A stretch of DNA of 61,293 bases, filler included, from Sandaracinaceae bacterium (GTDB taxonomy: Bacteria > Myxococcota_A > Polyangia > Polyangiales > JADJQN01), in the NCBI GenBank assembly GCA_947483975.1. It is 8 parts of 8 records of this genome, joined end to end, with 100 filler letters (N's around TTAATTAATTAA, not from the genome) between each part and the next. Parts side by side here need not be neighbours in the genome. Positions count along the whole stretch, not along the records: positions 38,637 to 46,173 come from CANKOL010000265.1; 7 more parts are not named here. One strand, 5' to 3'. A model generated the notes under the pieces. It was not told where the DNA came from, searched no databases, and saw only the letters and a program-made list of their open reading frames with translations. A program made the position numbers and the translations under genes. Below, piece after piece: positions 1 through 61,293 of this stretch (the stretch's first letter is position 1; each line of letters begins with the position of its first letter).

Positions 1-366
1 GCCCCCGGCGCCGCACGCGCCGCAGGTGAACGCGCGCCCGGGGCGACGCACCCCGAGCATCGTGTCGCCGCGCGCTCCGCCCCGCAGAAACGGCCGCAGC
101 TGCGGCTCGCTCCACACGAGCTGGACGTCCCCGAGCCGTACATCGTCGCCCGGGCGCACCGCCGCGCGCGCGACGCGCCGACCGCCGACGAAGACGCCGT
201 TCGCGCTGCCGAGATCCTCGACGACGATGCGCTGCGCCGACCACGAGAGCCGCGCGTGATGGCCCGAGATGGTCGGATCCTCGAGGCGCAGATCGCAGTC
301 CTCCGCGCGACCGATCACGATGACGAGCGACGCCGGGGCGCGCGGACCGGTCTGCGCGGTGTTCAT
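1..366 (-). CDS. FHA domain-containing protein (C-terminus runs off the window; CxxC after the FHA domain)
   Basis: Manual translation from ATG at 366 (absent from the ORF track): MNTAQ...VIGRAEDCDLRLEDPTISGHHARL...VEDLGSANGVFV. It carries the GR, SxxHA and DLGSxNG FHA motifs and ends ...FTCGACGA. Confidence 0.85.
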   Translation of the reverse strand, partial: MNTAQTGPRAPASLVIVIGRAEDCDLRLEDPTISGHHARLSWSAQRIVVEDLGSANGVFVGGRRVARAAVRPGDDVRLGDVQLVWSEPQLRPFLRGGARGDTMLGVRRPGRAFTCGACGAGG

Positions 367-424
367 GGGCTGGCCGAGTATACGGCGCGCAGGGCGCCCG
401 TTCGACGCGCTATCTTCTCGGCCC

Positions 425-1576
425 ATGGCCATCACGACCTACTTCTTCGAGAACGAAGAGCACAAGGCGCTGCGGCAGCAGGTGCGGCGCTTCGCCGAGC
501 GGGAGATCGCGCCCTTTGGCGCCGCCTGGGAGCACGCGGGCGAGTTCCCGCGCGAGCTGTATCGCACGGCCGCGGAGGCGGGCTTGCACGGCATCGGCTA
601 CCCCGAAGCCGTCGGCGGCACGGGCGGCGACTTCACGCACGCGCTCGTCGCGGGCGAGCAGATGGTCCTCTCCGGCAAGAGCGTCGGCACCGTCGTCGGG
701 CTCGGCTCGCACGGCATCGCGGTCCCGCCGCTGCTCAAATTCGGCACGGCCCAACAGCAGCAGCGCTTCGTCGCGCCGGTGCTGCGCGGAGAGCAGGTCA
801 GCGCCCTCGCGATCACCGAGCCGGGCGGCGGCTCCGACGTCGCGTCGCTCCGCACGAAGGCCGTGCGCGACGGCGAGCACTACGTCGTCAACGGGCAGAA
901 GACCTTCATCACGTCCGGCACGCGCGCGGACTGGATCACCTGCGCCGTGCGCACCGGCGGCGCGGGGCACGCGGGCATCTCGCTGCTCGTCATCGAGCGC
1001 AGCACGCCCGGCTATCACGTCTCGAAGAAGCTCGAGAAGACCGGCTGGTGCGCGAGCGACACGGCGGAGCTCACCTTCGAGGACTGCCGCGTCCCCGTCG
1101 CGAACCTCGTCGGCGCCGAGAACGCGGGCTTCTTCGCGATCATGTCGAACTTCGTCGCAGAGCGGCTCTTCCTCGCGGGGCAGTGCGTCGCGATCGCCGA
1201 GCTCGCCTATCGCGAGACGCTCACGTACACGCGCGCCCGCAACGCCTTCGGCAAGAGCCTCACGGGCTTTCAGGTCACGCGGCACAAGCTCGCCGAGATG
1301 GCCACTCGCCTCGCGGCTGCGCGCGCGCTGACGGGGGAGTGCGCGGCGCGCTACGTCCGCGGGGACGACAGCCCGAGCCAAGCGGCGATGGCGAAGAACA
1401 CCGCGACGGATATGTGCTCGTTCGTGGTCGACCAAGCGGTGCAGCTGCACGGCGGCTACGGCTACATGCGCGAGTTCCTCGTCGAGCGCCTCTATCGCGA
1501 CGCGCGCCTCTACCCGATCGGCGGGGGCACGCGCGAGATCATGAACGAGATCATCTCGAAGGTAGAGGGGTACTGA
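425..1576 (+). CDS. Acyl-CoA dehydrogenase
   Basis: Motifs ALAITEPGGGSD, NGQKTFITSG, QLHGGYGYMRE, RLYRDAR and IGGGTREIM. Start placed at ATG 425 (MAITTYFF) within ORF 269..1576. Confidence 0.93.
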   Translation: MAITTYFFENEEHKALRQQVRRFAEREIAPFGAAWEHAGEFPRELYRTAAEAGLHGIGYPEAVGGTGGDFTHALVAGEQMVLSGKSVGTVVGLGSHGIAVPPLLKFGTAQQQQRFVAPVLRGEQVSALAITEPGGGSDVASLRTKAVRDGEHYVVNGQKTFITSGTRADWITCAVRTGGAGHAGISLLVIERSTPGYHVSKKLEKTGWCASDTAELTFEDCRVPVANLVGAENAGFFAIMSNFVAERLFLAGQCVAIAELAYRETLTYTRARNAFGKSLTGFQVTRHKLAEMATRLAAARALTGECAARYVRGDDSPSQAAMAKNTATDMCSFVVDQAVQLHGGYGYMREFLVERLYRDARLYPIGGGTREIMNEIISKVEGY

Positions 1577-1617
1577 GTGCCGCGGTACGTCGCGCGGCGC
1601 CCAGCGCTACGCGCGCG

Positions 1618-1848
1618 TCAGCTCTCGGACGGGGCCGCGGTCGCGTCGGGCGCGGGCGGGGTCGCCTCGCCGCCCTCGTCGCCGACGTCGCCCTCGGTCG
1701 CCTCGGGCACGGCGTCCTGCTCGCTGCCGCTGGTCGTCGTGGTCGTCTCGTCGGTCGCCGTCGTGCTCGCGGAGCTGTCGTCACCACAGCCCGCGGCGCC
1801 GAGCAGGACCAGCGAGAGGGCGACGGCGAGGGTCAGGATCTTCTTCAT
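1618..1848 (-). CDS. Small acidic low-complexity lipoprotein
   Basis: MKKILTLAVALSLVLLGAAGC is a lipoprotein signal with a lipobox, followed by a Thr/Ser/Glu/Asp-rich tail. AAGGAG RBS upstream. Confidence 0.75.
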   Translation of the reverse strand: MKKILTLAVALSLVLLGAAGCGDDSSASTTATDETTTTTSGSEQDAVPEATEGDVGDEGGEATPPAPDATAAPSES

Positions 1849-1963
1849 GGGCGGGCTCTCCTTACGACGCGCGGAGCCACGGTGGCCTGCGGTCGTCAGC
1901 GCATCCCACCGTGAGCGCCGCGCGATGTCAACGTCGGCGCGGCGACTCACGAGATCGGGACTC

Positions 1964-2030
1964 GAGCGCAGCGCTCTGTGGCTCGAGGGCGAGCGCGGGG
2001 CTCTGCGGCTCGGAGCTGAGCGCAGCGCTC
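1964..2030. repeat. Degenerate 27-bp tandem repeat (about 2.5 copies) overlapping the pdp stop codon
   Basis: Units start at 1964, 1991 and 2018 with GAGCGCAGCGCTC, GAGCGCGGGGCTC and GAGCGCAGCGCTC. The core is an inverted repeat. Confidence 0.55.
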
Positions 2031-3444
2031 AGCGCACGACGTCGAGCACGAGCGGGCCGGGCGCGACGCGCTTGGCGGCGATGGTGAACGCGCCCCCGAC
2101 GCGCGCGATGGCCCCCGCCGCCGCAGAGCGACTGCGGACGTGCACGGTCGCGAGCACCTCGCCCTTGGCGACGGCGTCGCCGAGCTTCTTGCCGAGCACG
2201 ATGCCGACGACCGGATCGACGGCTTGATCGGCGCGCGTGCGACCCGCGCCGAGGGCGACCGCCGCGAGCCCTAGCTCGAGCGGGTCGATGCCCGTCACAT
2301 AGCCCTTCGCGTTCGCGCGGATCTCGACCCGATGCGGCGCCCGCGGCAGGCGATCGGGCTCGCTGACGACGCGCGCGTCGCCGCCCTGCGCGCGCACGAT
2401 CTTCTCGAAGGCGCGCGCTCCTGCGCCTGACTTGATCGCCGCCTCGAGCTTCTTGCGCGCCTCGGCGTCGGTCTTCGCGACGCGCCCGAGGCGCAGCATC
2501 TCGGCGCCGAGGACGAGCGTGCACTCGACGAGATCCGCAGGACCGCGCCCGTTGAGCACGTCGATCGCCTCGCGTGTCTCGAGCGCGTTGCCGATCGCGA
2601 AGCCGAGCGGCTCGTCCATGCTCGTCAGGAACGCCGTGATCTTCTTCTTCGACAGGGTCCCCACGCGCACCAGGGACTCCGCGAGCGTGCGCGCGTCCGC
2701 GAGCGTCTTCATGAACGCGCCGCGGCCGACCTTGACGTCGAGCACGAGGGCGTCGATGCCCTCGGCGAGCTTCTTCGACAGGATGCTCGCGGTGATCAGC
2801 GGGACGGACTCGACCGTCGCCGTCACGTCGCGGAGCGCATAGAGGCGCTTGTCGGCGGGCGCGATGTCGGCCGTCTGACCGATCAGCGCGCAGCCGATCT
2901 CGCGCACTTGCTTGACGAATTGCTCGACCGGCATCGACACCGAGAAGCCCGGGATCGCCTCGAGCTTGTCGAGCGTGCCGCCCGTGTGCCCGAGCCCGCG
3001 CCCGCTGACCATCGGCACGGGCACGCCGCACGCGACGACGAGCGGCGCGAGGCAGAGCGAGACCTTGTCCCCGACGCCGCCCGTCGAGTGCTTGTCGACC
3101 TTGCTGCCCTTGACCGACGAGAGATCGACGACGCGCCCGCTGTCGCGCATCTCGAGCGTCAGCGCGGTCGTCTCCGCCGGCGTCATCCCTCGCAGGAAGA
3201 TCGCCATCGCGAGCGCGCTCATCTGGTAATCGGCGACGTCGCCCGCGACGAAGCCGCGCACGAGCTGGCCGATCTCGTCGTTCGTCAGCACGCCGCCGTC
3301 ACGCTTGCGCGCGATCAGCTCCGGCGTCGTCGCAGAGCTCGCCGACTTCTTCTTCGGCGGGCTCTTGGGCTTGGCCGCGGGCGTAGTGGCCGCGGGCGTC
3401 TTGGCCGCGGGCGTCTTGGTCGCGGCGCTCTTCGTCGTCGGCAT
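2029..3444 (-). CDS. pdp: Thymidine/pyrimidine-nucleoside phosphorylase
   Basis: DKHSTGGVGDK, SGRGLGHTGGTLDKLE and SILSKKLAEG motifs. ATG at 3444 overlaps the rnr stop (TGATG). Lys/Ala/Pro-rich N-terminal extension. Confidence 0.93.
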   Translation of the reverse strand: MPTTKSAATKTPAAKTPAATTPAAKPKSPPKKKSASSATTPELIARKRDGGVLTNDEIGQLVRGFVAGDVADYQMSALAMAIFLRGMTPAETTALTLEMRDSGRVVDLSSVKGSKVDKHSTGGVGDKVSLCLAPLVVACGVPVPMVSGRGLGHTGGTLDKLEAIPGFSVSMPVEQFVKQVREIGCALIGQTADIAPADKRLYALRDVTATVESVPLITASILSKKLAEGIDALVLDVKVGRGAFMKTLADARTLAESLVRVGTLSKKKITAFLTSMDEPLGFAIGNALETREAIDVLNGRGPADLVECTLVLGAEMLRLGRVAKTDAEARKKLEAAIKSGAGARAFEKIVRAQGGDARVVSEPDRLPRAPHRVEIRANAKGYVTGIDPLELGLAAVALGAGRTRADQAVDPVVGIVLGKKLGDAVAKGEVLATVHVRSRSAAAGAIARVGGAFTIAAKRVAPGPLVLDVVR

Positions 3445-6020
3445 CAGCGCTTCCCCTTGCTCTTCTTCTTCGAGGTGGACTTCGTCGGAGACTTCTTGCG
3501 GTCGTCGCTCTTCCACGACGTGCTCTTGCCCGCGGGCTTGGCGGCGGCTTTGCTGCCGGGGCGCCCGGCGGAGGCGCCCTTCGTCGTCGGGTGCCCCTTG
3601 CTGCCGGTGCGCCCGACGCTCTTGCCGAGCTTGGGGCGCTCCTTGCGCGAGGTCGGGTGCACGCGCGGACCGTCGCCGAAGCGCGCGCTCGTCGGCTCGC
3701 CGTCGGCGCTGGGGTCGCCGTCCGCGTCGCTGGCGGCGTGCTCCGGCGCGGAGAGGATCTCGCGGCGCTGCACGTTGACGCTCGTGAGCTTCACGCGGAT
3801 GCGGTCGCCCATCGCGTAGCGCTTGCCGCTCGAGGTGCCGACGAGCGCGATGCCGAGCTCGTCGAGCTCGAACGAGTCGCCGCGCCCGCGCGGACCGTCG
3901 GTGCCCGAGGGCGTCAGCGCCTCGAGCGGGACGAGCGACTCGACGAACGGGCTGTCGAAGGCGACGTAGAAGCCCCAGTTGCTGACGCTCGTGATCGTCG
4001 CGTCGAACGTCTCGCCGATGCGCTCGCGCACGAGGATCGCGCGGTAGACGTTGACCGCCTCGCGCTCGGCTTCCATCGCGCGGCGCTCGAGCCGGCTCGA
4101 GTCGGACGCCCAGGTGCCGAGCTTCGGCAGCCAGGTCTTCGGCACGACCTTGCGCCCGCGGATGACCTCGCGGATCACGCGGTGCACGGCGAGATCCGGA
4201 TAGCGCCGGATCGGCGAGGTGAAGTGCAGATAGTCCGGCGCCGCGAGGCCGAAGTGCCCGATGTTGGTCGTGTCGTAGACCGCCTGCTGCATCGCGCGCA
4301 GCAGCAGATACGAGAGCGCCTGCGCCTGCGGAGTGCCCTCGATCGCCGCGAGAAAGCTCTGCAGCTTGCGCGGGTGCTCGCCCGCGTCGGGGTCGAGCTC
4401 GTGCCCGAGGGACGACGCGACCGCGCTGAAGATGCCGATCTTCTTCGCGTCGGGCGCGCCGTGCACGCGGTAGATCGTCGGGATGCCGCGCTTGGCCATG
4501 TCGGCGGCGACGACCTCGTTCGCGAGCAGCATCATGTCTTCGATCAGCGCGTACGCGGTGCGCACGCCGGGATCGGTGCGCGAGCGGTAGACGTCGATCG
4601 GCTCGCCCGTCGCGGGGTCGAGCTTCACGCGCGGCTCCGGCAGATCGAAGTCGAGCGAGCCGCGGCGCTTGCGCTTGGTGCGGAGCGCCTTCGACGCGTC
4701 GAGGAGCACGCGCAGTTGGTCCCGGCGGTCCTCGGCGGCTTGCAGCTTCTCCACCTGATCGGTCAGCCCGAGCGCGCGCGCGACCGCGCCGTAGTGCAGC
4801 TTGCCGCCCGAGCGCATCACGCCCTCGATGTAGCGGAAGTCGCGGACGACGCCGTCCTTCGAGACGTCGATCTCGACTGCGAGCGTCAGGCGATCGACGT
4901 TCGGGAGGAGCGACGCGAGGGTCGAGCTGAGCTGATGCGGGAGCATCGGGATCGCGCGATCCGGCAGGTAGATCGAGCAGCCGCGCGCCGCCGCCTCGCG
5001 GTCGATCGCGGTGCCCTCGCGGACGTAGTGCGAGACGTCGGCGATGGCGACGAGGATGCGGAAGCCGCCGTCGGGCAGGCGCTCGGCGCAGACGGCGTCG
5101 TCGTGATCGCGCGCGTCCTCGGGGTCGATCGTGACCAGGTCGAAGTGCCGCAGATCTTCGCGGCCGATCTTGTCGGCCTCGGGCACCTCCGCCGGGAGCG
5201 CGTTGGCCTCGAGCGTGACGTCCTCGGGGAACGCCTCGACGATGCCCTCGCGCATCTTGATCGCGGCGATCTCGACGCTCGCGACGCCCGGCCGGCCGAG
5301 GCCCTGCACGACCTTGACGATCATCGGCTCGTAGCCCTCGGCGAAGCGCACGACGTCGGCGACGACGACGAGCCCCTCTTCGGCGTTCGGCGGCAGGTCG
5401 CCCTCGACGACGAACGGCCCGCGCAGCCGCGCGTCGGTCGGCTCGATCACGAGCACCCGCCCGCGCCGCTCGAGCACGCCGACGACGCGCTTGAGCCCGC
5501 GGGACTCGATGCCGATGACCTCGCCCTCTTGGCCCTTCGCGCTCGGCCGCGTGCGCACGCGGACGCGGTCGCCGTGCATCGCGCCGCCCATGGAATTGGG
5601 CGGGATGAACACGTCGGCGGCCTCGCCCTCGGTCGACACGAAGCCGAAGCCCTTGGTCGTCATGGTCAGCGTGCCGACGGTCTCGAGCGGGTCGAACGCC
5701 GCGCCGCCGAAGCGCAGCGTCGTGCGCGGGCCGCTGCTGGGGCTCGCGCCGCGCCCACGGCCGCTCGGGCTCGAGGGCGCTGCGGCGATCGCCTTCGGCG
5801 CCTTGATCGCCGCCGCTGCGCGCTTGTCGCCGAGGCGAAAGCGATGTCCGGGGAGCTCCTTGACGAGTCCGTCCTCGGCGAGCCCTTCGAGCACCGCCTC
5901 GATCTCTGCGCGGGCGTCCTTCGCCTCGAGCTTCAGGGCGAGCTCGCCGACGTGAATCGCACGCGAGCCGTGCTCGCGCATCGCGGCGAGCACCAGATCC
6001 TTCGAAATCTCTCTATCCAT
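3444..6020 (-). CDS. rnr: Ribonuclease R
   Basis: N-terminal HTH and CSD (GFGFV), RNB domain (TIDPEDARDHDDA, HFTSPIRRYPDL), S1 domain and basic C-terminal tail. Confidence 0.95.
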   Translation of the reverse strand: MDREISKDLVLAAMREHGSRAIHVGELALKLEAKDARAEIEAVLEGLAEDGLVKELPGHRFRLGDKRAAAAIKAPKAIAAAPSSPSGRGRGASPSSGPRTTLRFGGAAFDPLETVGTLTMTTKGFGFVSTEGEAADVFIPPNSMGGAMHGDRVRVRTRPSAKGQEGEVIGIESRGLKRVVGVLERRGRVLVIEPTDARLRGPFVVEGDLPPNAEEGLVVVADVVRFAEGYEPMIVKVVQGLGRPGVASVEIAAIKMREGIVEAFPEDVTLEANALPAEVPEADKIGREDLRHFDLVTIDPEDARDHDDAVCAERLPDGGFRILVAIADVSHYVREGTAIDREAAARGCSIYLPDRAIPMLPHQLSSTLASLLPNVDRLTLAVEIDVSKDGVVRDFRYIEGVMRSGGKLHYGAVARALGLTDQVEKLQAAEDRRDQLRVLLDASKALRTKRKRRGSLDFDLPEPRVKLDPATGEPIDVYRSRTDPGVRTAYALIEDMMLLANEVVAADMAKRGIPTIYRVHGAPDAKKIGIFSAVASSLGHELDPDAGEHPRKLQSFLAAIEGTPQAQALSYLLLRAMQQAVYDTTNIGHFGLAAPDYLHFTSPIRRYPDLAVHRVIREVIRGRKVVPKTWLPKLGTWASDSSRLERRAMEAEREAVNVYRAILVRERIGETFDATITSVSNWGFYVAFDSPFVESLVPLEALTPSGTDGPRGRGDSFELDELGIALVGTSSGKRYAMGDRIRVKLTSVNVQRREILSAPEHAASDADGDPSADGEPTSARFGDGPRVHPTSRKERPKLGKSVGRTGSKGHPTTKGASAGRPGSKAAAKPAGKSTSWKSDDRKKSPTKSTSKKKSKGKR

Positions 6021-6110
6021 CTCAATCCTTCGTTCCGCCGCGGCCCGAGCGTCTCTGACGTGGGGCGTTTGGCGTTGCGCGCGCGCAGGTCTGCGTCGCG
6101 CGACTGCTGT

Positions 6111-7463
6111 TCATCTGAGTGCGTGGAGCGCGTAGTCGTCCGCGCCCAGGTAGATCGTCCCGTCCGCGCCGAGCGCGACCGTCGAGTCGATGTCTTGTCC
6201 GATCGTGTGACGCCAGAGCAGGCGCCCATCTGCTGCGACGGCGTAGAGCCCGTCGTCTTGCGAGCCGACGTAGATGCGCCCCGCGGAGTCGATGCGCGCC
6301 GACGCGCGGAGGCGTCCTTGCGTCTCGAGCTGCCAGCGGAGGTGCCCCTCGGCGTCGATCGCGTAGAGCTTTTGATCGTAGCTGCCGACGATCACGGTGC
6401 CGTCGCGCGCGATGGCGGGCGTCGCGAGCACGGTCGCGCCCGTCGCAAAGCGCCATTTTTCCTGGCCGTCGGGGGTGACGCCGAGCACCGCGCCGCGGTC
6501 GTTGCCGACGACGATCGTGCCATCGTCGGCGACCGCCGCGCCGCCCTCGATCGCGCCGCCCGTCGCGAGCTCCCAGGCGAGCGTGCCGTCGCGCTTGGCG
6601 GCGACGAGGCGCCCGTCCGGCGTGCCGACGAGCACGAGGCCCGTCGGGTGAATCGCCGGCGTGCTCGTCACCGGGCCCGGGAGCGGCAGATGCCAGCGCA
6701 CGTTCCCCGCCGGATCGAGCGCGTAGAGGCCGTCGTTGGCCGCCGCGTAGATCGTGCCGTCCTCGTCGATCGCGATGCCCGTCTCGACGCGCGAGCCGAG
6801 CGCGCGGCGCCACGCGACTTGCCCGGCGGGCGTCAGCGCGAGCACGGCGCCGTCGTCACAGCCGACGATGATCTTGCCATCCGCCGCGAGGGCTGCGGCG
6901 CCGTGGAAGCGGTCGGCGGCCACATAGCGCCAGCGCAGGGTTCCGTCGGCGGCGACGGCCGAGAACGTGCGGTCGAGCGAGCCGACGTAGACCGTGCCGT
7001 CGGCGCCGACCACGGGCGACGCGGAGATGCGCCCACCGGTGCGGGACGCCCAGCGCTGCGTCGGCTCCTCGGCGGGACCGGCGCCGCTCGCCTGCCCGTT
7101 GCGGCGCGGACCGCCCATGAACTGCGCGCGCTCGACGAAGACGCGCGGCGCGCCCGCGTCGATGGGCGGCGCGACCGGCACCCCGGCGTCGGGCGTCGGG
7201 TCCCTCCGCCCCCTCTCCCCGTGGGACAGGGCTGGGGTGAGGGCGTCCGCCGCGAGCGGTTCGCCGGCCTCACGCGCGAGCTGCGCGCGCACCTCGTCGG
7301 CGAAGCGGCAGCGCCCCTCGTGGCAGATGCGGTCGAGCCGACACTCGGTGTCGGACATACACGGCACGGCGGGATGCCGCTGCGCGCCACCGCAAGCGGT
7401 GAGCAGGAACAGCGCAGTCAGCGCGAGTGTGGAGGCGCCACCGGGGGCGCGCGGGATCCTCAT
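6111..7463 (-). CDS. PQQ-binding-like beta-propeller lipoprotein (BamB-like repeats)
   Basis: Lipobox LLTAC, a Cys-rich segment (CMSDTECRLDRICHEGRC), and repeated DGT(V/I)YVGS..LYA...G..RW propeller blades. Confidence 0.85.
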   Translation of the reverse strand: MRIPRAPGGASTLALTALFLLTACGGAQRHPAVPCMSDTECRLDRICHEGRCRFADEVRAQLAREAGEPLAADALTPALSHGERGRRDPTPDAGVPVAPPIDAGAPRVFVERAQFMGGPRRNGQASGAGPAEEPTQRWASRTGGRISASPVVGADGTVYVGSLDRTFSAVAADGTLRWRYVAADRFHGAAALAADGKIIVGCDDGAVLALTPAGQVAWRRALGSRVETGIAIDEDGTIYAAANDGLYALDPAGNVRWHLPLPGPVTSTPAIHPTGLVLVGTPDGRLVAAKRDGTLAWELATGGAIEGGAAVADDGTIVVGNDRGAVLGVTPDGQEKWRFATGATVLATPAIARDGTVIVGSYDQKLYAIDAEGHLRWQLETQGRLRASARIDSAGRIYVGSQDDGLYAVAADGRLLWRHTIGQDIDSTVALGADGTIYLGADDYALHALR

Positions 7464-7526
7464 CAGCGTCGGGAGAGTAGCAGGAGTCGCGGCGGTCTGC
7501 TCGACTGCCGCTCGAGGTGCCCGGCG

Positions 7527-7760
7527 TCAGCTCCCCGCGCGCGAGATCAGGTACACGACCCCGCCCTTCTCGACGGCGACGCGCCGCGCGTCGCTCGAGA
7601 CGGCGACGTCGCCCGCCGCGCCCTCCGCCGCCGCCCAGCCTTCCGGCCGCAGCAGCACCAGCTGGGCGCGCGGGGAGAGCACGCGCAGCACCACGCCGAA
7701 CGGCGTCGAGTACGCATAGGCGCTCCCGTCGGCGGTCGCCGCGCCCGCCGTGAACGGGGC
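7527..7760 (-). CDS. Hypothetical protein, C-terminal fragment (beta-propeller-like)
   Basis: Manual translation ...GDVAVSSDARRVAVEKGGVVYLISRAGS*. The 5' part is cut by the contig end. Confidence 0.5.
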   Translation of the reverse strand, partial: APFTAGAATADGSAYAYSTPFGVVLRVLSPRAQLVLLRPEGWAAAEGAAGDVAVSSDARRVAVEKGGVVYLISRAGS

Positions 7761-7761
7761 C

Positions 7762-7861
7762 NNNNNNNNNNNNNNNNNNNNNNNNNNNNNNNNNNNNNNN
7801 NNNNNTTAATTAATTAANNNNNNNNNNNNNNNNNNNNNNNNNNNNNNNNNNNNNNNNNNNN
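7762..7861. other. Artificial contig linker
   Basis: N-run + TTAATTAATTAA (stops in all six frames) + N-run, 100 nt. Confidence 0.99.
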
Positions 7862-8361
7862 ATGGCGCGCAGCGGGCGTGTGCTGACCCGCGTCGCCGCC
7901 GCCCGCTCCGCCGAGAAGCGCTCGAGCTCCCGCCGCACGAGATCGACGGCCCGCCGCACCTCCCGCTCCGCGACCGAGGCGCTCGGCAGGAGGAACGTCA
8001 CCTCCCGCGGGGCGATCGCGAGCAGCTCGTCGCGGCAGTGCCCCGGCCACTCCGGCCCGCGCCGCAGCGCTTGATACGCGAAGTGCGCGGTGTCGCCGAC
8101 AGGCAGCCCGAGCCCGGGGCTCGGCTGGGCCCGCCCGCCGTAGAGACACGCCGCAAAGGCCGCAAAATCAGCGCGCGCCTCGTCCGCGCGGTGCTGCTCG
8201 CGGAACCTCGGCACGACGAGGAAGACCGTCGCCAAGAGGACGTTCGCCACCACCGTGACGAGGAACGGCCGCCGATCCGGACGGAACGTACCCGCGAGCT
8301 TGGTGTCATCACCCTGACCGATCGACACTCGAGGCAATGTTAGCAGCCGCTCGCGTGTCAT
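7862..8361 (-). CDS. Hypothetical membrane-anchored protein (3' truncated)
   Basis: ORF with one TM segment (FLVTVVANVLLATVFLVV); runs into the linker. Confidence 0.55.
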
Positions 8362-8462
8362 AGGTGACGACCCGTTCGGTGACCCAACGGTAGCCGTCGA
8401 GCAGACCCATCCCTATACTCAGCGCCTCGCCCGACTCATCTGGCACGCCCCCTCGGAGTTCC

Positions 8463-11400
8463 ATGCGCTACCTCTCGCGGCTCTGGATGCCCCTCGCCGC
8501 CTTCGTGGCCGTAGCGATGGCTCTCGGCATCACCTTCGTCTGGCCCCGTCGTAACGGGCTCGACTTCGACATCGACGGCTCGCCGCGCGCGCAGGCCGCG
8601 CACACGACCGCCCCGTACGATCTGACCGAATTGCGCGTGCTGAACGCCGTGATCGTCCACGTGAAGGACCATTACGTCGAGCCTGAGCGCGTGAACCCGA
8701 AGCGGATGCTGCTCGCCGGGCTCAACGCCATCCAGCGCTCGGTCGCGCCGGTGATGATCGACTACACCGAGGGCGCCCCGACGCTGACCGTCCGCGTGAA
8801 CGACGCGCACCGCGAGTTCCGCGTCGACGACGTCCGCGCGCCCTGGGATCTCAGCACGCACTTCCGCCAAATCTTCGCGTTCTTGCAGGAGAATCTCGCT
8901 GGCTCCGACGTCGATCTCCACCAGATCGAGTACTCGGCCGTCAACGGGATGCTCCGCACGCTCGACCCGCACACGGTGCTCCTCACGCCCGAGACCTACA
9001 CCGAGATGCGCATGACGACGCGCGGGGAGTTCGGCGGCCTCGGCATCGTCATCAGCCTCCGCGATGGGCAGCTGACGATCATCCGCCCGATGCCCGGCAC
9101 GCCCGCCTCGGGCGCAGGCCTGTTGCGCGGCGACCGCGTCGTGAAGATCAACGAGGAGGCGACCCTCAACCTGCCGCTCAACGAGGCCGTCAGCCGCCTG
9201 CGCGGCGCCCCCGGCTCGCGCGTCAGCGTGTACGTCGTGCGCGAGGGCGCGAACGGCTGGACCACGCCGCGCCGCTTCGACCTCATCCGCGCGGTCATCC
9301 ACATCGAGTCCGTCGAGTCGCGGATGCTCGGCGGCAACGTCGGCTACATCAAGATCAAGAGCTTCCAGGGCAACACCTTCGAGGATATGCAGCGCGCGCT
9401 CGCGCAGCTTCATCGCCAAGGCGATATGCGCGGGCTCGTCCTCGACCTGCGGGACAACCCCGGCGGCTTGCTCGACCAGGCGGTGCGCATCTCGGACGCG
9501 TTCCTGACGAGCGGCGTCATCGTGACGACCTCGTCGAACGATCCGTCGCAGCGTGACGTGAAGGAAGCCGTCGCCGAGGGCACCGAGCCCAACTACCCGA
9601 TGGTCGTCCTGATCAACGGAGGCTCGGCGTCCGCGTCCGAGATCGTCGCCGGCGCGCTCAAGAACCACGACCGCGCGCTCATCGTCGGGCAGACCAGCTT
9701 CGGCAAGGGCTCCGTGCAGGTCCTCTACGACTACGAGGAAGACGGCTCGGCGCTCAAACTGACCATCGCGCAGTACCTGACGCCGGGGGACCTCTCCATC
9801 CAGGGCGTCGGCATCACGCCGGACATCGCGATCGACCCGATGACCGTGGACGCCGAGGACATGGACCTCACCGTCGACCAAGCGTACCTGCGCGAGTCCG
9901 ACCTGCGCTCGCACCTGACCAACGAGTCCTCTCAGCGCGCCGCCGCGCAGCGCAGCTCCGTCGTGCTCCGCTACTACTTGCCGAAGGATCAGCGCGAGAA
10001 GCTGCGCGAGGCGGGCCCGGACGACAGCGAAGAGAACCAGCAAGAGGACGAGTTCCTCACGCGCTTCTCCCGCGATCTGCTGACGCAGGCGCACCGCCCG
10101 GGTCGGCGCGAGCTCCTGCAGGACGCGGCGCCCGTGCTCGCTACCGCGCGGCAGGTCGAGCTCGACAAGGCCATCGCCGAGCTACAGCGCCTCAACGTCG
10201 ATTGGTCCGCGGGCCGCGACGAAGGCGCCGCGCCGGTCGAGGTCGTCGTCTCGACGAGCGCGCCCGACAACACCGCGACGGCAGGCGAGCCCTTCGAGCT
10301 GCGCGTGCGCGTGACCAACCACGGCACGGTGCCGCTGTATCAGCTGCGCGCCACGACGAAGAGCGACAACCGCCTCTTCGCCGACCGTGAGCTCGTGTTC
10401 GGCAAGGTCGCGCCGGGTCAGACGCGCGAGTGGGCCACGACCCTCGGGGTCTGCGAGACGACCCAGAACCGCCGCTCCTGCCGCCTCCCGGCAGACGTGC
10501 CGGACCGCGCCGACGCGATCCGCGTCGAGTTCGCGGAGGGGCATGACCACGCCCCCCCGCCGGCGGAGGTGCACACGACCGTGCGCTCGCTGCCGCGCCC
10601 GCTGTTCGCCTACAGCCTCCAGATCGCCGACAACATCCGCGGCAACGGCGACGGCGCCGTGCAGCGCGGGGAGGCGCTGACGATGTACCTCCACGTGAAG
10701 AACGTCGGCCAAGGCGCGAGCCGCGAGGGCCAAGCGAACCTCGGCAACCTGAGCGGCGCGGGCGTCCTGCTCCGCGATGGGCGCTTCACGCTGCCGGCGC
10801 TCGCGCCCGGCGCGACGCACGACGTCGCCTTCACCTTCGAGGTGCTCTCCGACTTCGAGGCGGACGAGGCGAAGGTCGAGGTCAGCCTCGTCGACGTCGC
10901 GCTCCGCGAAGGCGTGAGCGAGAAGGTCACCATCCCGGTCGGCGCCGCAGCCTCCCGCGCGCCCCAAGCGCACGCCGGCCACATCACCCTCGCCGACGGG
11001 ACTGCGCTGCGCGGCACGCCGGCGGCCGACGGCACCGTGCTCGGGACCGTCCGCGGAGGCGCCTTCGCGACCGACTCGCAGGCCACGCTCGGCGCCTTCA
11101 CGCGCGTCAACCTCGGCGGCGGTCGGCCGGCGTGGGTCGCGACCTCGGCCGTCGCGACGACGGGCACGGGCGGGCGCATCGTCGAGGAGTACGAGCACAC
11201 TCCCCCGCTCCTCGCGGTGGACTTCGGCAACCTGCTCGTCACGCGCGAGGCGGTCCTCCCGCTGACCGGCCACGCGACCCACCCGTCGCGGATCGCCGAC
11301 ATGTACATCTTCGTCGGCTCGCGGAAGGTCTTCTTCCAGTCGAACCGCGGAGTCGCCAACCCGCGCGAGATCGCCTTCCACACCCAGATTCCGCTCCATG

Positions 11401-11564
11401 GCGGGACGAACTACGTGACCGTGGTCGTCCGGCACGACGACAACGTGATCGGCCGAAAGACCTTCGTGGTCCGTCGAGACGGGCCAAACGGCGAGATTCT
11501 CGAAGCCCCGCGCTTCGAGACGGACGAGCTCGGCGACGAGAGCGACGGCATGCTCGACGAGTGA
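8463..11564 (+). CDS. S41 carboxy-terminal processing protease with PDZ domain and long C-terminal extension (MXAN_5808-like)
   Basis: N-terminal TM; PDZ (GEFGGLGI); DLRDNPGGLL; catalytic SASASEIVAGAL and SFGKGSVQ; C-terminal beta-rich domains. Confidence 0.9.
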   Translation: MRYLSRLWMPLAAFVAVAMALGITFVWPRRNGLDFDIDGSPRAQAAHTTAPYDLTELRVLNAVIVHVKDHYVEPERVNPKRMLLAGLNAIQRSVAPVMIDYTEGAPTLTVRVNDAHREFRVDDVRAPWDLSTHFRQIFAFLQENLAGSDVDLHQIEYSAVNGMLRTLDPHTVLLTPETYTEMRMTTRGEFGGLGIVISLRDGQLTIIRPMPGTPASGAGLLRGDRVVKINEEATLNLPLNEAVSRLRGAPGSRVSVYVVREGANGWTTPRRFDLIRAVIHIESVESRMLGGNVGYIKIKSFQGNTFEDMQRALAQLHRQGDMRGLVLDLRDNPGGLLDQAVRISDAFLTSGVIVTTSSNDPSQRDVKEAVAEGTEPNYPMVVLINGGSASASEIVAGALKNHDRALIVGQTSFGKGSVQVLYDYEEDGSALKLTIAQYLTPGDLSIQGVGITPDIAIDPMTVDAEDMDLTVDQAYLRESDLRSHLTNESSQRAAAQRSSVVLRYYLPKDQREKLREAGPDDSEENQQEDEFLTRFSRDLLTQAHRPGRRELLQDAAPVLATARQVELDKAIAELQRLNVDWSAGRDEGAAPVEVVVSTSAPDNTATAGEPFELRVRVTNHGTVPLYQLRATTKSDNRLFADRELVFGKVAPGQTREWATTLGVCETTQNRRSCRLPADVPDRADAIRVEFAEGHDHAPPPAEVHTTVRSLPRPLFAYSLQIADNIRGNGDGAVQRGEALTMYLHVKNVGQGASREGQANLGNLSGAGVLLRDGRFTLPALAPGATHDVAFTFEVLSDFEADEAKVEVSLVDVALREGVSEKVTIPVGAAASRAPQAHAGHITLADGTALRGTPAADGTVLGTVRGGAFATDSQATLGAFTRVNLGGGRPAWVATSAVATTGTGGRIVEEYEHTPPLLAVDFGNLLVTREAVLPLTGHATHPSRIADMYIFVGSRKVFFQSNRGVANPREIAFHTQIPLHGGTNYVTVVVRHDDNVIGRKTFVVRRDGPNGEILEAPRFETDELGDESDGMLDE

Positions 11565-11581
11565 TCGTGCCGCGTAGGCCT

Positions 11582-11612
11582 GGCGGGCCCCTCGGCCCGC
11601 CGCCACGCTTTA
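11582..11612 (+). terminator. Possible intrinsic terminator after the protease gene
   Basis: GGCGGGCC-CCTC-GGCCCGCC hairpin with only a weak T tract. Confidence 0.4.
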
Positions 11613-11637
11613 CACGCTCTGTCAAGAGTGGTATTCG
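11609..11637 (+). promoter_or_regulatory. Putative sigma70-type promoter
   Basis: TTTACA-N17-TATTCG with a TG extension, upstream of GTG 11679. Confidence 0.35.
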
Positions 11638-11678
11638 CTGCCTGGTTACGGGAAACCCCGGGACTTCGTGGGGGGCAC

Positions 11679-12491
11679 GTGGCCACCAGTAAGCCAAAGA
11701 AGACCGCGAGCAAGCCTGCGCGGGAGACCGTTCTGCCGAAGTCGGCGAACAGAACCGCGCCCTCGGCGGCCAAGAAGACGGCCCAGAAATTGTCCTCGAA
11801 AGCATCTCCCGCGAAGGCCAAGAAGCCAGCCAAGCCCGCGGAATCGAAGAAGAAGTCTCCCGCAGCGAAGGCTGCCCCCGCCAAGGGTTCCGCGGCGAAG
11901 GCCGTGCCTGCCAAGGGCGCGCCCGCAAAGGCCGCGCCCGCAAAGGCCGCGCCTGCGAAGGCTGCGTCGGCCAAGGCCGCGCCGCCCGCGATCGGCACGC
12001 CAGCGAAGGCTGTCCCGACGGCTCCGGTGCGCGGCACGCCCGGGCAGATCATCCCCTCGCCGTCGCGCACTCCCGCCCGCGCCCCCGCCGGCGCAGAGGA
12101 GCTGAAGGCGAAGATCGGCGCCCTCTACGCCGCGACGAGCAACATCAAGGCGCTCAAGCGGTCCATGAGCAAGAGCTTCTGGGAGATCGGCCGCATCCTC
12201 GGCGAGATCCAAGAGAAGAAGCTCTACGAGGTGAAGGGCTACGGCTCCTTCGAAGCGTTCATCGAGCGCGAGATCGACCTCGGCAAGCAGCTGAGTCTTC
12301 GCCTCGTGCGCCTCACCCATGTGTTCGTGCGTGAGGCGGCGCTGAGCGTCGGCTACGACCGTTCGGTCGCGGGTCTCGCGGCGTTCGACGGCGAGACGGA
12401 CGTTCTTTCGAGCTCCCCGTCCGTGGGTACGACGAGCGCTTCGACCGGCTCGTCGACCGGTCGGCAGATGCTCCCGCCCCACAAGGTATGA
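11679..12491 (+). CDS. Histone H1-like Lys/Ala/Pro-rich protein with C-terminal helical domain (DUF3102/plasmid-partition-like)
   Basis: GTG start; N-terminal AKAAP repeats; C-terminal KSFWEIGRILGEIQEKKLYEVKGYGSFEAFIEREIDLGK. Confidence 0.7.
   Translation: MATSKPKKTASKPARETVLPKSANRTAPSAAKKTAQKLSSKASPAKAKKPAKPAESKKKSPAAKAAPAKGSAAKAVPAKGAPAKAAPAKAAPAKAASAKAAPPAIGTPAKAVPTAPVRGTPGQIIPSPSRTPARAPAGAEELKAKIGALYAATSNIKALKRSMSKSFWEIGRILGEIQEKKLYEVKGYGSFEAFIEREIDLGKQLSLRLVRLTHVFVREAALSVGYDRSVAGLAAFDGETDVLSSSPSVGTTSASTGSSTGRQMLPPHKV
11865..11984 (+). repeat. Coding 15-bp degenerate repeats (AKAAP pentapeptide)
   Basis: AKAAP AKGSA AKAVP AKGAP AKAAP AKAAP AKAAS AKAAP. Confidence 0.8.
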
Positions 12492-12537
12492 GCGCGGCTG
12501 ACCTCGCGCGCGCAGCGGACTCGGCGCCGCTCCGGTC

Positions 12538-13866
12538 GTGATTGCCCTGCTCTTCGCGCTGCTCTGCGTAGCAGCGAACGCGTTCTTCGTCGCCGCCGAG
12601 TTTGCCCTCGCGAAGGTGCGTCCGACGTCGCTCGACGCGCTCGCGCGCGCGGGCGACGCGAAGGCGAAGCGTGCCCTCGGCGTCACGCGCCGCCTCGATG
12701 CCTACCTCACCGCGACGCAGATCGGCATCACGCTCGCGTCGCTAGGGCTCGGCTCGCTCGAGCCTGAGCTGGCGTCCGCCATCGCGCCGACCCTCCAGGC
12801 CATCGGCGCGTCGCCCCCCGTCGTGCACGGCGTCTCGCTCACGCTGACGTTTGGCTTCATCACGATCCTGCACATCGTGCTCGGCGAGCTCGTCCCGAAG
12901 TCCGTGGCGATCGCGCAGCCCGAGAACGTCGCCCGTCACACCGCGTTCTGGCTGATCGGCTTCTTCTGGCTGATCTTCCCCGCGCGGGTCGTCCTGAACG
13001 CCATCTGGAACTTCACGCTTCGGCTCGTGGGCTTGCCCCCGACCGAGCACGCGGAGGGCAAGCTCTCGCTCGAGGAGCTGCGCCTCGTCGTGAGGGCGTC
13101 GCTCGGCGCCGAGGGCGAGAAGAAGCGCGAGCTGCTCGAGCGCGTGCTCCGCGGCACCGACCGACCGCTGCGCGCGGTGATGGTTCCGCGCGTCGACATG
13201 ACGACGCTCTCGCTCGAGGACGACTTCCAGAGCGTGCTCGAGCAGGTGCGGCGGCACGGCTTCAGCCGCTATCCGATCGCCGAGCACGGGGATCCGGACA
13301 AGGTCGCGGGCTACGTCTACGTGAAGGATGTGCTGATGGCGGCGAGGCCGCCGCGCGACGGACTGCGCGGGCTCAAGCGCGACGTGCTCTTCGCGCCGGA
13401 GTCGCTCACCGTGGGTGAGCTGCTCGGGCAGTTTCAGCGCACGAAGATCCCCATCGCGATCGTCGTCGATGAGTACGGCGGCACGAGCGGGCTCGTCACG
13501 CTCGAGGACGTCGTCGAGGAGATCGTCGGCGAGCTGCAGGACGAGCACGACTTCGAGCAGCCGCGCATCACGCGCCTCGAGAACGGCACGGTCGTCGTCG
13601 ACGGCTCGCTGCCGTTCGACGAGCTCGCGATCGAGGGGCTCGAGCTGCCGGCGCGCGAGGGCGGCGAGACCATCGGCGGCTACGTCGTCGCGGCCCTCGG
13701 GCGTCTCGCCCACCCGGGCGACCGCGTGCGCCTCGGCGGCTGGGACGCGGTCGTCGAGGACGTGCGCCGCCGTCGAGTGAACCGCGTGTCGTTCGTGCTC
13801 GCGACGGCGACCATGCCGCCGCCCCCGCTGACGCCGCCGCCGCCGAGCGAGGACGAGGACGGCTGA
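12538..13866 (+). CDS. Hemolysin/CNNM family protein (DUF21-CBS-CorC/HlyC)
   Basis: NAFFVAAEFAL, QIGITLASLGLG, GELVPKS, VMVPR, FSRYP, VDEYGGTSGLVTLEDVVEEIVGE. Confidence 0.92.
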   Translation: MIALLFALLCVAANAFFVAAEFALAKVRPTSLDALARAGDAKAKRALGVTRRLDAYLTATQIGITLASLGLGSLEPELASAIAPTLQAIGASPPVVHGVSLTLTFGFITILHIVLGELVPKSVAIAQPENVARHTAFWLIGFFWLIFPARVVLNAIWNFTLRLVGLPPTEHAEGKLSLEELRLVVRASLGAEGEKKRELLERVLRGTDRPLRAVMVPRVDMTTLSLEDDFQSVLEQVRRHGFSRYPIAEHGDPDKVAGYVYVKDVLMAARPPRDGLRGLKRDVLFAPESLTVGELLGQFQRTKIPIAIVVDEYGGTSGLVTLEDVVEEIVGELQDEHDFEQPRITRLENGTVVVDGSLPFDELAIEGLELPAREGGETIGGYVVAALGRLAHPGDRVRLGGWDAVVEDVRRRRVNRVSFVLATATMPPPPLTPPPPSEDEDG

Positions 13867-13887
13867 GGTCGCCCGAGGACGCCTCCG

Positions 13888-14541
13888 CTACTCGAGCGGC
13901 GAGGCGATCGAGAACAGATCCGCGAAGCGCTCGACCCCCGGTGGAAGCGCCCCGTTCGTCCGGCGATGCGCCCAGAGGACCGGCGCGAGCAGGTCGATGG
14001 CGTAGCTCATCGGCATCTCCTCGAAGCGCAGATCCGAGGGCAGGCGCGACACATGCGCCGACGCCGCCGAGTCGTCGACGAGCGGATCGAAGAGCGAGTG
14101 CGTGACGCCCGCGTCGCGCCGCCAGGCGAGCCCGAGCACCTCGACGAAGGTGCCATGCAGCGGCCGCACGAGGAGCACGCCGCCGCGCAGCTCATCCCCC
14201 GCGACGAGCGCGCGCGCGCCGACCGTGGACTCAAGCCCGATGCCGCCCTCGGCGCTGATCGCGTTCGCGATGGCGCGGGCGACCTCCGCGTCCTCCTCGA
14301 CGGCGAGCAGCGGCGCGAGCGCGGCCGACGCCGAGATGCCCTCCGCGCGCGCATCGGCGACGACGGCCTCGACAATCTTCGCGCGAGCGATCAAGTCGAG
14401 CGAACTGTAGGCGAGCGCGAGACCGCGCGCGGCGGCCGGATCGCGCGCAGCCGCCGCGAGCAGCGCGCCAAACGGACCGGCGCGACCGCGACCAGTGTTC
14501 GCCAGCGGAGGTCGCGGGCCGCGGTTGCCAGGGTTGGACAC
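13888..14541 (-). CDS. Hypothetical protein, divergent from the sigma factor gene
   Basis: Protein-like portion of ORF 13888..14745. Start at GTG 14541 is uncertain. Confidence 0.6.
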   Translation of the reverse strand: MSNPGNRGPRPPLANTGRGRAGPFGALLAAAARDPAAARGLALAYSSLDLIARAKIVEAVVADARAEGISASAALAPLLAVEEDAEVARAIANAISAEGGIGLESTVGARALVAGDELRGGVLLVRPLHGTFVEVLGLAWRRDAGVTHSLFDPLVDDSAASAHVSRLPSDLRFEEMPMSYAIDLLAPVLWAHRRTNGALPPGVERFADLFSIASPLE

Positions 14542-14623
14542 AGGCGCGCTCTGTACTCGATCCGCGTCGGCCGGGAAAGGCTTGACGCACTCGGTCGCGC
14601 GCGTGTACTTCCAGGGCTCTGCG

Positions 14624-15289
14624 ATGGCCAGCGAAGCGGACGCGATCGTCAAAGAGTACCAGGGGCTGGTGCGCAGCATCGCGCACAAGATGCGGGCGCA
14701 ATTCGACCTGAACTGCGACCTCGACGACCTCGTCGCGTTCGGCAATCAGGGGCTGCTCGAAGCGATGTCGCGCTTCGATCCGACGCGCGGCGTGCAGATG
14801 AACACGTTCGCGTATTACCGCATCCGCGGAGCCGTCCTCGATGGCGTGCGGCGCATGGCGTACCTGCCGCGCCGCATCCACCACAAGGTGCGCGAGGCCG
14901 AGGCGCTCGACCTCGTCACCGAGCCGATCGGCGAAGCGCGCGCGGCGACGCCGGAGGCCAAGGCCGACCTCGAAGCCACGGCCCAGACCCTCGACGACGC
15001 CTTGTCGCGCGTAACGGCCGGTTTCCTGATGTCGGCCGTCGGCCAGGGCGAAGACGACCAGCCTGAGACTCCGGAAGCGGAGCTGATCGCCGCCGAGACA
15101 CGGGCGCGCGTCACGCGCGCGCTCCAGGGCCTGCCCGAGCGCGAGCGCGCGCTGGTGCAGGGCTTCTACTTCGAGGGGCGGCAGTTCGACGAGGTCGCGG
15201 CCGAGCTCGGCATCTCCAAGAGCTGGGCGAGCCGCCTCCACGCCAAGGCCCTCGACGTGCTGCGCGACGTGCTGGCGCCCGAGGCCTGA
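14624..15289 (+). CDS. FliA/WhiG-family (sigma-28-like) RNA polymerase sigma factor
   Basis: Region 2 DLDDLVAFGNQGLLEAMSRFDPTRGVQMNTFAYYRIRGAVLDGVR; region 4 LPERER...EVAAELGISKSWASRLHAKAL. Region 3 looks shortened. Confidence 0.88.
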   Translation: MASEADAIVKEYQGLVRSIAHKMRAQFDLNCDLDDLVAFGNQGLLEAMSRFDPTRGVQMNTFAYYRIRGAVLDGVRRMAYLPRRIHHKVREAEALDLVTEPIGEARAATPEAKADLEATAQTLDDALSRVTAGFLMSAVGQGEDDQPETPEAELIAAETRARVTRALQGLPERERALVQGFYFEGRQFDEVAAELGISKSWASRLHAKALDVLRDVLAPEA

Positions 15290-15320
15290 GCGGCGCCCAG
15301 CCCACGGCGACCGATCCCAC

Positions 15321-15347
15321 ACAACCGCGCGAGCGACCGGCCGAAGA
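15321..15347 (+). promoter_or_regulatory. Putative sigma-28-type promoter
   Basis: ACAA-N15-GCCGAAGA versus the consensus TAAA-N15-GCCGATAA; lies upstream of a GGAGG RBS and GTG 15377. Confidence 0.45.
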
Positions 15348-15376
15348 CGGTGCGTCTTTCCCTCTGGAGGTCCGCC

Positions 15377-15483
15377 GTGTCCGATCCCATCTCCCGCGCA
15401 GCACGTCCGTCCATCACGCCCGCGTCATCCATCCGCGCCGACCTCGAGCGCACCGGGCCCAGCGCCGCGCCGCGGCCCGCGCC
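15377..15483 (+). CDS. Hypothetical protein, N-terminal fragment
   Basis: GGAGG RBS at 15366; MSDPISRAARPSITPASS...; truncated by the linker. Confidence 0.5.
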
Positions 15484-15583
15484 NNNNNNNNNNNNNNNNN
15501 NNNNNNNNNNNNNNNNNNNNNNNNNNNTTAATTAATTAANNNNNNNNNNNNNNNNNNNNNNNNNNNNNNNNNNNNNNNNNNNN
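15484..15583. other. Artificial contig linker
   Basis: N-run/TTAATTAATTAA/N-run. Confidence 0.99.
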
Positions 15584-16385
15584 CGTGCGCCTCGACGGGC
15601 GCGGCGGGCTCCACGGGGTCGGGCGTCTCGAGCGCGCCTTGCACCCAGCCGACGAGGAACGGCGAGCGCCCAGCGCGGATGGCGGTCCAGTCCTCGCGAC
15701 GCCGCGCGACCTCCACCGTGAGCCCGCGCGTGAGCGCAGGCAGCGTCGCGACGACGTGCCCGCGCGGGTGATCGTAGACCTCGACCGCGCGCCCCGAGGG
15801 CAGCCGCGCGCGCTCGACCTCGGTCGCCGCGACCGCGGGCACCTCCACGACGTCCGCTCCGACGGCGCTCGCCGGGAATGAGCCCTCGAACGGGCCGACG
15901 GCGGGCTCGGGCGTGAGGCCGAAGCGTGGGCTCGCCTCGAGGACCATGCGTCCCCCGTCGGCTGCGCCGCGCACGCCGATGAGATCGTTGACGCCGAGCG
16001 TCAGCGGCGCGCCCCGCAGCTTCCCGCGCTGGTGCACGCGCCCCGCGAGGCGCGCGAGCGGGAGCCACGCGCGCACCTTGAACGGCCCGTCGATGCGCAC
16101 GGGGATGCGGTCGCCCTGCGGCGCGCCGACCACGCGCACGCGCACGTTCTCTGCGATGTAGCCGATCGCCGCGGCGGTCGCGTCGGGCCCGTTGAAGAGC
16201 GCCGGCCCGTGGCCTTCACCGACGAGCAACTCCTCGGGCCAGCCTTCGGGCGCGCCCGACGCGGTGGTCGTGCCCGACTCGCTCGCGCCACCGCAGGCAG
16301 ACGCGAAGAGCGACAAGCAGAGCGCCGCACAGGCAGCGGGGGAGACGGACCAAGTCGTGGAGGGGCAGGGCGGCACGCGGCGCAT
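15584..16385 (-). CDS. Hypothetical lipoprotein (3' truncated)
   Basis: Hydrophobic signal ending FASAC, then SH3-like beta segments; start uncertain. Confidence 0.6.
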
Positions 16386-16452
16386 GGCCGGGTGTTTACC
16401 CGTTCCGCGTGCATCTGGCGAGCGCGCGGAACGCGTCAGCGCGCGCCCTGCG

Positions 16453-17256
16453 TCAAGGCGCGAGGCGGCGCAGCTTGATCCCGAGGAACTCGGCGAGCTT
16501 CTGCGCGACCGGTCGCGGCAGTTCTCCGACGCGTCCCTCGACCACGGCGCGCGCGCGCGCATGAGGCTCGCCCTTGAGCGCGGGCAGGACGATCTCCGTC
16601 CAGCGCACGAGCGTCTTCGCGTCCGCCTGACCGAGCGCGAGATCGAGCACGGGCTCGAGGCGCTTCTGGTACGCGACCGACGCCGAACACAGCGCCGCGA
16701 ACGTGCGCACGAGTCCGTCCTTGCCCGCGGGCGACGCCGCGGAGAACGCGTCCGTCAGCAATTGCAGGTGCCGCGCGACGCGCGCCGGCGCGAGGCGGGC
16801 CATGTGGGGGAGCGCCGCCGCGCACGTCTGCACGACGCGGGGGTTCTCGCCGAGCACGCCCGTCACGAAGCGATCGATCACGGTGACCAGCATCTCGGGC
16901 TTGAGCCCGAGGACCTCCTCGAGCACGCGCGCGGCCTGCGTCGCGGTCGCCGCGCGCTCGTCGAGGAGCTGCGCGCCGAGCGTCGTGATCTGCCCCATTT
17001 GCTGCTCGTTGACGATCGCCGCCGCCGCCGCGCTCGCGCCCGACAACGGCTTCGAGTCGCCCGCAGGGGGAGCCAGCGGAGGTTCGAGAGGAGCCATCAC
17101 GACCGCGATCTCTTCGACCGGCACCGGCACCGGCGCGGGCGTCGGCTCAGCGATGGGTTCCACGGGACTCTGCGTCGCGCGCGCACCACCGGAACCGCCG
17201 CCAGGCTTCTTGGCAGGCGACTTTGGCACGGTTTTCGGGGCGACTTTCCGGGGCAT
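16453..17256 (-). CDS. Hypothetical protein with HEAT/ARM-like helical repeats
   Basis: ATG 17256 with GGAAGGA RBS; Pro/Lys-rich N-terminus, then amphipathic helical repeats. Confidence 0.65.
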   Translation of the reverse strand: MPRKVAPKTVPKSPAKKPGGGSGGARATQSPVEPIAEPTPAPVPVPVEEIAVVMAPLEPPLAPPAGDSKPLSGASAAAAAIVNEQQMGQITTLGAQLLDERAATATQAARVLEEVLGLKPEMLVTVIDRFVTGVLGENPRVVQTCAAALPHMARLAPARVARHLQLLTDAFSAASPAGKDGLVRTFAALCSASVAYQKRLEPVLDLALGQADAKTLVRWTEIVLPALKGEPHARARAVVEGRVGELPRPVAQKLAEFLGIKLRRLAP

Positions 17257-17372
17257 GAGCGTCCTTCCGCGACGGTGAACCGTGCCGCGCCGCGCAGGAT
17301 AGCACCCGCGACGCCGGTGTTGTGCGTTCGATTGTCGACACCTGCCGGTCACCCCCATGACACCCTCGGCCG

Positions 17373-19097
17373 ATGGGCCCTTCACACGTCCTCTCGCTCC
17401 GGAGCGCCGCGTCGCTCGCCCTGGTCCTCGCGCTCGCCGGCTGTGGCGAGGAGGTGCTGATCGCGCCGCTCGACGCCGCGACTGCCGACGCCGGCGCGCC
17501 TGACGCGGATACCCACGGCGGCTTGCTGCTGCCGCGCTGCGAGGACACCGAGCCCGCGGGCGCCCTCGATTTTCCGCCGGTCCCGAGCACGCTCGTCTCG
17601 ACGCTGGTCCCGATGGCCGCGCGCCTCGCCGTGCCCGGCGACCTCAACCCCGCGACCGAGGCGGGCGAGGCGCTCTATCGCTCGATGGGCCTCGACGCGC
17701 TCACGGTGGGCCCCGGGCAGGAGCGCGCCCTGCGCACCGACCTCGGCGGCGCGGCACCGCCCGCGACGGGTCGCCGCTCGCTCGTGTGGATGGCGCACCT
17801 CTCGGACTTTCAGGTCGTCGACGACGAGTCACCGATCCGCCTCGCGGGCTACGACAACGCGAGCGTCAGCGGCGGGCTGCGCGCGCAAGAGGCGTATCTG
17901 CCTCGCGCGATCTCCGCGATGAACCGCACCTTCGCGCGCATCGAGCGCCCGGCGCGCCCGTACGACTTCGCGATCGTCACCGGCGACTGCGCCGACAGCG
18001 CGCAGCGCAACGAGCTCGGCTGGGTCCTCGGGCTGATGAACGGCACGCCGGGCCTGCACACGGACTCGGGCGCCGACGACGACCCGGTGCCGGGCCCCGA
18101 CAACGACCCCAAGGATCCGTTCGATCCAGTCGCGTTTCCCGCGCCGTGGCTCTACGTCCCCGGCAATCACGACCTCGAGATCGTCGGCGTCTCGTTGCCC
18201 GACGACGTGCAGCGCGCGGCAGCGCTCGGCACGCGCATCGGCAGCGGCACGCGGCACTACGACCGCTGGTACGCGCCCGTCGCGCGCGGCGTCACCGTCG
18301 CCGATCCGAACCGCGCGCTCCTCGACCGCAGCACGATCCTCGACACGCTGCGCGCCGACACGAGCGCCGTCCCCGGACCTCCGGGGCACGGCTACTCGAG
18401 CGCGTCCGAGGTCTCGCACGGCGCGAACTACGCGTACGACGCCATCCCCGGCTTGCTCCGCGTGCTCACGCTCGACACGAGCGACGCGACGGGCGGCTCG
18501 CAGGGCCTCGTGCTCACGTCGACGGTGGACAATTTCCTGCGCCCAGAGCTCGAGCGCGCGCACGCCGATGGCGTCCTCGTGATGCTCGCTTCGCACCACT
18601 CGACGACCGCGATCGACGACCTCGAAGGGCAAGCGGGGGGGCCCGTCGCGGACGCGGTGCAGCCCGCCGACCTCGAGCGGCTCGTCGCCTCCTACGAGAA
18701 CGTCGTGCTCTGGCTCGTCGGGCACGACCACGATACGCGCATCCGCGCGGTCGCTGGCGCCGACGCCGCGCACCCAGGTTACTGGGAGGTGATGACGCCC
18801 TCGATGGCCGACTGGCCCGCGCAGGCGCGCTTCCTCGAGCTCGTCGACAACGGCAACGGCACGCTCTCGCTCCTCGGCACGCTCGTCGACTTCGACACGC
18901 AGAGCTGCATGGAGCGCCGCTTTCGCAGCCTGCTGACGAGCGAGCTGATGTCGGGCTGGTCGTCGACCGTCCGCTCCGCGGCCGATCAGCGCAACGTCGA
19001 GCTCGTGCTGCCGCTGCCCGCCGTCGCCGCGTCGGCCATCGCCGCCGCGCACGCTGGCGACCGCATCGAGAGTGAGACGACGCTGCGCGGCCTCTGA
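17373..19097 (+). CDS. Secreted calcineurin-like metallophosphoesterase lipoprotein
   Basis: Lipobox LAGC; motifs HLSDFQ, TGDCAD, PGNHD, SHH and GHDH. Confidence 0.85.
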   Translation: MGPSHVLSLRSAASLALVLALAGCGEEVLIAPLDAATADAGAPDADTHGGLLLPRCEDTEPAGALDFPPVPSTLVSTLVPMAARLAVPGDLNPATEAGEALYRSMGLDALTVGPGQERALRTDLGGAAPPATGRRSLVWMAHLSDFQVVDDESPIRLAGYDNASVSGGLRAQEAYLPRAISAMNRTFARIERPARPYDFAIVTGDCADSAQRNELGWVLGLMNGTPGLHTDSGADDDPVPGPDNDPKDPFDPVAFPAPWLYVPGNHDLEIVGVSLPDDVQRAAALGTRIGSGTRHYDRWYAPVARGVTVADPNRALLDRSTILDTLRADTSAVPGPPGHGYSSASEVSHGANYAYDAIPGLLRVLTLDTSDATGGSQGLVLTSTVDNFLRPELERAHADGVLVMLASHHSTTAIDDLEGQAGGPVADAVQPADLERLVASYENVVLWLVGHDHDTRIRAVAGADAAHPGYWEVMTPSMADWPAQARFLELVDNGNGTLSLLGTLVDFDTQSCMERRFRSLLTSELMSGWSSTVRSAADQRNVELVLPLPAVAASAIAAAHAGDRIESETTLRGL

Positions 19098-19127
19098 GGC
19101 GCGCGCCCGTCTCAGCCCACGCGCCTC

Positions 19128-20225
19128 TCAGCCGATCACGGCCTCGGCGAGCGCGAGGCACGCGGTGAGCCCTGGGGACTCGATGCCGAGGAGGCTGACG
19201 AGCCCCGGCACGCCGTGCGCGTCCTCGCGCAGGAGCACGAAGTCACCCGCCGGTGCCTCCGGTCCGTGCAGCTTCGGCCGGATGCCCGCGTACGCCGGCG
19301 TGAGCGAGTCGTCGGGCAGCGCGGGCCAGTACTCGCGGACCTCTGCGTAGAAGCCGTCCGCGCGGCGCGGATCGACCTCGTAACTCTCGCGCTCGACCCA
19401 CTCGACGTCGGGCCCGAAGCGCGCGCGCCCCGCGAGGTCGAGCGTGAGGTGCACGCCGAGCCCGCCCGGCGCGGGCAGCGGATACACGAGGTGCGAGAAC
19501 GGCGCGGCGCACGAGAGCGCGAAGTAGCTGCCCTTCGCGAGCCTCTGCGGCGCGGGCGGGAGCGCGCCGGGTCGGCTCTCCGCGAAGAGCCGCGCGACGG
19601 CGAGCGCGCTCAGCCCCGCGCAGTTGAAGACGCGCTCGGCGAGGAGCGTCGTCTCCTCTGCGCTGCTCACGAACAGCTCCAGCCCTCGCGTCGTCACGCG
19701 CGCGCGGGTCACTCGACTCTCGAACGCGAAGTCCGCGCCCGCCGCCGCCGCGTCCGCGTAGAGCGCGCGCATCAGCCCGTGCGTATCGACGATGCCGGTG
19801 CTCGGGGAGCGCAGCGCCGCGACGCATCGCAGCTGCGGCTCGAGCGCGCGCGCCTCGTCCGCGCTCAGCCACTCGACGTCCGCGACGCCGTTCGCGAGCG
19901 CCTGCGCGCGCAGCGCGACGAGGGCCGCGCGCTGCGCCTCCGAGGTCGCCACGATCAGCTTGCCGCAGCGGCGATGCGCGACGCCGCGCGCCGCGCAGTA
20001 CGCGTAGAGCGCGCGGCTCCCCGCGACGCAGAGCCGCGCCTTCAGCGAGCCCGTCGGGTAGTAGAGCCCCGCGTGCACCACCTCGCTGTTGCGCGCGCTG
20101 ACGCCGGTGCCGATGCGGTCCGCCGCCTCGAGCACGACGACCTCATGTCCCCGCTGCGCGAGCGCGCGCGCGACGGCGAGTCCGACGACGCCCGCACCGA
20201 CGACGACGCACTCGACGCGCTCCAT
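19128..20225 (-). CDS. FAD-dependent oxidoreductase, L-2-hydroxyglutarate oxidase (LhgO)-like
   Basis: GAGVVG Rossmann motif, [38 protein letters not shown]. True start ATG 20225. Confidence 0.9.
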
Positions 20226-20233
20226 CGCGCTCC

Positions 20234-21955
20234 TTACATCTTGTCGATCGTCGAGAGCCCGAGGAGCGCGAGCCCGCGCCCGAGCTGCCGCTGCGTCAGC
20301 CAGCAGAGCGCGATGCGCGACGCGCGCGTCCCCGCGTCGTCGGCCTTGAGCACGGGGCACGCCTCGTAGAAGCTGCTGAAAAGCCGCGCGATCGAGAACA
20401 GATGATCGCAGACGCGGTGCGGCTCGCAGCTCTCTGCCGCGTCGTGCACGACGTCGCCGAAGCGCGCGAGCTGCTTGGCGAGCGCGAGCTCCTCCGGCGC
20501 GACGAGCAGGAGCGGCCCGCTCGCCGTCGCGGGGTCGAGCGCGCCCTTCCGAAAGATGCTGCCGACGCGCGCGTAGGCGTACTGCAAGTACGGCCCCGCG
20601 TTGCCCTTGAACGAGATCATCTTGTCCCAGTCGAACTGATAGTCGCTGAGCCTGTTTTGCCGCAGATCCGCGTACTTCACCGCGCCGATGCCGACCGCGC
20701 GCGAGACGCTGAGGATCTCCTCCTCCGGCACCTCGAGCCCCTCCTCGCGGATGCGCGTCGCCGCGCGCGCCTCCGCCTCGTCGAGCAGAGACGCGAGCGT
20801 GATCACCTTGCCGTCCCGCGTCTTGAGCGGCTTTCCGTCGTCGCCGAGCACGGTGCCGAAGCCGATGTGCTCGAGGCGCATCGTCATCCCGAGCTTGCGC
20901 CCGACGGCGAAGAGCTGCTTGAAGTGCAGCCCCTGCCGCACGTCGACGACGTAGATGCTGCGGTCCGCGTGGAAGTGATCGCGCCGATAGACGAGCGTCG
21001 CGACGTCGGTCGTCGGGTACATGAACGCGCCGTCGCGCTTGCGCACGATGAACGGCGTCTCGACCTTCGCGAGCTCCGGCACATCGTCGAAGAACACGCA
21101 GATGGCGCCGTCGTCCTCGCGCGCGATGCCCTTCTCCAGCAGCATCGCGACGACCCCCGGCAGCATCGCGTCGTACGCGCTCTCGCCGAGCCACTCCTCG
21201 AACGTCACGCCGAGCCGCGCGTAGACGGCGTCGAGCGCGACGCGCGTCGTCGCGACGAAGCGCTCCCACATCGCGCGGCTCTCGGGGTCGCCGCTCTGCA
21301 GCTTCGCGAGCTCCGCGCGCGCTTCGTCGCCGAATTTCGGGTCCGCCTTTCCGCGCTCGGACGCGAGCCGATAGATGCGCTCGAGCTCGCCGATCGCGTC
21401 CGTCGCGAGCGCGTCTTCGCTGCCGAAGTGCCGCATCCCCGCGATCAGCATCCCGAACTGCGTGCCCCAGTCGCCGAGGTGATTGTCGCCGATGACCTCG
21501 TGCCCCGCGTAGCGCAGGAGCGCGATGATCGACGCGCCGATGATCGTCGAGCGCAGGTGCCCGACGTGCATCTGCTTGGCGATGTTCGGGCTCGAGAAGT
21601 CCACGACGATGCGCTGCGCGCGCTCCACCGCCGGCACGCCGTCGCGCGCGACGTCCCGCAGATCCTCGTCGAGCCGCGCCGCGAGCCACTCGGGGCGCAG
21701 CGTCAGGTTCACGAAGCCGGGCCCCGCGACCTCCGCCTTCTCGATCGCCTCGCTCTTCCCGAGCGCAGCGGCGACGGGCGTCGCGAGGTCGCGCGGCGCC
21801 TTCTTCAGCTGCTTGGCGAGCGGCAGCACGCCGTTCAGCTGAAAGTCGCCGTGCTTCGCGTCAGCCGTCGCGCGCACGACCGCGGGCGCCTCGGCGCCGA
21901 GCGCGTCGCGGAGAGCCGCAGATCCGAGTTCATCGAGGAAACGTTCGAGGCGCAT
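20234..21955 (-). CDS. argS: Arginine--tRNA ligase
   Basis: [22 protein letters not shown] (HIGH), [17 protein letters not shown], and the anticodon-binding domain [13 protein letters not shown]. Confidence 0.97.
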
Positions 21956-22117
21956 CGTGGGCCGAGGCGTACGGGAGTGTGGGCACCGCGTCCAGCGTCG
22001 CGGCGCGCCTCGCGGGTATTGCCGGCGGCGGGCTCATATGCCTGCCGGTATCAAAGGGGCGCGCAGACCGCCGTTTGGTAAGCGGCGCCACACTTTCTGT
22101 TCAGGGGGGGCACGACC

Positions 22118-23032
22118 ATGAACGCGGGGGAAACACTCGACGATGAGCCGAACGGGCCAGTGCCCGACGGCGCCGCGTCGGTGTGTGTGGAGCTCGCCAG
22201 CGCCGCGCTCGACGAGATCGTCGGCACGACCCCTCCTCGATCGGAGTCGGTAGAGCCCGAGCCCCTCGAGCAGGATGACGGCGGCCCGGATGACCTCGCC
22301 GGACGCTGGCGTGCGGCCGCCATCGTGCTGCGCATGCTCGTCGGCGAGACGCTGGCCGCCCAGGGTGAGCTGTCGCTCGCCTCCGGGACCGCCGATGGCG
22401 TCGCGATGAACGTCCGCATGGCGAGCGGGATGATGGGGCAGGTGCAGCACGGTGCCGGCGACATCGCCGTCGCGAGCTCGCAGTTCGTCGCTGCCGCGGC
22501 GACGGCCCTCGTCCTGGCGGCGCTGACCAGCGCGCGCCTGACTGAGCTCGGCGAGTTCGTCAGCGCGATCGCGGCGTCGGTGCGAGAGATCGAGGCGATC
22601 GCTCGGCAGACCAACATGCTCGCGATCAACGCGTCGATCGAGGCGGCGCACGCGGGGGACGCGGGCCACGGCTTCGCGATCGTCGCGTCCGAGGTGAAGT
22701 CGCTCGCGGAGGAGACCAAGCAGTCGACGGCGGAGATCCGCGCGCGGCTCGCGAGGATCCTCGCGGCGACGAGCGCGGCGACGGACGCGATGGCGAGCAC
22801 CAAGCTCGAGGTCGAGCGGATTCACTCCGAGGCGAGCCGCGTGAGCGCGTCCGCTGCGGAGCAGCAGGACCTGACGGGCGCGGTCAAGGCCTCCATCGAC
22901 GAGGCCGCGACGAGCGTCGACGAGATCGCGACGTGCCTCCGCGACTTCGACACCCGAGTGACGGACGCGGCGGCGACCGCGCGTACCGCGATGGCGGCAG
23001 TGACGAAACGAGGAGAGACGACATGCCCCTGA
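22118..23032 (+). CDS. Methyl-accepting chemotaxis protein, apparently soluble
   Basis: MCP hairpin [37 protein letters not shown]; no clear TM or sensor domain. Confidence 0.82.
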
Positions 23033-23184
23033 TGGAATGGAACGACCGATTGAGCGTGGGAGTTCAGCAGTTCGACGCGGAGCACAAGCGCCTCGTCGGC
23101 ATGGTGAACGAGCTGTTCGACGCCGTGCAGGCCGGCCGAGGGAAGGACGTGCTCGGGAAGATCCTCGACGGCCTCATCGACTAC
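23023..23184 (+). CDS. Bacteriohemerythrin (3' truncated)
   Basis: [39 protein letters not shown] matches the hemerythrin W...SVG...D..H..L motif; overlaps the MCP stop. Confidence 0.88.
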
Positions 23185-23284
23185 NNNNNNNNNNNNNNNN
23201 NNNNNNNNNNNNNNNNNNNNNNNNNNNNTTAATTAATTAANNNNNNNNNNNNNNNNNNNNNNNNNNNNNNNNNNNNNNNNNNNN
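23185..23284. other. Artificial contig linker
   Basis: N-run/TTAATTAATTAA/N-run. Confidence 0.99.
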
Positions 23285-23285
23285 G

Positions 23286-23531
23286 CAACTGCGCCGCTGC
23301 ACGCGGGACGCGCCGCGGCGTGCGGAGGCGTTCTACGAGCTCGGCGTCACGCTCTCGGCGTCAGCGACTGCGCCTGAGGCGAGCGAGGGGCGCGCCGCCT
23401 ACGCGCGCTTTCTCACGCTCGCCGGGAGCGAACCGCGCTTCGCTGACGCCGTGCGCGCCGCGCGAGCCGGGCAGACACCGCGCCCCGCGCCGACGCGCTG
23501 GGCTCCGCGTAGCGTCACGCGCCGCCATTGA
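23286..23531 (+). CDS. TPR-like protein, C-terminal fragment
   Basis: Manual translation ...APRRAEAFYELGVTL...GRAAYARFLTLA...*; 5' truncated. Confidence 0.5.
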   Translation, partial: QLRRCTRDAPRRAEAFYELGVTLSASATAPEASEGRAAYARFLTLAGSEPRFADAVRAARAGQTPRPAPTRWAPRSVTRRH

Positions 23532-23555
23532 CGCCCCGGGGGCCCTCGGTAAGAT
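23528..23555 (+). promoter_or_regulatory. Putative sigma70 promoter of the E1-alpha/lpdA operon
   Basis: TTGACG-N16-TAAGAT, 9 nt before ATG 23565. Confidence 0.6.
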
Positions 23556-23564
23556 GCGCGCCTC

Positions 23565-24689
23565 ATGACGACCGTGCCGGACAACGACCCGACGCTCGGG
23601 CTCTTCTCGGTCCTGCGCGACGACGGCTCGTCCGACCCGCAGGCTGATCCGTTCCTCGACGACCCCACGCTGCTCGGGATGTACCGAGAGATGCTGCGCA
23701 TCCGCATCCTCGACGAGCGGATGCTCGCGCGGCAGCGGCAGGGGCGCATCGGCTTCTACGGCACCGTGACGGGGCAGGAGGCGACGCCCATCGCGACCGC
23801 CTTCGCGACGCGCCCGGAGGACTGGATCTTCCCCGCCCTCCGCGAGAACGCGATCATGCTCGCGCGCGGTTTCCCCTTGGAGAAGTGGCTCGCGCAGGTC
23901 TACGGCAACAGCGCCGACGTGCTCAAGGGCCGGCAGATGCCGAGCCATATGTCGGGGCGCGCCGTCAACCAGGTGTCGTGGGGCTCTTGCCTCGGGCCGC
24001 AGCTCCCGCAGGCGGTCGGCGCGGCGTGGGCGGCCAAGCTCAAGAAGGACCCCGTCGTCACCGTCGGCTTCATCGGCGACGGCGCGACGAGCGAGCCTGA
24101 CTTCCACTCGGCGATGACCTTCGCGGGCGTCTACAAGGTCCCCTGCGTCCTCATCTGCCAGAACAACCACTGGGCGATCAGCGTGCCCTCCTCGCGGCAG
24201 ACCTCGTCGAAGACCTTCGCCATCAAGGCGCACGCGTACGGCGTGCGCGGCGCGCGCGTCGACGGCAACGACGTGCTCGCGCTCTACCGCACGATCAAGG
24301 AAGCCGTCGAGCACGCGCGCACGACCTCTGAGCCCACGTTCATCGAGGCGGTCACCTACCGCATCGGCGCGCACTCGTCCTCGGACGACCCGACCCGCTA
24401 TCGCCAAGAGAGCGAGGTCGAGGCGTGGCGCCTGCGCGATCCGCTCGTGCGCTACGAGCGCTATCTGCGCCGCGCGGAGCTGCTCGACGACGCGCTCAAG
24501 GCGTCGATGTCCGCGGCGATCGAGGAGCAGATCGCGACCGCCGTTCGGGCGGTCGAGCCCATTGCGCCGCCGCCGCGCAGCTCGATGGTGGAGGACGTCT
24601 ACGCGACGGTCCCCCGGCATCTCCGCGAGCAGCTCGCCGAGATGGAAGCCCACCCGGCCCCTCCAAGCGCGCACGGCGCCGGTCACTGA
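23565..24689 (+). CDS. 2-oxoacid dehydrogenase E1 alpha subunit (pyruvate or branched-chain)
   Basis: RQGRIGFY, GQEA, TPP motif GDGATSE...NN, YRIGAHSSSDDPTRYR. Confidence 0.92.
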   Translation: MTTVPDNDPTLGLFSVLRDDGSSDPQADPFLDDPTLLGMYREMLRIRILDERMLARQRQGRIGFYGTVTGQEATPIATAFATRPEDWIFPALRENAIMLARGFPLEKWLAQVYGNSADVLKGRQMPSHMSGRAVNQVSWGSCLGPQLPQAVGAAWAAKLKKDPVVTVGFIGDGATSEPDFHSAMTFAGVYKVPCVLICQNNHWAISVPSSRQTSSKTFAIKAHAYGVRGARVDGNDVLALYRTIKEAVEHARTTSEPTFIEAVTYRIGAHSSSDDPTRYRQESEVEAWRLRDPLVRYERYLRRAELLDDALKASMSAAIEEQIATAVRAVEPIAPPPRSSMVEDVYATVPRHLREQLAEMEAHPAPPSAHGAGH

Positions 24690-24716
24690 CGAAGAGAAGA
24701 GAAGAGACGAACCCGC

Positions 24717-26135
24717 ATGGCCAACAAGACCTACGACGCGATCATCATCGGCGGTGGACCCGGCGGCTATCCGGCGGCGATCCGCCTCGGGCAGCTGAAG
24801 AACACCGTGCTCGTCGTCGAGAAAGAGTACATCGGTGGCGTCTGCCTCAACTGGGGCTGCATCCCGTCGAAGGCGCTGATCGCCGCCGCGAACTTCTACG
24901 AGAAGGCGCAGCACACCGCCGGCACGATGGGCATCACCTTCACCGACGTGAAGGTCGACGTCACCAAGCTGCAAGCCTGGAAGCAGGGCATCGTCGGCAA
25001 GCTGACGGGCGGCGTGCGCATGCTCGTGAAGGCGAACGGCGGCGAGGTCGTGATGGGCACGGGCAAGCTCGTCGGCCCGAACACCGTCGAGGTCACGCTC
25101 CCCGACGGCAAGGTCGAGCGCTACGACGCCAAGAAGGGCATCGTCCTCGCGACGGGCGCGACGCCCATCCAGATCCCCGGCATGGAGCCTGACGGCGACG
25201 TCGTCATCACCGCGCGCGAGGCGGTCAGCCTGCCCGCGGTGCCGAAGACGCTGCTCGTCGTCGGCGGCGGCGTGATCGGCCTCGAGCTCGGCATGGTCTA
25301 CCAGAAGCTCGGCGCGAAGGTGATCGTGGTCGAGCTGACCGATCAGCTGCTCCCCGGCGTCGACGTCGACCTCGTCAAGGTCGTCGAGAAGGCGTTCATC
25401 AAGGCGGGCGGCGAGGTGCTCCTCAAGACCAAGGCTGCAGGCCTCAAGCGGGACGGTCAGACGGCCACCGTCACGGTCGAGCTTCCCGACGGCACGAAGC
25501 GCGAGATCACCGCGGACAAGGTCCTGATGTCCATCGGCTTCAAGCCGAACAGCAAGGACCTCGGCCTCGACGCCGTCGGCGTGAAGACCGACGCGCGCGG
25601 GCACATCCTCACGAACGAATTCCTGCGCACGAACGTGCCGAGCATCTACGCCGTCGGCGACGTCAGCGGCCCGCCGTACCTCGCGCACAAGGCGACGAAG
25701 GAGGGCGAGGTCTGCGGCGAGATCATCGCGGGGCACAAGGCAGCGCGGGATTGGCGCGCGATGCCGGCCGCGATCTTCACCGAGCCGGAGGTCGCGACCG
25801 TCGGGCTCTCGGAGCGTCAGGTGAAGGAGTCCGGGCGCGAGTACAAGGTCGGCAAATTCCCGTTCTCGGCGCTCGGGCGCGCGATGGCCGTCAGCTCGAC
25901 CGACGGCTTCATCAAGGTCGTCGTCGACAAGAAGACCAACGAGTTCCTCGGCATGGGCATCGTCGGCCCCGAGGCGGCGGACCTGATCAGCGAGGGCGCG
26001 CTCGCGCTCGAGATGGCCGCCTTCGCGGAGGACATCGCGGGCACCATTCATCCGCATCCGACGCTCGGCGAGGGTGTGATGGAGGCGTTCAAGCACGCCC
26101 TCGGCGAGGCGATCCACATCGCCAACAAGAACTGA
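24717..26135 (+). CDS. lpdA: Dihydrolipoyl dehydrogenase (E3)
   Basis: GGGPGGY, redox motif GGVCLNWGCIPSK, GGGVIGLE, HPHPTLGE. Confidence 0.96.
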   Translation: MANKTYDAIIIGGGPGGYPAAIRLGQLKNTVLVVEKEYIGGVCLNWGCIPSKALIAAANFYEKAQHTAGTMGITFTDVKVDVTKLQAWKQGIVGKLTGGVRMLVKANGGEVVMGTGKLVGPNTVEVTLPDGKVERYDAKKGIVLATGATPIQIPGMEPDGDVVITAREAVSLPAVPKTLLVVGGGVIGLELGMVYQKLGAKVIVVELTDQLLPGVDVDLVKVVEKAFIKAGGEVLLKTKAAGLKRDGQTATVTVELPDGTKREITADKVLMSIGFKPNSKDLGLDAVGVKTDARGHILTNEFLRTNVPSIYAVGDVSGPPYLAHKATKEGEVCGEIIAGHKAARDWRAMPAAIFTEPEVATVGLSERQVKESGREYKVGKFPFSALGRAMAVSSTDGFIKVVVDKKTNEFLGMGIVGPEAADLISEGALALEMAAFAEDIAGTIHPHPTLGEGVMEAFKHALGEAIHIANKN

Positions 26136-26139
26136 CGCG

Positions 26140-26664
26140 ATGCGCGGCGCCGCCACCCAGATCGATTACTGCGAGTCCCTCGGCGTCGTCGAGCTACCCG
26201 TCGCCGGCGTGGTCCTGCCGCGCCCGCACAGGCGCTTGGTCGTGCACGGTGGGTTCATCGTGCTCGCGACCGAGATCACGACGACGCACGAGCGCCCGGT
26301 CGCGTCCGGCCTGCTCGGCGACGAGGCGACCTCGATGCTCGCCTCGCTCGTGCGCGCCGCGCGCTGGGAAGGCTTCCCGATGCCCGGCACCGCCGAGGCG
26401 GGGAGCGGCAGTCACTGGGCGACGCTCGCGCTCGACGACGGCGGGGGCGAGCGCGTCTTGCTGCGCTTCGAGCCGCAGACTGGGCTCGACGGCGTCCTGA
26501 TGCGCGAGGGCGTGAGCGGCTTCACCGGGACCGTCCTCGCCGCGCTCGGTGGGCTCCTCGACGCAGCGTGGGGCCGTGGGACCAAGGGCGTGCAGGCGTG
26601 GCAGCCCCCTCCGCTCGAGGGGCCACGCGACACGATCCCGTCGCCCGAGCCCTTCGACCGCTAG
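26140..26664 (+). CDS. Hypothetical protein
   Basis: ORF fills the gap between lpdA and lipB, 4 nt after the lpdA stop; no recognised motif. Confidence 0.55.
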   Translation: MRGAATQIDYCESLGVVELPVAGVVLPRPHRRLVVHGGFIVLATEITTTHERPVASGLLGDEATSMLASLVRAARWEGFPMPGTAEAGSGSHWATLALDDGGGERVLLRFEPQTGLDGVLMREGVSGFTGTVLAALGGLLDAAWGRGTKGVQAWQPPPLEGPRDTIPSPEPFDR

Positions 26665-26709
26665 CGCGCTGGCGCTTCCCTCGCGCTAGCGCAGAGTCCG
26701 CCCAATCGC

Positions 26710-27409
<700 letters not shown>

Positions 27410-27411
<2 letters not shown>

Positions 27412-27496
27412 GCAGCGTTGTCGCGAGCCGCGTTGTCGCGAGCAGCAGTGTCGTGAGCAGCGTTGTCGGCGGTGTGGTGCTGAGCAGCAGTGTCGG
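27410..27496. repeat. Degenerate 15-bp tandem repeat (about 5 copies) at the lipB stop
   Basis: GAGCAGCGTTGTCGC / GAGCCGCGTTGTCGC / GAGCAGCAGTGTCGT / GAGCAGCGTTGTCGG ... GAGCAGCAGTGTCGG. Confidence 0.75.
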
Positions 27497-27503
27497 CCGG
27501 TCC

Positions 27504-27986
27504 GTGCGGCCGCGCCTCGCGCTCGCCGCGCTGCTCGTCGTCGCGCTCTCCGCTTGCTCCCCGGCCCCCTCCGACAGCACGCCGACGGGGGCGCTGCGCT
27601 TGTTTTTGCGGGCGATGGAGCAGGCAGGCAGCGACCCGACGGCGCTCGAGACGGCGTTCGGCTTGCTCGACGCGCACGCGCGCGAGGTGCTCGAGCAGCG
27701 GGCGCGGGACGCGAGCGCTCTGGCCAACGGGCGTCAATTCGCCGCCTGGGAGATGCTCGCGCAGGGGCGCTATCGGGTCCGCTTCGCGTACGCGGAGTAC
27801 GGCTCGATGCGCGAGCGCGTCGAGCACGAGCGCGCGACGGTGACGGTCGTGGGCACGAGCGGGAACGACCGCGCCGATGTGCCGCTCGTCCGCGAGTCCG
27901 GGCACTGGCGCGTCGTGCTCGACATCCCGACGCCGCCCGTGCGCGAAGAGTCGCGCGAAGAGCCGCCGCCTGCGCCGTTGCTCTGA
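27504..27986 (+). CDS. Hypothetical lipoprotein (NTF2-like/DUF4878-like)
   Basis: RPRLALAALLVVALSAC lipobox and C-terminal VPLVRESGHWRV. In-frame GTGs at 27405 and 27477 are alternative starts. Confidence 0.7.
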   Translation: MRPRLALAALLVVALSACSPAPSDSTPTGALRLFLRAMEQAGSDPTALETAFGLLDAHAREVLEQRARDASALANGRQFAAWEMLAQGRYRVRFAYAEYGSMRERVEHERATVTVVGTSGNDRADVPLVRESGHWRVVLDIPTPPVREESREEPPPAPLL

Positions 27987-28025
27987 GCGGGGACCCGCGC
28001 GGCGCCGCCCCGCCGTCGCGCTTCG

Positions 28026-29345
28026 CTACCCCGCGATCAGCACGATGCGCGTGATCTCCGGCGCTGAGCCGACGCGCGCGGGCGGTCCCGCCGTGCCGAA
28101 GCCGCGGTTGACGTACAGCTGCGAGTCGCCGCGCTCGTAGCGTCCCGCGACGTAGCCGTAGGGCAGCACGAGCTCTGCGAGGCCGAGCCCGACGTTCACC
28201 TGCCCGCCGTGCGTGTGCCCGCTCAGCTGCAGCGCGACGCGCGGCGCGGCCTCCGGGAAGAACGCTGGATTGTGGCAAAGCAGGATACGCGGGAGCTCGC
28301 GCGGGACCATGGCGATGGCCCGCGCGAGGTCCGGACCGCCGCCTTCGCGCCGCATCCAGAGGTCGTCGACGCCGAGCAGCGCGAACGCGCCCCCTGCGTC
28401 CCCGATCACGCGCCCCTCGTTGAGGAGCACCGTCGCGCCGGCGCGGCGAGCGGTCGCGAGCACCTGGTCGATGCCCGAGTAGTAGTCGTGGTTGCCCGGG
28501 ATGACGGCGATCCCGTGGCGCGCGGCGCCCCTCAGCCGCGCGAGCAGCTGCCCGAGGTACGGCGTGAAGGCGAGGTCGTGATCGATCAGGTCGCCGGTGA
28601 CGACGACGAGGTCGGGGCGCGCCCGGTGGATCAGCGCCGAGGCGACCTTCACCTCGTCGCCGCGCGCGTGCACGCCGAAGTGAATGTCGCTGATCTGCAC
28701 GATGGTGAAGCCGTCGAGCGTGCGCGGCAGCCCCGGGATGCGGATGGGGACGGTCTCGGTGTGATAGGCGTGTCGGCCGAAGAACGCGCCGTAGAACGCC
28801 GCACCGCCGCCGAGGGCGAGCGCGCTGCCCGTCGCCGCGCGCGTGAGGAACTCGCGGCGCGCGAGCGCCTCGGCGTCGTCGAGGGCCGGCGCGGTCTTCG
28901 GCGTAGTCTTGGGCGCGGTCTCGGGCGCCGTCTCGGGCTCAGGCACCTGCGCCGGGCTGCGCTGGTCGACGCTCGCAGCGGCCCGGGTACGCTCGGCCAG
29001 CTTCACGCGTCGCCGCGCGCGAACGCGCGAGAGTCCGCGTCCGAGCGCGAGCACGCCGCGCCCCGCGTCGACGACGAGCAAGAGCCCGCACGAGATCAGC
29101 ACCGCAAGCTCGACCGCGCTCGCCCCGATGCCGAGCCAATCCGCGAGGGTCGCGTCGAGCGTGCGCTCCGCGGCGCGCGCGCCGACCATCGCCACGAGAC
29201 CGAGCGCGAGGCCGACCCCGACCGTGGCGCGCCCGCGTCGCTCGAGCGCGAACGCCCGCGCGCAGCGTCGGTAGACGTACACGTTCACCAGCGCGACGAG
29301 CGCGGCGGCGAGCGCGAAGAAGCCGACGAATTTCAGCACCGGCAC
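28026..29345 (-). CDS. Membrane-anchored YkuE-like metallophosphoesterase
   Basis: Three N-terminal TMs; RREFL before a fourth hydrophobic segment; SDIH, TGDLID, GNHD, LCHNP, SGHTHGGQ. GTG start approximate. Confidence 0.88.
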   Translation of the reverse strand: MPVLKFVGFFALAAALVALVNVYVYRRCARAFALERRGRATVGVGLALGLVAMVGARAAERTLDATLADWLGIGASAVELAVLISCGLLLVVDAGRGVLALGRGLSRVRARRRVKLAERTRAAASVDQRSPAQVPEPETAPETAPKTTPKTAPALDDAEALARREFLTRAATGSALALGGGAAFYGAFFGRHAYHTETVPIRIPGLPRTLDGFTIVQISDIHFGVHARGDEVKVASALIHRARPDLVVVTGDLIDHDLAFTPYLGQLLARLRGAARHGIAVIPGNHDYYSGIDQVLATARRAGATVLLNEGRVIGDAGGAFALLGVDDLWMRREGGGPDLARAIAMVPRELPRILLCHNPAFFPEAAPRVALQLSGHTHGGQVNVGLGLAELVLPYGYVAGRYERGDSQLYVNRGFGTAGPPARVGSAPEITRIVLIAG

Positions 29346-29394
29346 CGGGGTACCCGGCAATCTGGGGCTGCCGGGCCCCCGTCGCCATCCCGCG

Positions 29395-30864
29395 TCACGC
29401 TTCTCTGCGGAGTCGCGCGAGCACGGCCTCGAGGTCCGCCGCCAGCGGCGCCTCGAGCACGAAGACCTGCTGCGTCTCCGGGTGCACCAGGCTGATCGAC
29501 GCGCAGTGCAAGAACGTGCGATCGAGCCCGTATTTCTCGGAGAAATGCCGGTTCGACGGGGCGTGCCCATAGCGCGCGTCGCCGATGACCGCGTGCCCGA
29601 GCGTCGCGAGGTGCCGACGCACCTGGTGCGTGCGCCCCTCGTCGGGGCGCGCCTCGATCAGCGCATGACCGGCGAGCACCGCGGTGCGCCGATAGCGCGT
29701 CCGCGCCTCGCGGATCACGCCGTCGTCGGGGAGCGCCCGCGAGATGCTGCCCTTGCTGCGGATCACGCCGCGCACGAGCGCGACGTAGCGTTTTTCGGCC
29801 TCGGGCGCGCCCAGCGCCATCTGCCAAGGCGTGACGTCCTCGGGCCTGCGCGCGAAGAGGCACACGCCGCTCGTGCCGGCGTCGAGGCGGTGAATCGGCA
29901 CGGCGCTCTTGGCGCCCGGCAGGCGCCGCACGCGCGCGAGGAGCGAGCTCGCGTACTCGCCCTGCGGCGTCGTCGGCTCGTGCCCCGCCTTCTCGACGGC
30001 GAGGAGCGTGTCGTCCTCGTAGAGGATGCGCGGCGCCGGGAGCGGCGCGCGGTGCAGCAGCGCGAGCGTCTCGACCTCGTCCGTCAGCGGGATCATGTCG
30101 TAGGGCTGCGCGTGCTCCGTCGCGTAGCCGAGGCGCGCGAGGTGCGCGAGGTCGCGCGCGAGCGTCTCCGGGTCGCAGGAGACGTACGCGATCACCGACG
30201 GCGCGAGCGCGGCGAGCGCGAAGCGCACCTCGGGCGCGCAGCCTCGGCGCGGCGGGTTGACGACGACCGCGTCGACGCGCGTGCCGTCGGCGGCGAGGTC
30301 CGCTGCGACGACCGCCGCGTCCCCGGCGACGCCATGCAGCGCCTCGAGGTGCTGCGCACGCGCCGCCTCGAGCGCGTGATCGACCGCCGCGGGATACGCC
30401 TCGACGCAGAGCACGCGCGCGCCCTCGTCCGCGAGCGCGAGCCCGAGGGCGCCTGAGCCCGCGTAGAGATCGACGATGCGCCGTCCCTCGAGCTCGCCGA
30501 GCGCGTCGAAGAGCGCGGCGTGCACGGCGGCGTGGAGCTTCTCTGCTTGGCCGCGGTGCGCCTGCACGAACGAGCCGTGCGCAGCGAGCTGATACGTGCG
30601 CCCGGTGCCGATGCGGTCGGGCAGCGACGCCTCGCCGAGGTGCACGCGGAGCGCGCTGCCGAGGAGCTGCGGCGAGCCCGGGCGCACGACGCTGCTCGCG
30701 ACCGACGCGATGCTCGGCTCGAGCGACACGAGGCGGTCCGCGAGGATGCCCATCGCGTCGCTGCTCGGCTGCTTGCCGTCGCGCAGCACGAGCGTGACCA
30801 TCGCGCGCGGCTCGCTCGCCGCGTCGGCGCCGAGCACCTCGCGCACATCGACCGCCGTCAGCGC
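29395..30864 (-). CDS. Fusion of a RlmD/TrmA-type rRNA (uracil-C5)-methyltransferase and a RluA-family pseudouridine synthase (5' truncated)
   Basis: SFVQ, DLYAGSG, NPPRRG, YVSCDPETLARDL, DMIPLTDEVE, then ILYEDD, HRLDAGTSG, GRTHQVRRHL, GDARYG and LHC, all in one frame. Confidence 0.88.
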   Translation of the reverse strand, partial: ALTAVDVREVLGADAASEPRAMVTLVLRDGKQPSSDAMGILADRLVSLEPSIASVASSVVRPGSPQLLGSALRVHLGEASLPDRIGTGRTYQLAAHGSFVQAHRGQAEKLHAAVHAALFDALGELEGRRIVDLYAGSGALGLALADEGARVLCVEAYPAAVDHALEAARAQHLEALHGVAGDAAVVAADLAADGTRVDAVVVNPPRRGCAPEVRFALAALAPSVIAYVSCDPETLARDLAHLARLGYATEHAQPYDMIPLTDEVETLALLHRAPLPAPRILYEDDTLLAVEKAGHEPTTPQGEYASSLLARVRRLPGAKSAVPIHRLDAGTSGVCLFARRPEDVTPWQMALGAPEAEKRYVALVRGVIRSKGSISRALPDDGVIREARTRYRRTAVLAGHALIEARPDEGRTHQVRRHLATLGHAVIGDARYGHAPSNRHFSEKYGLDRTFLHCASISLVHPETQQVFVLEAPLAADLEAVLARLRREA

Positions 30865-30964
30865 NNNNNNNNNNNNNNNNNNNNNNNNNNNNNNNNNNNN
30901 NNNNNNNNTTAATTAATTAANNNNNNNNNNNNNNNNNNNNNNNNNNNNNNNNNNNNNNNNNNNN
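30865..30964. other. Artificial contig linker
   Basis: N-run/TTAATTAATTAA/N-run. Confidence 0.99.
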
Positions 30965-30966
30965 CC

Positions 30967-31539
30967 CTGCTCGAGCCCGCGGTGATCATCGCGATCTCGA
31001 CGGGCGGCCCGGCGGCGCTCGAGCGCTTGCTCCCTCGGCTGCCGGCGGACTTCCCCGCGGGCGTGCTCGTCGTGCAGCATATGCCGGCGCACTTCACGAC
31101 CGCGCTCGCCGAGCGCCTCGACCGCCTCTCGCCGCTGCGCGTGCGGGAGGCTCGAGACGGCGACCGCATCGGCACCGGGACGGTGCTGGTCGCGCCGGGC
31201 GATCATCACGTCGTCGTCGAGCGCGGCGGCAACCTCAAGCTGCTGCAGAGCCCCGCGGTCAACGGCTGCAGGCCGAGCGCGGATGTCACGTTCCAGTCGG
31301 CCGCGCCCGTGTACGGTGGGCGCATGATCGGCGTCGTGATGACGGGCATGGGCAAGGACGGCGCGCTCGGGCTCGCCGCGGTGCGCACCGCGGGAGGGCG
31401 CGTCGTCGCTCAGGATCGCGAGTCGAGCGTGATCTGGGGGATGCCGAAGGCCGCCGTGGACGCGGGCGTCGTGCACGATATCGTCGGCCTCGAGGCGCTC
31501 GCGCCCTTGTTGCGCAAGCTCGCCCTCGGGCTCACTTGA
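30967..31539 (+). CDS. cheB: CheB methylesterase catalytic domain (5' truncated)
   Basis: STGGP, QHMP, RPSADVTF, MTGMGKDGA, QD..SSVIWGMP. Confidence 0.92.
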   Translation: MLEPAVIIAISTGGPAALERLLPRLPADFPAGVLVVQHMPAHFTTALAERLDRLSPLRVREARDGDRIGTGTVLVAPGDHHVVVERGGNLKLLQSPAVNGCRPSADVTFQSAAPVYGGRMIGVVMTGMGKDGALGLAAVRTAGGRVVAQDRESSVIWGMPKAAVDAGVVHDIVGLEALAPLLRKLALGLT

Positions 31540-31546
31540 GGCCTTG

Positions 31547-33013
31547 ATGCACCTCCCCGACGACGTCCTCGCGCGCCCGGTGGAAGAGGCCGCGCGCCTC
31601 TTCGCGCTCGCCTTCCTCGAGGAGGCGATGGCCGCCGCGCCGCGCCTCAGCGCGGGCGATGACCCGGAGGCGCTCCACGATCTGCGCGTCGGCCTGCGTC
31701 GGCTGCGGAGCACGCTGCGCGCCTATCGCCCGTATCTGCGCGGCGCGCTGAAGAAGACGCTGCGAAACGAGCTCAGCGCGCTCGCGGAGGCGACCGGCGG
31801 CGGGCGCGACGCGGAGGTCCTGCTCGCCTGGGTGGAGGCGCAGCGCGAAGGGCTGTTGCCGCGCGAGCGGGTCGGGCTCAGCTGGCTCGCCACGGCCCTC
31901 GAGGGGCGGCGAGACGAGGGCTACGCGACAGTGCACACGAGCGTTGCGCCCCGCTTTGGCGCGCTCGCGGGCAAGCTGCGCGCGGGCCTCGAGACCTACA
32001 GCGTGCCCATGCGCCTCGGCGAGAAGCGCTCGGTGCGCACGCTCGCCGTCGCGCTCGCGGAGCTCGTGCGCGCGCACGCCGAGGACCTCTCCGCGAAGCT
32101 CTCCGGCGTGCACGCGGCGGCCGACGAGGAGGCGGCGCACGACGCGCGCATCGCGGCCAAGCGCTTGCGCTATCTGCTCGAGCCGGTGCGCGAGTTCGTG
32201 CCGGGCGCGAAGGAGCTGCTCCGCGAGCTCAAGGAGCTTCAGGACTTGCTCGGCGAGCTGCACGATCTGCAGGTGCTCGCGCGCGAGCTCGGCGACGCGA
32301 GCTCACGCGCGGCGGCAGAGCGCGCGCGGCGGCTGCACGACCTCGCGCTCGCGGGGGACCCCGATGGTACGCACACGCGGCGCGCCCTCCGAGGTGACGA
32401 GCGGCACGGCCTGCTGATGCTCGCGACGCGCGTGAAGGCGCGCGTCGACGAGCTCTTTCGCACGCTCAAGCGGCGCTTTCTCGGCAGGGGCGCGGCGCGG
32501 CTCGGCAAGGCCGCGATCGAGGTCGCGCGCACGCTCGAGGCGCACGCGAGCCGCGGGCACGAGATCGAGCGGAAGTACCTGCTGACGGGCGTGCCGCCGG
32601 AGGTGCTCGCCGCGCCGTCGAAGCAGATCGCGCAGGGCTATCTGCCCGGCGAGAGGCTGATCGAGCGCCTGCGCAAGGTCGTCGCCGCAGACGGCACGAC
32701 GAAGTGCTTTCGCACCGTGAAGCTCGGCGCCGGGCTCGTGCGCATCGAGGTCGAGGAGGAGGCGCCGCTCGAGCTCTTCCGCAAGCTCTGGCCGCTGACC
32801 CGCGGGCGGCGCGTGAACAAGCGCCGTCATATGGTCCCGGCGGGCGAGGGCGTGTGGGAGATCGACGTCTTTCTCGACCGCACGCTGGTACTTGCGGAGC
32901 TCGAGCTCGCGTCCGAGGAAGAGGCGGTGTCGATCCCCGCGTGGCTCGCGCCGTACGTCGTGCGCGAGGTCACCGAGGAGTCCGAGTTCGTCAACGCCCG
33001 CCTCGCCAAGTAG
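31547..33013 (+). CDS. CHAD-CYTH fusion protein (polyphosphate binding / triphosphatase)
   Basis: CHAD motifs EALHDLRVGLRRLRS, HDARIAAKRLRY and LQDLLGELHD; CYTH motif EIERKYL plus WEIDVF and LAELEL. Confidence 0.85.
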   Translation: MHLPDDVLARPVEEAARLFALAFLEEAMAAAPRLSAGDDPEALHDLRVGLRRLRSTLRAYRPYLRGALKKTLRNELSALAEATGGGRDAEVLLAWVEAQREGLLPRERVGLSWLATALEGRRDEGYATVHTSVAPRFGALAGKLRAGLETYSVPMRLGEKRSVRTLAVALAELVRAHAEDLSAKLSGVHAAADEEAAHDARIAAKRLRYLLEPVREFVPGAKELLRELKELQDLLGELHDLQVLARELGDASSRAAAERARRLHDLALAGDPDGTHTRRALRGDERHGLLMLATRVKARVDELFRTLKRRFLGRGAARLGKAAIEVARTLEAHASRGHEIERKYLLTGVPPEVLAAPSKQIAQGYLPGERLIERLRKVVAADGTTKCFRTVKLGAGLVRIEVEEEAPLELFRKLWPLTRGRRVNKRRHMVPAGEGVWEIDVFLDRTLVLAELELASEEEAVSIPAWLAPYVVREVTEESEFVNARLAK

Positions 33014-33016
33014 CCC

Positions 33017-34030
33017 ATGACCCAGCCTCATGACGCGGTCCTCGTCCTCTCCTTTGGTGGTCCCGAGCAGCCCGACGAGGTGATGCCGTTCCTCGAGCAC
33101 GTCACGCGCGGGCGCGGCATCCCGCGCGACCGTCTGCTCGTCGTCGCCGAGCATTATCTGCACTTCGGGGGCGTCTCGCCGATCAACGCGCAGAACCGCG
33201 CGTTCATCGCGGCGCTCGAGGTGGAGCTCGCGGCGCACGGTCCGCGCCTGCCCGTCTACTTCGGCAACCGCTACTCGCGGCCGTATCTCGAGGACACGCT
33301 GCGCACGATGGCGGACGACGGCGTGCGCAGCGCGCTCGTCTTCGTGACGAGCGCGTACTCGTCGTACTCGGGCTGTCGCGCCTACCGCGAGGACCTCGAG
33401 CGCGCGCGCGCCGCGGTCGGGGAGGGTGCCCCCGCGGTGCACAAGCTGCGCGTGTTCTTCGACCATCCGCTCTTCGTCGAGGCGCTCGTCGCGCGCGTAC
33501 GAGAGGCGCTCGACGCGTCCCCCGCGGACGCCGCGCTCGTCTTCACGGGGCACAGCGTGCCGATGTCGATGGCGCGCAGCAGCCGCTACGAGGCGCAGCT
33601 GCGCGCGGTCGCCGCGCTCGTCGCGGAGCGCGTCGGCAAGGAGCGCTTCGACCTGGTGTGGCAGTCGCGCAGCGGCCCGCCGACGGTGCCGTGGCTCGAG
33701 CCCGACATCTGCGAGCACCTGCGCGCGCTCAGCGCCGCGGGCACGAAGCACGTCGTCGTCTCGCCGATCGGCTTTCTCTCCGATCACATGGAGGTCGTCT
33801 GGGACCTCGACGAGGAGGCGCGCCTCGTCGCCGAGAAGCTCGGCCTCGGCTTCGTCCGCGCGGCGACGCCGGGCACGCATCCCTCCTTCATCGCGGCCGT
33901 CCGCGAGCTGCTCTGCGAGCAGACCGACGCCGCGCCTCGCCGCGCGCTCACGGTGCTCGGAGACGGCGTCTGCGGTGCGGACTGCTGCCCGCCGCCCGCG
34001 CGGCCGCCCGCGGCTCGCCCGAGCGCCTGA
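33017..34030 (+). CDS. hemH: Ferrochelatase
   Basis: SFGGPE, HYLHFGGVSPIN, GHSVP, WQSRSGPP, WLEPD, GFLSDHMEVVWDLD. Confidence 0.93.
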   Translation: MTQPHDAVLVLSFGGPEQPDEVMPFLEHVTRGRGIPRDRLLVVAEHYLHFGGVSPINAQNRAFIAALEVELAAHGPRLPVYFGNRYSRPYLEDTLRTMADDGVRSALVFVTSAYSSYSGCRAYREDLERARAAVGEGAPAVHKLRVFFDHPLFVEALVARVREALDASPADAALVFTGHSVPMSMARSSRYEAQLRAVAALVAERVGKERFDLVWQSRSGPPTVPWLEPDICEHLRALSAAGTKHVVVSPIGFLSDHMEVVWDLDEEARLVAEKLGLGFVRAATPGTHPSFIAAVRELLCEQTDAAPRRALTVLGDGVCGADCCPPPARPPAARPSA

Positions 34031-34045
34031 GCGCTTCGCGGGCCT

Positions 34046-34852
34046 TCAGGCGACGAGGCTCGGCCCTGCGCCGTCGCGGCGATGGCGCGCGTAGAGCGCG
34101 TCGCGCCACGAGATCACGTCGCCGAACTCGAGCGCGAGCGCGGTGCGCGTCCAGGCTTCGCGGGTCCGCGGACGGATCGGGACGTATTGCGACCCCACCG
34201 GCACGACGACGTTGACCGCGCACGCGGCGACGATGTCCGCGAGCGTGAAGTGGCCGCCGACGACGTAGCGCAGCGCGCCCCCGCTCTGACTCGCGGCCTC
34301 GGCGAGCGCTCGGCGGAGCGCCGTGAGGACCTCCGCCAGCGTCGCCTCGTGCACGGCCTCCGCCTGGTAGTCCACGCCGTACTTGCGCGCGATGAACGCG
34401 ACGCCGATCCGCCCGACCGTGCGTCGGAGAGGCTCCGGCACGAACGCCGGCACCGCGTCCTCGAGCGCACCCGGCGTCGACCGGAGGCGCGCGGAGTAGA
34501 GCGCCCGACCAGCCTCGAAGGCGCGCTCTGCGCGGGCGTCCCACGCGTCCACGGCGGCGCGCTCGTCTGCGCGCTCGAGGAGCGCGCCATGCCCGTTCGC
34601 ATCGGCCCAGCGCGCGATCGCGAGCGAGCCCTGCACGGGGCCGCCGTCGGTGAGCAAGCTCGGCACGGAGATGCTCCCCCGCAGCTTGCGCAGCCGAAGG
34701 CGCATCGGGAGCTCGTCGATCAGCGGCGTGTGCTCGCTGAACGTGTAGGGAATCCCGTGGTGCTCGAGCGCCCAGCGCGCCTTCTCGGTCCACGGCGAGT
34801 ACGAGATCCCGAAGAGGCGCTGCGGCCGCGCGGGCGTGACTTGGGTCGGCAT
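34046..34852 (-). CDS. Glutathione S-transferase family protein
   Basis: SPWTEKARWAL, SVPSL, GSLAIARW, FTLADI. Confidence 0.85.
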   Translation of the reverse strand: MPTQVTPARPQRLFGISYSPWTEKARWALEHHGIPYTFSEHTPLIDELPMRLRLRKLRGSISVPSLLTDGGPVQGSLAIARWADANGHGALLERADERAAVDAWDARAERAFEAGRALYSARLRSTPGALEDAVPAFVPEPLRRTVGRIGVAFIARKYGVDYQAEAVHEATLAEVLTALRRALAEAASQSGGALRYVVGGHFTLADIVAACAVNVVVPVGSQYVPIRPRTREAWTRTALALEFGDVISWRDALYARHRRDGAGPSLVA

Positions 34853-34908
34853 CGGCCGCCAGCATTGCGCGGCTTCCGTGTCTCGCCAAGGCGTGCGATC
34901 TTGCGCGG

Positions 34909-35988
34909 GTGCGCCTCCCGAAGCTGCCCTCTCTGCGCCTCCCGCCCGCCGTCGCTCGCTGGCTGTTCACCTTCCTGCTGATCTTGGTGGGCGGGGTCGG
35001 CCTGCCGCAGCCACCCGCTGCGGAGGCGCAGCACACGGGCGGCAGCTTCGGCGGCGGCTCGTTCGGCGGCGGCGGTCACTCGTACGGCGGCGGTGGCGGC
35101 TCGTACGGCGGCGGTGGCGGCGGCTTTCACATGTCCGGCAGCGGCTTTCGCGTGCACAGCGGTGGCTGTGGGAGCTTCGCCTTCAGCCTGACGCTCGCGA
35201 TCATCATCATGGTCGTGAAGGCCGCCGCGTCCGGGCGCACGCCCCACTACTCGCACGACGAGGGCCCGATCCTCAGCGGGCCGCTCACTCCCTACGCGCG
35301 GCTCGTGGACGTGTCCGCGATCCACCTCGCGCTCGACTGGCGCGCGCGCCCCGCGCTGCAGAAACGCCTCGAGGAGCTCGCTCGAGCGGGGCACACGTCG
35401 ACCCCGGGTGGCCTCGCGTATCTGCTCCACGAGACCGTGGTCGAGCTGCGGCGCGCCGAGGCGAGCTGGCTCTACGCGGGCGCGATCAACGCGCTCCCGA
35501 CGCAGCCCGCGCAGGCCGAGCAGCACTTCCGCAGGATCGCCGCGGAGGCGCGCTCGCGCTTCAAGGTCGAGACGGTGCGCGCCGTCGGTGGCCGCGTCGC
35601 GGGCACCGACGCACCGGCGATGCGCGCGCGCGCGGACGAGGGCGCGGGCCTCGTCCTGATCACGCTGATCGTCGCGGCGACGCGCGAGATCCCCGACATC
35701 GCGAAGGCCGCCGACGCGCGTGAGCTCGGGGGCCTGCTCCGCGAGCTCGGCTCGCTCAACGCCCGCGACATGGTCGCGCTCGAGGTGATCTGGACTCCCT
35801 CGACCGAGAACGATCGCATGAGCAGCGCGGAGCTCGAGGTGCTCTATCCGGAGCTGCGCCGCATGGACGAGAACACCGTCATCGGGCGCGTCTTCTGCGG
35901 CTACTGCGCGCAGCCTTTCCCGGCCGAGATCCTGCGCTGCCCGAGCTGCGGCGCCCCCGGCACCGAGGCCAAGCGCGCGCGGGCTTGA
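34909..35988 (+). CDS. DUF1517-like membrane protein with C-terminal zinc ribbon
   Basis: Signal peptide, GGSFGGGSF Gly-rich tract, TM, ALEVIWTPS...MSSAELEVLYPEL, and CGYC...CPSC. Confidence 0.75.
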   Translation: MRLPKLPSLRLPPAVARWLFTFLLILVGGVGLPQPPAAEAQHTGGSFGGGSFGGGGHSYGGGGGSYGGGGGGFHMSGSGFRVHSGGCGSFAFSLTLAIIIMVVKAAASGRTPHYSHDEGPILSGPLTPYARLVDVSAIHLALDWRARPALQKRLEELARAGHTSTPGGLAYLLHETVVELRRAEASWLYAGAINALPTQPAQAEQHFRRIAAEARSRFKVETVRAVGGRVAGTDAPAMRARADEGAGLVLITLIVAATREIPDIAKAADARELGGLLRELGSLNARDMVALEVIWTPSTENDRMSSAELEVLYPELRRMDENTVIGRVFCGYCAQPFPAEILRCPSCGAPGTEAKRARA

Positions 35989-36049
35989 GCGCGCGGTCAC
36001 GCCGACTCGGGCCTGGCATCGCGCCGGGCTGAGCGCGCAGTCGCCGTGC

Positions 36050-36469
36050 CTAGAGCGCGAAGACGGGCGCGTTCGTCAGCGTGAAGAACGAGCGCAGCGC
36101 GCGGGTCGGGACGGGCGGCGGAGTGCCGCGCATCCCGTGGCGCAGCGCCTTCCAAGAGTCGAAGTCGAGCCCGGTGAAGCGCAGCCCCGCGCAGTAGCCG
36201 CGGTCGCCGTGGCGATAGCCCTCGACGATGCGCGCGACGACCGCCTCGGCGTCGATCCACTCGCCCGTCGTCGGCATCTCGATCGAGAGCAGCACAGGCT
36301 CGCCGACCTCGAGCCAGGCGTCGCACGCGAGCAGGAGCCCGTGCGTCGAGAGGTCGAGCGCCTGCTCGCCGATCAGGCGGAAGCCGCGCTCGGCCACTGC
36401 TTGGCAGCGCGCCCGCACCGCGCGTCGCACAGTCGATCGGTCCGACGCCCAAAGCTTCATCACATCCAT
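36050..36469 (-). CDS. PilZ domain protein
   Basis: RRAVR (RxxxR), DLSTHG (DxSxxG) and GLRF. Confidence 0.8.
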   Translation of the reverse strand: MDVMKLWASDRSTVRRAVRARCQAVAERGFRLIGEQALDLSTHGLLLACDAWLEVGEPVLLSIEMPTTGEWIDAEAVVARIVEGYRHGDRGYCAGLRFTGLDFDSWKALRHGMRGTPPPVPTRALRSFFTLTNAPVFAL

Positions 36470-36530
36470 CGCCGCCTCCTTCGAACCCGGTTATCCTCGG
36501 CTCGCCGACCGAGGTGTGCAGCGAACCTAC

Positions 36531-37682
36531 ATGAGGGCAGATCCCTACCCAAGTTCTTGCGCGAAGTTTTTCGCGCTGCTCCTCGGGCTGAGCGCGCTCG
36601 TCCTCCCCGCCGGGGCCGCGCACGCGCACATGGGCTCGATGAAGTACCTCTTCGTCGAGCGGACGCGCGCCGGCGTCGTCGTGCTCGCGGACCTCGACGT
36701 CACCGACGCGGCGTACGAGCTTGGGCTCGGCGCGGGCGCTCCCGCGTCGGCCGTCGTCGCGCAGGCGCCGCGCCTCGCGCGCTGGCTCGAGCAGCGGCTG
36801 CACGTCCGCGCCGCCGAGGGCGCCTGCCCTGGGCACGCCGAGCCCGCTTCGCCCGAGGGCGCGGCCCCTGGCACCGGGCAGACGCGCGAGCGAGACGGTC
36901 GGCACTACGTCACCGTGCGCGTCGCATTCGTCTGCCCCGCCGGGGCGTCGCGCCTCGTGCTCCGCGACGACGCGATCTTCGACGATGACCCGCAGCACGA
37001 GGCGATCGTGCGGCTCTCGCGCGACGAGGGCGCGACGGCGACGGTGCTGCGCGCGCACAGCCGCGAGGTCCGCCTCGACGCGCGGGAGCAGCGCCTCTCG
37101 GAGGTCGTCGGCACCTTCGTCGTCGTCGGCGCGCTGCACCTCTTCACGGGCTACGATCACCTGCTCTTTCTGCTCTCGCTCTTGCTCGTCGCGGGCGCGC
37201 ACGCCGCGCGCGACGGGCTGAAGTCCTCGCTGCGTGAGGTCGCCTTCGTCGTCACGGGCTTCACGATCGGGCACAGCATCACGCTGTTCGCGGCGGCGCT
37301 CGACGTGCTCGTCCTGCCCGCGCGGCTCGTCGAGACGTCGATCGCCGCCTCGATCCTCGCCGTCGCCGGGTGGAATCTGTGGCGCCCGGAGCAGCGCCGC
37401 GGGCTGCCGTACGTCGCCATCGCCTTCGGGCTGATCCACGGCTTCGGCTTCTCGGCGGTGCTGCGCGAGCTCGTGCTGCCGCGCGCCGGGCGGGTGACCG
37501 CGCTGCTCGCGTTCAACGTCGGCATCGAGCTAGCGCAGCTGACGGCGGTCGCGCTCGCGCTCGGTCCGCTCGCGTGGGCCGCGCGAAAGCCCGAGTTTTA
37601 CAGGGTCTGGGTCGTGCGCGGGGGCTCCGTGCTGATCGGGCTCGTCGCGACCTACTGGATGCTCACGCGCGCGCTTGGATGA
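36531..37682 (+). CDS. HupE/UreJ family membrane protein
   Basis: Signal ending AHAH; HLFTGYDHLLFL, GFTIGHSITL, FGLIHGFGF, FNVGIELAQL. Start approximate. Confidence 0.88.
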   Translation: MRADPYPSSCAKFFALLLGLSALVLPAGAAHAHMGSMKYLFVERTRAGVVVLADLDVTDAAYELGLGAGAPASAVVAQAPRLARWLEQRLHVRAAEGACPGHAEPASPEGAAPGTGQTRERDGRHYVTVRVAFVCPAGASRLVLRDDAIFDDDPQHEAIVRLSRDEGATATVLRAHSREVRLDAREQRLSEVVGTFVVVGALHLFTGYDHLLFLLSLLLVAGAHAARDGLKSSLREVAFVVTGFTIGHSITLFAAALDVLVLPARLVETSIAASILAVAGWNLWRPEQRRGLPYVAIAFGLIHGFGFSAVLRELVLPRAGRVTALLAFNVGIELAQLTAVALALGPLAWAARKPEFYRVWVVRGGSVLIGLVATYWMLTRALG

Positions 37683-37778
37683 AGGGAGCTGCGGCGGAAC
37701 TGTGATCTGAATCGCCGATCGAGCCGTCGCTCCGCGAGCGCTCGCCCCTCCGCACTCCTGCGCTACCTTGCGCGCGCC

Positions 37779-38147
37779 ATGGCCGACGAAGACAACCGCC
37801 GCCTCGCCGAGCGTCACCCCGTCTACTTCGTCGCGGAGCTCCTGCCCGACGACGGGGACCGAGTGCAGGTCGCCGTCACGCACGACGCGAGCGAGACGGG
37901 CTTGCTGCTGCTGACGCGCGCGCACCTCGAGGTCGGGCAGAGCGTGACCGTCCGCGTGCTCTTGCCCGGCGATGCGCCTCGGCAGCCGCCGGTGACGGGT
38001 CGGGTCGTGCGCCGCGAGGAACTCTCTTCGAGCGAGGTCGACTTCTGGAGAGAGAAGGTCGCGCTGCAGTTCGACGCGCCCGCCGCGCAGCTGGCGCACG
38101 AGCTGCTCGCCGCCGCGGCGAAGGTCGGCGGCGCTCCGCAGGCGTAG
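37779..38147 (+). CDS. PilZ domain protein
   Basis: RRLAER, DASETG, GRVVR, ALQF. Confidence 0.8.
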   Translation: MADEDNRRLAERHPVYFVAELLPDDGDRVQVAVTHDASETGLLLLTRAHLEVGQSVTVRVLLPGDAPRQPPVTGRVVRREELSSSEVDFWREKVALQFDAPAAQLAHELLAAAAKVGGAPQA

Positions 38148-38170
38148 CGCGAGCGGCCCGCGCTGCGCGG

Positions 38171-38536
38171 TCAGAGCTCGAGCGGCTTGCGCTGCGCGGT
38201 CGCGTAGACGCCGAGCAGCACCAGCGCGTAGCCGAGGAACATCGTGCCGACGGGCACGTAGACGCCGAGCGCGAGGGCGCCGGCGAGCGTCAGGCCGACC
38301 AGCGTGACCATCGGCGCGTGCGTGTCGAGCAGGGACTCGCGCGGCTCTCCGCGCGCCTCGAGCTCGGCGATGAACGGACCGACGCGCGGGTCGTCGGCGC
38401 AGGGGCTCGCGGGGGAGGCCGCCCAGGTGTCGGCGAGCGGCACCTCGCAGCGCGGGCACTCGCCCTCGAAGGCGAAGGTGTCGTCGCAGCGCGCGCAGCC
38501 GTAGCGCAGGCGGTCGCGCGGGGCCGCGGCGCGCTC
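38171..38536 (-). CDS. Zinc-ribbon membrane protein, C-terminal fragment
   Basis: CARC...CPRC followed by two TM segments; 5' truncated. Confidence 0.55.
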   Translation of the reverse strand, partial: ERAAAPRDRLRYGCARCDDTFAFEGECPRCEVPLADTWAASPASPCADDPRVGPFIAELEARGEPRESLLDTHAPMVTLVGLTLAGALALGVYVPVGTMFLGYALVLLGVYATAQRKPLEL

Positions 38537-38636
38537 NNNNNNNNNNNNNNNNNNNNNNNNNNNNNNNNNNNNNNNNNNNNTTAATTAATTAANNNNNNNN
38601 NNNNNNNNNNNNNNNNNNNNNNNNNNNNNNNNNNNN
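38537..38636. other. Artificial contig linker
   Basis: N-run/TTAATTAATTAA/N-run. Confidence 0.99.
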
Positions 38637-38700
38637 AGGCGGCTCAGGCGGCGGCGGCGCAGGTGGCGGCGGCGACGCCGCGTGAAACGGTGCGGCGCGC

Positions 38701-39324
38701 TCAGGCGCCGCAGTAGACCGTGATCACGCGAGGAGCGCTCGTGCGGGGGAGCACGTAGCGCACCCCGCAGAGGACACGCGTGCCGTCCTTCGGGACGGGC
38801 GGCGCCTCGGTGGCGGTCAGGACGAGCGCTCGGCTCGCGAGGTCGAGCCCGAGCGGCAGCCACACCTCTGGTGCGAAAGTCGCCCGCGCCATCGCGACGT
38901 CGAAAGGCGCGCCGGCGACCGCGGGCGCGCGTGGATCGAGCTTGCCCTCGCGCACGACGACGCGCCCGGCGAGCCCAGCGAGCGTCCCCACGGCCGTGCG
39001 GAGAAACGCGACGCGCTTCTGGAGCGGCTCGAGCAGCACCAGCGAGATGTCGGGGCGCAACAGCGCGAGCGGCAACGCGGGAGCCCCCGCGCCAGAGCCC
39101 ACATCGAGCACGCGCGCACCGCGCGGCACGAGCGCCTCGTCCGCGAGCATCAGGGCGTCTGCGAAGAGCACCTCGCAGAGCTGCTCAGCGGAGCGCGCCG
39201 CCGTCAGGTCGATGCGCGCGTTCCACTGCGCGACGAGCGCGCTGAACGCCTCGAGCTGTTTGGCAGCCTCGGGGTCGAGCGTCGCCTGGAGCGAAACGGC
39301 GAGCCTCTCGAGCTCCGGGCTCAA
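38701..39324 (-). CDS. rsmG: 16S rRNA (guanine-N7)-methyltransferase RsmG/GidB
   Basis: WNARIDLTA, DVGSGAGAP, EPLQKRVAFL, MARA. TTG start overlaps the upstream stop. Confidence 0.85.
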   Translation of the reverse strand: MSPELERLAVSLQATLDPEAAKQLEAFSALVAQWNARIDLTAARSAEQLCEVLFADALMLADEALVPRGARVLDVGSGAGAPALPLALLRPDISLVLLEPLQKRVAFLRTAVGTLAGLAGRVVVREGKLDPRAPAVAGAPFDVAMARATFAPEVWLPLGLDLASRALVLTATEAPPVPKDGTRVLCGVRYVLPRTSAPRVITVYCGA

Positions 39325-40019
39325 TGGAGCCTCCCGTCGCGACGGCGCTTCTCCGCCTCTCTCGAGGCCTCGGCGATCGCCTCCTTGATCAGGCGGTCCG
39401 CCTCGGCGTCGTCGATCACCGGCGACTGACGCCGCCCCTGAATGGAGCGCGGCGGCTTGGACGCCCGCGGCGGATTCGGCGCCGGCACGCGGACGGCGGC
39501 GGGCGTCGAGCGACGCGGGCGGCCCCGCTTGAACCGCCCCTTGGCGAGCATCCCGACCAGCGGCCACGCCTCCGCGCCGTCGAGCGGTGGGATCGGCAGC
39601 AGGTTGAGCGCGATGATGAACGCGTTCGTCCAGACGAAGGTGTCGAGCAGCTGCGCCAAGAGCGCCGAGCGCACCGGCGGCAGCGCCGCGAGCGTGATCA
39701 CCGTCAGCAGCAGCAAGATCGCCTGCGCGAGCACGCCTCCCCAGGCGATGATCGCGCGCCACTTCGGCGAGGGCACGCCGTACCACCGGCAGAGCCCGCC
39801 GAAGCCGAGTACGTCGATCGACACCACCTGCATCCGCGCCGCGCGGACGAGCACGGCGTGCCCTAGCTCGTGCAAGAGCACGATCAGGAAGAAGCCGAGC
39901 CACGCCCCGGGGAGAAACGCGAAACGGGTGAATATCAGCGCGCCGAGCGGCGTGGACCAGTGCACGCGCACCTGCGCCCCGCGAAAGCGCGCGATCGTGA
40001 GGTAACCGCGGTCGAACAC
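39321..40019 (-). CDS. Site-2 protease (peptidase M50 family)
   Basis: HELGH zinc motif, NLLPIPPLDG, multiple TMs; GTG start at 40019. Confidence 0.9.
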   Translation of the reverse strand: MFDRGYLTIARFRGAQVRVHWSTPLGALIFTRFAFLPGAWLGFFLIVLLHELGHAVLVRAARMQVVSIDVLGFGGLCRWYGVPSPKWRAIIAWGGVLAQAILLLLTVITLAALPPVRSALLAQLLDTFVWTNAFIIALNLLPIPPLDGAEAWPLVGMLAKGRFKRGRPRRSTPAAVRVPAPNPPRASKPPRSIQGRRQSPVIDDAEADRLIKEAIAEASREAEKRRRDGRLH

Positions 40020-40091
40020 CCCGGCAGTATGCGCGGGAATAGCCGCCGCGCCGCAGCGGTTCGCGCCGAGCATGGGCGGACACACACCCCC

Positions 40092-40119
40092 TTGCCGTGC
40101 CGCACGACGGCTGTATGCT
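40092..40119 (+). promoter_or_regulatory. Putative sigma70 promoter for the leader ORF/dsbA unit
   Basis: TTGCCG-N16-TATGCT. Confidence 0.4.
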
Positions 40120-40137
40120 CCCGCCCACCACCGCCCG

Positions 40138-40566
40138 ATGACCCGCCCAGCCCTCGCCACGCTCGCCCTCGTCGGGCTCTCGCTCGCGCTGCCGCACACC
40201 GCGGCAGCCGAAGAGGCGATGTGCGGCCTGCGCTCGACGGTCGTTGTTCTCGAGGCCTCTGAGCTCGAGGCGGCGCTGACGCCGGAGGTCTTCGGGGCGT
40301 TCTCGGCGGCGGAGGTCGCGCCGCCGGCGACGCCGAGCGACCCCGGCGAGATCCTCTGGTGCGCCTCGTCGAACGACCCGCGCTGCGCGCCCGCGCACAC
40401 CGGCACCGGCGGCACGGTGGAGCTGCGCGGCGGCGGAGCCGTCTTCGTGCTCCCGTCAGCCTATCCGCCGATCGCCGACTCGCCCGCCTCGACGTTACGG
40501 GACGCGAGCCAACGCGCGCGCTCCCGCAGCGGCGTACGACGCTCTCTCGACCGCCCGCCCCGCTGA
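40138..40566 (+). CDS. Small exported Cys-containing protein ending in RPPR (candidate regulatory leader/arrest peptide)
   Basis: Sec signal MTRPALATLALVGLSLALPHTAAA; three Cys (MCG, WCASSNDPRC); Pro-rich linker; C-terminus GVRRSLDRPPR*. Confidence 0.7.
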   Translation: MTRPALATLALVGLSLALPHTAAAEEAMCGLRSTVVVLEASELEAALTPEVFGAFSAAEVAPPATPSDPGEILWCASSNDPRCAPAHTGTGGTVELRGGGAVFVLPSAYPPIADSPASTLRDASQRARSRSGVRRSLDRPPR

Positions 40567-40571
40567 GCCCT

Positions 40572-40593
40572 CGCGGACCCTGCGTCCTTTTTT
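40572..40593 (+). terminator. Weak hairpin plus U6 tract directly after the leader ORF (possible attenuator)
   Basis: GGAC-CCTGC-GTCC-TTTTTT starting about 9 nt after the stop codon. Confidence 0.4.
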
Positions 40594-40829
40594 GCGCGCG
40601 CCCCGCGGCTCGCGTAGACGACGCGTCCGCTCCCGCTCGCTGGCTCCCCAGACTCCGCGCGTGGCCTCCAGGCCGTGCGCAGAACCGCGGTCCTCGTTCG
40701 GCGCGCCGGCCCCCAGTAGGTCGGCTCTCCGGACCCGGAGCGCGGATCGCTCAGGCTCGATCTCTCCATTTCTTCATTGGTTTTCGCAGCGACGACCGCA
40801 CGAGCGGCGCCGCGTCTCAAGGAGTGTCC

Positions 40830-42905
40830 ATGTCCAAAGGTTCAGCAATAACGGCCATCCTGATCGCCTTCATCGGCGGTCTGGCGATCGGCAGTCTCAT
40901 CTCGGGTGGAAAGGGGTCCGACGAGGACACCATCGCCGCTGAAGGCGCTGAAGGCGCCGCTGGCGCCGAAGCAGCCGACGCGCCCGGCGCCGGCGGTCCC
41001 GCCGAGCAGGGCGGCCCGGAGCGCTTCCGCGTGCCGGTCACCGCCGACCAGCCCAGCAAGGGCCCGGCCGACGCGCTCGTGACGATCGTCGAGTTCAGCG
41101 ACTTCGAGTGCCCCTTCTGCTCGCGCGTCGAGCCGACGCTCGCGCAGATCATGAACGACTACCGCGGCAAGGTCCGCATCGTGTGGCGCAACGCGCCGCT
41201 CCCGTTCCACCAGAGCGCGACCCCCGCCGCGATGGCCGCCGTCGAGGCGTTCCAGCAGGGTGGCAGCGACAAGTTCTGGCGCATCCACGACCTGATGTAC
41301 GCCAACCAGCGCGCGCTCGCGCGCACCGACCTCGAGAACTACGCCCAGCAGGCGGGCCTCGACATGGCGAAGTTCCGCGCCGCGCTCGACGGCAACACGC
41401 ACCGCGCGAACATCGACGCGGACCTCGCCCTCGCGGCGCAGGTCGGCGCGAACGGCACGCCGAACTTCTTCATCAACGGCCGCCAGCTCACGGGCGCGCA
41501 GCCGATCGACGCGTTCAAGACCGTGATCGACGACGAGCTCCGTCGCGCCGAGGCGCTCGTCGCCACGGGCGTCGCTCGCAACCGCGTCTACGCGCAGCTC
41601 ACCCGCAACGGCCGCACCTCGCCCGCCCCCGCGCCCGGCGCTGCCCCCGGCGCCGCCCCCGGCGCGCCCCAGCCCGCTCGTCAGGCGCCGGACCCGGCGG
41701 CCGTCTACCGCGTGCCGGTCGGCGCCTCGCCCGTCAAGGGCCCGGCGGACGCGCTCGTCACCGTCGTCATCGTCTCGGACTTCCAGTGTCCCTTCTGCAG
41801 CCGCGTCGAGCCGACCCTGACGCAGCTCGCGACCGACTACGGCCGTGACATCCGCTTCGTCTGGAAGAACAACCCGCTGCCCTTCCACAACAACGCGATG
41901 AACGCCGCGAACCTCGCGATGTTCGCCAACCAGACCGGCAAGTTCTGGCAGGCGCACGACCTGCTCTTCGCCAACCAGCAGGCGCTCGAGATCGACAAGC
42001 TCGTCGAGTACGCGACGCAGCTCGGCCTCAACGGCCCCGCCGCCCGCGCCGCGATGACCAACAACCAGTTCCAGGCGTCGATCCAGGCGGACATGGACCT
42101 CGCGCGCTCGCTCGGCGCGTCGGGCACGCCGTCCTTCTTCATCAACGGCCGCAACCTCCGCGGCGCGCAGCCGCTCGAGGCCTTCAAGGCGCTCGTCGAC
42201 GAAGAGCTCGCGAAGGCGCGCGCGAAGGTCGCCGCCGGCACCCCCCGCGCGGGCGTCTACGAGGCGACCACCCGCAACGGCGCGACCAGCGCGCAGACGA
42301 TCGCCGCCCCCGGCGCGCCCCCCGGCGCACCGCCCGCCGCCGCGCCGCCCGATGCGGACCGCGTCTACAACATCCCGGTCCTCGCGACCGCGCCGAAGAA
42401 GGGCGGCCGCGCCGCCCGCGTCGTCATCCAGCAGTTCTCCGACTTCCAGTGCCCCTTCTGCTCGCGCGTCGAGCCGACGGTCGACCAGGTCATGCGCGAG
42501 TACGGCGACCGCGTTCAGTTCGTGTGGCGCAACTTCCCGCTGCCGTTCCACAACAACGCGATGCCCGCGGCCGAGGCTGCGGCCGAGGTCATGGCGCAGG
42601 GCGGCGACGCCAAGTTCTGGGCGTTCCACAACCTGCTCTTCACGAACCAGCAGACGATCGCGCGCGCGGACCTCGAGCGCTTCGCGGCCCAGGTCGGCGG
42701 CATCAACATGGCGCGCTTCACGGCGGCGCTCGACAACCACACGCACAAGGCGGCCATCGAGGCGGACATCGCCGCGGTGACGGCGGCGGGCGCGCAGATC
42801 GGCACCCCGTCCTTCTTCATCAACGGCCGCCTCCTTCAGGGCGCGCAGCCGTACGAGCAGTTCAAGGCCGCGATCGACCGCGCCCTCGCCGCTCCCGCTC
42901 ACTGA
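40830..42905 (+). CDS. Membrane-anchored DsbA-family protein with three thioredoxin domains
   Basis: AAGGAG RBS; N-terminal TM; three copies of SDF(E/Q)CPFCSRVEPT...PLPFH...GTP(N/S)FFINGR...GAQP. Confidence 0.92.
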   Translation: MSKGSAITAILIAFIGGLAIGSLISGGKGSDEDTIAAEGAEGAAGAEAADAPGAGGPAEQGGPERFRVPVTADQPSKGPADALVTIVEFSDFECPFCSRVEPTLAQIMNDYRGKVRIVWRNAPLPFHQSATPAAMAAVEAFQQGGSDKFWRIHDLMYANQRALARTDLENYAQQAGLDMAKFRAALDGNTHRANIDADLALAAQVGANGTPNFFINGRQLTGAQPIDAFKTVIDDELRRAEALVATGVARNRVYAQLTRNGRTSPAPAPGAAPGAAPGAPQPARQAPDPAAVYRVPVGASPVKGPADALVTVVIVSDFQCPFCSRVEPTLTQLATDYGRDIRFVWKNNPLPFHNNAMNAANLAMFANQTGKFWQAHDLLFANQQALEIDKLVEYATQLGLNGPAARAAMTNNQFQASIQADMDLARSLGASGTPSFFINGRNLRGAQPLEAFKALVDEELAKARAKVAAGTPRAGVYEATTRNGATSAQTIAAPGAPPGAPPAAAPPDADRVYNIPVLATAPKKGGRAARVVIQQFSDFQCPFCSRVEPTVDQVMREYGDRVQFVWRNFPLPFHNNAMPAAEAAAEVMAQGGDAKFWAFHNLLFTNQQTIARADLERFAAQVGGINMARFTAALDNHTHKAAIEADIAAVTAAGAQIGTPSFFINGRLLQGAQPYEQFKAAIDRALAAPAH

Positions 42906-42942
42906 TCCTCGTTTAGTTCCAAGTCCTTAGGGACGAGTCCAG

Positions 42943-42983
42943 CGAAGCCGTATCCCCGCGAGGGGGTACGGCTTCGTCCTTTT
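42943..42983 (+). terminator. Intrinsic terminator after the dsbA-like gene
   Basis: 15-bp stem CGAAGCCGTATCCCC-GCGA-GGGGGTACGGCTTCG followed by TCCTTTT. Confidence 0.85.
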
Positions 42984-43032
42984 GGGGCGGCGCACGAGGT
43001 GTGACGTGAGCGCACAGCGTAGGTGCGCGGGG

Positions 43033-43062
43033 TTGACACAGGAATCACAGATGATCTAGGCT
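43033..43062 (+). promoter_or_regulatory. Putative sigma70 promoter
   Basis: TTGACA-N18-TAGGCT, about 130 nt upstream of ATG 43191. Confidence 0.55.
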
Positions 43063-43190
43063 GGAACCCGGCGTGGTTTCCAGGGCATAGCCCCCTCCAC
43101 CACGTCCGCTGGCACTGTCATCGCAGAAGAAGTTCGAAGCCCGGGCCAGACTTTCCGGCGCCCAGAGGCTTCCCGTCCGAGGATTTTCTT

Positions 43191-44084
43191 ATGGCGAAGA
43201 ACAGGGCGGCTGAGCGGCTGCCGACGGTCGAAGAGCTTCACTTCCGTAGTGACAGCGCTTTTCTGTGCCTGCTGCTGAACCGACGCACCAAGCTGATCCG
43301 GGTGATCGACTTCCGCGCGGGCGCCCTGCCCGCCAAGCGGCTCTTCATCCAGTCGATCGCGCAGCGCGAGGGCGTCGAGAAGGTGATCGCGCTCGTCGAA
43401 AAAGACGAGGTCGCGTCGTGGACCCGCGTCGGCTTCGTGCGCGAGGGGACCATCCCCGGCTTCTACAAGCGCTCCGACGGGCACCTCTGTGGCTGTGTCA
43501 TCGGTGATCGCACCGCGTCCATCGAGGTGACGGACGAGGCGCTGAAGAACGCCGAGAAGACGATCGTCGCCGCCAAGAAGAACGCCAAGGACCTCGACGA
43601 GGAGATCCGCGGCATCACGCTGCGAGGGGTCGAGGCGCAGGTAGCGCTCGCCGCGCGGGACGAAGCCTGGGCGAAGGGCGAGGGCCTCGGAGGCTTCGAC
43701 CCCTTTGGCCGCGGCGTGCTGCGGCTGTTTCTCGAGTGCTCGACGAAGAAGAGCCGCGCCAACTACATCTCCGCGGAGTTCCAAGACTGCTTCGGGCACG
43801 CGCTGATCGAGGTGCTGCGCTCGCCGCGAGACGAGGGCGAGCGCCTCGCGACCGCGGCGGGGCTGCGCGCCTTCGCAGAGGAGCTGAAGCGCCGGCAGAT
43901 CGTCTCGGCGTTCGGCTTCGGGCCAGCGGACGACCAAGAGCTCTCGACCGCGTACCTCGCGGCGGGCTTTCGCAAGACGGGGCTGCTCGCGCGCGGCATT
44001 CAGGTCGGGAACACCCGACGCGACGCGATCCTCTGGTCGAGGAAGCTCCTGAATCCTGCGGGCGAGCCGGGGCTCGACGACTGA
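43191..44084 (+). CDS. GNAT-fold protein resembling beta-lysine N-acetyltransferase (AblB/YodP)
   Basis: GAGG RBS; EKVIALV...GFVREGTIPGFY and C-terminal AGFRKTGLL...DAILWSRKL. Family call from recalled motifs only. Confidence 0.6.
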   Translation: MAKNRAAERLPTVEELHFRSDSAFLCLLLNRRTKLIRVIDFRAGALPAKRLFIQSIAQREGVEKVIALVEKDEVASWTRVGFVREGTIPGFYKRSDGHLCGCVIGDRTASIEVTDEALKNAEKTIVAAKKNAKDLDEEIRGITLRGVEAQVALAARDEAWAKGEGLGGFDPFGRGVLRLFLECSTKKSRANYISAEFQDCFGHALIEVLRSPRDEGERLATAAGLRAFAEELKRRQIVSAFGFGPADDQELSTAYLAAGFRKTGLLARGIQVGNTRRDAILWSRKLLNPAGEPGLDD

Positions 44085-44142
44085 CGCCGGCATCGCGGCG
44101 GCCCTTGCGCCGGCGCAGTTCCCGCCGATACTCTGCCCCTGC

Positions 44143-44556
44143 ATGCGCACGCGCGAAGACATCGAAGCCTATCTCCTGCGGACGGGGCAGCCCTACGAGG
44201 AGATCGCGCCAGAGACCTGGCTGGTCCGCGACACCGGCGGGCGCGCCGGGCCGATCATCGTCCGCTTCGACGGCGACATCGTGCTCTTTCGGCTGAAGGT
44301 GCTCGCGCTCGACGAGCACGTGCACCGCGAGGCGCTGTTTCAGCGCCTGCTCGAGCTGAACGCGACGGATATGGTGCACGGCGCCTACGGCATCGCGGAC
44401 GGCGCGGTCGTGCTGACGTGCTCTTTGCGCGCGGAGAACCTCGACTACAGCGAGTTCGCCGGGACGCTCGACGACTTCACGCTCGCGCTCAGCAAGCACT
44501 ACGAATCGCTCGGCGGACTGCGCCGCTCCGAGCCGCCGCCGCCCGCGGGCGCCTGA
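44143..44556 (+). CDS. CesT/YbjN-like (type III chaperone-fold) protein
   Basis: Acidic 137-aa protein with LFQRLLELNATDMVHGAYGI and LRAENLDYSEF. Confidence 0.75.
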   Translation: MRTREDIEAYLLRTGQPYEEIAPETWLVRDTGGRAGPIIVRFDGDIVLFRLKVLALDEHVHREALFQRLLELNATDMVHGAYGIADGAVVLTCSLRAENLDYSEFAGTLDDFTLALSKHYESLGGLRRSEPPPPAGA

Positions 44557-44586
44557 ACCCAGAAGCTCAACGGAGACTAGAGGACC

Positions 44587-45384
44587 ATGGGCTTCTTCGG
44601 GCGACTCGCGCAGCTCATCAAGAGCAACTTGAACGATCTCATCAGCCGCTCCGAGGACCCGGAGAAGATGCTGGTGCAGGTCATCCTCGAGATGAACACC
44701 CAGCTCGTCGAGGCGAAGAAGCAGGTCGCCGTCGCGATCGCCGACGAGAAGCGGCTGCAAAAGCAGTATCAGAACGAAGCCTCCATCGCCGCCGAGTGGG
44801 AGAAGAAGGCGATGCTCGCGGTGCGCGCGGGCGACGACGCGCTCGCCAAGGAGGCGCTGCTCCGGAAGAAGGAGCACGACAGCCTCGCCGCGACCTTCAA
44901 GGATCAGTGGGAGAAGCAGCTCGCCGCGGTCAACGCGCTGAAGACTGCGCTCCGCGCGCTGAACAACAAGATCGAGGAAGCGAAGCGCAAGAAGAACGTC
45001 CTCCTCGCGCGGAAGCGCCGCGCGGAGGCGATGAAGCAGATTCAGAACACGATGAGTGGGCTGAACGATCAGAGCGCCTTCGAGACGTTCGATCGGATGG
45101 CGCAGAAGATCGATCAGATCGAGGCCGAGGCCGAGGCCGGCGCCGAGCTCAGCGAGGAGTACTCGGGCGATGTGCTGAAGCACAAGTTCAGCCAGCTCGA
45201 GGCGACGAGCGGCGCGGACGCGGACCTCGAGGAGCTGAAGCGCAAGATGGGCGTCGTGCCAGCCAAGCCGGCGGTCGCGACGCGCGTCGAGGCAGTGGCC
45301 GAGGAAGCCGAGCCGACCGCCGAGGAGATGGCGGAGCTCGACGCGGCGCTCGACGCCTTGAAACAGCGCGAAGCCAAGGGCTGA
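44587..45384 (+). CDS. pspA: PspA/IM30 family protein
   Basis: MGFFGRLAQLIKSNLNDLISRSEDPEKML, AVRAGDDALAKEAL, FDRMAQKI, LEELKRKM. Confidence 0.93.
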   Translation: MGFFGRLAQLIKSNLNDLISRSEDPEKMLVQVILEMNTQLVEAKKQVAVAIADEKRLQKQYQNEASIAAEWEKKAMLAVRAGDDALAKEALLRKKEHDSLAATFKDQWEKQLAAVNALKTALRALNNKIEEAKRKKNVLLARKRRAEAMKQIQNTMSGLNDQSAFETFDRMAQKIDQIEAEAEAGAELSEEYSGDVLKHKFSQLEATSGADADLEELKRKMGVVPAKPAVATRVEAVAEEAEPTAEEMAELDAALDALKQREAKG

Positions 45385-45452
45385 GCCGTCAGCCCGACAC
45401 AGCCAAGGGCTGAGCCGTCAGCCGAACGTAGCCAGGGGCTGAGCGATCAGCG
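45372..45452. repeat. Three 23-bp palindromic direct repeats with a 29-bp period
   Basis: AGCCAAGGGCTGAGCCGTCAGCC at 45372 and 45401; variant AGCCAGGGGCTGAGCGATCAGCG at 45430; 6-nt spacers CGACAC and GAACGT. Confidence 0.9.
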
Positions 45453-45472
45453 CCACGAAGTAAAGGGATCAG

Positions 45473-45826
45473 ATGCCGACGTACGAGTACGTGTGTGAGG
45501 CGTGCAAACACGCGTGGGAGCTCGAGCAGCGGATGGTGGACGACGCCATCAAGAAGTGCCCGAAGTGCAAGAAATTGAAGGCCAAGCGGATGATCTCCGG
45601 CGGCGCGAACTTCATCTTGAAGGGCGGCGGCTGGTACTCGGATCTCTACAGCTCGACGCCGAAGTCGAAGGTGAAGAGCGACAGCGGCTCCTCGAGCGGT
45701 AGCTCGAGCAGCAGCTCGAGCAGCAGCTCCTCGACGACGACGCCCAAGAGCACGCCCGCGCCGGCGAGCGCACCCTCGACGCCCGCGCCGAGCAGCACGC
45801 CGAGCACGAAGTCGAAGGCGGAGTAG
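45473..45826 (+). CDS. FmdB-family zinc-ribbon regulatory protein
   Basis: MPTYEYVCEAC...CPKC...FILKGGGWYSDLY with a Ser/Thr-rich tail. Confidence 0.9.
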   Translation: MPTYEYVCEACKHAWELEQRMVDDAIKKCPKCKKLKAKRMISGGANFILKGGGWYSDLYSSTPKSKVKSDSGSSSGSSSSSSSSSSSTTTPKSTPAPASAPSTPAPSSTPSTKSKAE

Positions 45827-45890
45827 CGCCGCGCGGCCCGGCGCGGGAGGTGCGTGGCTCGGCGTCGGCCGGGCGACGCGCGCCGCGGCC

Positions 45891-46172
45891 TCACGCGGGC
45901 TGAACGTAGCTCGCGACCAGTTGCTTCACGCCCCAGCCGGGGAAGGCGACGGTGAGCTTCGGTGGCAGCCCGCCATGGACGCTCTGCACCTTGCCGACGC
46001 CGTACTTGGCGTGCGTCACGGCCATGCCGATGTAGAAGCCGCCGTCCTCGCCGGCGACGTCGCCCTCGGTGCGGTCGACGTACGAGCCGCCCCGCGCGGC
46101 GGTGCTTGGCGGGGGGGGACGCTCGCCGCCGTAGGAGCTCGCGCGGAAGCCGTCGCCGCTCGCGAGGCTCGG
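45891..46172 (-). CDS. UvrD/PcrA helicase C-terminal Tudor-like domain (5' truncated)
   Basis: Manual translation ...FYIGMAVTHAKYGVGKV...KLTVAFPGWGVKQLVASYVQPA*. Confidence 0.75.
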   Translation of the reverse strand, partial: PSLASGDGFRASSYGGERPPPPSTAARGGSYVDRTEGDVAGEDGGFYIGMAVTHAKYGVGKVQSVHGGLPPKLTVAFPGWGVKQLVASYVQPA

Positions 46173-46173
46173 G

Positions 46174-46273
46174 NNNNNNNNNNNNNNNNNNNNNNNNNNN
46201 NNNNNNNNNNNNNNNNNTTAATTAATTAANNNNNNNNNNNNNNNNNNNNNNNNNNNNNNNNNNNNNNNNNNNN
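46174..46273. other. Artificial contig linker
   Basis: N-run/TTAATTAATTAA/N-run. Confidence 0.99.
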
Positions 46274-46626
46274 CCGCCGAGGGCCGCGCTGCCGCTCGAG
46301 GCTGCCGCCGCGCCGCGCCGCGCGACCCAGAGCAAGCCGCGCCCCGCGTCCGCGACGCCGAGCAACACGACGGCGAAGAAGAGCAGCCCGAGCCACGTCA
46401 TCGCGACCCAAGCGAGCGGCGACGCGACCGTGCGCGACGCGACCCGCATCGAGAGCATCCCGACCACCGGCATCAGCCCGAGGACCACCGTCGCGACGGT
46501 CAGCCCGCGCGTCCAGGCGACGGAGAACGCCGGATCACGCACGAGGCGCACCCACAGGTAGTAGTGCATCAGCGCGTCGACGCCGACGACGACCGAAAGA
46601 AAGACGAGGACGCGCGGCAGCGACAT
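46274..46626 (-). CDS. Membrane protein N-terminus, probably a second YkuE-like metallophosphoesterase (3' truncated)
   Basis: Three TMs with HYYLWVRLV and DAGRG, similar to the N-terminus of the 28026..29345 protein. Confidence 0.6.
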
Positions 46627-46704
46627 GAGCCAATCAGTCGCGGCCCGGGAGCGCGCGTTTCGGGGAGAAGCTCGAGCGGCGTCGGCGCGCCCGAGCCCGG
46701 CTCC

Positions 46705-47289
46705 TCAGTGGCTGTGCTCGCGCGTCAACCCGGGATACGACTCGTCGCCGGGCTCGTGACGTGTGTTGCCGCTCTGATAGGACCCGTCTGCGCCGGGGAT
46801 CGACATCAGAGTCTCCTTGTCATAGAGGAAGTGATCGCGGTTCGTCGACGGCGGCATGTGCAGCCCCGTGTCCATCCGGATCGCGTCACACGGGCAAGCC
46901 TCGACGCAGTAGCCGCAGAAGATGCAGCGCAGCTCGTCGATGACGAACACCTTCGGGAAGCGCTCGTAGCCAGCGCGCGGGTCGTCCGCCGCATACTCCC
47001 CCGGCTCGATGTGGATGCACTGCGCCGGGCACGCCGTGGAGCAGCAGAGGCACGCGACACAGCGCGGCGAGCCGTCGGTGCGATGCGTGAGGCGGTGCAC
47101 GCCGCGGAAGCGCTCGGGATAGAGGCGCTTCTCCTCGGGGTAGCTGATCGTGGCGATGTCGCCGTTCTCGCGCTTCGAGAACGTGTTCTTGAAGAACTTG
47201 CGGAGCGAGAGGCCCACGCCCCCGACGATCGCAGGCATGTACACCTGCTCGCCGAACGTCATCTTGGGCTTGTTGACGAGCTTTGCCAT
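46705..47289 (-). CDS. nuoI: NADH-quinone oxidoreductase subunit I
   Basis: YPEE...RFRG.H, CVACLCCSTACP and CIFCGYCVEACP. Confidence 0.95.
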   Translation of the reverse strand: MAKLVNKPKMTFGEQVYMPAIVGGVGLSLRKFFKNTFSKRENGDIATISYPEEKRLYPERFRGVHRLTHRTDGSPRCVACLCCSTACPAQCIHIEPGEYAADDPRAGYERFPKVFVIDELRCIFCGYCVEACPCDAIRMDTGLHMPPSTNRDHFLYDKETLMSIPGADGSYQSGNTRHEPGDESYPGLTREHSH

Positions 47290-47299
47290 GACGCGAGCC

Positions 47300-48646
47300 T
47301 CAGTTGGCGAGCAGGAGGATGACGATGCCGGTGATGAAGATGTTGAGCAGCGAGAGCGGCAGCAGGAACTGCCAGCACAGCTTCATCAGCTGGTCGTAGC
47401 GGAAGCGCGGCAGCGTCCAGCGGATCGTGAACTGCAGGAACAGCATCAGGAAGAGCTTGGTCACGAAGGTCAGCACGTGGATGAGCGTCACCGCCCAGTG
47501 CTGCAGGGGCGCGCTCCAGAGGATGTGATCGCCGAAGCCGAACACGAAGCCGCCGCGCTCGAGGAAGGGCAGGTTGTAGCCGCCGAGGAAGAGCGTGATC
47601 AGCAGCGTGGACGCGAGGATGACCTCCGCGTACTCGCCCATCATGAACATCGCGAACTTCATCCCCGCGTACTCGGTGACGTAGCCGGCGACGATCTCGG
47701 ACTCACCCTCGGGGATGTCGAACGGGATGCGCTTGGACTCGGCTGTCGACGCCGCGAAGTAGAGGAGGAACGCGAGCGGCTGGACGAAAATTCCCCAGAC
47801 GTGCGCCTGCTGCCAGTGGACCATGTCCTCGAGCAGCAGCGAGCCGTAGACCATGAAGCAGCCGACGAGCGAGAGGCCGAGCGTGACCTCGTAGCTGACC
47901 ATCTGGCTCGCGGCGCGGATGCCGCCGAGGAGCGAGAACTTGTTGTCGCTGTTGTAGCCGGCGAGCGCGGCGCCGACGATGCCGGTGCCCGCGACGGCGA
48001 AGATGTAGAGGATGCCGACGTTGAGCGAGGACACCTGCAGCGCGGTCCCGGGGACGAGCGCGTCGACCGCGCCATCGGTCGGGATGTGCTCGTTCCAGAG
48101 CGACGGGTAGAACGTGTCGCTGAAAGGCACGACCGCCATCGTGATCAGCGCCGGCACCACGGAGATGAAGGGCGCCGCGGAGTGGAGGAGCTTGTCCGCG
48201 TTCTGCGGGACGAAGTCTTCCTTCCAGATCAGCTTCATCGCGTCCGCCGCCGAGTGCAGCAGGCCGAAGAGCGTGATCCGGCCGTTCTCCGGCAGGAGGA
48301 TGTCGAAGATGCGCCAGATGCCGAGGTGCACGACGCCGGCGAGGAGCACGACGCCAGCGACCCAGGCGGGCGCCGGTGCGGTCTCTGCCAAGCGCGCCGC
48401 GAGGAGCAGCGCCACGCCGCCGACCGTGGCGCCGACGCCGACCGCGAGCACGCCCGCCTTCAGCGCGCCCCGGAACTGGAGCAGGAACGGCGGCAGCGGG
48501 AGCGCCGCGCGCGTCGGACCGACGCGGTCCTGCATCTTCGCGCTCTGCCGCCGCTCGGCCCACAGCATGATCGGCACGGAGCCGACGATCAGGCCGATCG
48601 TGAAGAGGACTTTGACCGGGATCGAGAGGGCGAAGAAGGGGTCCAT
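47300..48646 (-). CDS. nuoH: NADH-quinone oxidoreductase subunit H (with insertion)
   Basis: ERR..AKMQDRVGP, RAASQMVSYE, PFDIPEGESEIVAGY, PRFRYDQLM. Confidence 0.95.
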   Translation of the reverse strand: MDPFFALSIPVKVLFTIGLIVGSVPIMLWAERRQSAKMQDRVGPTRAALPLPPFLLQFRGALKAGVLAVGVGATVGGVALLLAARLAETAPAPAWVAGVVLLAGVVHLGIWRIFDILLPENGRITLFGLLHSAADAMKLIWKEDFVPQNADKLLHSAAPFISVVPALITMAVVPFSDTFYPSLWNEHIPTDGAVDALVPGTALQVSSLNVGILYIFAVAGTGIVGAALAGYNSDNKFSLLGGIRAASQMVSYEVTLGLSLVGCFMVYGSLLLEDMVHWQQAHVWGIFVQPLAFLLYFAASTAESKRIPFDIPEGESEIVAGYVTEYAGMKFAMFMMGEYAEVILASTLLITLFLGGYNLPFLERGGFVFGFGDHILWSAPLQHWAVTLIHVLTFVTKLFLMLFLQFTIRWTLPRFRYDQLMKLCWQFLLPLSLLNIFITGIVILLLAN

Positions 48647-48653
48647 GGTCCTG

Positions 48654-50266
48654 TCAGGCCGTCGCCGCGGGCTGCGCGGTGGGCGTTGAGGCCGGCAGCG
48701 CGCGCCGGACGTCCTCTAGCTTGCCGAAGTCGATGGTCGCGCCGAGGGCCCGCGCGAGCTCCGCGAGGGTCTCCCAGGCGGACTTGATGCCGTCCGGCGC
48801 GTGGATCGCGCGCTTGAACTGCTGCGCGAGGCCGTGGCGGTTGGTGAAGGTGCCGTTCGTCTCGGCGTGCGTCGCGACCGGCACGAGCACCGACGCGACC
48901 GACGGCAGCGCGCCCTCGTTCGACGCGAGGCTGATGACGGGCACCTTGGAGAGCGCCGCGAGCTCCGCCGCGGACTCCTGCGACGCCCAGCCGAGCGCGA
49001 GCACCGCGCCCACGCTGCCGGACGCGACGTCCGCGAGCAGCTTGGCCGTGGTGCCGAGCGACGCGAAGCCGTGCTGCGCCGCGACGGCCGTCGCGCCCGC
49101 GCGGTTCGGGTTGTTGTCGGCGTCGCGGAGGATGGCGTCACCGTCCCAGCCGCCCTGCGCCGCGAGGTACACGCTGCTCGCGCCGAGCACGTCGCGCGCG
49201 AACTTCGCGAGCACGTGGTTGTCCTCGCTCGAGTGCTGCGCGGAGAAGACGACGCCGACCTTCTTGCCGGCCTTCTTGGCGGCCGCGAGCAGCGCGGCGG
49301 CCTCGGTCAGCGCCGCCGACGGCGTCACGTCGACGAGCCCGCCCGTAGCGCGGACGCGCCCCGCGGTGACGCGCCCCTCGTGGAAGCGCCGGTACGACAT
49401 CATGCCGTCGTCGCACATCCAGTACTTGTTGACGGCTTCGTTGTCGCGGGGCCGGAGGCGCTGGACCTCCTGCGCGCGGGGCTCGAAGTCGATGAACATG
49501 TTGCAGCCCGTCGCGCAGCCCGAGCAGACGCTCGGCGCCGCCTTCAGGAACCACACGCGCGCCTTGAAGCGGAAGTCGCGCGAGGTGAGCGCGCCCACCG
49601 GGCATACATGCTCGCTCATCAGCGTGTACTTGTGGTCGAGCTCGCGGCCCGGCGACAGGCAGATCTCGTTGACGTTGCCGCGCTCGCGCATGTCGAGGAC
49701 GGGGTCCTTGGCGACCTCGTCGTTGAAGCGGATGCAGCGCGTGCACATCACACAGCGCTCGCCGTCGTACACGATGGTCGGGCCGAAGCGCACGGCCTTG
49801 CTCTTGTGCACGGGCTCCGTCTGCTTGCGCTTCAGCTTGGTCTGATGCGCGAGCCAGTAGTCCTGCAGCTTGCACTCGCCGGCCTGATCGCAGATCGGGC
49901 AGTCGACGGGGTGATTGAGCAGCAGGAACTCCTGCACGGTCGCGTGCGCGGCCTTGGCCGGCTCCGACTGCGAGGAGACCTCGAGGCCGTCGGTCACGGC
50001 CTGCTGACAGGCGGGGACGAGCTTCACCTTGGTCGCGTCGACGTACTCGTTCTTCTTCGCGTCCCACTGCATGATCGGCAGCATCATCGGGCGGCCGCTC
50101 TTGACCTCGACGAGGCACATGCGGCAGCTCGCGACGACGCTCAGCCCCGGATGCCAGCAGTAGTGGGGAATCTCGATTCCCGCGCGCCAAGCCGCACGAA
50201 TGATCGTGTCGCCGGGCTGATACTCGAGGTCCTGTCCATTGAGCTTGAAGGTCGGCATTCGCTCAC

Positions 50267-50270
<4 letters not shown>
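48654..50270 (-). CDS. nuoG: NADH-quinone oxidoreductase subunit G (short form)
   Basis: CWHPGLSVVASCRMC, HPVDCPICDQAGEC, CVMCTRC, CPVGAL, CSGCATGC. Confidence 0.9.
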
Positions 50271-51484
<1,214 letters not shown>

Positions 51485-51562
51485 CGTCTCGTCTCCGTGG
51501 GCGGCGCCGTCTGCGGCGAATGAAGTGACGACCTCGGCCCTGGCCGAGGCGCTGGCCTGTCC

Positions 51563-52252
51563 TCAGGCCTTACCGGGGATCTCGGCAGGTCGCGGGGAGC
51601 CCGTCTGCGCGGCGCTCGTCTCGCTCGTGTTTCGCTTCTGGCCCTGCTGCACCGCGAGGGCGGGCGCGACCTGAAGGTCTTCGCCCTGCAGCCGCGCGGC
51701 CCAGTCGATTCGCGCGAAGGGCTGGCCCTCTGCAGGCCCGAACGGCGGCAGCTTCTGGATGGAGTCCGCATCGCGGTACTGCACGAGGGGCTGCGTGCGC
51801 TCGATCGGGTAGTCCTTACGGAGCGGATGCCCCACGAACTCCGGGTAGAGCAGGACGCGCCGCAGATCCGGGTGCCCACGGAAGACGATGCCGAACATGT
51901 CGAAGCACTCGCGCTCGGTCCAGTTGGCGCCGCGCCACACCGGATAGAGGGTGTCGAGCTCCTGGCCCTCGCCGACGCGCGTCTTCAGGGCGAAGCGGTG
52001 CCCCTTGCTCATCGAGCGCGCGCGGACGACGACGTCGAAGCGCGGCAGCGAAGGCACGCGCTCGGGGTAGTCGACCGCGGTCAGATCGGTGAAGTGATCG
52101 AGCACGGTCTGCGCGTCGGTCTTCAGGAAGAGCGCGATCTCGCGCCAGTCCTTCGGGGCGACGATCGCCGTGTCGTCACCGCGGAAGCTCGAGGTCTCGA
52201 GGATACGGTCGCCGAACACCGCCTTCAGCCGGTCGAGGATCTTGGTGCTCAT
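51563..52252 (-). CDS. nuoC: NADH-quinone oxidoreductase subunit C
   Basis: [33 protein letters not shown]. Confidence 0.95.
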
Positions 52253-52860
52253 TCGCCATTTCCTTCGCGGCCAGCGGCGCGTGCGAGGTCGGCCGCGTGC
52301 GTGGCGTCGGCGCCCGACACCGGCTCACCGCGCGTGCGCAGTTGCGCGAGCTTCGGCAGCTCGCGGGGCGGCACGGTGATGGGGCCGCGGGTGCCGCTCT
52401 GGATCTTCTCCATCAGCAGCGAGAGCGCGTCGAGCACGGCCTCCGGGCGCGGGGGGCACGCGGGGATGTAGACGTCGACCGGGATGATCTTGTCGACGCC
52501 GGGGAGCGTCGTGTAGTTGTCGTAGAAGCCGCCCGTCGAGGCGCAGGTCCCGAACGCGATCACCCACTTGGGCTCGGAGATCTGCTCGTAGATCCGCTTG
52601 AGCACGGGCGCCTGCCGCTGGCTGACGGTGCCGACGACCCAGAGCAGATCCGCTTGGCGCGGCGAGAAGCGCGGCGCCTCGGCGCCGAAGCGCGCGATGT
52701 CGTAGCGCGGCCCCGCGGCGGCGAGGAACTCCATGCCGCAGCAGGCGGTCACGAACGGATACTGGAAGAGCGAGTACTTACGAGCCCAGGAAAGCAGCGC
52801 GGTGAGCTTCGTCGTGGCGAAGTTCGAGTCGCCGCCGAGAATGGTCTTCACTTCTCCCAT
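52249..52860 (-). CDS. nuoB: NADH-quinone oxidoreductase subunit B
   Basis: [32 protein letters not shown] at 52860. Confidence 0.95.
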
Positions 52861-53207
52861 TCGAGGGCTCCCTTTTTCCATGCGTAGACGAGGGTGATGA
52901 CGAGCACGGTGAGGAACAGCGTCATCTCGACGAGCCCCATCCAGCCGAGGCGGCGAAAGAGCGCGGCCCACGGATAGAGGAACACCGCCTCGATGTCGAA
53001 GATCACGAAGAGGATCGCGGTCAGGTAGAACTTGATGCTCAGCCGGACGTTCCGCGCGCCCGTCGAGGGGGAGCCGGACTCGTAGGGGAGCGCCTTCTCA
53101 GCGGTCGGGTTCTTCGGCCCGAGCACCACGCCGAGCGTGAAGATGATCGTGGCGAGCCCGGCGGCTGCGAGGAGGATGACCAGGATCGGTAGGTACAGGG
53201 AGAGCAT
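52848..53207 (-). CDS. nuoA: NADH-quinone oxidoreductase subunit A
   Basis: [35 protein letters not shown]. Confidence 0.95.
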   Translation of the reverse strand: MLSLYLPILVILLAAAGLATIIFTLGVVLGPKNPTAEKALPYESGSPSTGARNVRLSIKFYLTAILFVIFDIEAVFLYPWAALFRRLGWMGLVEMTLFLTVLVITLVYAWKKGALEWEK

Positions 53208-53214
53208 TGACGGC

Positions 53215-53289
53215 CAGCTTTCGCTTCACTGCGGACGACCAGCTTTGGCTTCACTGCGGACGAGGAGCTTGGGCTTCACTGCGGACGAC
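53215..53289. repeat. Three tandem 25-bp direct repeats in the nuoA leader
   Basis: CAGCTTTCGCTTCACTGCGGACGAC / CAGCTTTGGCTTCACTGCGGACGAG / GAGCTTGGGCTTCACTGCGGACGAC. Confidence 0.9.
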
Positions 53290-53398
53290 TAGCGGCTGCT
53301 TGACGGCGTTCGGGCCACCTGGCGCGCGAGGTGCCGCGGCCGTCGAGGCGACGCGTACGCCGTACGCTGCAGCGCCCCGAGGGCGCCACTCGGGCCGG

Positions 53399-53427
53399 TT
53401 TCTAGCGTTGCAGCCGATGGCTGTCAA
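53399..53427 (-). promoter_or_regulatory. Putative sigma70 promoter of the nuo operon
   Basis: Minus strand TTGACA-N17-TAGAAA. Confidence 0.5.
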
Positions 53428-53497
53428 CGCTGCGCTTCATCGGGCGAAGGGCGTGGCTCACGCGGTGCTGCGGAGACGCGCCCACGGCCTCACGCGC

Positions 53498-53761
53498 TCA
53501 GTAGTCGTCCTCTTCCCAGCCGCCGCCGCTGCCGCCGCCGCCACGCTTCTTGTCGGCGTTCTTCGGCTCGAGGGGACGACGCTTCTTGTTGCCCGCCTTG
53601 CTGAAGGCTGCCGCTGCGCCGCCTGGCTTGTCGTCCGCGGTGAACGTGCGTCGGCGACGCTCGTCCGGCGTGCCTGCCGCGCCACCCGGTCCGCCGAGCG
53701 GGCCTCCGGCGCCGCCGTAGCCGCCACCCGCAGGACCGCCTCCACCGCCGCCAGGGCCGCC
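53498..53761 (-). CDS. Gly-rich, basic C-terminal fragment (possibly an RRM RNA-binding protein tail)
   Basis: Manual translation GGPGGGGGGPAGGYGG...KKRGGGGSGGGWEEDDY*; 5' truncated. Confidence 0.55.
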   Translation of the reverse strand, partial: GGPGGGGGGPAGGGYGGAGGPLGGPGGAAGTPDERRRRTFTADDKPGGAAAAFSKAGNKKRRPLEPKNADKKRGGGGSGGGWEEDDY

Positions 53762-53762
53762 G

Positions 53763-53862
53763 NNNNNNNNNNNNNNNNNNNNNNNNNNNNNNNNNNNNNN
53801 NNNNNNTTAATTAATTAANNNNNNNNNNNNNNNNNNNNNNNNNNNNNNNNNNNNNNNNNNNN
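53763..53862. other. Artificial contig linker
   Basis: N-run/TTAATTAATTAA/N-run. Confidence 0.99.
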
Positions 53863-53864
53863 CC

Positions 53865-53921
53865 GCGAGCAACGGCGTCATCCACGTCATCGACAAGGTG
53901 CTCGTCCCCTCCGACCTCTGA
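53865..53921 (+). CDS. Fasciclin (FAS1) domain protein, C-terminal end
   Basis: ASNGVIHVIDKVLVPSDL* contains the FAS1 H2 motif. Confidence 0.75.
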   Translation, partial: ASNGVIHVIDKVLVPSDL

Positions 53922-53937
53922 TACAATCTGCCGCGCG

Positions 53938-54291
53938 ATGCTCGTCCGCGCCGTGGACCGCAATCCCGCCCCGCTCGCACCGAGCCGGCTCGCCACCTCG
54001 GTGGCGTGCGCGGTCGCGCTGTCGTCGACCACGGCCGGTGCGAGCCCGTTCCACGAGACAATCGGTGGCGTCGACGGCGTGCATCCGCACGACTCGCGCA
54101 CGATGCCCACCCGGTCGGAGGCGGCCTACGTCCAGCCCGCTCTCCTCACGAATCTCCCAGCTTCGGAGTCGCTCACAGTCGTCGGCATCGGCACGTCGCT
54201 CCACGTCGGCCTCGCTCCGCGAGAGTCCGGCCTCGACGTGAGCGATGCAATCTATGACGCGAGTCAGGTCGGGCCCGAACGACCAGAATGA
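53938..54291 (+). CDS. Small leader ORF before the czcCBA-like operon (CzcI-like position)
   Basis: TACAAT box 10 nt upstream; weak signal-like segment; His cluster; ends GPERPE* 12 nt before the TolC ATG. Confidence 0.45.
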   Translation: MLVRAVDRNPAPLAPSRLATSVACAVALSSTTAGASPFHETIGGVDGVHPHDSRTMPTRSEAAYVQPALLTNLPASESLTVVGIGTSLHVGLAPRESGLDVSDAIYDASQVGPERPE

Positions 54292-54303
54292 GAGCCACGA
54301 ACG

Positions 54304-55563
54304 ATGAGCCACGTCTTCAGGACCAGTCAGGAGCCCAGTCGACGCATTTGCCGGTTCCTCGGCACCGCGATGCTCGCGCTGGCGATCCTCTCCGTCACAC
54401 CCCAAGCGCGAGCATTCCCTTCTCTCGATGAAGCGGTGGGGCGTGCGCAGGCGCACGCGCCGTCTGCGGTCGATGCGCGAGGCTCCGCGCGCGTCGCCGA
54501 GGCGCTTGAAGCCGGAGCGCGGGTTTCGTCGCTTTGGAATCCCTATATCGAGCTCACCGGTGACCGCGGAAGGTTCACGAGGGACGTCCAGATCAACGGC
54601 AGTCTCTTCCTACCCATCGAAATCCAGGGACAACGCGGGGCGCGGATCGCGGAATGGGAGCGACTCGTCGCGTGGCGACGGGCGGCGCTCGGCGACGCGC
54701 TGGCGCAGACGCTGCGAGACGCAACCGAGGCCTACGGTAGAGCGAAGATCGCCAGCGCTCGTCTCGAGCAAGCCGAGAGGGCGGAGCAGGAAGCCACGCT
54801 CGAGGCGAACGCGGTCGGTGAGCGGCTTCGCGCCGGCGACGCGGCGACCTACGAGCTCAGCGTCGCTGAATCGGAGACCTCCCGCTGGGCGCAGCTTCGG
54901 GTGAGTGCGTCGGTCGAACTTCGCCAGGCCCTCACCCGTCTCGAAGAGCTCACGGGCGACAGGGTGGAACGCCCGTCCGTCACGGAGGTGAGCGCACCCT
55001 CGCTGCGCCGGCCGCTGCCGGCCGGCGATTGGAGCAGCTGGCTCGCCGCAAACCCGTCGCTCAAGGCGCTGCAGGCCGAGTCGCAGCTCTGGCAGTCGAC
55101 TGCGGAACGCTCCAAGAAGGAGGCATTGTCCCCCTTGAACATCGTAGTGCTCGGCGGAAGAGGAGACGTCGGGGAGGCGCGGTTCGGTGGGGGGCTCGCG
55201 TGGACCTTCCCGGTATTTCGGCGCAACCAGGGCGAAATCGCGAGGGCCGAGTCCGAGCAGACGCGCGCGCACGCAGTGCGCGGTGCCCTCAGGGATGCAC
55301 TCACGGCGCGTCTAAGCGGAGCGCGCGACGCCTACGACATCGCCTCGGCCGGCGTCCTCGAGCTCCAGAGCACCGGGATCCCCGCGGCGGAACGCGTGGT
55401 CGCCACCGCCCTGGAGAGCCAGCGCGCCGGAAAGGGAGAACTCGCGCGGGTGATCATTGCTCGGCGTGATCTTGCCTCGGCGCGAACGAGGCAACTCGAT
55501 CTGATGGAGCTCGCCTGGTCCGCCTATGCCGAGCTCGCTGGATACAAGGGGGAACTACCATGA
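54304..55563 (+). CDS. TolC/CzcC-family outer membrane efflux protein
   Basis: Signal peptide, WNPYIEL, PVFRRNQGEIARA; first gene of an OMF-MFP-RND operon with ATGA overlaps. Confidence 0.85.
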   Translation: MSHVFRTSQEPSRRICRFLGTAMLALAILSVTPQARAFPSLDEAVGRAQAHAPSAVDARGSARVAEALEAGARVSSLWNPYIELTGDRGRFTRDVQINGSLFLPIEIQGQRGARIAEWERLVAWRRAALGDALAQTLRDATEAYGRAKIASARLEQAERAEQEATLEANAVGERLRAGDAATYELSVAESETSRWAQLRVSASVELRQALTRLEELTGDRVERPSVTEVSAPSLRRPLPAGDWSSWLAANPSLKALQAESQLWQSTAERSKKEALSPLNIVVLGGRGDVGEARFGGGLAWTFPVFRRNQGEIARAESEQTRAHAVRGALRDALTARLSGARDAYDIASAGVLELQSTGIPAAERVVATALESQRAGKGELARVIIARRDLASARTRQLDLMELAWSAYAELAGYKGELP

Positions 55564-56699
55564 AACGGCTCTGCTCCATCCTCATCGCGATCCTCTCTCT
55601 GACCTCGCAGGCGTGCTCGAAGGGTGACGCGACGAAGGCGGCGCCCGAGCAAACCAAGGGGCCACTGCTGATTGACCTCGATCCCGCGACGCTCGATCGG
55701 CTCGGAGTCCAATCCGAGGTGGCAGGCGCCGATGGCGCGGGGCTCCACATCAAGCTTCCTGGCACACTCGAGTACGCCGCGGACAAGTACGCCGAGGTGG
55801 GCACCGTCGTTGAGGGGCGCGTGACCGACATCCGAGTCACCGTCGGCACCGCGGTCAAGAAGGGACAGGTCCTCGCGACCGTGCTCGTCCCCGCGATCGT
55901 GAGCGCGCAATCCGAGGCGATCTCTGCCCAGGCAGCTCTGAAGGTCGCACGCGACCATGCCCAGAGAGAGGCGTCACTGCTGGAGAAGCAACTCACGACG
56001 AACCGAGAAGAGGAGCTCGCTCGGGGTGACGCGACGAGAGCAGAGGCTGAGCTTGCAGCCGCGTCCGCGAAGTTGCGCCTGCTTGGCTCGCCGCTCCCGA
56101 CGACGACGGACGCGATCCGTGCCGACGGCTCGATCACGCTCGTCTCGCCGATCGATGGCGTGGTGGTTCGGAGAGACGCCGTATCTGGCGGCTTTCTCGA
56201 GCCCAAGGACGTCGCGTTCGCCGTGGCCGATACATCCGTGCTCTGGGCGGTGCTGGACGCGTACGAGTCGGACGTCGCCTCCATTCGCGAGGGGGCTGAC
56301 GTCAGCCTCTCCGTCGATGCGCTCGGCGGGAAGACCATCGCGAGCAAGATCGCCGTCCTCGAGCCGCAGCTCGGTCGAGCGAGCAGGGCAGTCCGGGCAC
56401 GCGTGCTCGTCGACAACCGAGACGGCGCGCTTCGCTCAGGCTTGTTCGTGCGAGCCGCCATCACGGTCGACGCCGAGCGCGCGACCTCACGCTTGCTCGT
56501 GCCGAGGGCCGCGGTCCAGCCGCTCGGCGAACGCGATGTGGTCTTCATCGAACGGTCGCGGGGGAAGTTCGAGGTGAGGCCCGTGGTCGTCGCCCGTCGC
56601 ACGCCGCAAGTCGCAGAGATCACGGACGGCCTCGCGCGGGGCGAACGGATCGTGGTCCACGGCGCCTTCGTCCTGCGCGGTGAGGCAACCAAGCAATGA
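55560..56699 (+). CDS. CzcB/CusB-family periplasmic adaptor (MFP)
   Basis: Lipoprotein-like signal; GTAVKKGQVL, SPIDGVV, LRSGLFV, GLARGERIV. Confidence 0.9.
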   Translation: MKRLCSILIAILSLTSQACSKGDATKAAPEQTKGPLLIDLDPATLDRLGVQSEVAGADGAGLHIKLPGTLEYAADKYAEVGTVVEGRVTDIRVTVGTAVKKGQVLATVLVPAIVSAQSEAISAQAALKVARDHAQREASLLEKQLTTNREEELARGDATRAEAELAAASAKLRLLGSPLPTTTDAIRADGSITLVSPIDGVVVRRDAVSGGFLEPKDVAFAVADTSVLWAVLDAYESDVASIREGADVSLSVDALGGKTIASKIAVLEPQLGRASRAVRARVLVDNRDGALRSGLFVRAAITVDAERATSRLLVPRAAVQPLGERDVVFIERSRGKFEVRPVVVARRTPQVAEITDGLARGERIVVHGAFVLRGEATKQ

Positions 56700-59600
56700 A
56701 GAACCTCGTACAGTGGGCGGCGCACAATCGTCTTCTCGCTCTCCTGTTCGCGGGGCTCGTGGTGGCGGTTGGGGGTTGGGCCTTCTCTCGGCTCCCGATC
56801 GACGCAGTCCCCGATGTCACCAACACGCAGGTGCAAGTGGTGACGCGTGCCCCGTCGCTGTCCGCGACCGAGGTCGAGACGCAGGTCACCCAGCCGATCG
56901 AGAGGGAGATGGCGGGGACCCCTCGCCTCAAGGAGACTCGAAGCATCACGAAGTTCGGGATCTCGATCGTGACGCTGATCTTCGAGGACGGAACCGACGT
57001 GTATTTCGCCCGCGGCCTCGTGACCGAGCGACTCATGACGGTGCGCGACAAGATTCCCGAGCGGATCGGGAAGCCCGAGCTTGGGCCCATCTCCACTGCG
57101 CTCGGCGAAATCTACATGTTCGAGTTGCGCGGAGACTCGCCGAAGCGTTCGACAGAAGAGCTTCGGACCATCGTCGATTGGCAGGTTGGCCTGAAGCTCC
57201 GCCAGGTGCCGGGGGTGATCGAGGTCGTCGGCTTCGGAGGCGCTGAGAAGCAGTATCGGATCACGCTGGACCCTCCACGGATGGCCGCCCATGGCATATC
57301 CGCCGAGGTCGTGCGGGCCGCCATCGAAAAGGACAACCGCGTCTCGGGGGGGGGCTACATCGACCACGAGAAGGAGCAGATCCTCCTCCGCGGCGACGCT
57401 CGCTTTCGCGGAATCGAGGACGTCGCATCGACCGTCGTTCGTACCGACCCCAGCGGCGCCGTCGTGCGCGTGTCACACATCGCCGAAGTCGACACGGGGC
57501 CGGCGCTTCGTCAAGGAGCGATGACGCGCGATGGGCGCGGTGAGATCGTCGGCGCGAGCGTGCTCATGTTGAAGGGACAGGACAGCCGCGCGGTCGTGAC
57601 GAACGTCAAGAAGGCCATCCAGGAGATCACGCCGCTGCTTCCCGAAGGCGTGCGAATCGACCCGTACTACGACCGCTCGGACTTCATCGACCGAGTCATC
57701 GCGACGATCGCCAAGAACCTGGGCGAGGGCGCGCTGATCGTGCTGGGATGCCTTCTCCTTACGCTCGGGAGCGTTCGAGCCGGCCTCCTCGTCGCGGGCA
57801 CCATTCCGTTCTCCATCCTGGCTGGGTTCATCGGACTCCACCTCCTCGGCTACAGCGGCAACGTGATGTCGCTCGGAGCGATCGACTTTGGCATCATCGT
57901 GGAGGGGTCCGTCTTGATGGTGGAGCACGCGATGACCCACGGAGCGTCCATCGCGGATCGCGAGCGGCGAAGGGCCAGCATCGTTCATGCGATGGAGGAA
58001 GTCGCGCGTCCGGCGCTCTTCGTGGTGGTGATTACGGTGCTCGTGTTCTTGCCGCTGGCCACGCTCGAGGGGGTCGAGGGGAAGATGTTTCGGCCCGTCG
58101 TGCTCTCCCTTTGCTGCATGCTTCTCGGGGCCATCTTCTACGCGCTCGTGGTCATCCCCGCCGTCGGTCCGTCGATCCTGAGGAGCACGGGAGAACATGC
58201 CGAACCATGGTTCGCTCGGTCGGCACGGAAGCTCTACGCGCCGGTGCTCGAGTGGGGCCTCAGGCGCCCGCTGCGCGTGATCGCGGCATCCTTTGCCCTT
58301 ACTGCCTTGCTTCTCGTGTCGGGGAGTCGCATAGGAGCCGACTTTCTTCCGCGCGTCTTCGAGGGGGCGTTTGCCATCGATGCGCTACGGCAGCCGAGCA
58401 CGTCGCTCAGCCACGCGATCGAGCTCGGCAAGGAGACTGAGGTCGCGCTGCGGGAGGTCCCCGAGGTCGAAACGGTGGTCAACCGCATTGGTCGTCCCGA
58501 GGGGGCGGTCGACCCAGCGGGGCCCGAGTCGAGCGACGTGTTTGTCATCCTGAAGCCAAGGGAGCAATGGCGTCCAGGTCTCACGCCAGAGGCGCTGATG
58601 GATGAACTGTCCGCCAAGGCTGGGACTCGCGTCCCGGGAACCATCAACGCGTTCTCTCAGCCGATCGAGATGCGCGTCAACGATCTGGTCGCCGGCGTCC
58701 GCAGCGACATTGCGGTCAAGGTCTACGGGGACGACCTCGCCACAATGAGCGATGCGGCGGAGAAGATTCGCCGCGCAATCTCGTCGGTTCCGGGAGCCAC
58801 GGATTTCAAGATGGAGATCCCCATCGGGCAGCCCGCTCTTCAGATCGCCGCGAACCGCGACCGACTTGGCCGCCTTGGAATCGCCCCAGCCGATGTCCTC
58901 GATGCCGTCGCGATGTCGAGAGCCGGCGTGACCGTGGGTGAAGTTCGCGAGGGCGAGCGCGTGTTTCCACTGCAGCTGCGCCTGGGTGGGGACGAGGTCG
59001 TCGGGCCCGCGGACATCGGGCGTCTCCCGGTGCTGAGCGACCACGGGACGATCGTCCCGCTTTCGATGGTCACCGACATCACTGAGGAGCGGTCGGTCAT
59101 TCAGGTGAGTCGCGAGCAGATGCAAAGGCGACTGGTCGTTCAAGGCAACGTCCGCGGAAGGGACATGGTCGGCTTCGTGAAGGACGCGCAGGCGGCGGTC
59201 GCGAAGGTCGATCTGCCCGCGGCCGTGGAGGTCACCTGGGGAGGTCAGTTTCAGAACTTCAATCGCGCGAAGGAGCGCTTGCTCATGCTCGTCCCCGTCG
59301 CCCTTGGCGTCATCGGTCTGATGCTGATCGTGATGTTTCAGCGGGTAAGGTACATGGTCGTCACTGTGGCGAGCCTGCCGTTCGCGCTCGCCGGTGGCGT
59401 CCTTGGTCTTGTGATCCGGGATCTCCCGTTCAGTATCCCCGCGGGCGTAGGGTTCATCGCACTCGCCGGCGTCTCGGTCTGCAGCGGAATCGTCATGACG
59501 GGGAACCTGCTCGCGCAGCCGACGGACGGGCCACCCGTGGAGCGCGTCCGGATGGCCGCTCTCGCATCGCTCCGCCCGCAGCTGAGCACCGCGCTGATTG

Positions 59601-59821
59601 CGGCGATTGGCTTCATTCCCGCAGCGATTGCAACTGGGGCTGGCGCGGAGGTGCAGCGCCCGCTCGCCACCGTGGTGATCTTCGGCCTCCTTGTCTCCGT
59701 GCTCGTGTCGCTCGTCGCCTTGCCAGCGATGCTCCTGAAGGTTGCGCAGAGCGACAGGCGGGCAGGCGAGGGTCAAGGACCACTCGGCATACCGGAGGGA
59801 GAGCCCGCAGCGGCCGGATAG
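56696..59821 (+). CDS. CzcA/CusA-family heavy-metal RND transporter
   Basis: LPIDAVPDVTNTQV, MSLGAIDFG, EGKMFRP, GAEVQRPLATVV; 1041 aa. Confidence 0.93.
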   Translation: MKNLVQWAAHNRLLALLFAGLVVAVGGWAFSRLPIDAVPDVTNTQVQVVTRAPSLSATEVETQVTQPIEREMAGTPRLKETRSITKFGISIVTLIFEDGTDVYFARGLVTERLMTVRDKIPERIGKPELGPISTALGEIYMFELRGDSPKRSTEELRTIVDWQVGLKLRQVPGVIEVVGFGGAEKQYRITLDPPRMAAHGISAEVVRAAIEKDNRVSGGGYIDHEKEQILLRGDARFRGIEDVASTVVRTDPSGAVVRVSHIAEVDTGPALRQGAMTRDGRGEIVGASVLMLKGQDSRAVVTNVKKAIQEITPLLPEGVRIDPYYDRSDFIDRVIATIAKNLGEGALIVLGCLLLTLGSVRAGLLVAGTIPFSILAGFIGLHLLGYSGNVMSLGAIDFGIIVEGSVLMVEHAMTHGASIADRERRRASIVHAMEEVARPALFVVVITVLVFLPLATLEGVEGKMFRPVVLSLCCMLLGAIFYALVVIPAVGPSILRSTGEHAEPWFARSARKLYAPVLEWGLRRPLRVIAASFALTALLLVSGSRIGADFLPRVFEGAFAIDALRQPSTSLSHAIELGKETEVALREVPEVETVVNRIGRPEGAVDPAGPESSDVFVILKPREQWRPGLTPEALMDELSAKAGTRVPGTINAFSQPIEMRVNDLVAGVRSDIAVKVYGDDLATMSDAAEKIRRAISSVPGATDFKMEIPIGQPALQIAANRDRLGRLGIAPADVLDAVAMSRAGVTVGEVREGERVFPLQLRLGGDEVVGPADIGRLPVLSDHGTIVPLSMVTDITEERSVIQVSREQMQRRLVVQGNVRGRDMVGFVKDAQAAVAKVDLPAAVEVTWGGQFQNFNRAKERLLMLVPVALGVIGLMLIVMFQRVRYMVVTVASLPFALAGGVLGLVIRDLPFSIPAGVGFIALAGVSVCSGIVMTGNLLAQPTDGPPVERVRMAALASLRPQLSTALIAAIGFIPAAIATGAGAEVQRPLATVVIFGLLVSVLVSLVALPAMLLKVAQSDRRAGEGQGPLGIPEGEPAAAG

Positions 59822-59979
59822 CCGTCGAGCGGTTGTAGCCGCTGCACGAACCGCGTCTCGCGCCTGCACGATGCAGCGTCTGGGGACGGGGATGGACAAG
59901 GGCGGACGCCCCTATGTGGTCACGCCGTCGCCCGTCGGGAGGAGCCGCTGGCAGCGGCCTCGCGAGCGGGAGCGAGCCT

Positions 59980-60792
59980 TCAGGCTCCCAGCCAGGGCTC
60001 ACCGGGAAGCCGCTCGACGAACTCGCGCGACACGAGCTCGTAGGCGGCGTCGAAGCTCCAACTCTGACCGCTCGCCAGCAGCGGCGTCATGTCCGCGGTG
60101 AAGACGGGGTCGGCTCTCTTCGCCGCGAGGTTCTGCTCGAACATCGCGCGCGTGACCCGCACGCCGTCCTCGTGCAGGTAGCGCGCGAAGACCTCGACGA
60201 TGCGCTCGGGTGCCACGCTCCCATGTCGCAGCGCGAGCGCGAGGTCGAACAGATCTCGCCCCTTCTTGCGCTGGTAGAGGGCTCGGAGCTTCGTGCCGAG
60301 CAGCTCGTCCAGCTCGTAGGTGCGCACGTCGGCGGCGCCGGAGAACCAACGTGAGGCGACCTCGAAGCGGTGGTTCTTGAGGCCGTAGACGGTGAAGTGC
60401 TCGCGCGAGTTGATCTCCACCTTGAGCTTCAAGCGGACCGGCGGAACGTCCTCGGACTCGAAGCGGTAGCTCAGCGTCACCCGTCCTTCGGACTGCTTCC
60501 ACTGGGGCTTGCCCAGCCAGCCGTCGAGCGCATCGTGGATCGCGTCGAGGGCGGGACCGATCCCGCCGGGCTCGGTCTGCACGAGGTCGATGTCTTCGGA
60601 GTAGCGGGCGGCGGGGCGGAAGTGGAGCTTGTAGAGAGCGGTGCCGCCGCGGAACGCGAGGGCGTTCGCGATCGTCTCGCGCGAGAACAGCTCGACCAGC
60701 GCGCGAGAGATGACGAGGTCCTGCTCGACTTGGCGGTCCGTAACCCACGGGGCGGAGTCCCGCCACTCGGTGATGAAGTCCTTCGGGATCAC
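59980..60792 (-). CDS. AbiEii-family nucleotidyltransferase toxin (type IV TA)
   Basis: QVEQDLVISRAL, FRGGTAL, RYSEDIDL, KLRALYQRKKGRDLFDL. GTG 60792 overlaps the antitoxin stop. Confidence 0.92.
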   Translation of the reverse strand: MIPKDFITEWRDSAPWVTDRQVEQDLVISRALVELFSRETIANALAFRGGTALYKLHFRPAARYSEDIDLVQTEPGGIGPALDAIHDALDGWLGKPQWKQSEGRVTLSYRFESEDVPPVRLKLKVEINSREHFTVYGLKNHRFEVASRWFSGAADVRTYELDELLGTKLRALYQRKKGRDLFDLALALRHGSVAPERIVEVFARYLHEDGVRVTRAMFEQNLAAKRADPVFTADMTPLLASGQSWSFDAAYELVSREFVERLPGEPWLGA

Positions 60793-61293
60793 AGGTCGGG
60801 CTCCACGCTCGCGTTGACGGCGAGCTTCCATCGCTCGACGCGCTCGGCACCTGTCTTCGTCTTCGCCCGCACGAGCGGCGCCACCACGTGGGCGTGCTCC
60901 TTCACGTGGGGCACGAGCACGTCGCCAAGCTCGCGGTGACCGCCGACGTCCAGCAGGTAGCCGAGACGCTGCACCCACGCGATCGGGCAGAGACCGGCTG
61001 CGCCAACCAGCCGCGTGGGCTCGATGGCCTCGACCAGCTCCGCCAGCACGGACGCGACGTTTTCGAGCCCGCCGCACTGATCGGCGTAGCCCACGAGCTC
61101 GAGGGCGGTCGCCTCGGGCGACGCCACGCGGAGCGTGCCGCGCCGCGTGTTCTTCTCGACGACGGGCGTGCGCTCGAGATCCTTGCGCGCCACGAACTGC
61201 ACCCGCACCTCACCGCACGCGAGGCCCCTGCGGTTCGCCTTGACCATGACCTGGAAGCACTGGGGGCGCTGATGAGCGGCGCCGTGAAGCTCG
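60789..61293 (-). CDS. AbiEi-family antitoxin (5' truncated at the window end)
   Basis: LHGAAHQRPQCFQV, VASPEATALELV, QRLGYLLD, W.L.VN; directly upstream of the AbiEii gene. Confidence 0.88.
   Translation of the reverse strand, partial: ELHGAAHQRPQCFQVMVKANRRGLACGEVRVQFVARKDLERTPVVEKNTRRGTLRVASPEATALELVGYADQCGGLENVASVLAELVEAIEPTRLVGAAGLCPIAWVQRLGYLLDVGGHRELGDVLVPHVKEHAHVVAPLVRAKTKTGAERVERWKLAVNASVEPDL

Follow-up and report, generated by a model that had tools for sequence, protein, structure and literature searches.

An exported, cysteine-bearing leader with a terminal Arg-Pro-Pro core precedes a three-domain DsbA gene in Polyangiales and may act as an arrest-type monitor of oxidative folding

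Results and Discussion

A small exported ORF lies ahead of a three-domain DsbA gene

We analyzed a stretch of DNA of 61,293 nucleotides, filler included (the window), from a Sandaracinaceae bacterium (assembly GCA_947483975.1). It contains a 142-codon ORF, denoted the leader, followed on the same strand by a dsbA-like gene (Table 1). A preliminary description of this DNA had reported an ORF with a signal, three cysteines and a terminal ...LDRPPR-stop, a GGAC/GTCC hairpin with a U6 tract about 9 nt past the stop codon, and a 263-nt spacer leading to a co-oriented triple-domain dsbA; all of these are present, with small corrections.

Table 1. Features of the leader-dsbA locus (positions along the window)
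Feature	Position	Strand	Description
Leader ORF	40138-40566	+	142 aa plus stop; predicted to be exported and unstructured; Cys-bearing
Sec-type signal peptide	40138-40209	+	Residues 1-24 (called by eye): n-region Arg3, hydrophobic core, AAA before EE
Cys29	40222-40224	+	Close behind the signal peptide
WCx7C motif, WCASSNDPRC	40357-40386	+	Residues 74-83 (Cys75, Cys83); putative sensed element
Variable linker	40387-40530	+	Length ruler; Cys83 to Pro140 = 57 residues
Putative arrest module, G-x-x-R-S-L-D-R-P-P-R	40531-40563	+	Core R139-P140-P141 at 40552-40560
R139-P140-P141-R142	40552-40563	+	TGA stop at 40564-40566
Leader-dsbA spacer	40567-40829	+	263 nt
Small hairpin and U6	40572-40593	+	GGAC 40575-40578, GTCC 40584-40587, T6 40588-40593; weak, lineage-specific
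Larger predicted stem-loop	40562-40640	+	Starts in the stop codon; U6 within internal loop
Pre-dsbA block	40786-40829	+	Hairpin 40786-40816, SD AAGGAG 40819-40824, possible SD:AUG mini-hairpin
dsbA-like gene	40830-42905	+	691 aa; membrane-anchored three-domain DsbA-like oxidoreductase
Intrinsic-terminator-like element	42942-42988	+	16-bp stem and UCCUUUUGGGG, after dsbA; likely end of the transcription unit

The leader begins with MTRPALATLALVGLSLALPHTAAA followed by EE. Its signal peptide was called by eye from the sequence and from a helix in the structural model; the AAA and the hydrophobic core are kept in a protein alignment of relatives (A1). Cysteines occupy positions 29, 75 and 83, and at the first of these most family members carry CxC. 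The third-position GC content is 0.895 in the ORF versus 0.759 in the spacer, which alone is no proof of coding because the antisense frame has the same third positions; ten homologous protein clusters were found, and the leader is therefore a real gene. The AlphaFold2 model (mean pLDDT of 57.4, pTM of 0.20) contained only the signal helix (residues 4-28) and one short helix, and the Atlas model had a pLDDT of 0.43. No Pfam family matched at E ≤ 0.1, including DUF2946 (PF11162) and SecM (PF06558). By language-model features, the nearest named clusters were DUF2946/CzcI, DUF2946 and SecM at 0.88, which is below the Atlas bar and serves as a lead only.

The dsbA product matched PF13462 (Thioredoxin_4/DSBA) in three stretches with an E value of 7.9e-83. 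It carries CPFC at residues 94, 320 and 541 and GTP in the cis-Pro loop at residues 209, 432 and 658, and thus has the CxxC active site and cis-Pro loop of the thioredoxin fold. The best PDB matches of its domains were of the DsbA/MdbA type (7unn and 4pwo, E about 1e-19 to 1e-20); the ScsC structures 4gxz, 6nen, 6mhh and 4xvw matched at E 1e-13 to 1e-14, and the nearest structural group comprises DsbA/MdbA, ScsC and BdbD. The stem of the terminator-like element behind dsbA was predicted at -32.6 kcal/mol (centroid; -34.6 kcal/mol for the minimum-energy fold), with a z score of -4.39 and none of 200 shuffles equal to it.

The leader family combines invariant motifs with a linker conserved only in length

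Of 90 Polyangiales loci, 87 encode the same order of elements: Cx7C, a linker of fixed length and unconserved sequence, and R-P-P. C-x7-C is found in 84 of the 87 loci, preceded by W in 82, and both of its cysteines are invariant in a further alignment (A6). All 87 loci have the core R, P and P, for which all six Arg and all four Pro codons are used across loci. The residue before the core Arg is E or D in 85/87 loci, the one before that L, V or I in 84/87, and the residue following PP is R in 73/87. The stop lies one or two codons past RPP in 74/87 loci; the tails differ between loci (R, RA, RG, RV, up to 17 aa), which speaks against a free C-terminus as the recognised element. The second Cys and the first Pro are 53-62 residues apart in the 87 loci, and 55-58 in 70 of them. 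Identity is 0.12 in the linker versus 0.61 in the motifs, and the region N-terminal to the motif spans about 50 to 200 residues, with start codons assigned heuristically. At the first Pro of the core, 34 of 73 loci use a rare codon (CCA or CCT), compared with 183 of 2737 Pro codons of dsbA.

The invariance of the motifs across the 87 loci lies far beyond chance. The genomes are related rather than independent, so that locus counts overstate the number of separate events. The expectation of the preliminary description that homologues would keep the signal, the Cys pair and the terminal RPP(R) while the linker sequence varied was borne out in these loci. So was its expectation of linkage: a multi-domain dsbA follows on the same strand in all 84 leader loci with enough sequence, the other three of the 87 having only 257-347 nt past the stop. 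The M50 peptidase gene upstream of the leader is conserved in just 2 of 15 loci.

Profile matches to the leader occurred in 136 of 401 genomes of the order, and matches to a profile of the C-terminal module only in 205 of 401, so that about one third to one half of the genomes sampled from this order have the leader. In a phylum sample of 401 genomes, all 28 leader matches fell in Polyangiales. Highly divergent leaders in another family have Cx7C, a spacer of 58-60 aa, R-P-P and a stop two residues on (WRPPAP*, WRPPSA*). One locus (L159) ends in RLDRPPR* and lacks a Cx7C at about 57 residues.

A possible arrest-type monitor of DsbA activity

We propose that the 142-codon ORF encodes an exported leader of the arrest type (a 'monitoring substrate') that acts in cis, senses oxidative folding and controls the downstream dsbA; we give this reading about an even chance. 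The signal peptide would target the nascent chain to SecYEG, and elongation would pause at the invariant ...[L/V][D/E]-R-P-P-R near the stop codon. During the pause, Cx7C would sit 55-58 residues from the peptidyl-transferase centre, just past the periplasmic mouth of the translocon, and the Cys or CxC behind the signal peptide would likewise be outside. Active DsbA would then oxidise the leader cysteines, and a disulfide-closed loop or a DsbA-bound chain would pull, or prevent backsliding, and so release the pause. With oxidising capacity short, the ribosome would remain close to the leader's 3' end; the spacer RNA would then meet a different fate, and dsbA expression would rise. The anatomy of the leader, its conservation, the length ruler and the linkage to dsbA are observed; that there is a pause, that oxidation releases it and in which direction it acts are what we infer here.

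The geometry is consistent with published lengths. The fixed Cys-to-RPP spacing would put the Cys pair just outside SecYEG with RPP at the peptidyl-transferase centre, since the distance from this centre to the periplasmic exit of SecYEG is given as about 50 extended residues (PMC7513700) or about 47 residues (PMC9973294). Periplasmic, DsbA-dependent disulfide formation has been reported to lower SecM stalling, a physical precedent (PMC7513700). A more specific form of the proposal is that the leader is a natural force-sensing monitor, in which an R-P-P pause occurs just as Cx7C, kept about 57 residues away by the length-conserved linker, emerges from SecYEG and a DsbA-made disulfide, possibly to CxC, restarts translation, so that the cell titrates its own DsbA; this we put forward tentatively, at rather less than even odds.

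Relation to known arrest leaders

The monitoring substrates known so far sense the export of a protein or its insertion into the membrane. The leader resembles SecM, VemP and MifM as a nascent chain that is exported or inserted and whose arrest site (here putative) lies within a few codons of the stop; as with them, the nascent chain itself is proposed to feed back on the following gene. Unlike them, it would monitor disulfide formation rather than translocation or insertion, it shows no sequence relation to them (no Pfam hit), and no stem was found that joins its arrest region to the dsbA SD. MifM offers a further likeness, a narrow spacer (median 54) from the engaged element to the arrest site with variable distances from Sec signals (PMC10987492, Fujiwara 2024).

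The long stretch before the next gene recalls other leaders. Those of the TnaC/SpeFL type have spacers of >100 nt, and a ribosome held at the ORF end controls transcription into the next gene; they are cytoplasmic, and a small-molecule ligand sits in the tunnel when they stall at the stop codon. The leader ORF, also followed by a long spacer, differs in its varying last residues, its predicted export and the lack of rut-like composition.

The preliminary description had likened the locus to exported arrest leaders, and the layout does match. CutF of Rhodobacter capsulatus and CruR of Bordetella pertussis are likewise small ORFs upstream of and co-oriented with the regulated gene; in them, too, a constant number of residues separates a Cys motif from a C-terminal stalling motif that is Pro-rich and Arg-flanked, and sensing takes place on the periplasmic side during export, as we propose for the leader; CutF also has a Sec signal (PMC9973294), and CruR, which acts through Rho, a long spacer of 162 nt (bioRxiv 10.1101/2025.02.05.636593). 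The leader, like them, has PP among its last 15 residues. The leader differs in having Cx7C and an N-terminal CxC at 55-58 aa instead of CxxxC about 45 aa from PP, in its RPP core without a DUF2946 match, in the DsbA gene that takes the place of a metal-homeostasis gene downstream, and perhaps in the setting of the SD, for which no pairing with the arrest region beyond shuffles was found and, in the clade of the window, only a possible mini-hairpin with the AUG.

Close parallels are also the RAPP/RGPP peptides (ApdA, ApdP and ApcA; the 'RQH family'; PMC12992588, PMC10987492), small proteins with a localisation signal, a variable neighbouring N-terminal region and an Arg-Pro-Pro-containing motif a few residues from the C-terminus, for which an in-silico survey lists DsbA-family and thioredoxin genes downstream (PMC12992588). 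With them the leader shares an N-terminal signal (by eye and heuristic) and an ORF upstream of and co-oriented with dsbA, its arrest being putative. In the same work (Fujiwara et al., EMBO J 2025), the idea advanced here was already put forward as a hypothesis for RAPP/RGPP peptides, and arrest was demonstrated for Streptomyces lividans SLIV_27375, which has a conserved Cys pair and lies upstream of a thioredoxin-domain gene but, in contrast to the signal-peptide leader without a predicted fold, has four predicted transmembrane segments. The statement of the preliminary description that it knew of no described arrest peptide for DsbA thus holds for experiment, as the arrest-peptide literature that we found contains no experimental regulation of a DsbA, and falls short for prediction.

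The core of the leader is [D/E]-R-P-P-[R/Q], and RAPP or RGPP occurs in none of the 87 loci; as no Ala or Gly stands between Arg and Pro-Pro, searches restricted to RAPP/RGPP would miss this family of arrest-like leaders. ERPP, DRPP, RPPR and RPPP have no entries in the searched supplements of PMC12992588, and the accessible text of that paper describes no fixed Cys-to-motif ruler. We counted the difference of R-P-P from the tested RAPP, RGPP, RAGP and RAPG motifs against the arrest reading. Judged by its different core motif and the lack of a Pfam match, the family is a variant to be placed beside the RAPP/RGPP-type arrest leaders.

The available text of PMC12992588 raises as open questions whether arrest can also monitor later stages of folding and where the releasing or pulling force would come from. 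If true, the force-sensing reading would extend the SecM/MifM/VemP principle from localisation to disulfide-bond formation and would name a source of pulling force of the kind listed as open by Fujiwara et al. (2025). The family offers a clean test case: three core residues are invariant, a Cys pair is present, the spacer is conserved in length only and there is a single target gene. It is also an unannotated small gene, which pipelines leave as 'hypothetical' or miss.

A secreted partner and a metal sensor as alternatives

The leader might instead be a secreted protein of an ordinary kind that serves the three-domain DsbA as partner or substrate (a redox relay, inhibitor or client), with [D/E]RPPR as a binding or processing motif and no stalling; the genes would then be neighbours on account of a joint function. 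Strict synteny is by itself no proof of cis-regulation, separate promoters would be in keeping with spacers of 88-542 nt (73 loci, each value raised by 3) and with the A+T-rich sequence ahead of dsbA, and the leader was uncovered by RNA contigs in two libraries, a hint at most. But the leader has no predicted fold, a linker of 12% identity and yet fixed length is hard to explain in a folded partner, the motif stays 1-2 residues from the stop while the tails vary, and rare codons fall at the first Pro. We regard a partner of this kind as unlikely.

ScsC has a link to copper tolerance. As the dsbA domains lie near ScsC in structure, the leader cysteines could sense a metal instead: CxC and Cx7C of an arrest-type leader would bind, for example, copper as in CutF/CruR, and metal binding would prolong the pause and induce an ScsC-like copper-stress disulfide isomerase. 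CutF, with its Sec signal and a Cys motif 45 aa from the Pro-rich C-terminus, does control the next gene (PMC9973294), and DUF2946/CzcI is among the nearest named Atlas clusters, again as a lead only. Against this, the leader has no Pfam DUF2946 match, the DsbA/MdbA-type structures rank above ScsC, the neighbouring genes that we checked included no copper gene, and the spacing of 55-58 rather than 45 aa would place the cysteines outside rather than inside the SecY vestibule by published length estimates. Metal sensing is in our view improbable.

The spacer RNA and possible routes from leader to dsbA

The GGAC of the small hairpin begins 9 nt past the leader stop. Its stem of 4-5 bp (-4.7 to -5.7 kcal/mol, z -0.79) is no better than chance, with 40 of 200 shuffles folding as well or better, and the U6 tract is absent from the 13 other loci of 14 compared and from four other distinct clade sequences. 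A scan gave four terminator-like sites versus 1.2 ± 1.2 expected. Positions 40555-40640 fold at -40.1 kcal/mol (z -2.97; 2/200 shuffles equally good), and the larger stem-loop within them is not kept in relatives. A stem of some kind shortly past the leader stop is present in many loci (mean z of -0.81 in the first 40 nt versus about -0.5 in the remaining spacer), and one genus (g11) has three covarying hairpins in the spacer, one of them starting 5 nt past the stop.

The preliminary description had read the locus as an attenuator: while pausing at RPPR, the ribosome would cover the GGAC/GTCC hairpin, the intrinsic terminator made of hairpin and U6 would not work, and transcription would run on into dsbA. 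Hairpin and U6 do lie 6-9 nt past the stop, where the 5' arm would be within reach of a ribosome whose P site contains Arg142 or Pro141, and the stems of other loci would suit this reading, but with a hairpin at shuffle level, a lineage-specific U6 that lies within an internal loop of the best local fold, and a real terminator after dsbA whose 16-bp stem is quite different, we consider this model very unlikely.

For the arrest reading, we counted against it that no conserved route from a pause to dsbA was found by duplex, SD accessibility, U-tract or rut-like composition. SecM-like base pairing between the arrest region and the ribosome-binding region of dsbA was rejected as a general mechanism (RNAduplex against shuffles gave a mean z of +0.23, with none of 73 loci below -2). 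When the ribosome footprint was freed in whole-spacer folds of 14 loci, the predicted SD accessibility went up in four, down in four and was unchanged in six. For 87 loci, minimum-energy folds begun at the second Pro codon gave no useful signal, as RNA so rich in G+C forms pairs along its whole length. The C-rich, G-poor composition of a rut-like bubble was not seen after the leader stop.

The pre-dsbA block is nearly invariant within the clade (alignment A4, five sequences) and shows no compensatory change there because its columns hardly vary. In the consensus fold of the genus with covarying hairpins, the SD is unpaired and a hairpin ends 1 nt before it. A conceivable alternative pairing in this genus, of the Glu-Arg-Pro codons with the 5' arm of hairpin 2, has 91.4% of cells paired without compensatory change and was derived from the same sequences.

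Across loci, the 80 nt immediately upstream of dsbA have a relatively high A+T content and could be an independent promoter. A sigma-70 scan of 39900-43100 returned no sites, and says little for a myxobacterium; sigma-54 or ECF-type spacing did not fit the A+T-rich blocks by eye. Two RNA libraries, in which DNA is possibly present, gave no contig on the leader ORF, and assembled contigs cannot show ends, levels or absence. Contigs of one metatranscriptome (X18) matched dsbA at 40803-40951 and 41535-41685 with no differences, and a contig of the other (X19) matched 40665-40927 with 13 differences.

The leader gene and its surroundings

The leader ORF, the spacer behind it and the dsbA gene reported in the preliminary description were all recovered in the sequence. 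The window has a G+C content of ∼72% and is pieced together from several contigs; leader and dsbA lie on contig C265 of a genome of 524 contigs. C265 begins near 38637, and an N run at ∼38580-38640 bridges two contigs. G+C at third codon positions of the leader is 0.895. Because an antisense ORF has the same third positions, homology is the better coding evidence, and homologues were found in ten protein clusters at identities of 47-99%.

Features of the leader-dsbA locus and its neighbours (window positions)
Feature	Position	Strand	Description
M50-like metallopeptidase gene	39321-40073	-	HELGH; divergent, start 64 nt from leader ATG
Leader ORF	40138-40566	+	142 residues, stop TGA
Leader N-terminus		+	Signal-like MTRPALATLALVGLSLALPHTAAA, break before EE; read from sequence
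Leader Cys		+	Cys29; Cys75 and Cys83 in WCASSNDPRC; read from sequence
Leader remainder		+	Rich in Pro/Ala/Ser/Gly, ending ...RRSLDRPPR, then TGA; read from sequence
Leader-dsbA spacer		+	263 nt between leader stop and dsbA start
dsbA-like protein	40830-42905	+	691 aa; hydrophobic N-terminal anchor, three Thioredoxin_4/DSBA domains, CPFC in each
Intrinsic-terminator-like element	42942-42988	+	Perfect 16-bp stem, then U-rich tail UCCUUUUGGGG; likely end of unit
ORF	43023-44084		Between dsbA and CesT/Tir-like gene; no Pfam family found
CesT/Tir-chaperone-like gene, then PspA/IM30 gene	44143-45384	+	PF22550, E 6.9e-19; PspA/IM30, E 3.9e-47

The nearest solved structures to the dsbA product are actinobacterial DsbA-type proteins (7unn, 4pwo), ScsC proteins and BdbD. 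The first codons of dsbA (ATG AGT/TCC AAA GGT TCA ..., 40830-40850 in the window; loci L082-L141) make use of A- or T-ending codons and are conserved at the nucleotide level, whereas GC3 is ∼0.95 over the rest of the gene. In genus g11, this start reads ATGAGTAAAGGT in 40 of 41 spacers and ATGAATAAAGGT in one. Slightly downstream of dsbA, the CesT/Tir-chaperone-like and PspA/IM30 genes are envelope-stress genes.

The leader itself matched no Pfam family. Its AlphaFold2 model, built from 19 sequences, shows no more than the signal helix and a second, short one (mean pLDDT 57.4, pTM 0.20), and the ESM Atlas model has a pLDDT of 0.43. By language-model features, the nearest family-named clusters are DUF2946/CzcI, DUF2946 and SecM, all at 0.88; this score is under the tool's bar, so that the likeness to DUF2946/CzcI and SecM is a lead only.

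A conserved C-terminal module

With the leader profile, matches were obtained in 15 of 61 related genomes and, on wider sampling of the order Polyangiales, in 136 of 401. Among 401 genomes drawn from the phylum, Myxococcota, there were 28 matches, every one of them in Polyangiales. For comparison we assembled 90 loci from 90 genomes, namely the window's own, 29 from profile searches and 60 fetched further. One of these, L035, comes from an unpublished genome, and dropping it lowers each locus count by one. The pattern WCx(5-8)C...RPP...stop occurs in 81 of the 90 loci, and in five further loci Y, M, V or L replaces the W. With the relaxed pattern, the module of Cx7C, linker and RPP is present in 87 loci; the other three are the weakest profile matches (E 5.8e-6 to 8.2e-4).

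Arg-Pro-Pro is found in all 87 module-bearing loci. It is preceded by Glu (58/87) or Asp (27/87), with Leu, Val or Ile at position -2 in 84 loci, Arg at -3 in 57 and Gly at -7 in 55, and is followed by Arg in 73 loci and Gln in eight. One residue separates RPP from the stop codon in 21 loci and two residues do so in 53; the other 13 have 3-17, and these tail residues are variable. The motif is spelled with all six Arg and all four Pro codons, which indicates selection at the level of the peptide rather than the RNA. Across the 77 sequences of alignment A6 the only invariant residues are the two Cys and R-P-P, and ∼40 consecutive columns lack any residue at 50%. Among 11 close sequences, SLDRPPR, ILWC.S..DPRC.PA and the signal AAA are invariant and the intervening sequence drifts, in line with the pattern of kept motifs and drifting linker anticipated in the preliminary description.

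When the profile was limited to the C-terminal module, 205 of 401 genomes matched, including 48 weak matches in family f17. In two families without profile matches, the ORF before dsbA has a Cx7C followed after 60 or 58 residues by WRPPAP-stop or WRPPSA-stop. A divergent leader missed by the profiles, at locus L159 (genome G035), is a signal-peptide ORF ending ...ARLDRPPR-stop 165 nt ahead of dsbA; it has no Cx7C at ∼57 residues, its Cys being placed 36 and 65 residues ahead of the Pro. Most members carry [D/E]-C-x-C directly behind the signal peptide (e.g. L020, L021, L035, L040) and thus four or more Cys, whereas members of the window's genus have just one Cys at this place.

By tblastn with one DsbA domain as query, 84 of the 87 loci have a multi-domain dsbA downstream of the leader and in the same orientation. 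In the remaining three, only 257-347 nt of sequence extend beyond the leader, so that the proposed linkage holds wherever there is enough sequence. The M50 gene is upstream of the leader in just two of 15 loci, both of the same genus; what is conserved is thus the pair of leader and dsbA. Spacers between the two range from 88 to 542 nt (median ∼191; 73 loci with a placeable start). Multi-domain dsbA is present even in families without leader profile matches, and families f16 and f17 contain several multi-domain DsbA paralogues, some in tandem (L160, L161, L163, L166; genomes G044, G097, G035).

Spacing of the cysteine pair and the putative pause site

The distance from the second Cys of Cx7C to the first Pro of RPP is 53-62 residues in the 87 loci, with 55 residues in 23 loci, 56 in 15, 57 in 23 and 58 in nine; 70 of the 87 loci thus fall within 55-58. 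In the 23 loci with exactly 57 residues, mean identity is 12% over 42 central linker positions and 61% in the two motifs. The stretch from signal peptide to Cx7C is unconstrained in length, at roughly 50-200 residues with heuristically assigned start codons.

The 160 Å that separate the peptidyl-transferase centre and the periplasmic exit of SecYEG are, by one estimate, covered by about 50 extended residues (PMC7513700), and another count gives ∼47 residues to the same exit, 30 in the tunnel and 17 in the membrane (PMC9973294). Because the observed 55-58 residues compare with these spans of ∼50 and ∼47, Cx7C would be just past the translocon during synthesis of R-P-P, the earliest point at which DsbA could reach it; we infer this position from the spacing. 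According to Fujiwara et al. 2024 (PMC10987492), the distance from Sec signal to arrest site varies in known monitoring substrates, but in MifM the spacer that joins the engaged element to the arrest site is narrow (median 54). The leader shows this signature too.

Rare codons, CCA or CCT, encode the first Pro of R-P-P (40555-40557 in the window) in 34 of 73 loci, compared with 183/2737 Pro codons in dsbA (7%) and 93/709 in the rest of the leader (13%); this excess is inflated by kinship of the genomes, yet all four codons occur at the first Pro within one genus. The Arg codon takes rare forms in 29 of 73 loci, against 19%. These rare codons may point to slow decoding at the putative pause site.

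Functional interpretation

We consider that there is about an even chance that the leader is an arrest-type sensor of oxidative folding controlling dsbA. This reading, with its predicted arrest, is supported by strong comparative evidence, namely the peptide-level conservation of R-P-P, the narrow spacing and the linkage to dsbA. It is rather unlikely that the leader is an ordinary secreted partner with no stalling. We found no experimental case in the literature of an arrest peptide paired with DsbA. Periplasmic, DsbA-dependent disulfide formation passes force to the SecM arrest peptide (Elfageih et al. 2020, PMC7513700). According to Fujiwara et al. 2025 (PMC12992588), small proteins that are secreted or reside in the membrane have RAPP/RGPP motifs concentrated near the C-terminus. 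One of these, SLIV_27375, causes translation arrest both in PURE systems and with a B. subtilis reporter; it has four predicted transmembrane segments and a conserved Cys pair and its gene lies upstream of one with a thioredoxin domain. The same authors regard the source of releasing force beyond localisation pathways as an open question, and the reviewer file mentions sensors of 'oxidative folding capacity'.

The leader shares the working layout of both the RAPP/RGPP set and DUF2946, but lacks the defining features of either. Sensing of a metal by the same layout, to which the DUF2946/CzcI lead would correspond, is unlikely in our estimate.

The spacer RNA

For the step from a pause to dsbA, the preliminary description had proposed that a ribosome paused at RPPR masks a GGAC/GTCC hairpin and U6 attenuator. 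GGAC/GTCC is a 4-bp stem, for which the terminator scan listed a 5-bp alternative, with an energy of -4.7 to -5.7 kcal/mol (z -0.79; 40 of 200 shuffles as good). The best fold of 40555-40640 (-40.1 kcal/mol, z -2.97; two of 200 shuffles as good) has a larger stem, which starts in the leader stop codon and carries U6 in an internal loop. The run of six T is confined to the window's locus among 14 loci, and was found neither in a same-genus genome nor in three other distinct close relatives from metagenomes. Since U6 is not conserved and the stem is weak and no better than shuffles, we rejected the attenuator as a conserved mechanism; it could contribute something in the window's species alone. 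Its operation at the window's locus is quite improbable, but would be compatible with the leader sensing oxidative folding, so that the probabilities of these readings need not add up to certainty. The stem after dsbA is an example of a real terminator in this genome: the stem alone has -32.6 kcal/mol and the minimum-energy fold -34.6 (z -4.39; 0 of 200 shuffles as good). Owing to a T-run of only four, it escaped the consensus scan.

CruR works via Rho over a 162-nt spacer (PMC9973294; bioRxiv 10.1101/2025.02.05.636593); no rut-like composition was seen in the present spacers. The putative arrest region pairs with the dsbA ribosome-binding region no more than in shuffled sequence, and footprint-constrained folds gave no consistent SD opening. 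Structure in the first 40 nt past the leader stop somewhat exceeds that expected from composition (mean z -0.81; z below -1.5 in 27% of loci), compared with about -0.5 in the rest of the spacer and +0.05 in coding sequence.

In g11, the best-sampled genus (41 distinct spacers, ∼100 nt), three hairpins are well supported, with 98.6% of 773 cells paired and nine of 19 pairs changed on both sides; slid controls were 37-61% paired and 0 of 500 shuffles reached the observed level. Hairpin 1, of eight G+C-rich pairs, starts 5 nt past the stop and is at the edge of a ribosome holding the last codons. Next comes hairpin 2, short and A+U-rich, with a U-rich stretch behind it, and hairpin 3 ends 1 nt ahead of GGAGG. 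The Glu-Arg-Pro codons, GARCGRCC, show complementarity to hairpin 2 in its 5′ arm, GGTTYGTTC (L082-L141, alignment A3 columns 1-8 and 68-76), with 91.4% of cells paired against 23-60% in slid controls and compensatory changes absent. Such an interaction might serve as an alternative pairing, one that would be blocked by a paused ribosome. Within the window's clade there is hardly any variation in the 55 nt that precede the dsbA ATG; they contain a hairpin (40786-40816) and a possible SD:AUG mini-stem. The spacer hairpins of g11 and of the window's clade may belong to an attenuator, to an element for processing or stability, or to a promoter-proximal leader. The last 80 nt ahead of dsbA have a relatively high A+T content in all loci, which leaves room for an internal promoter.
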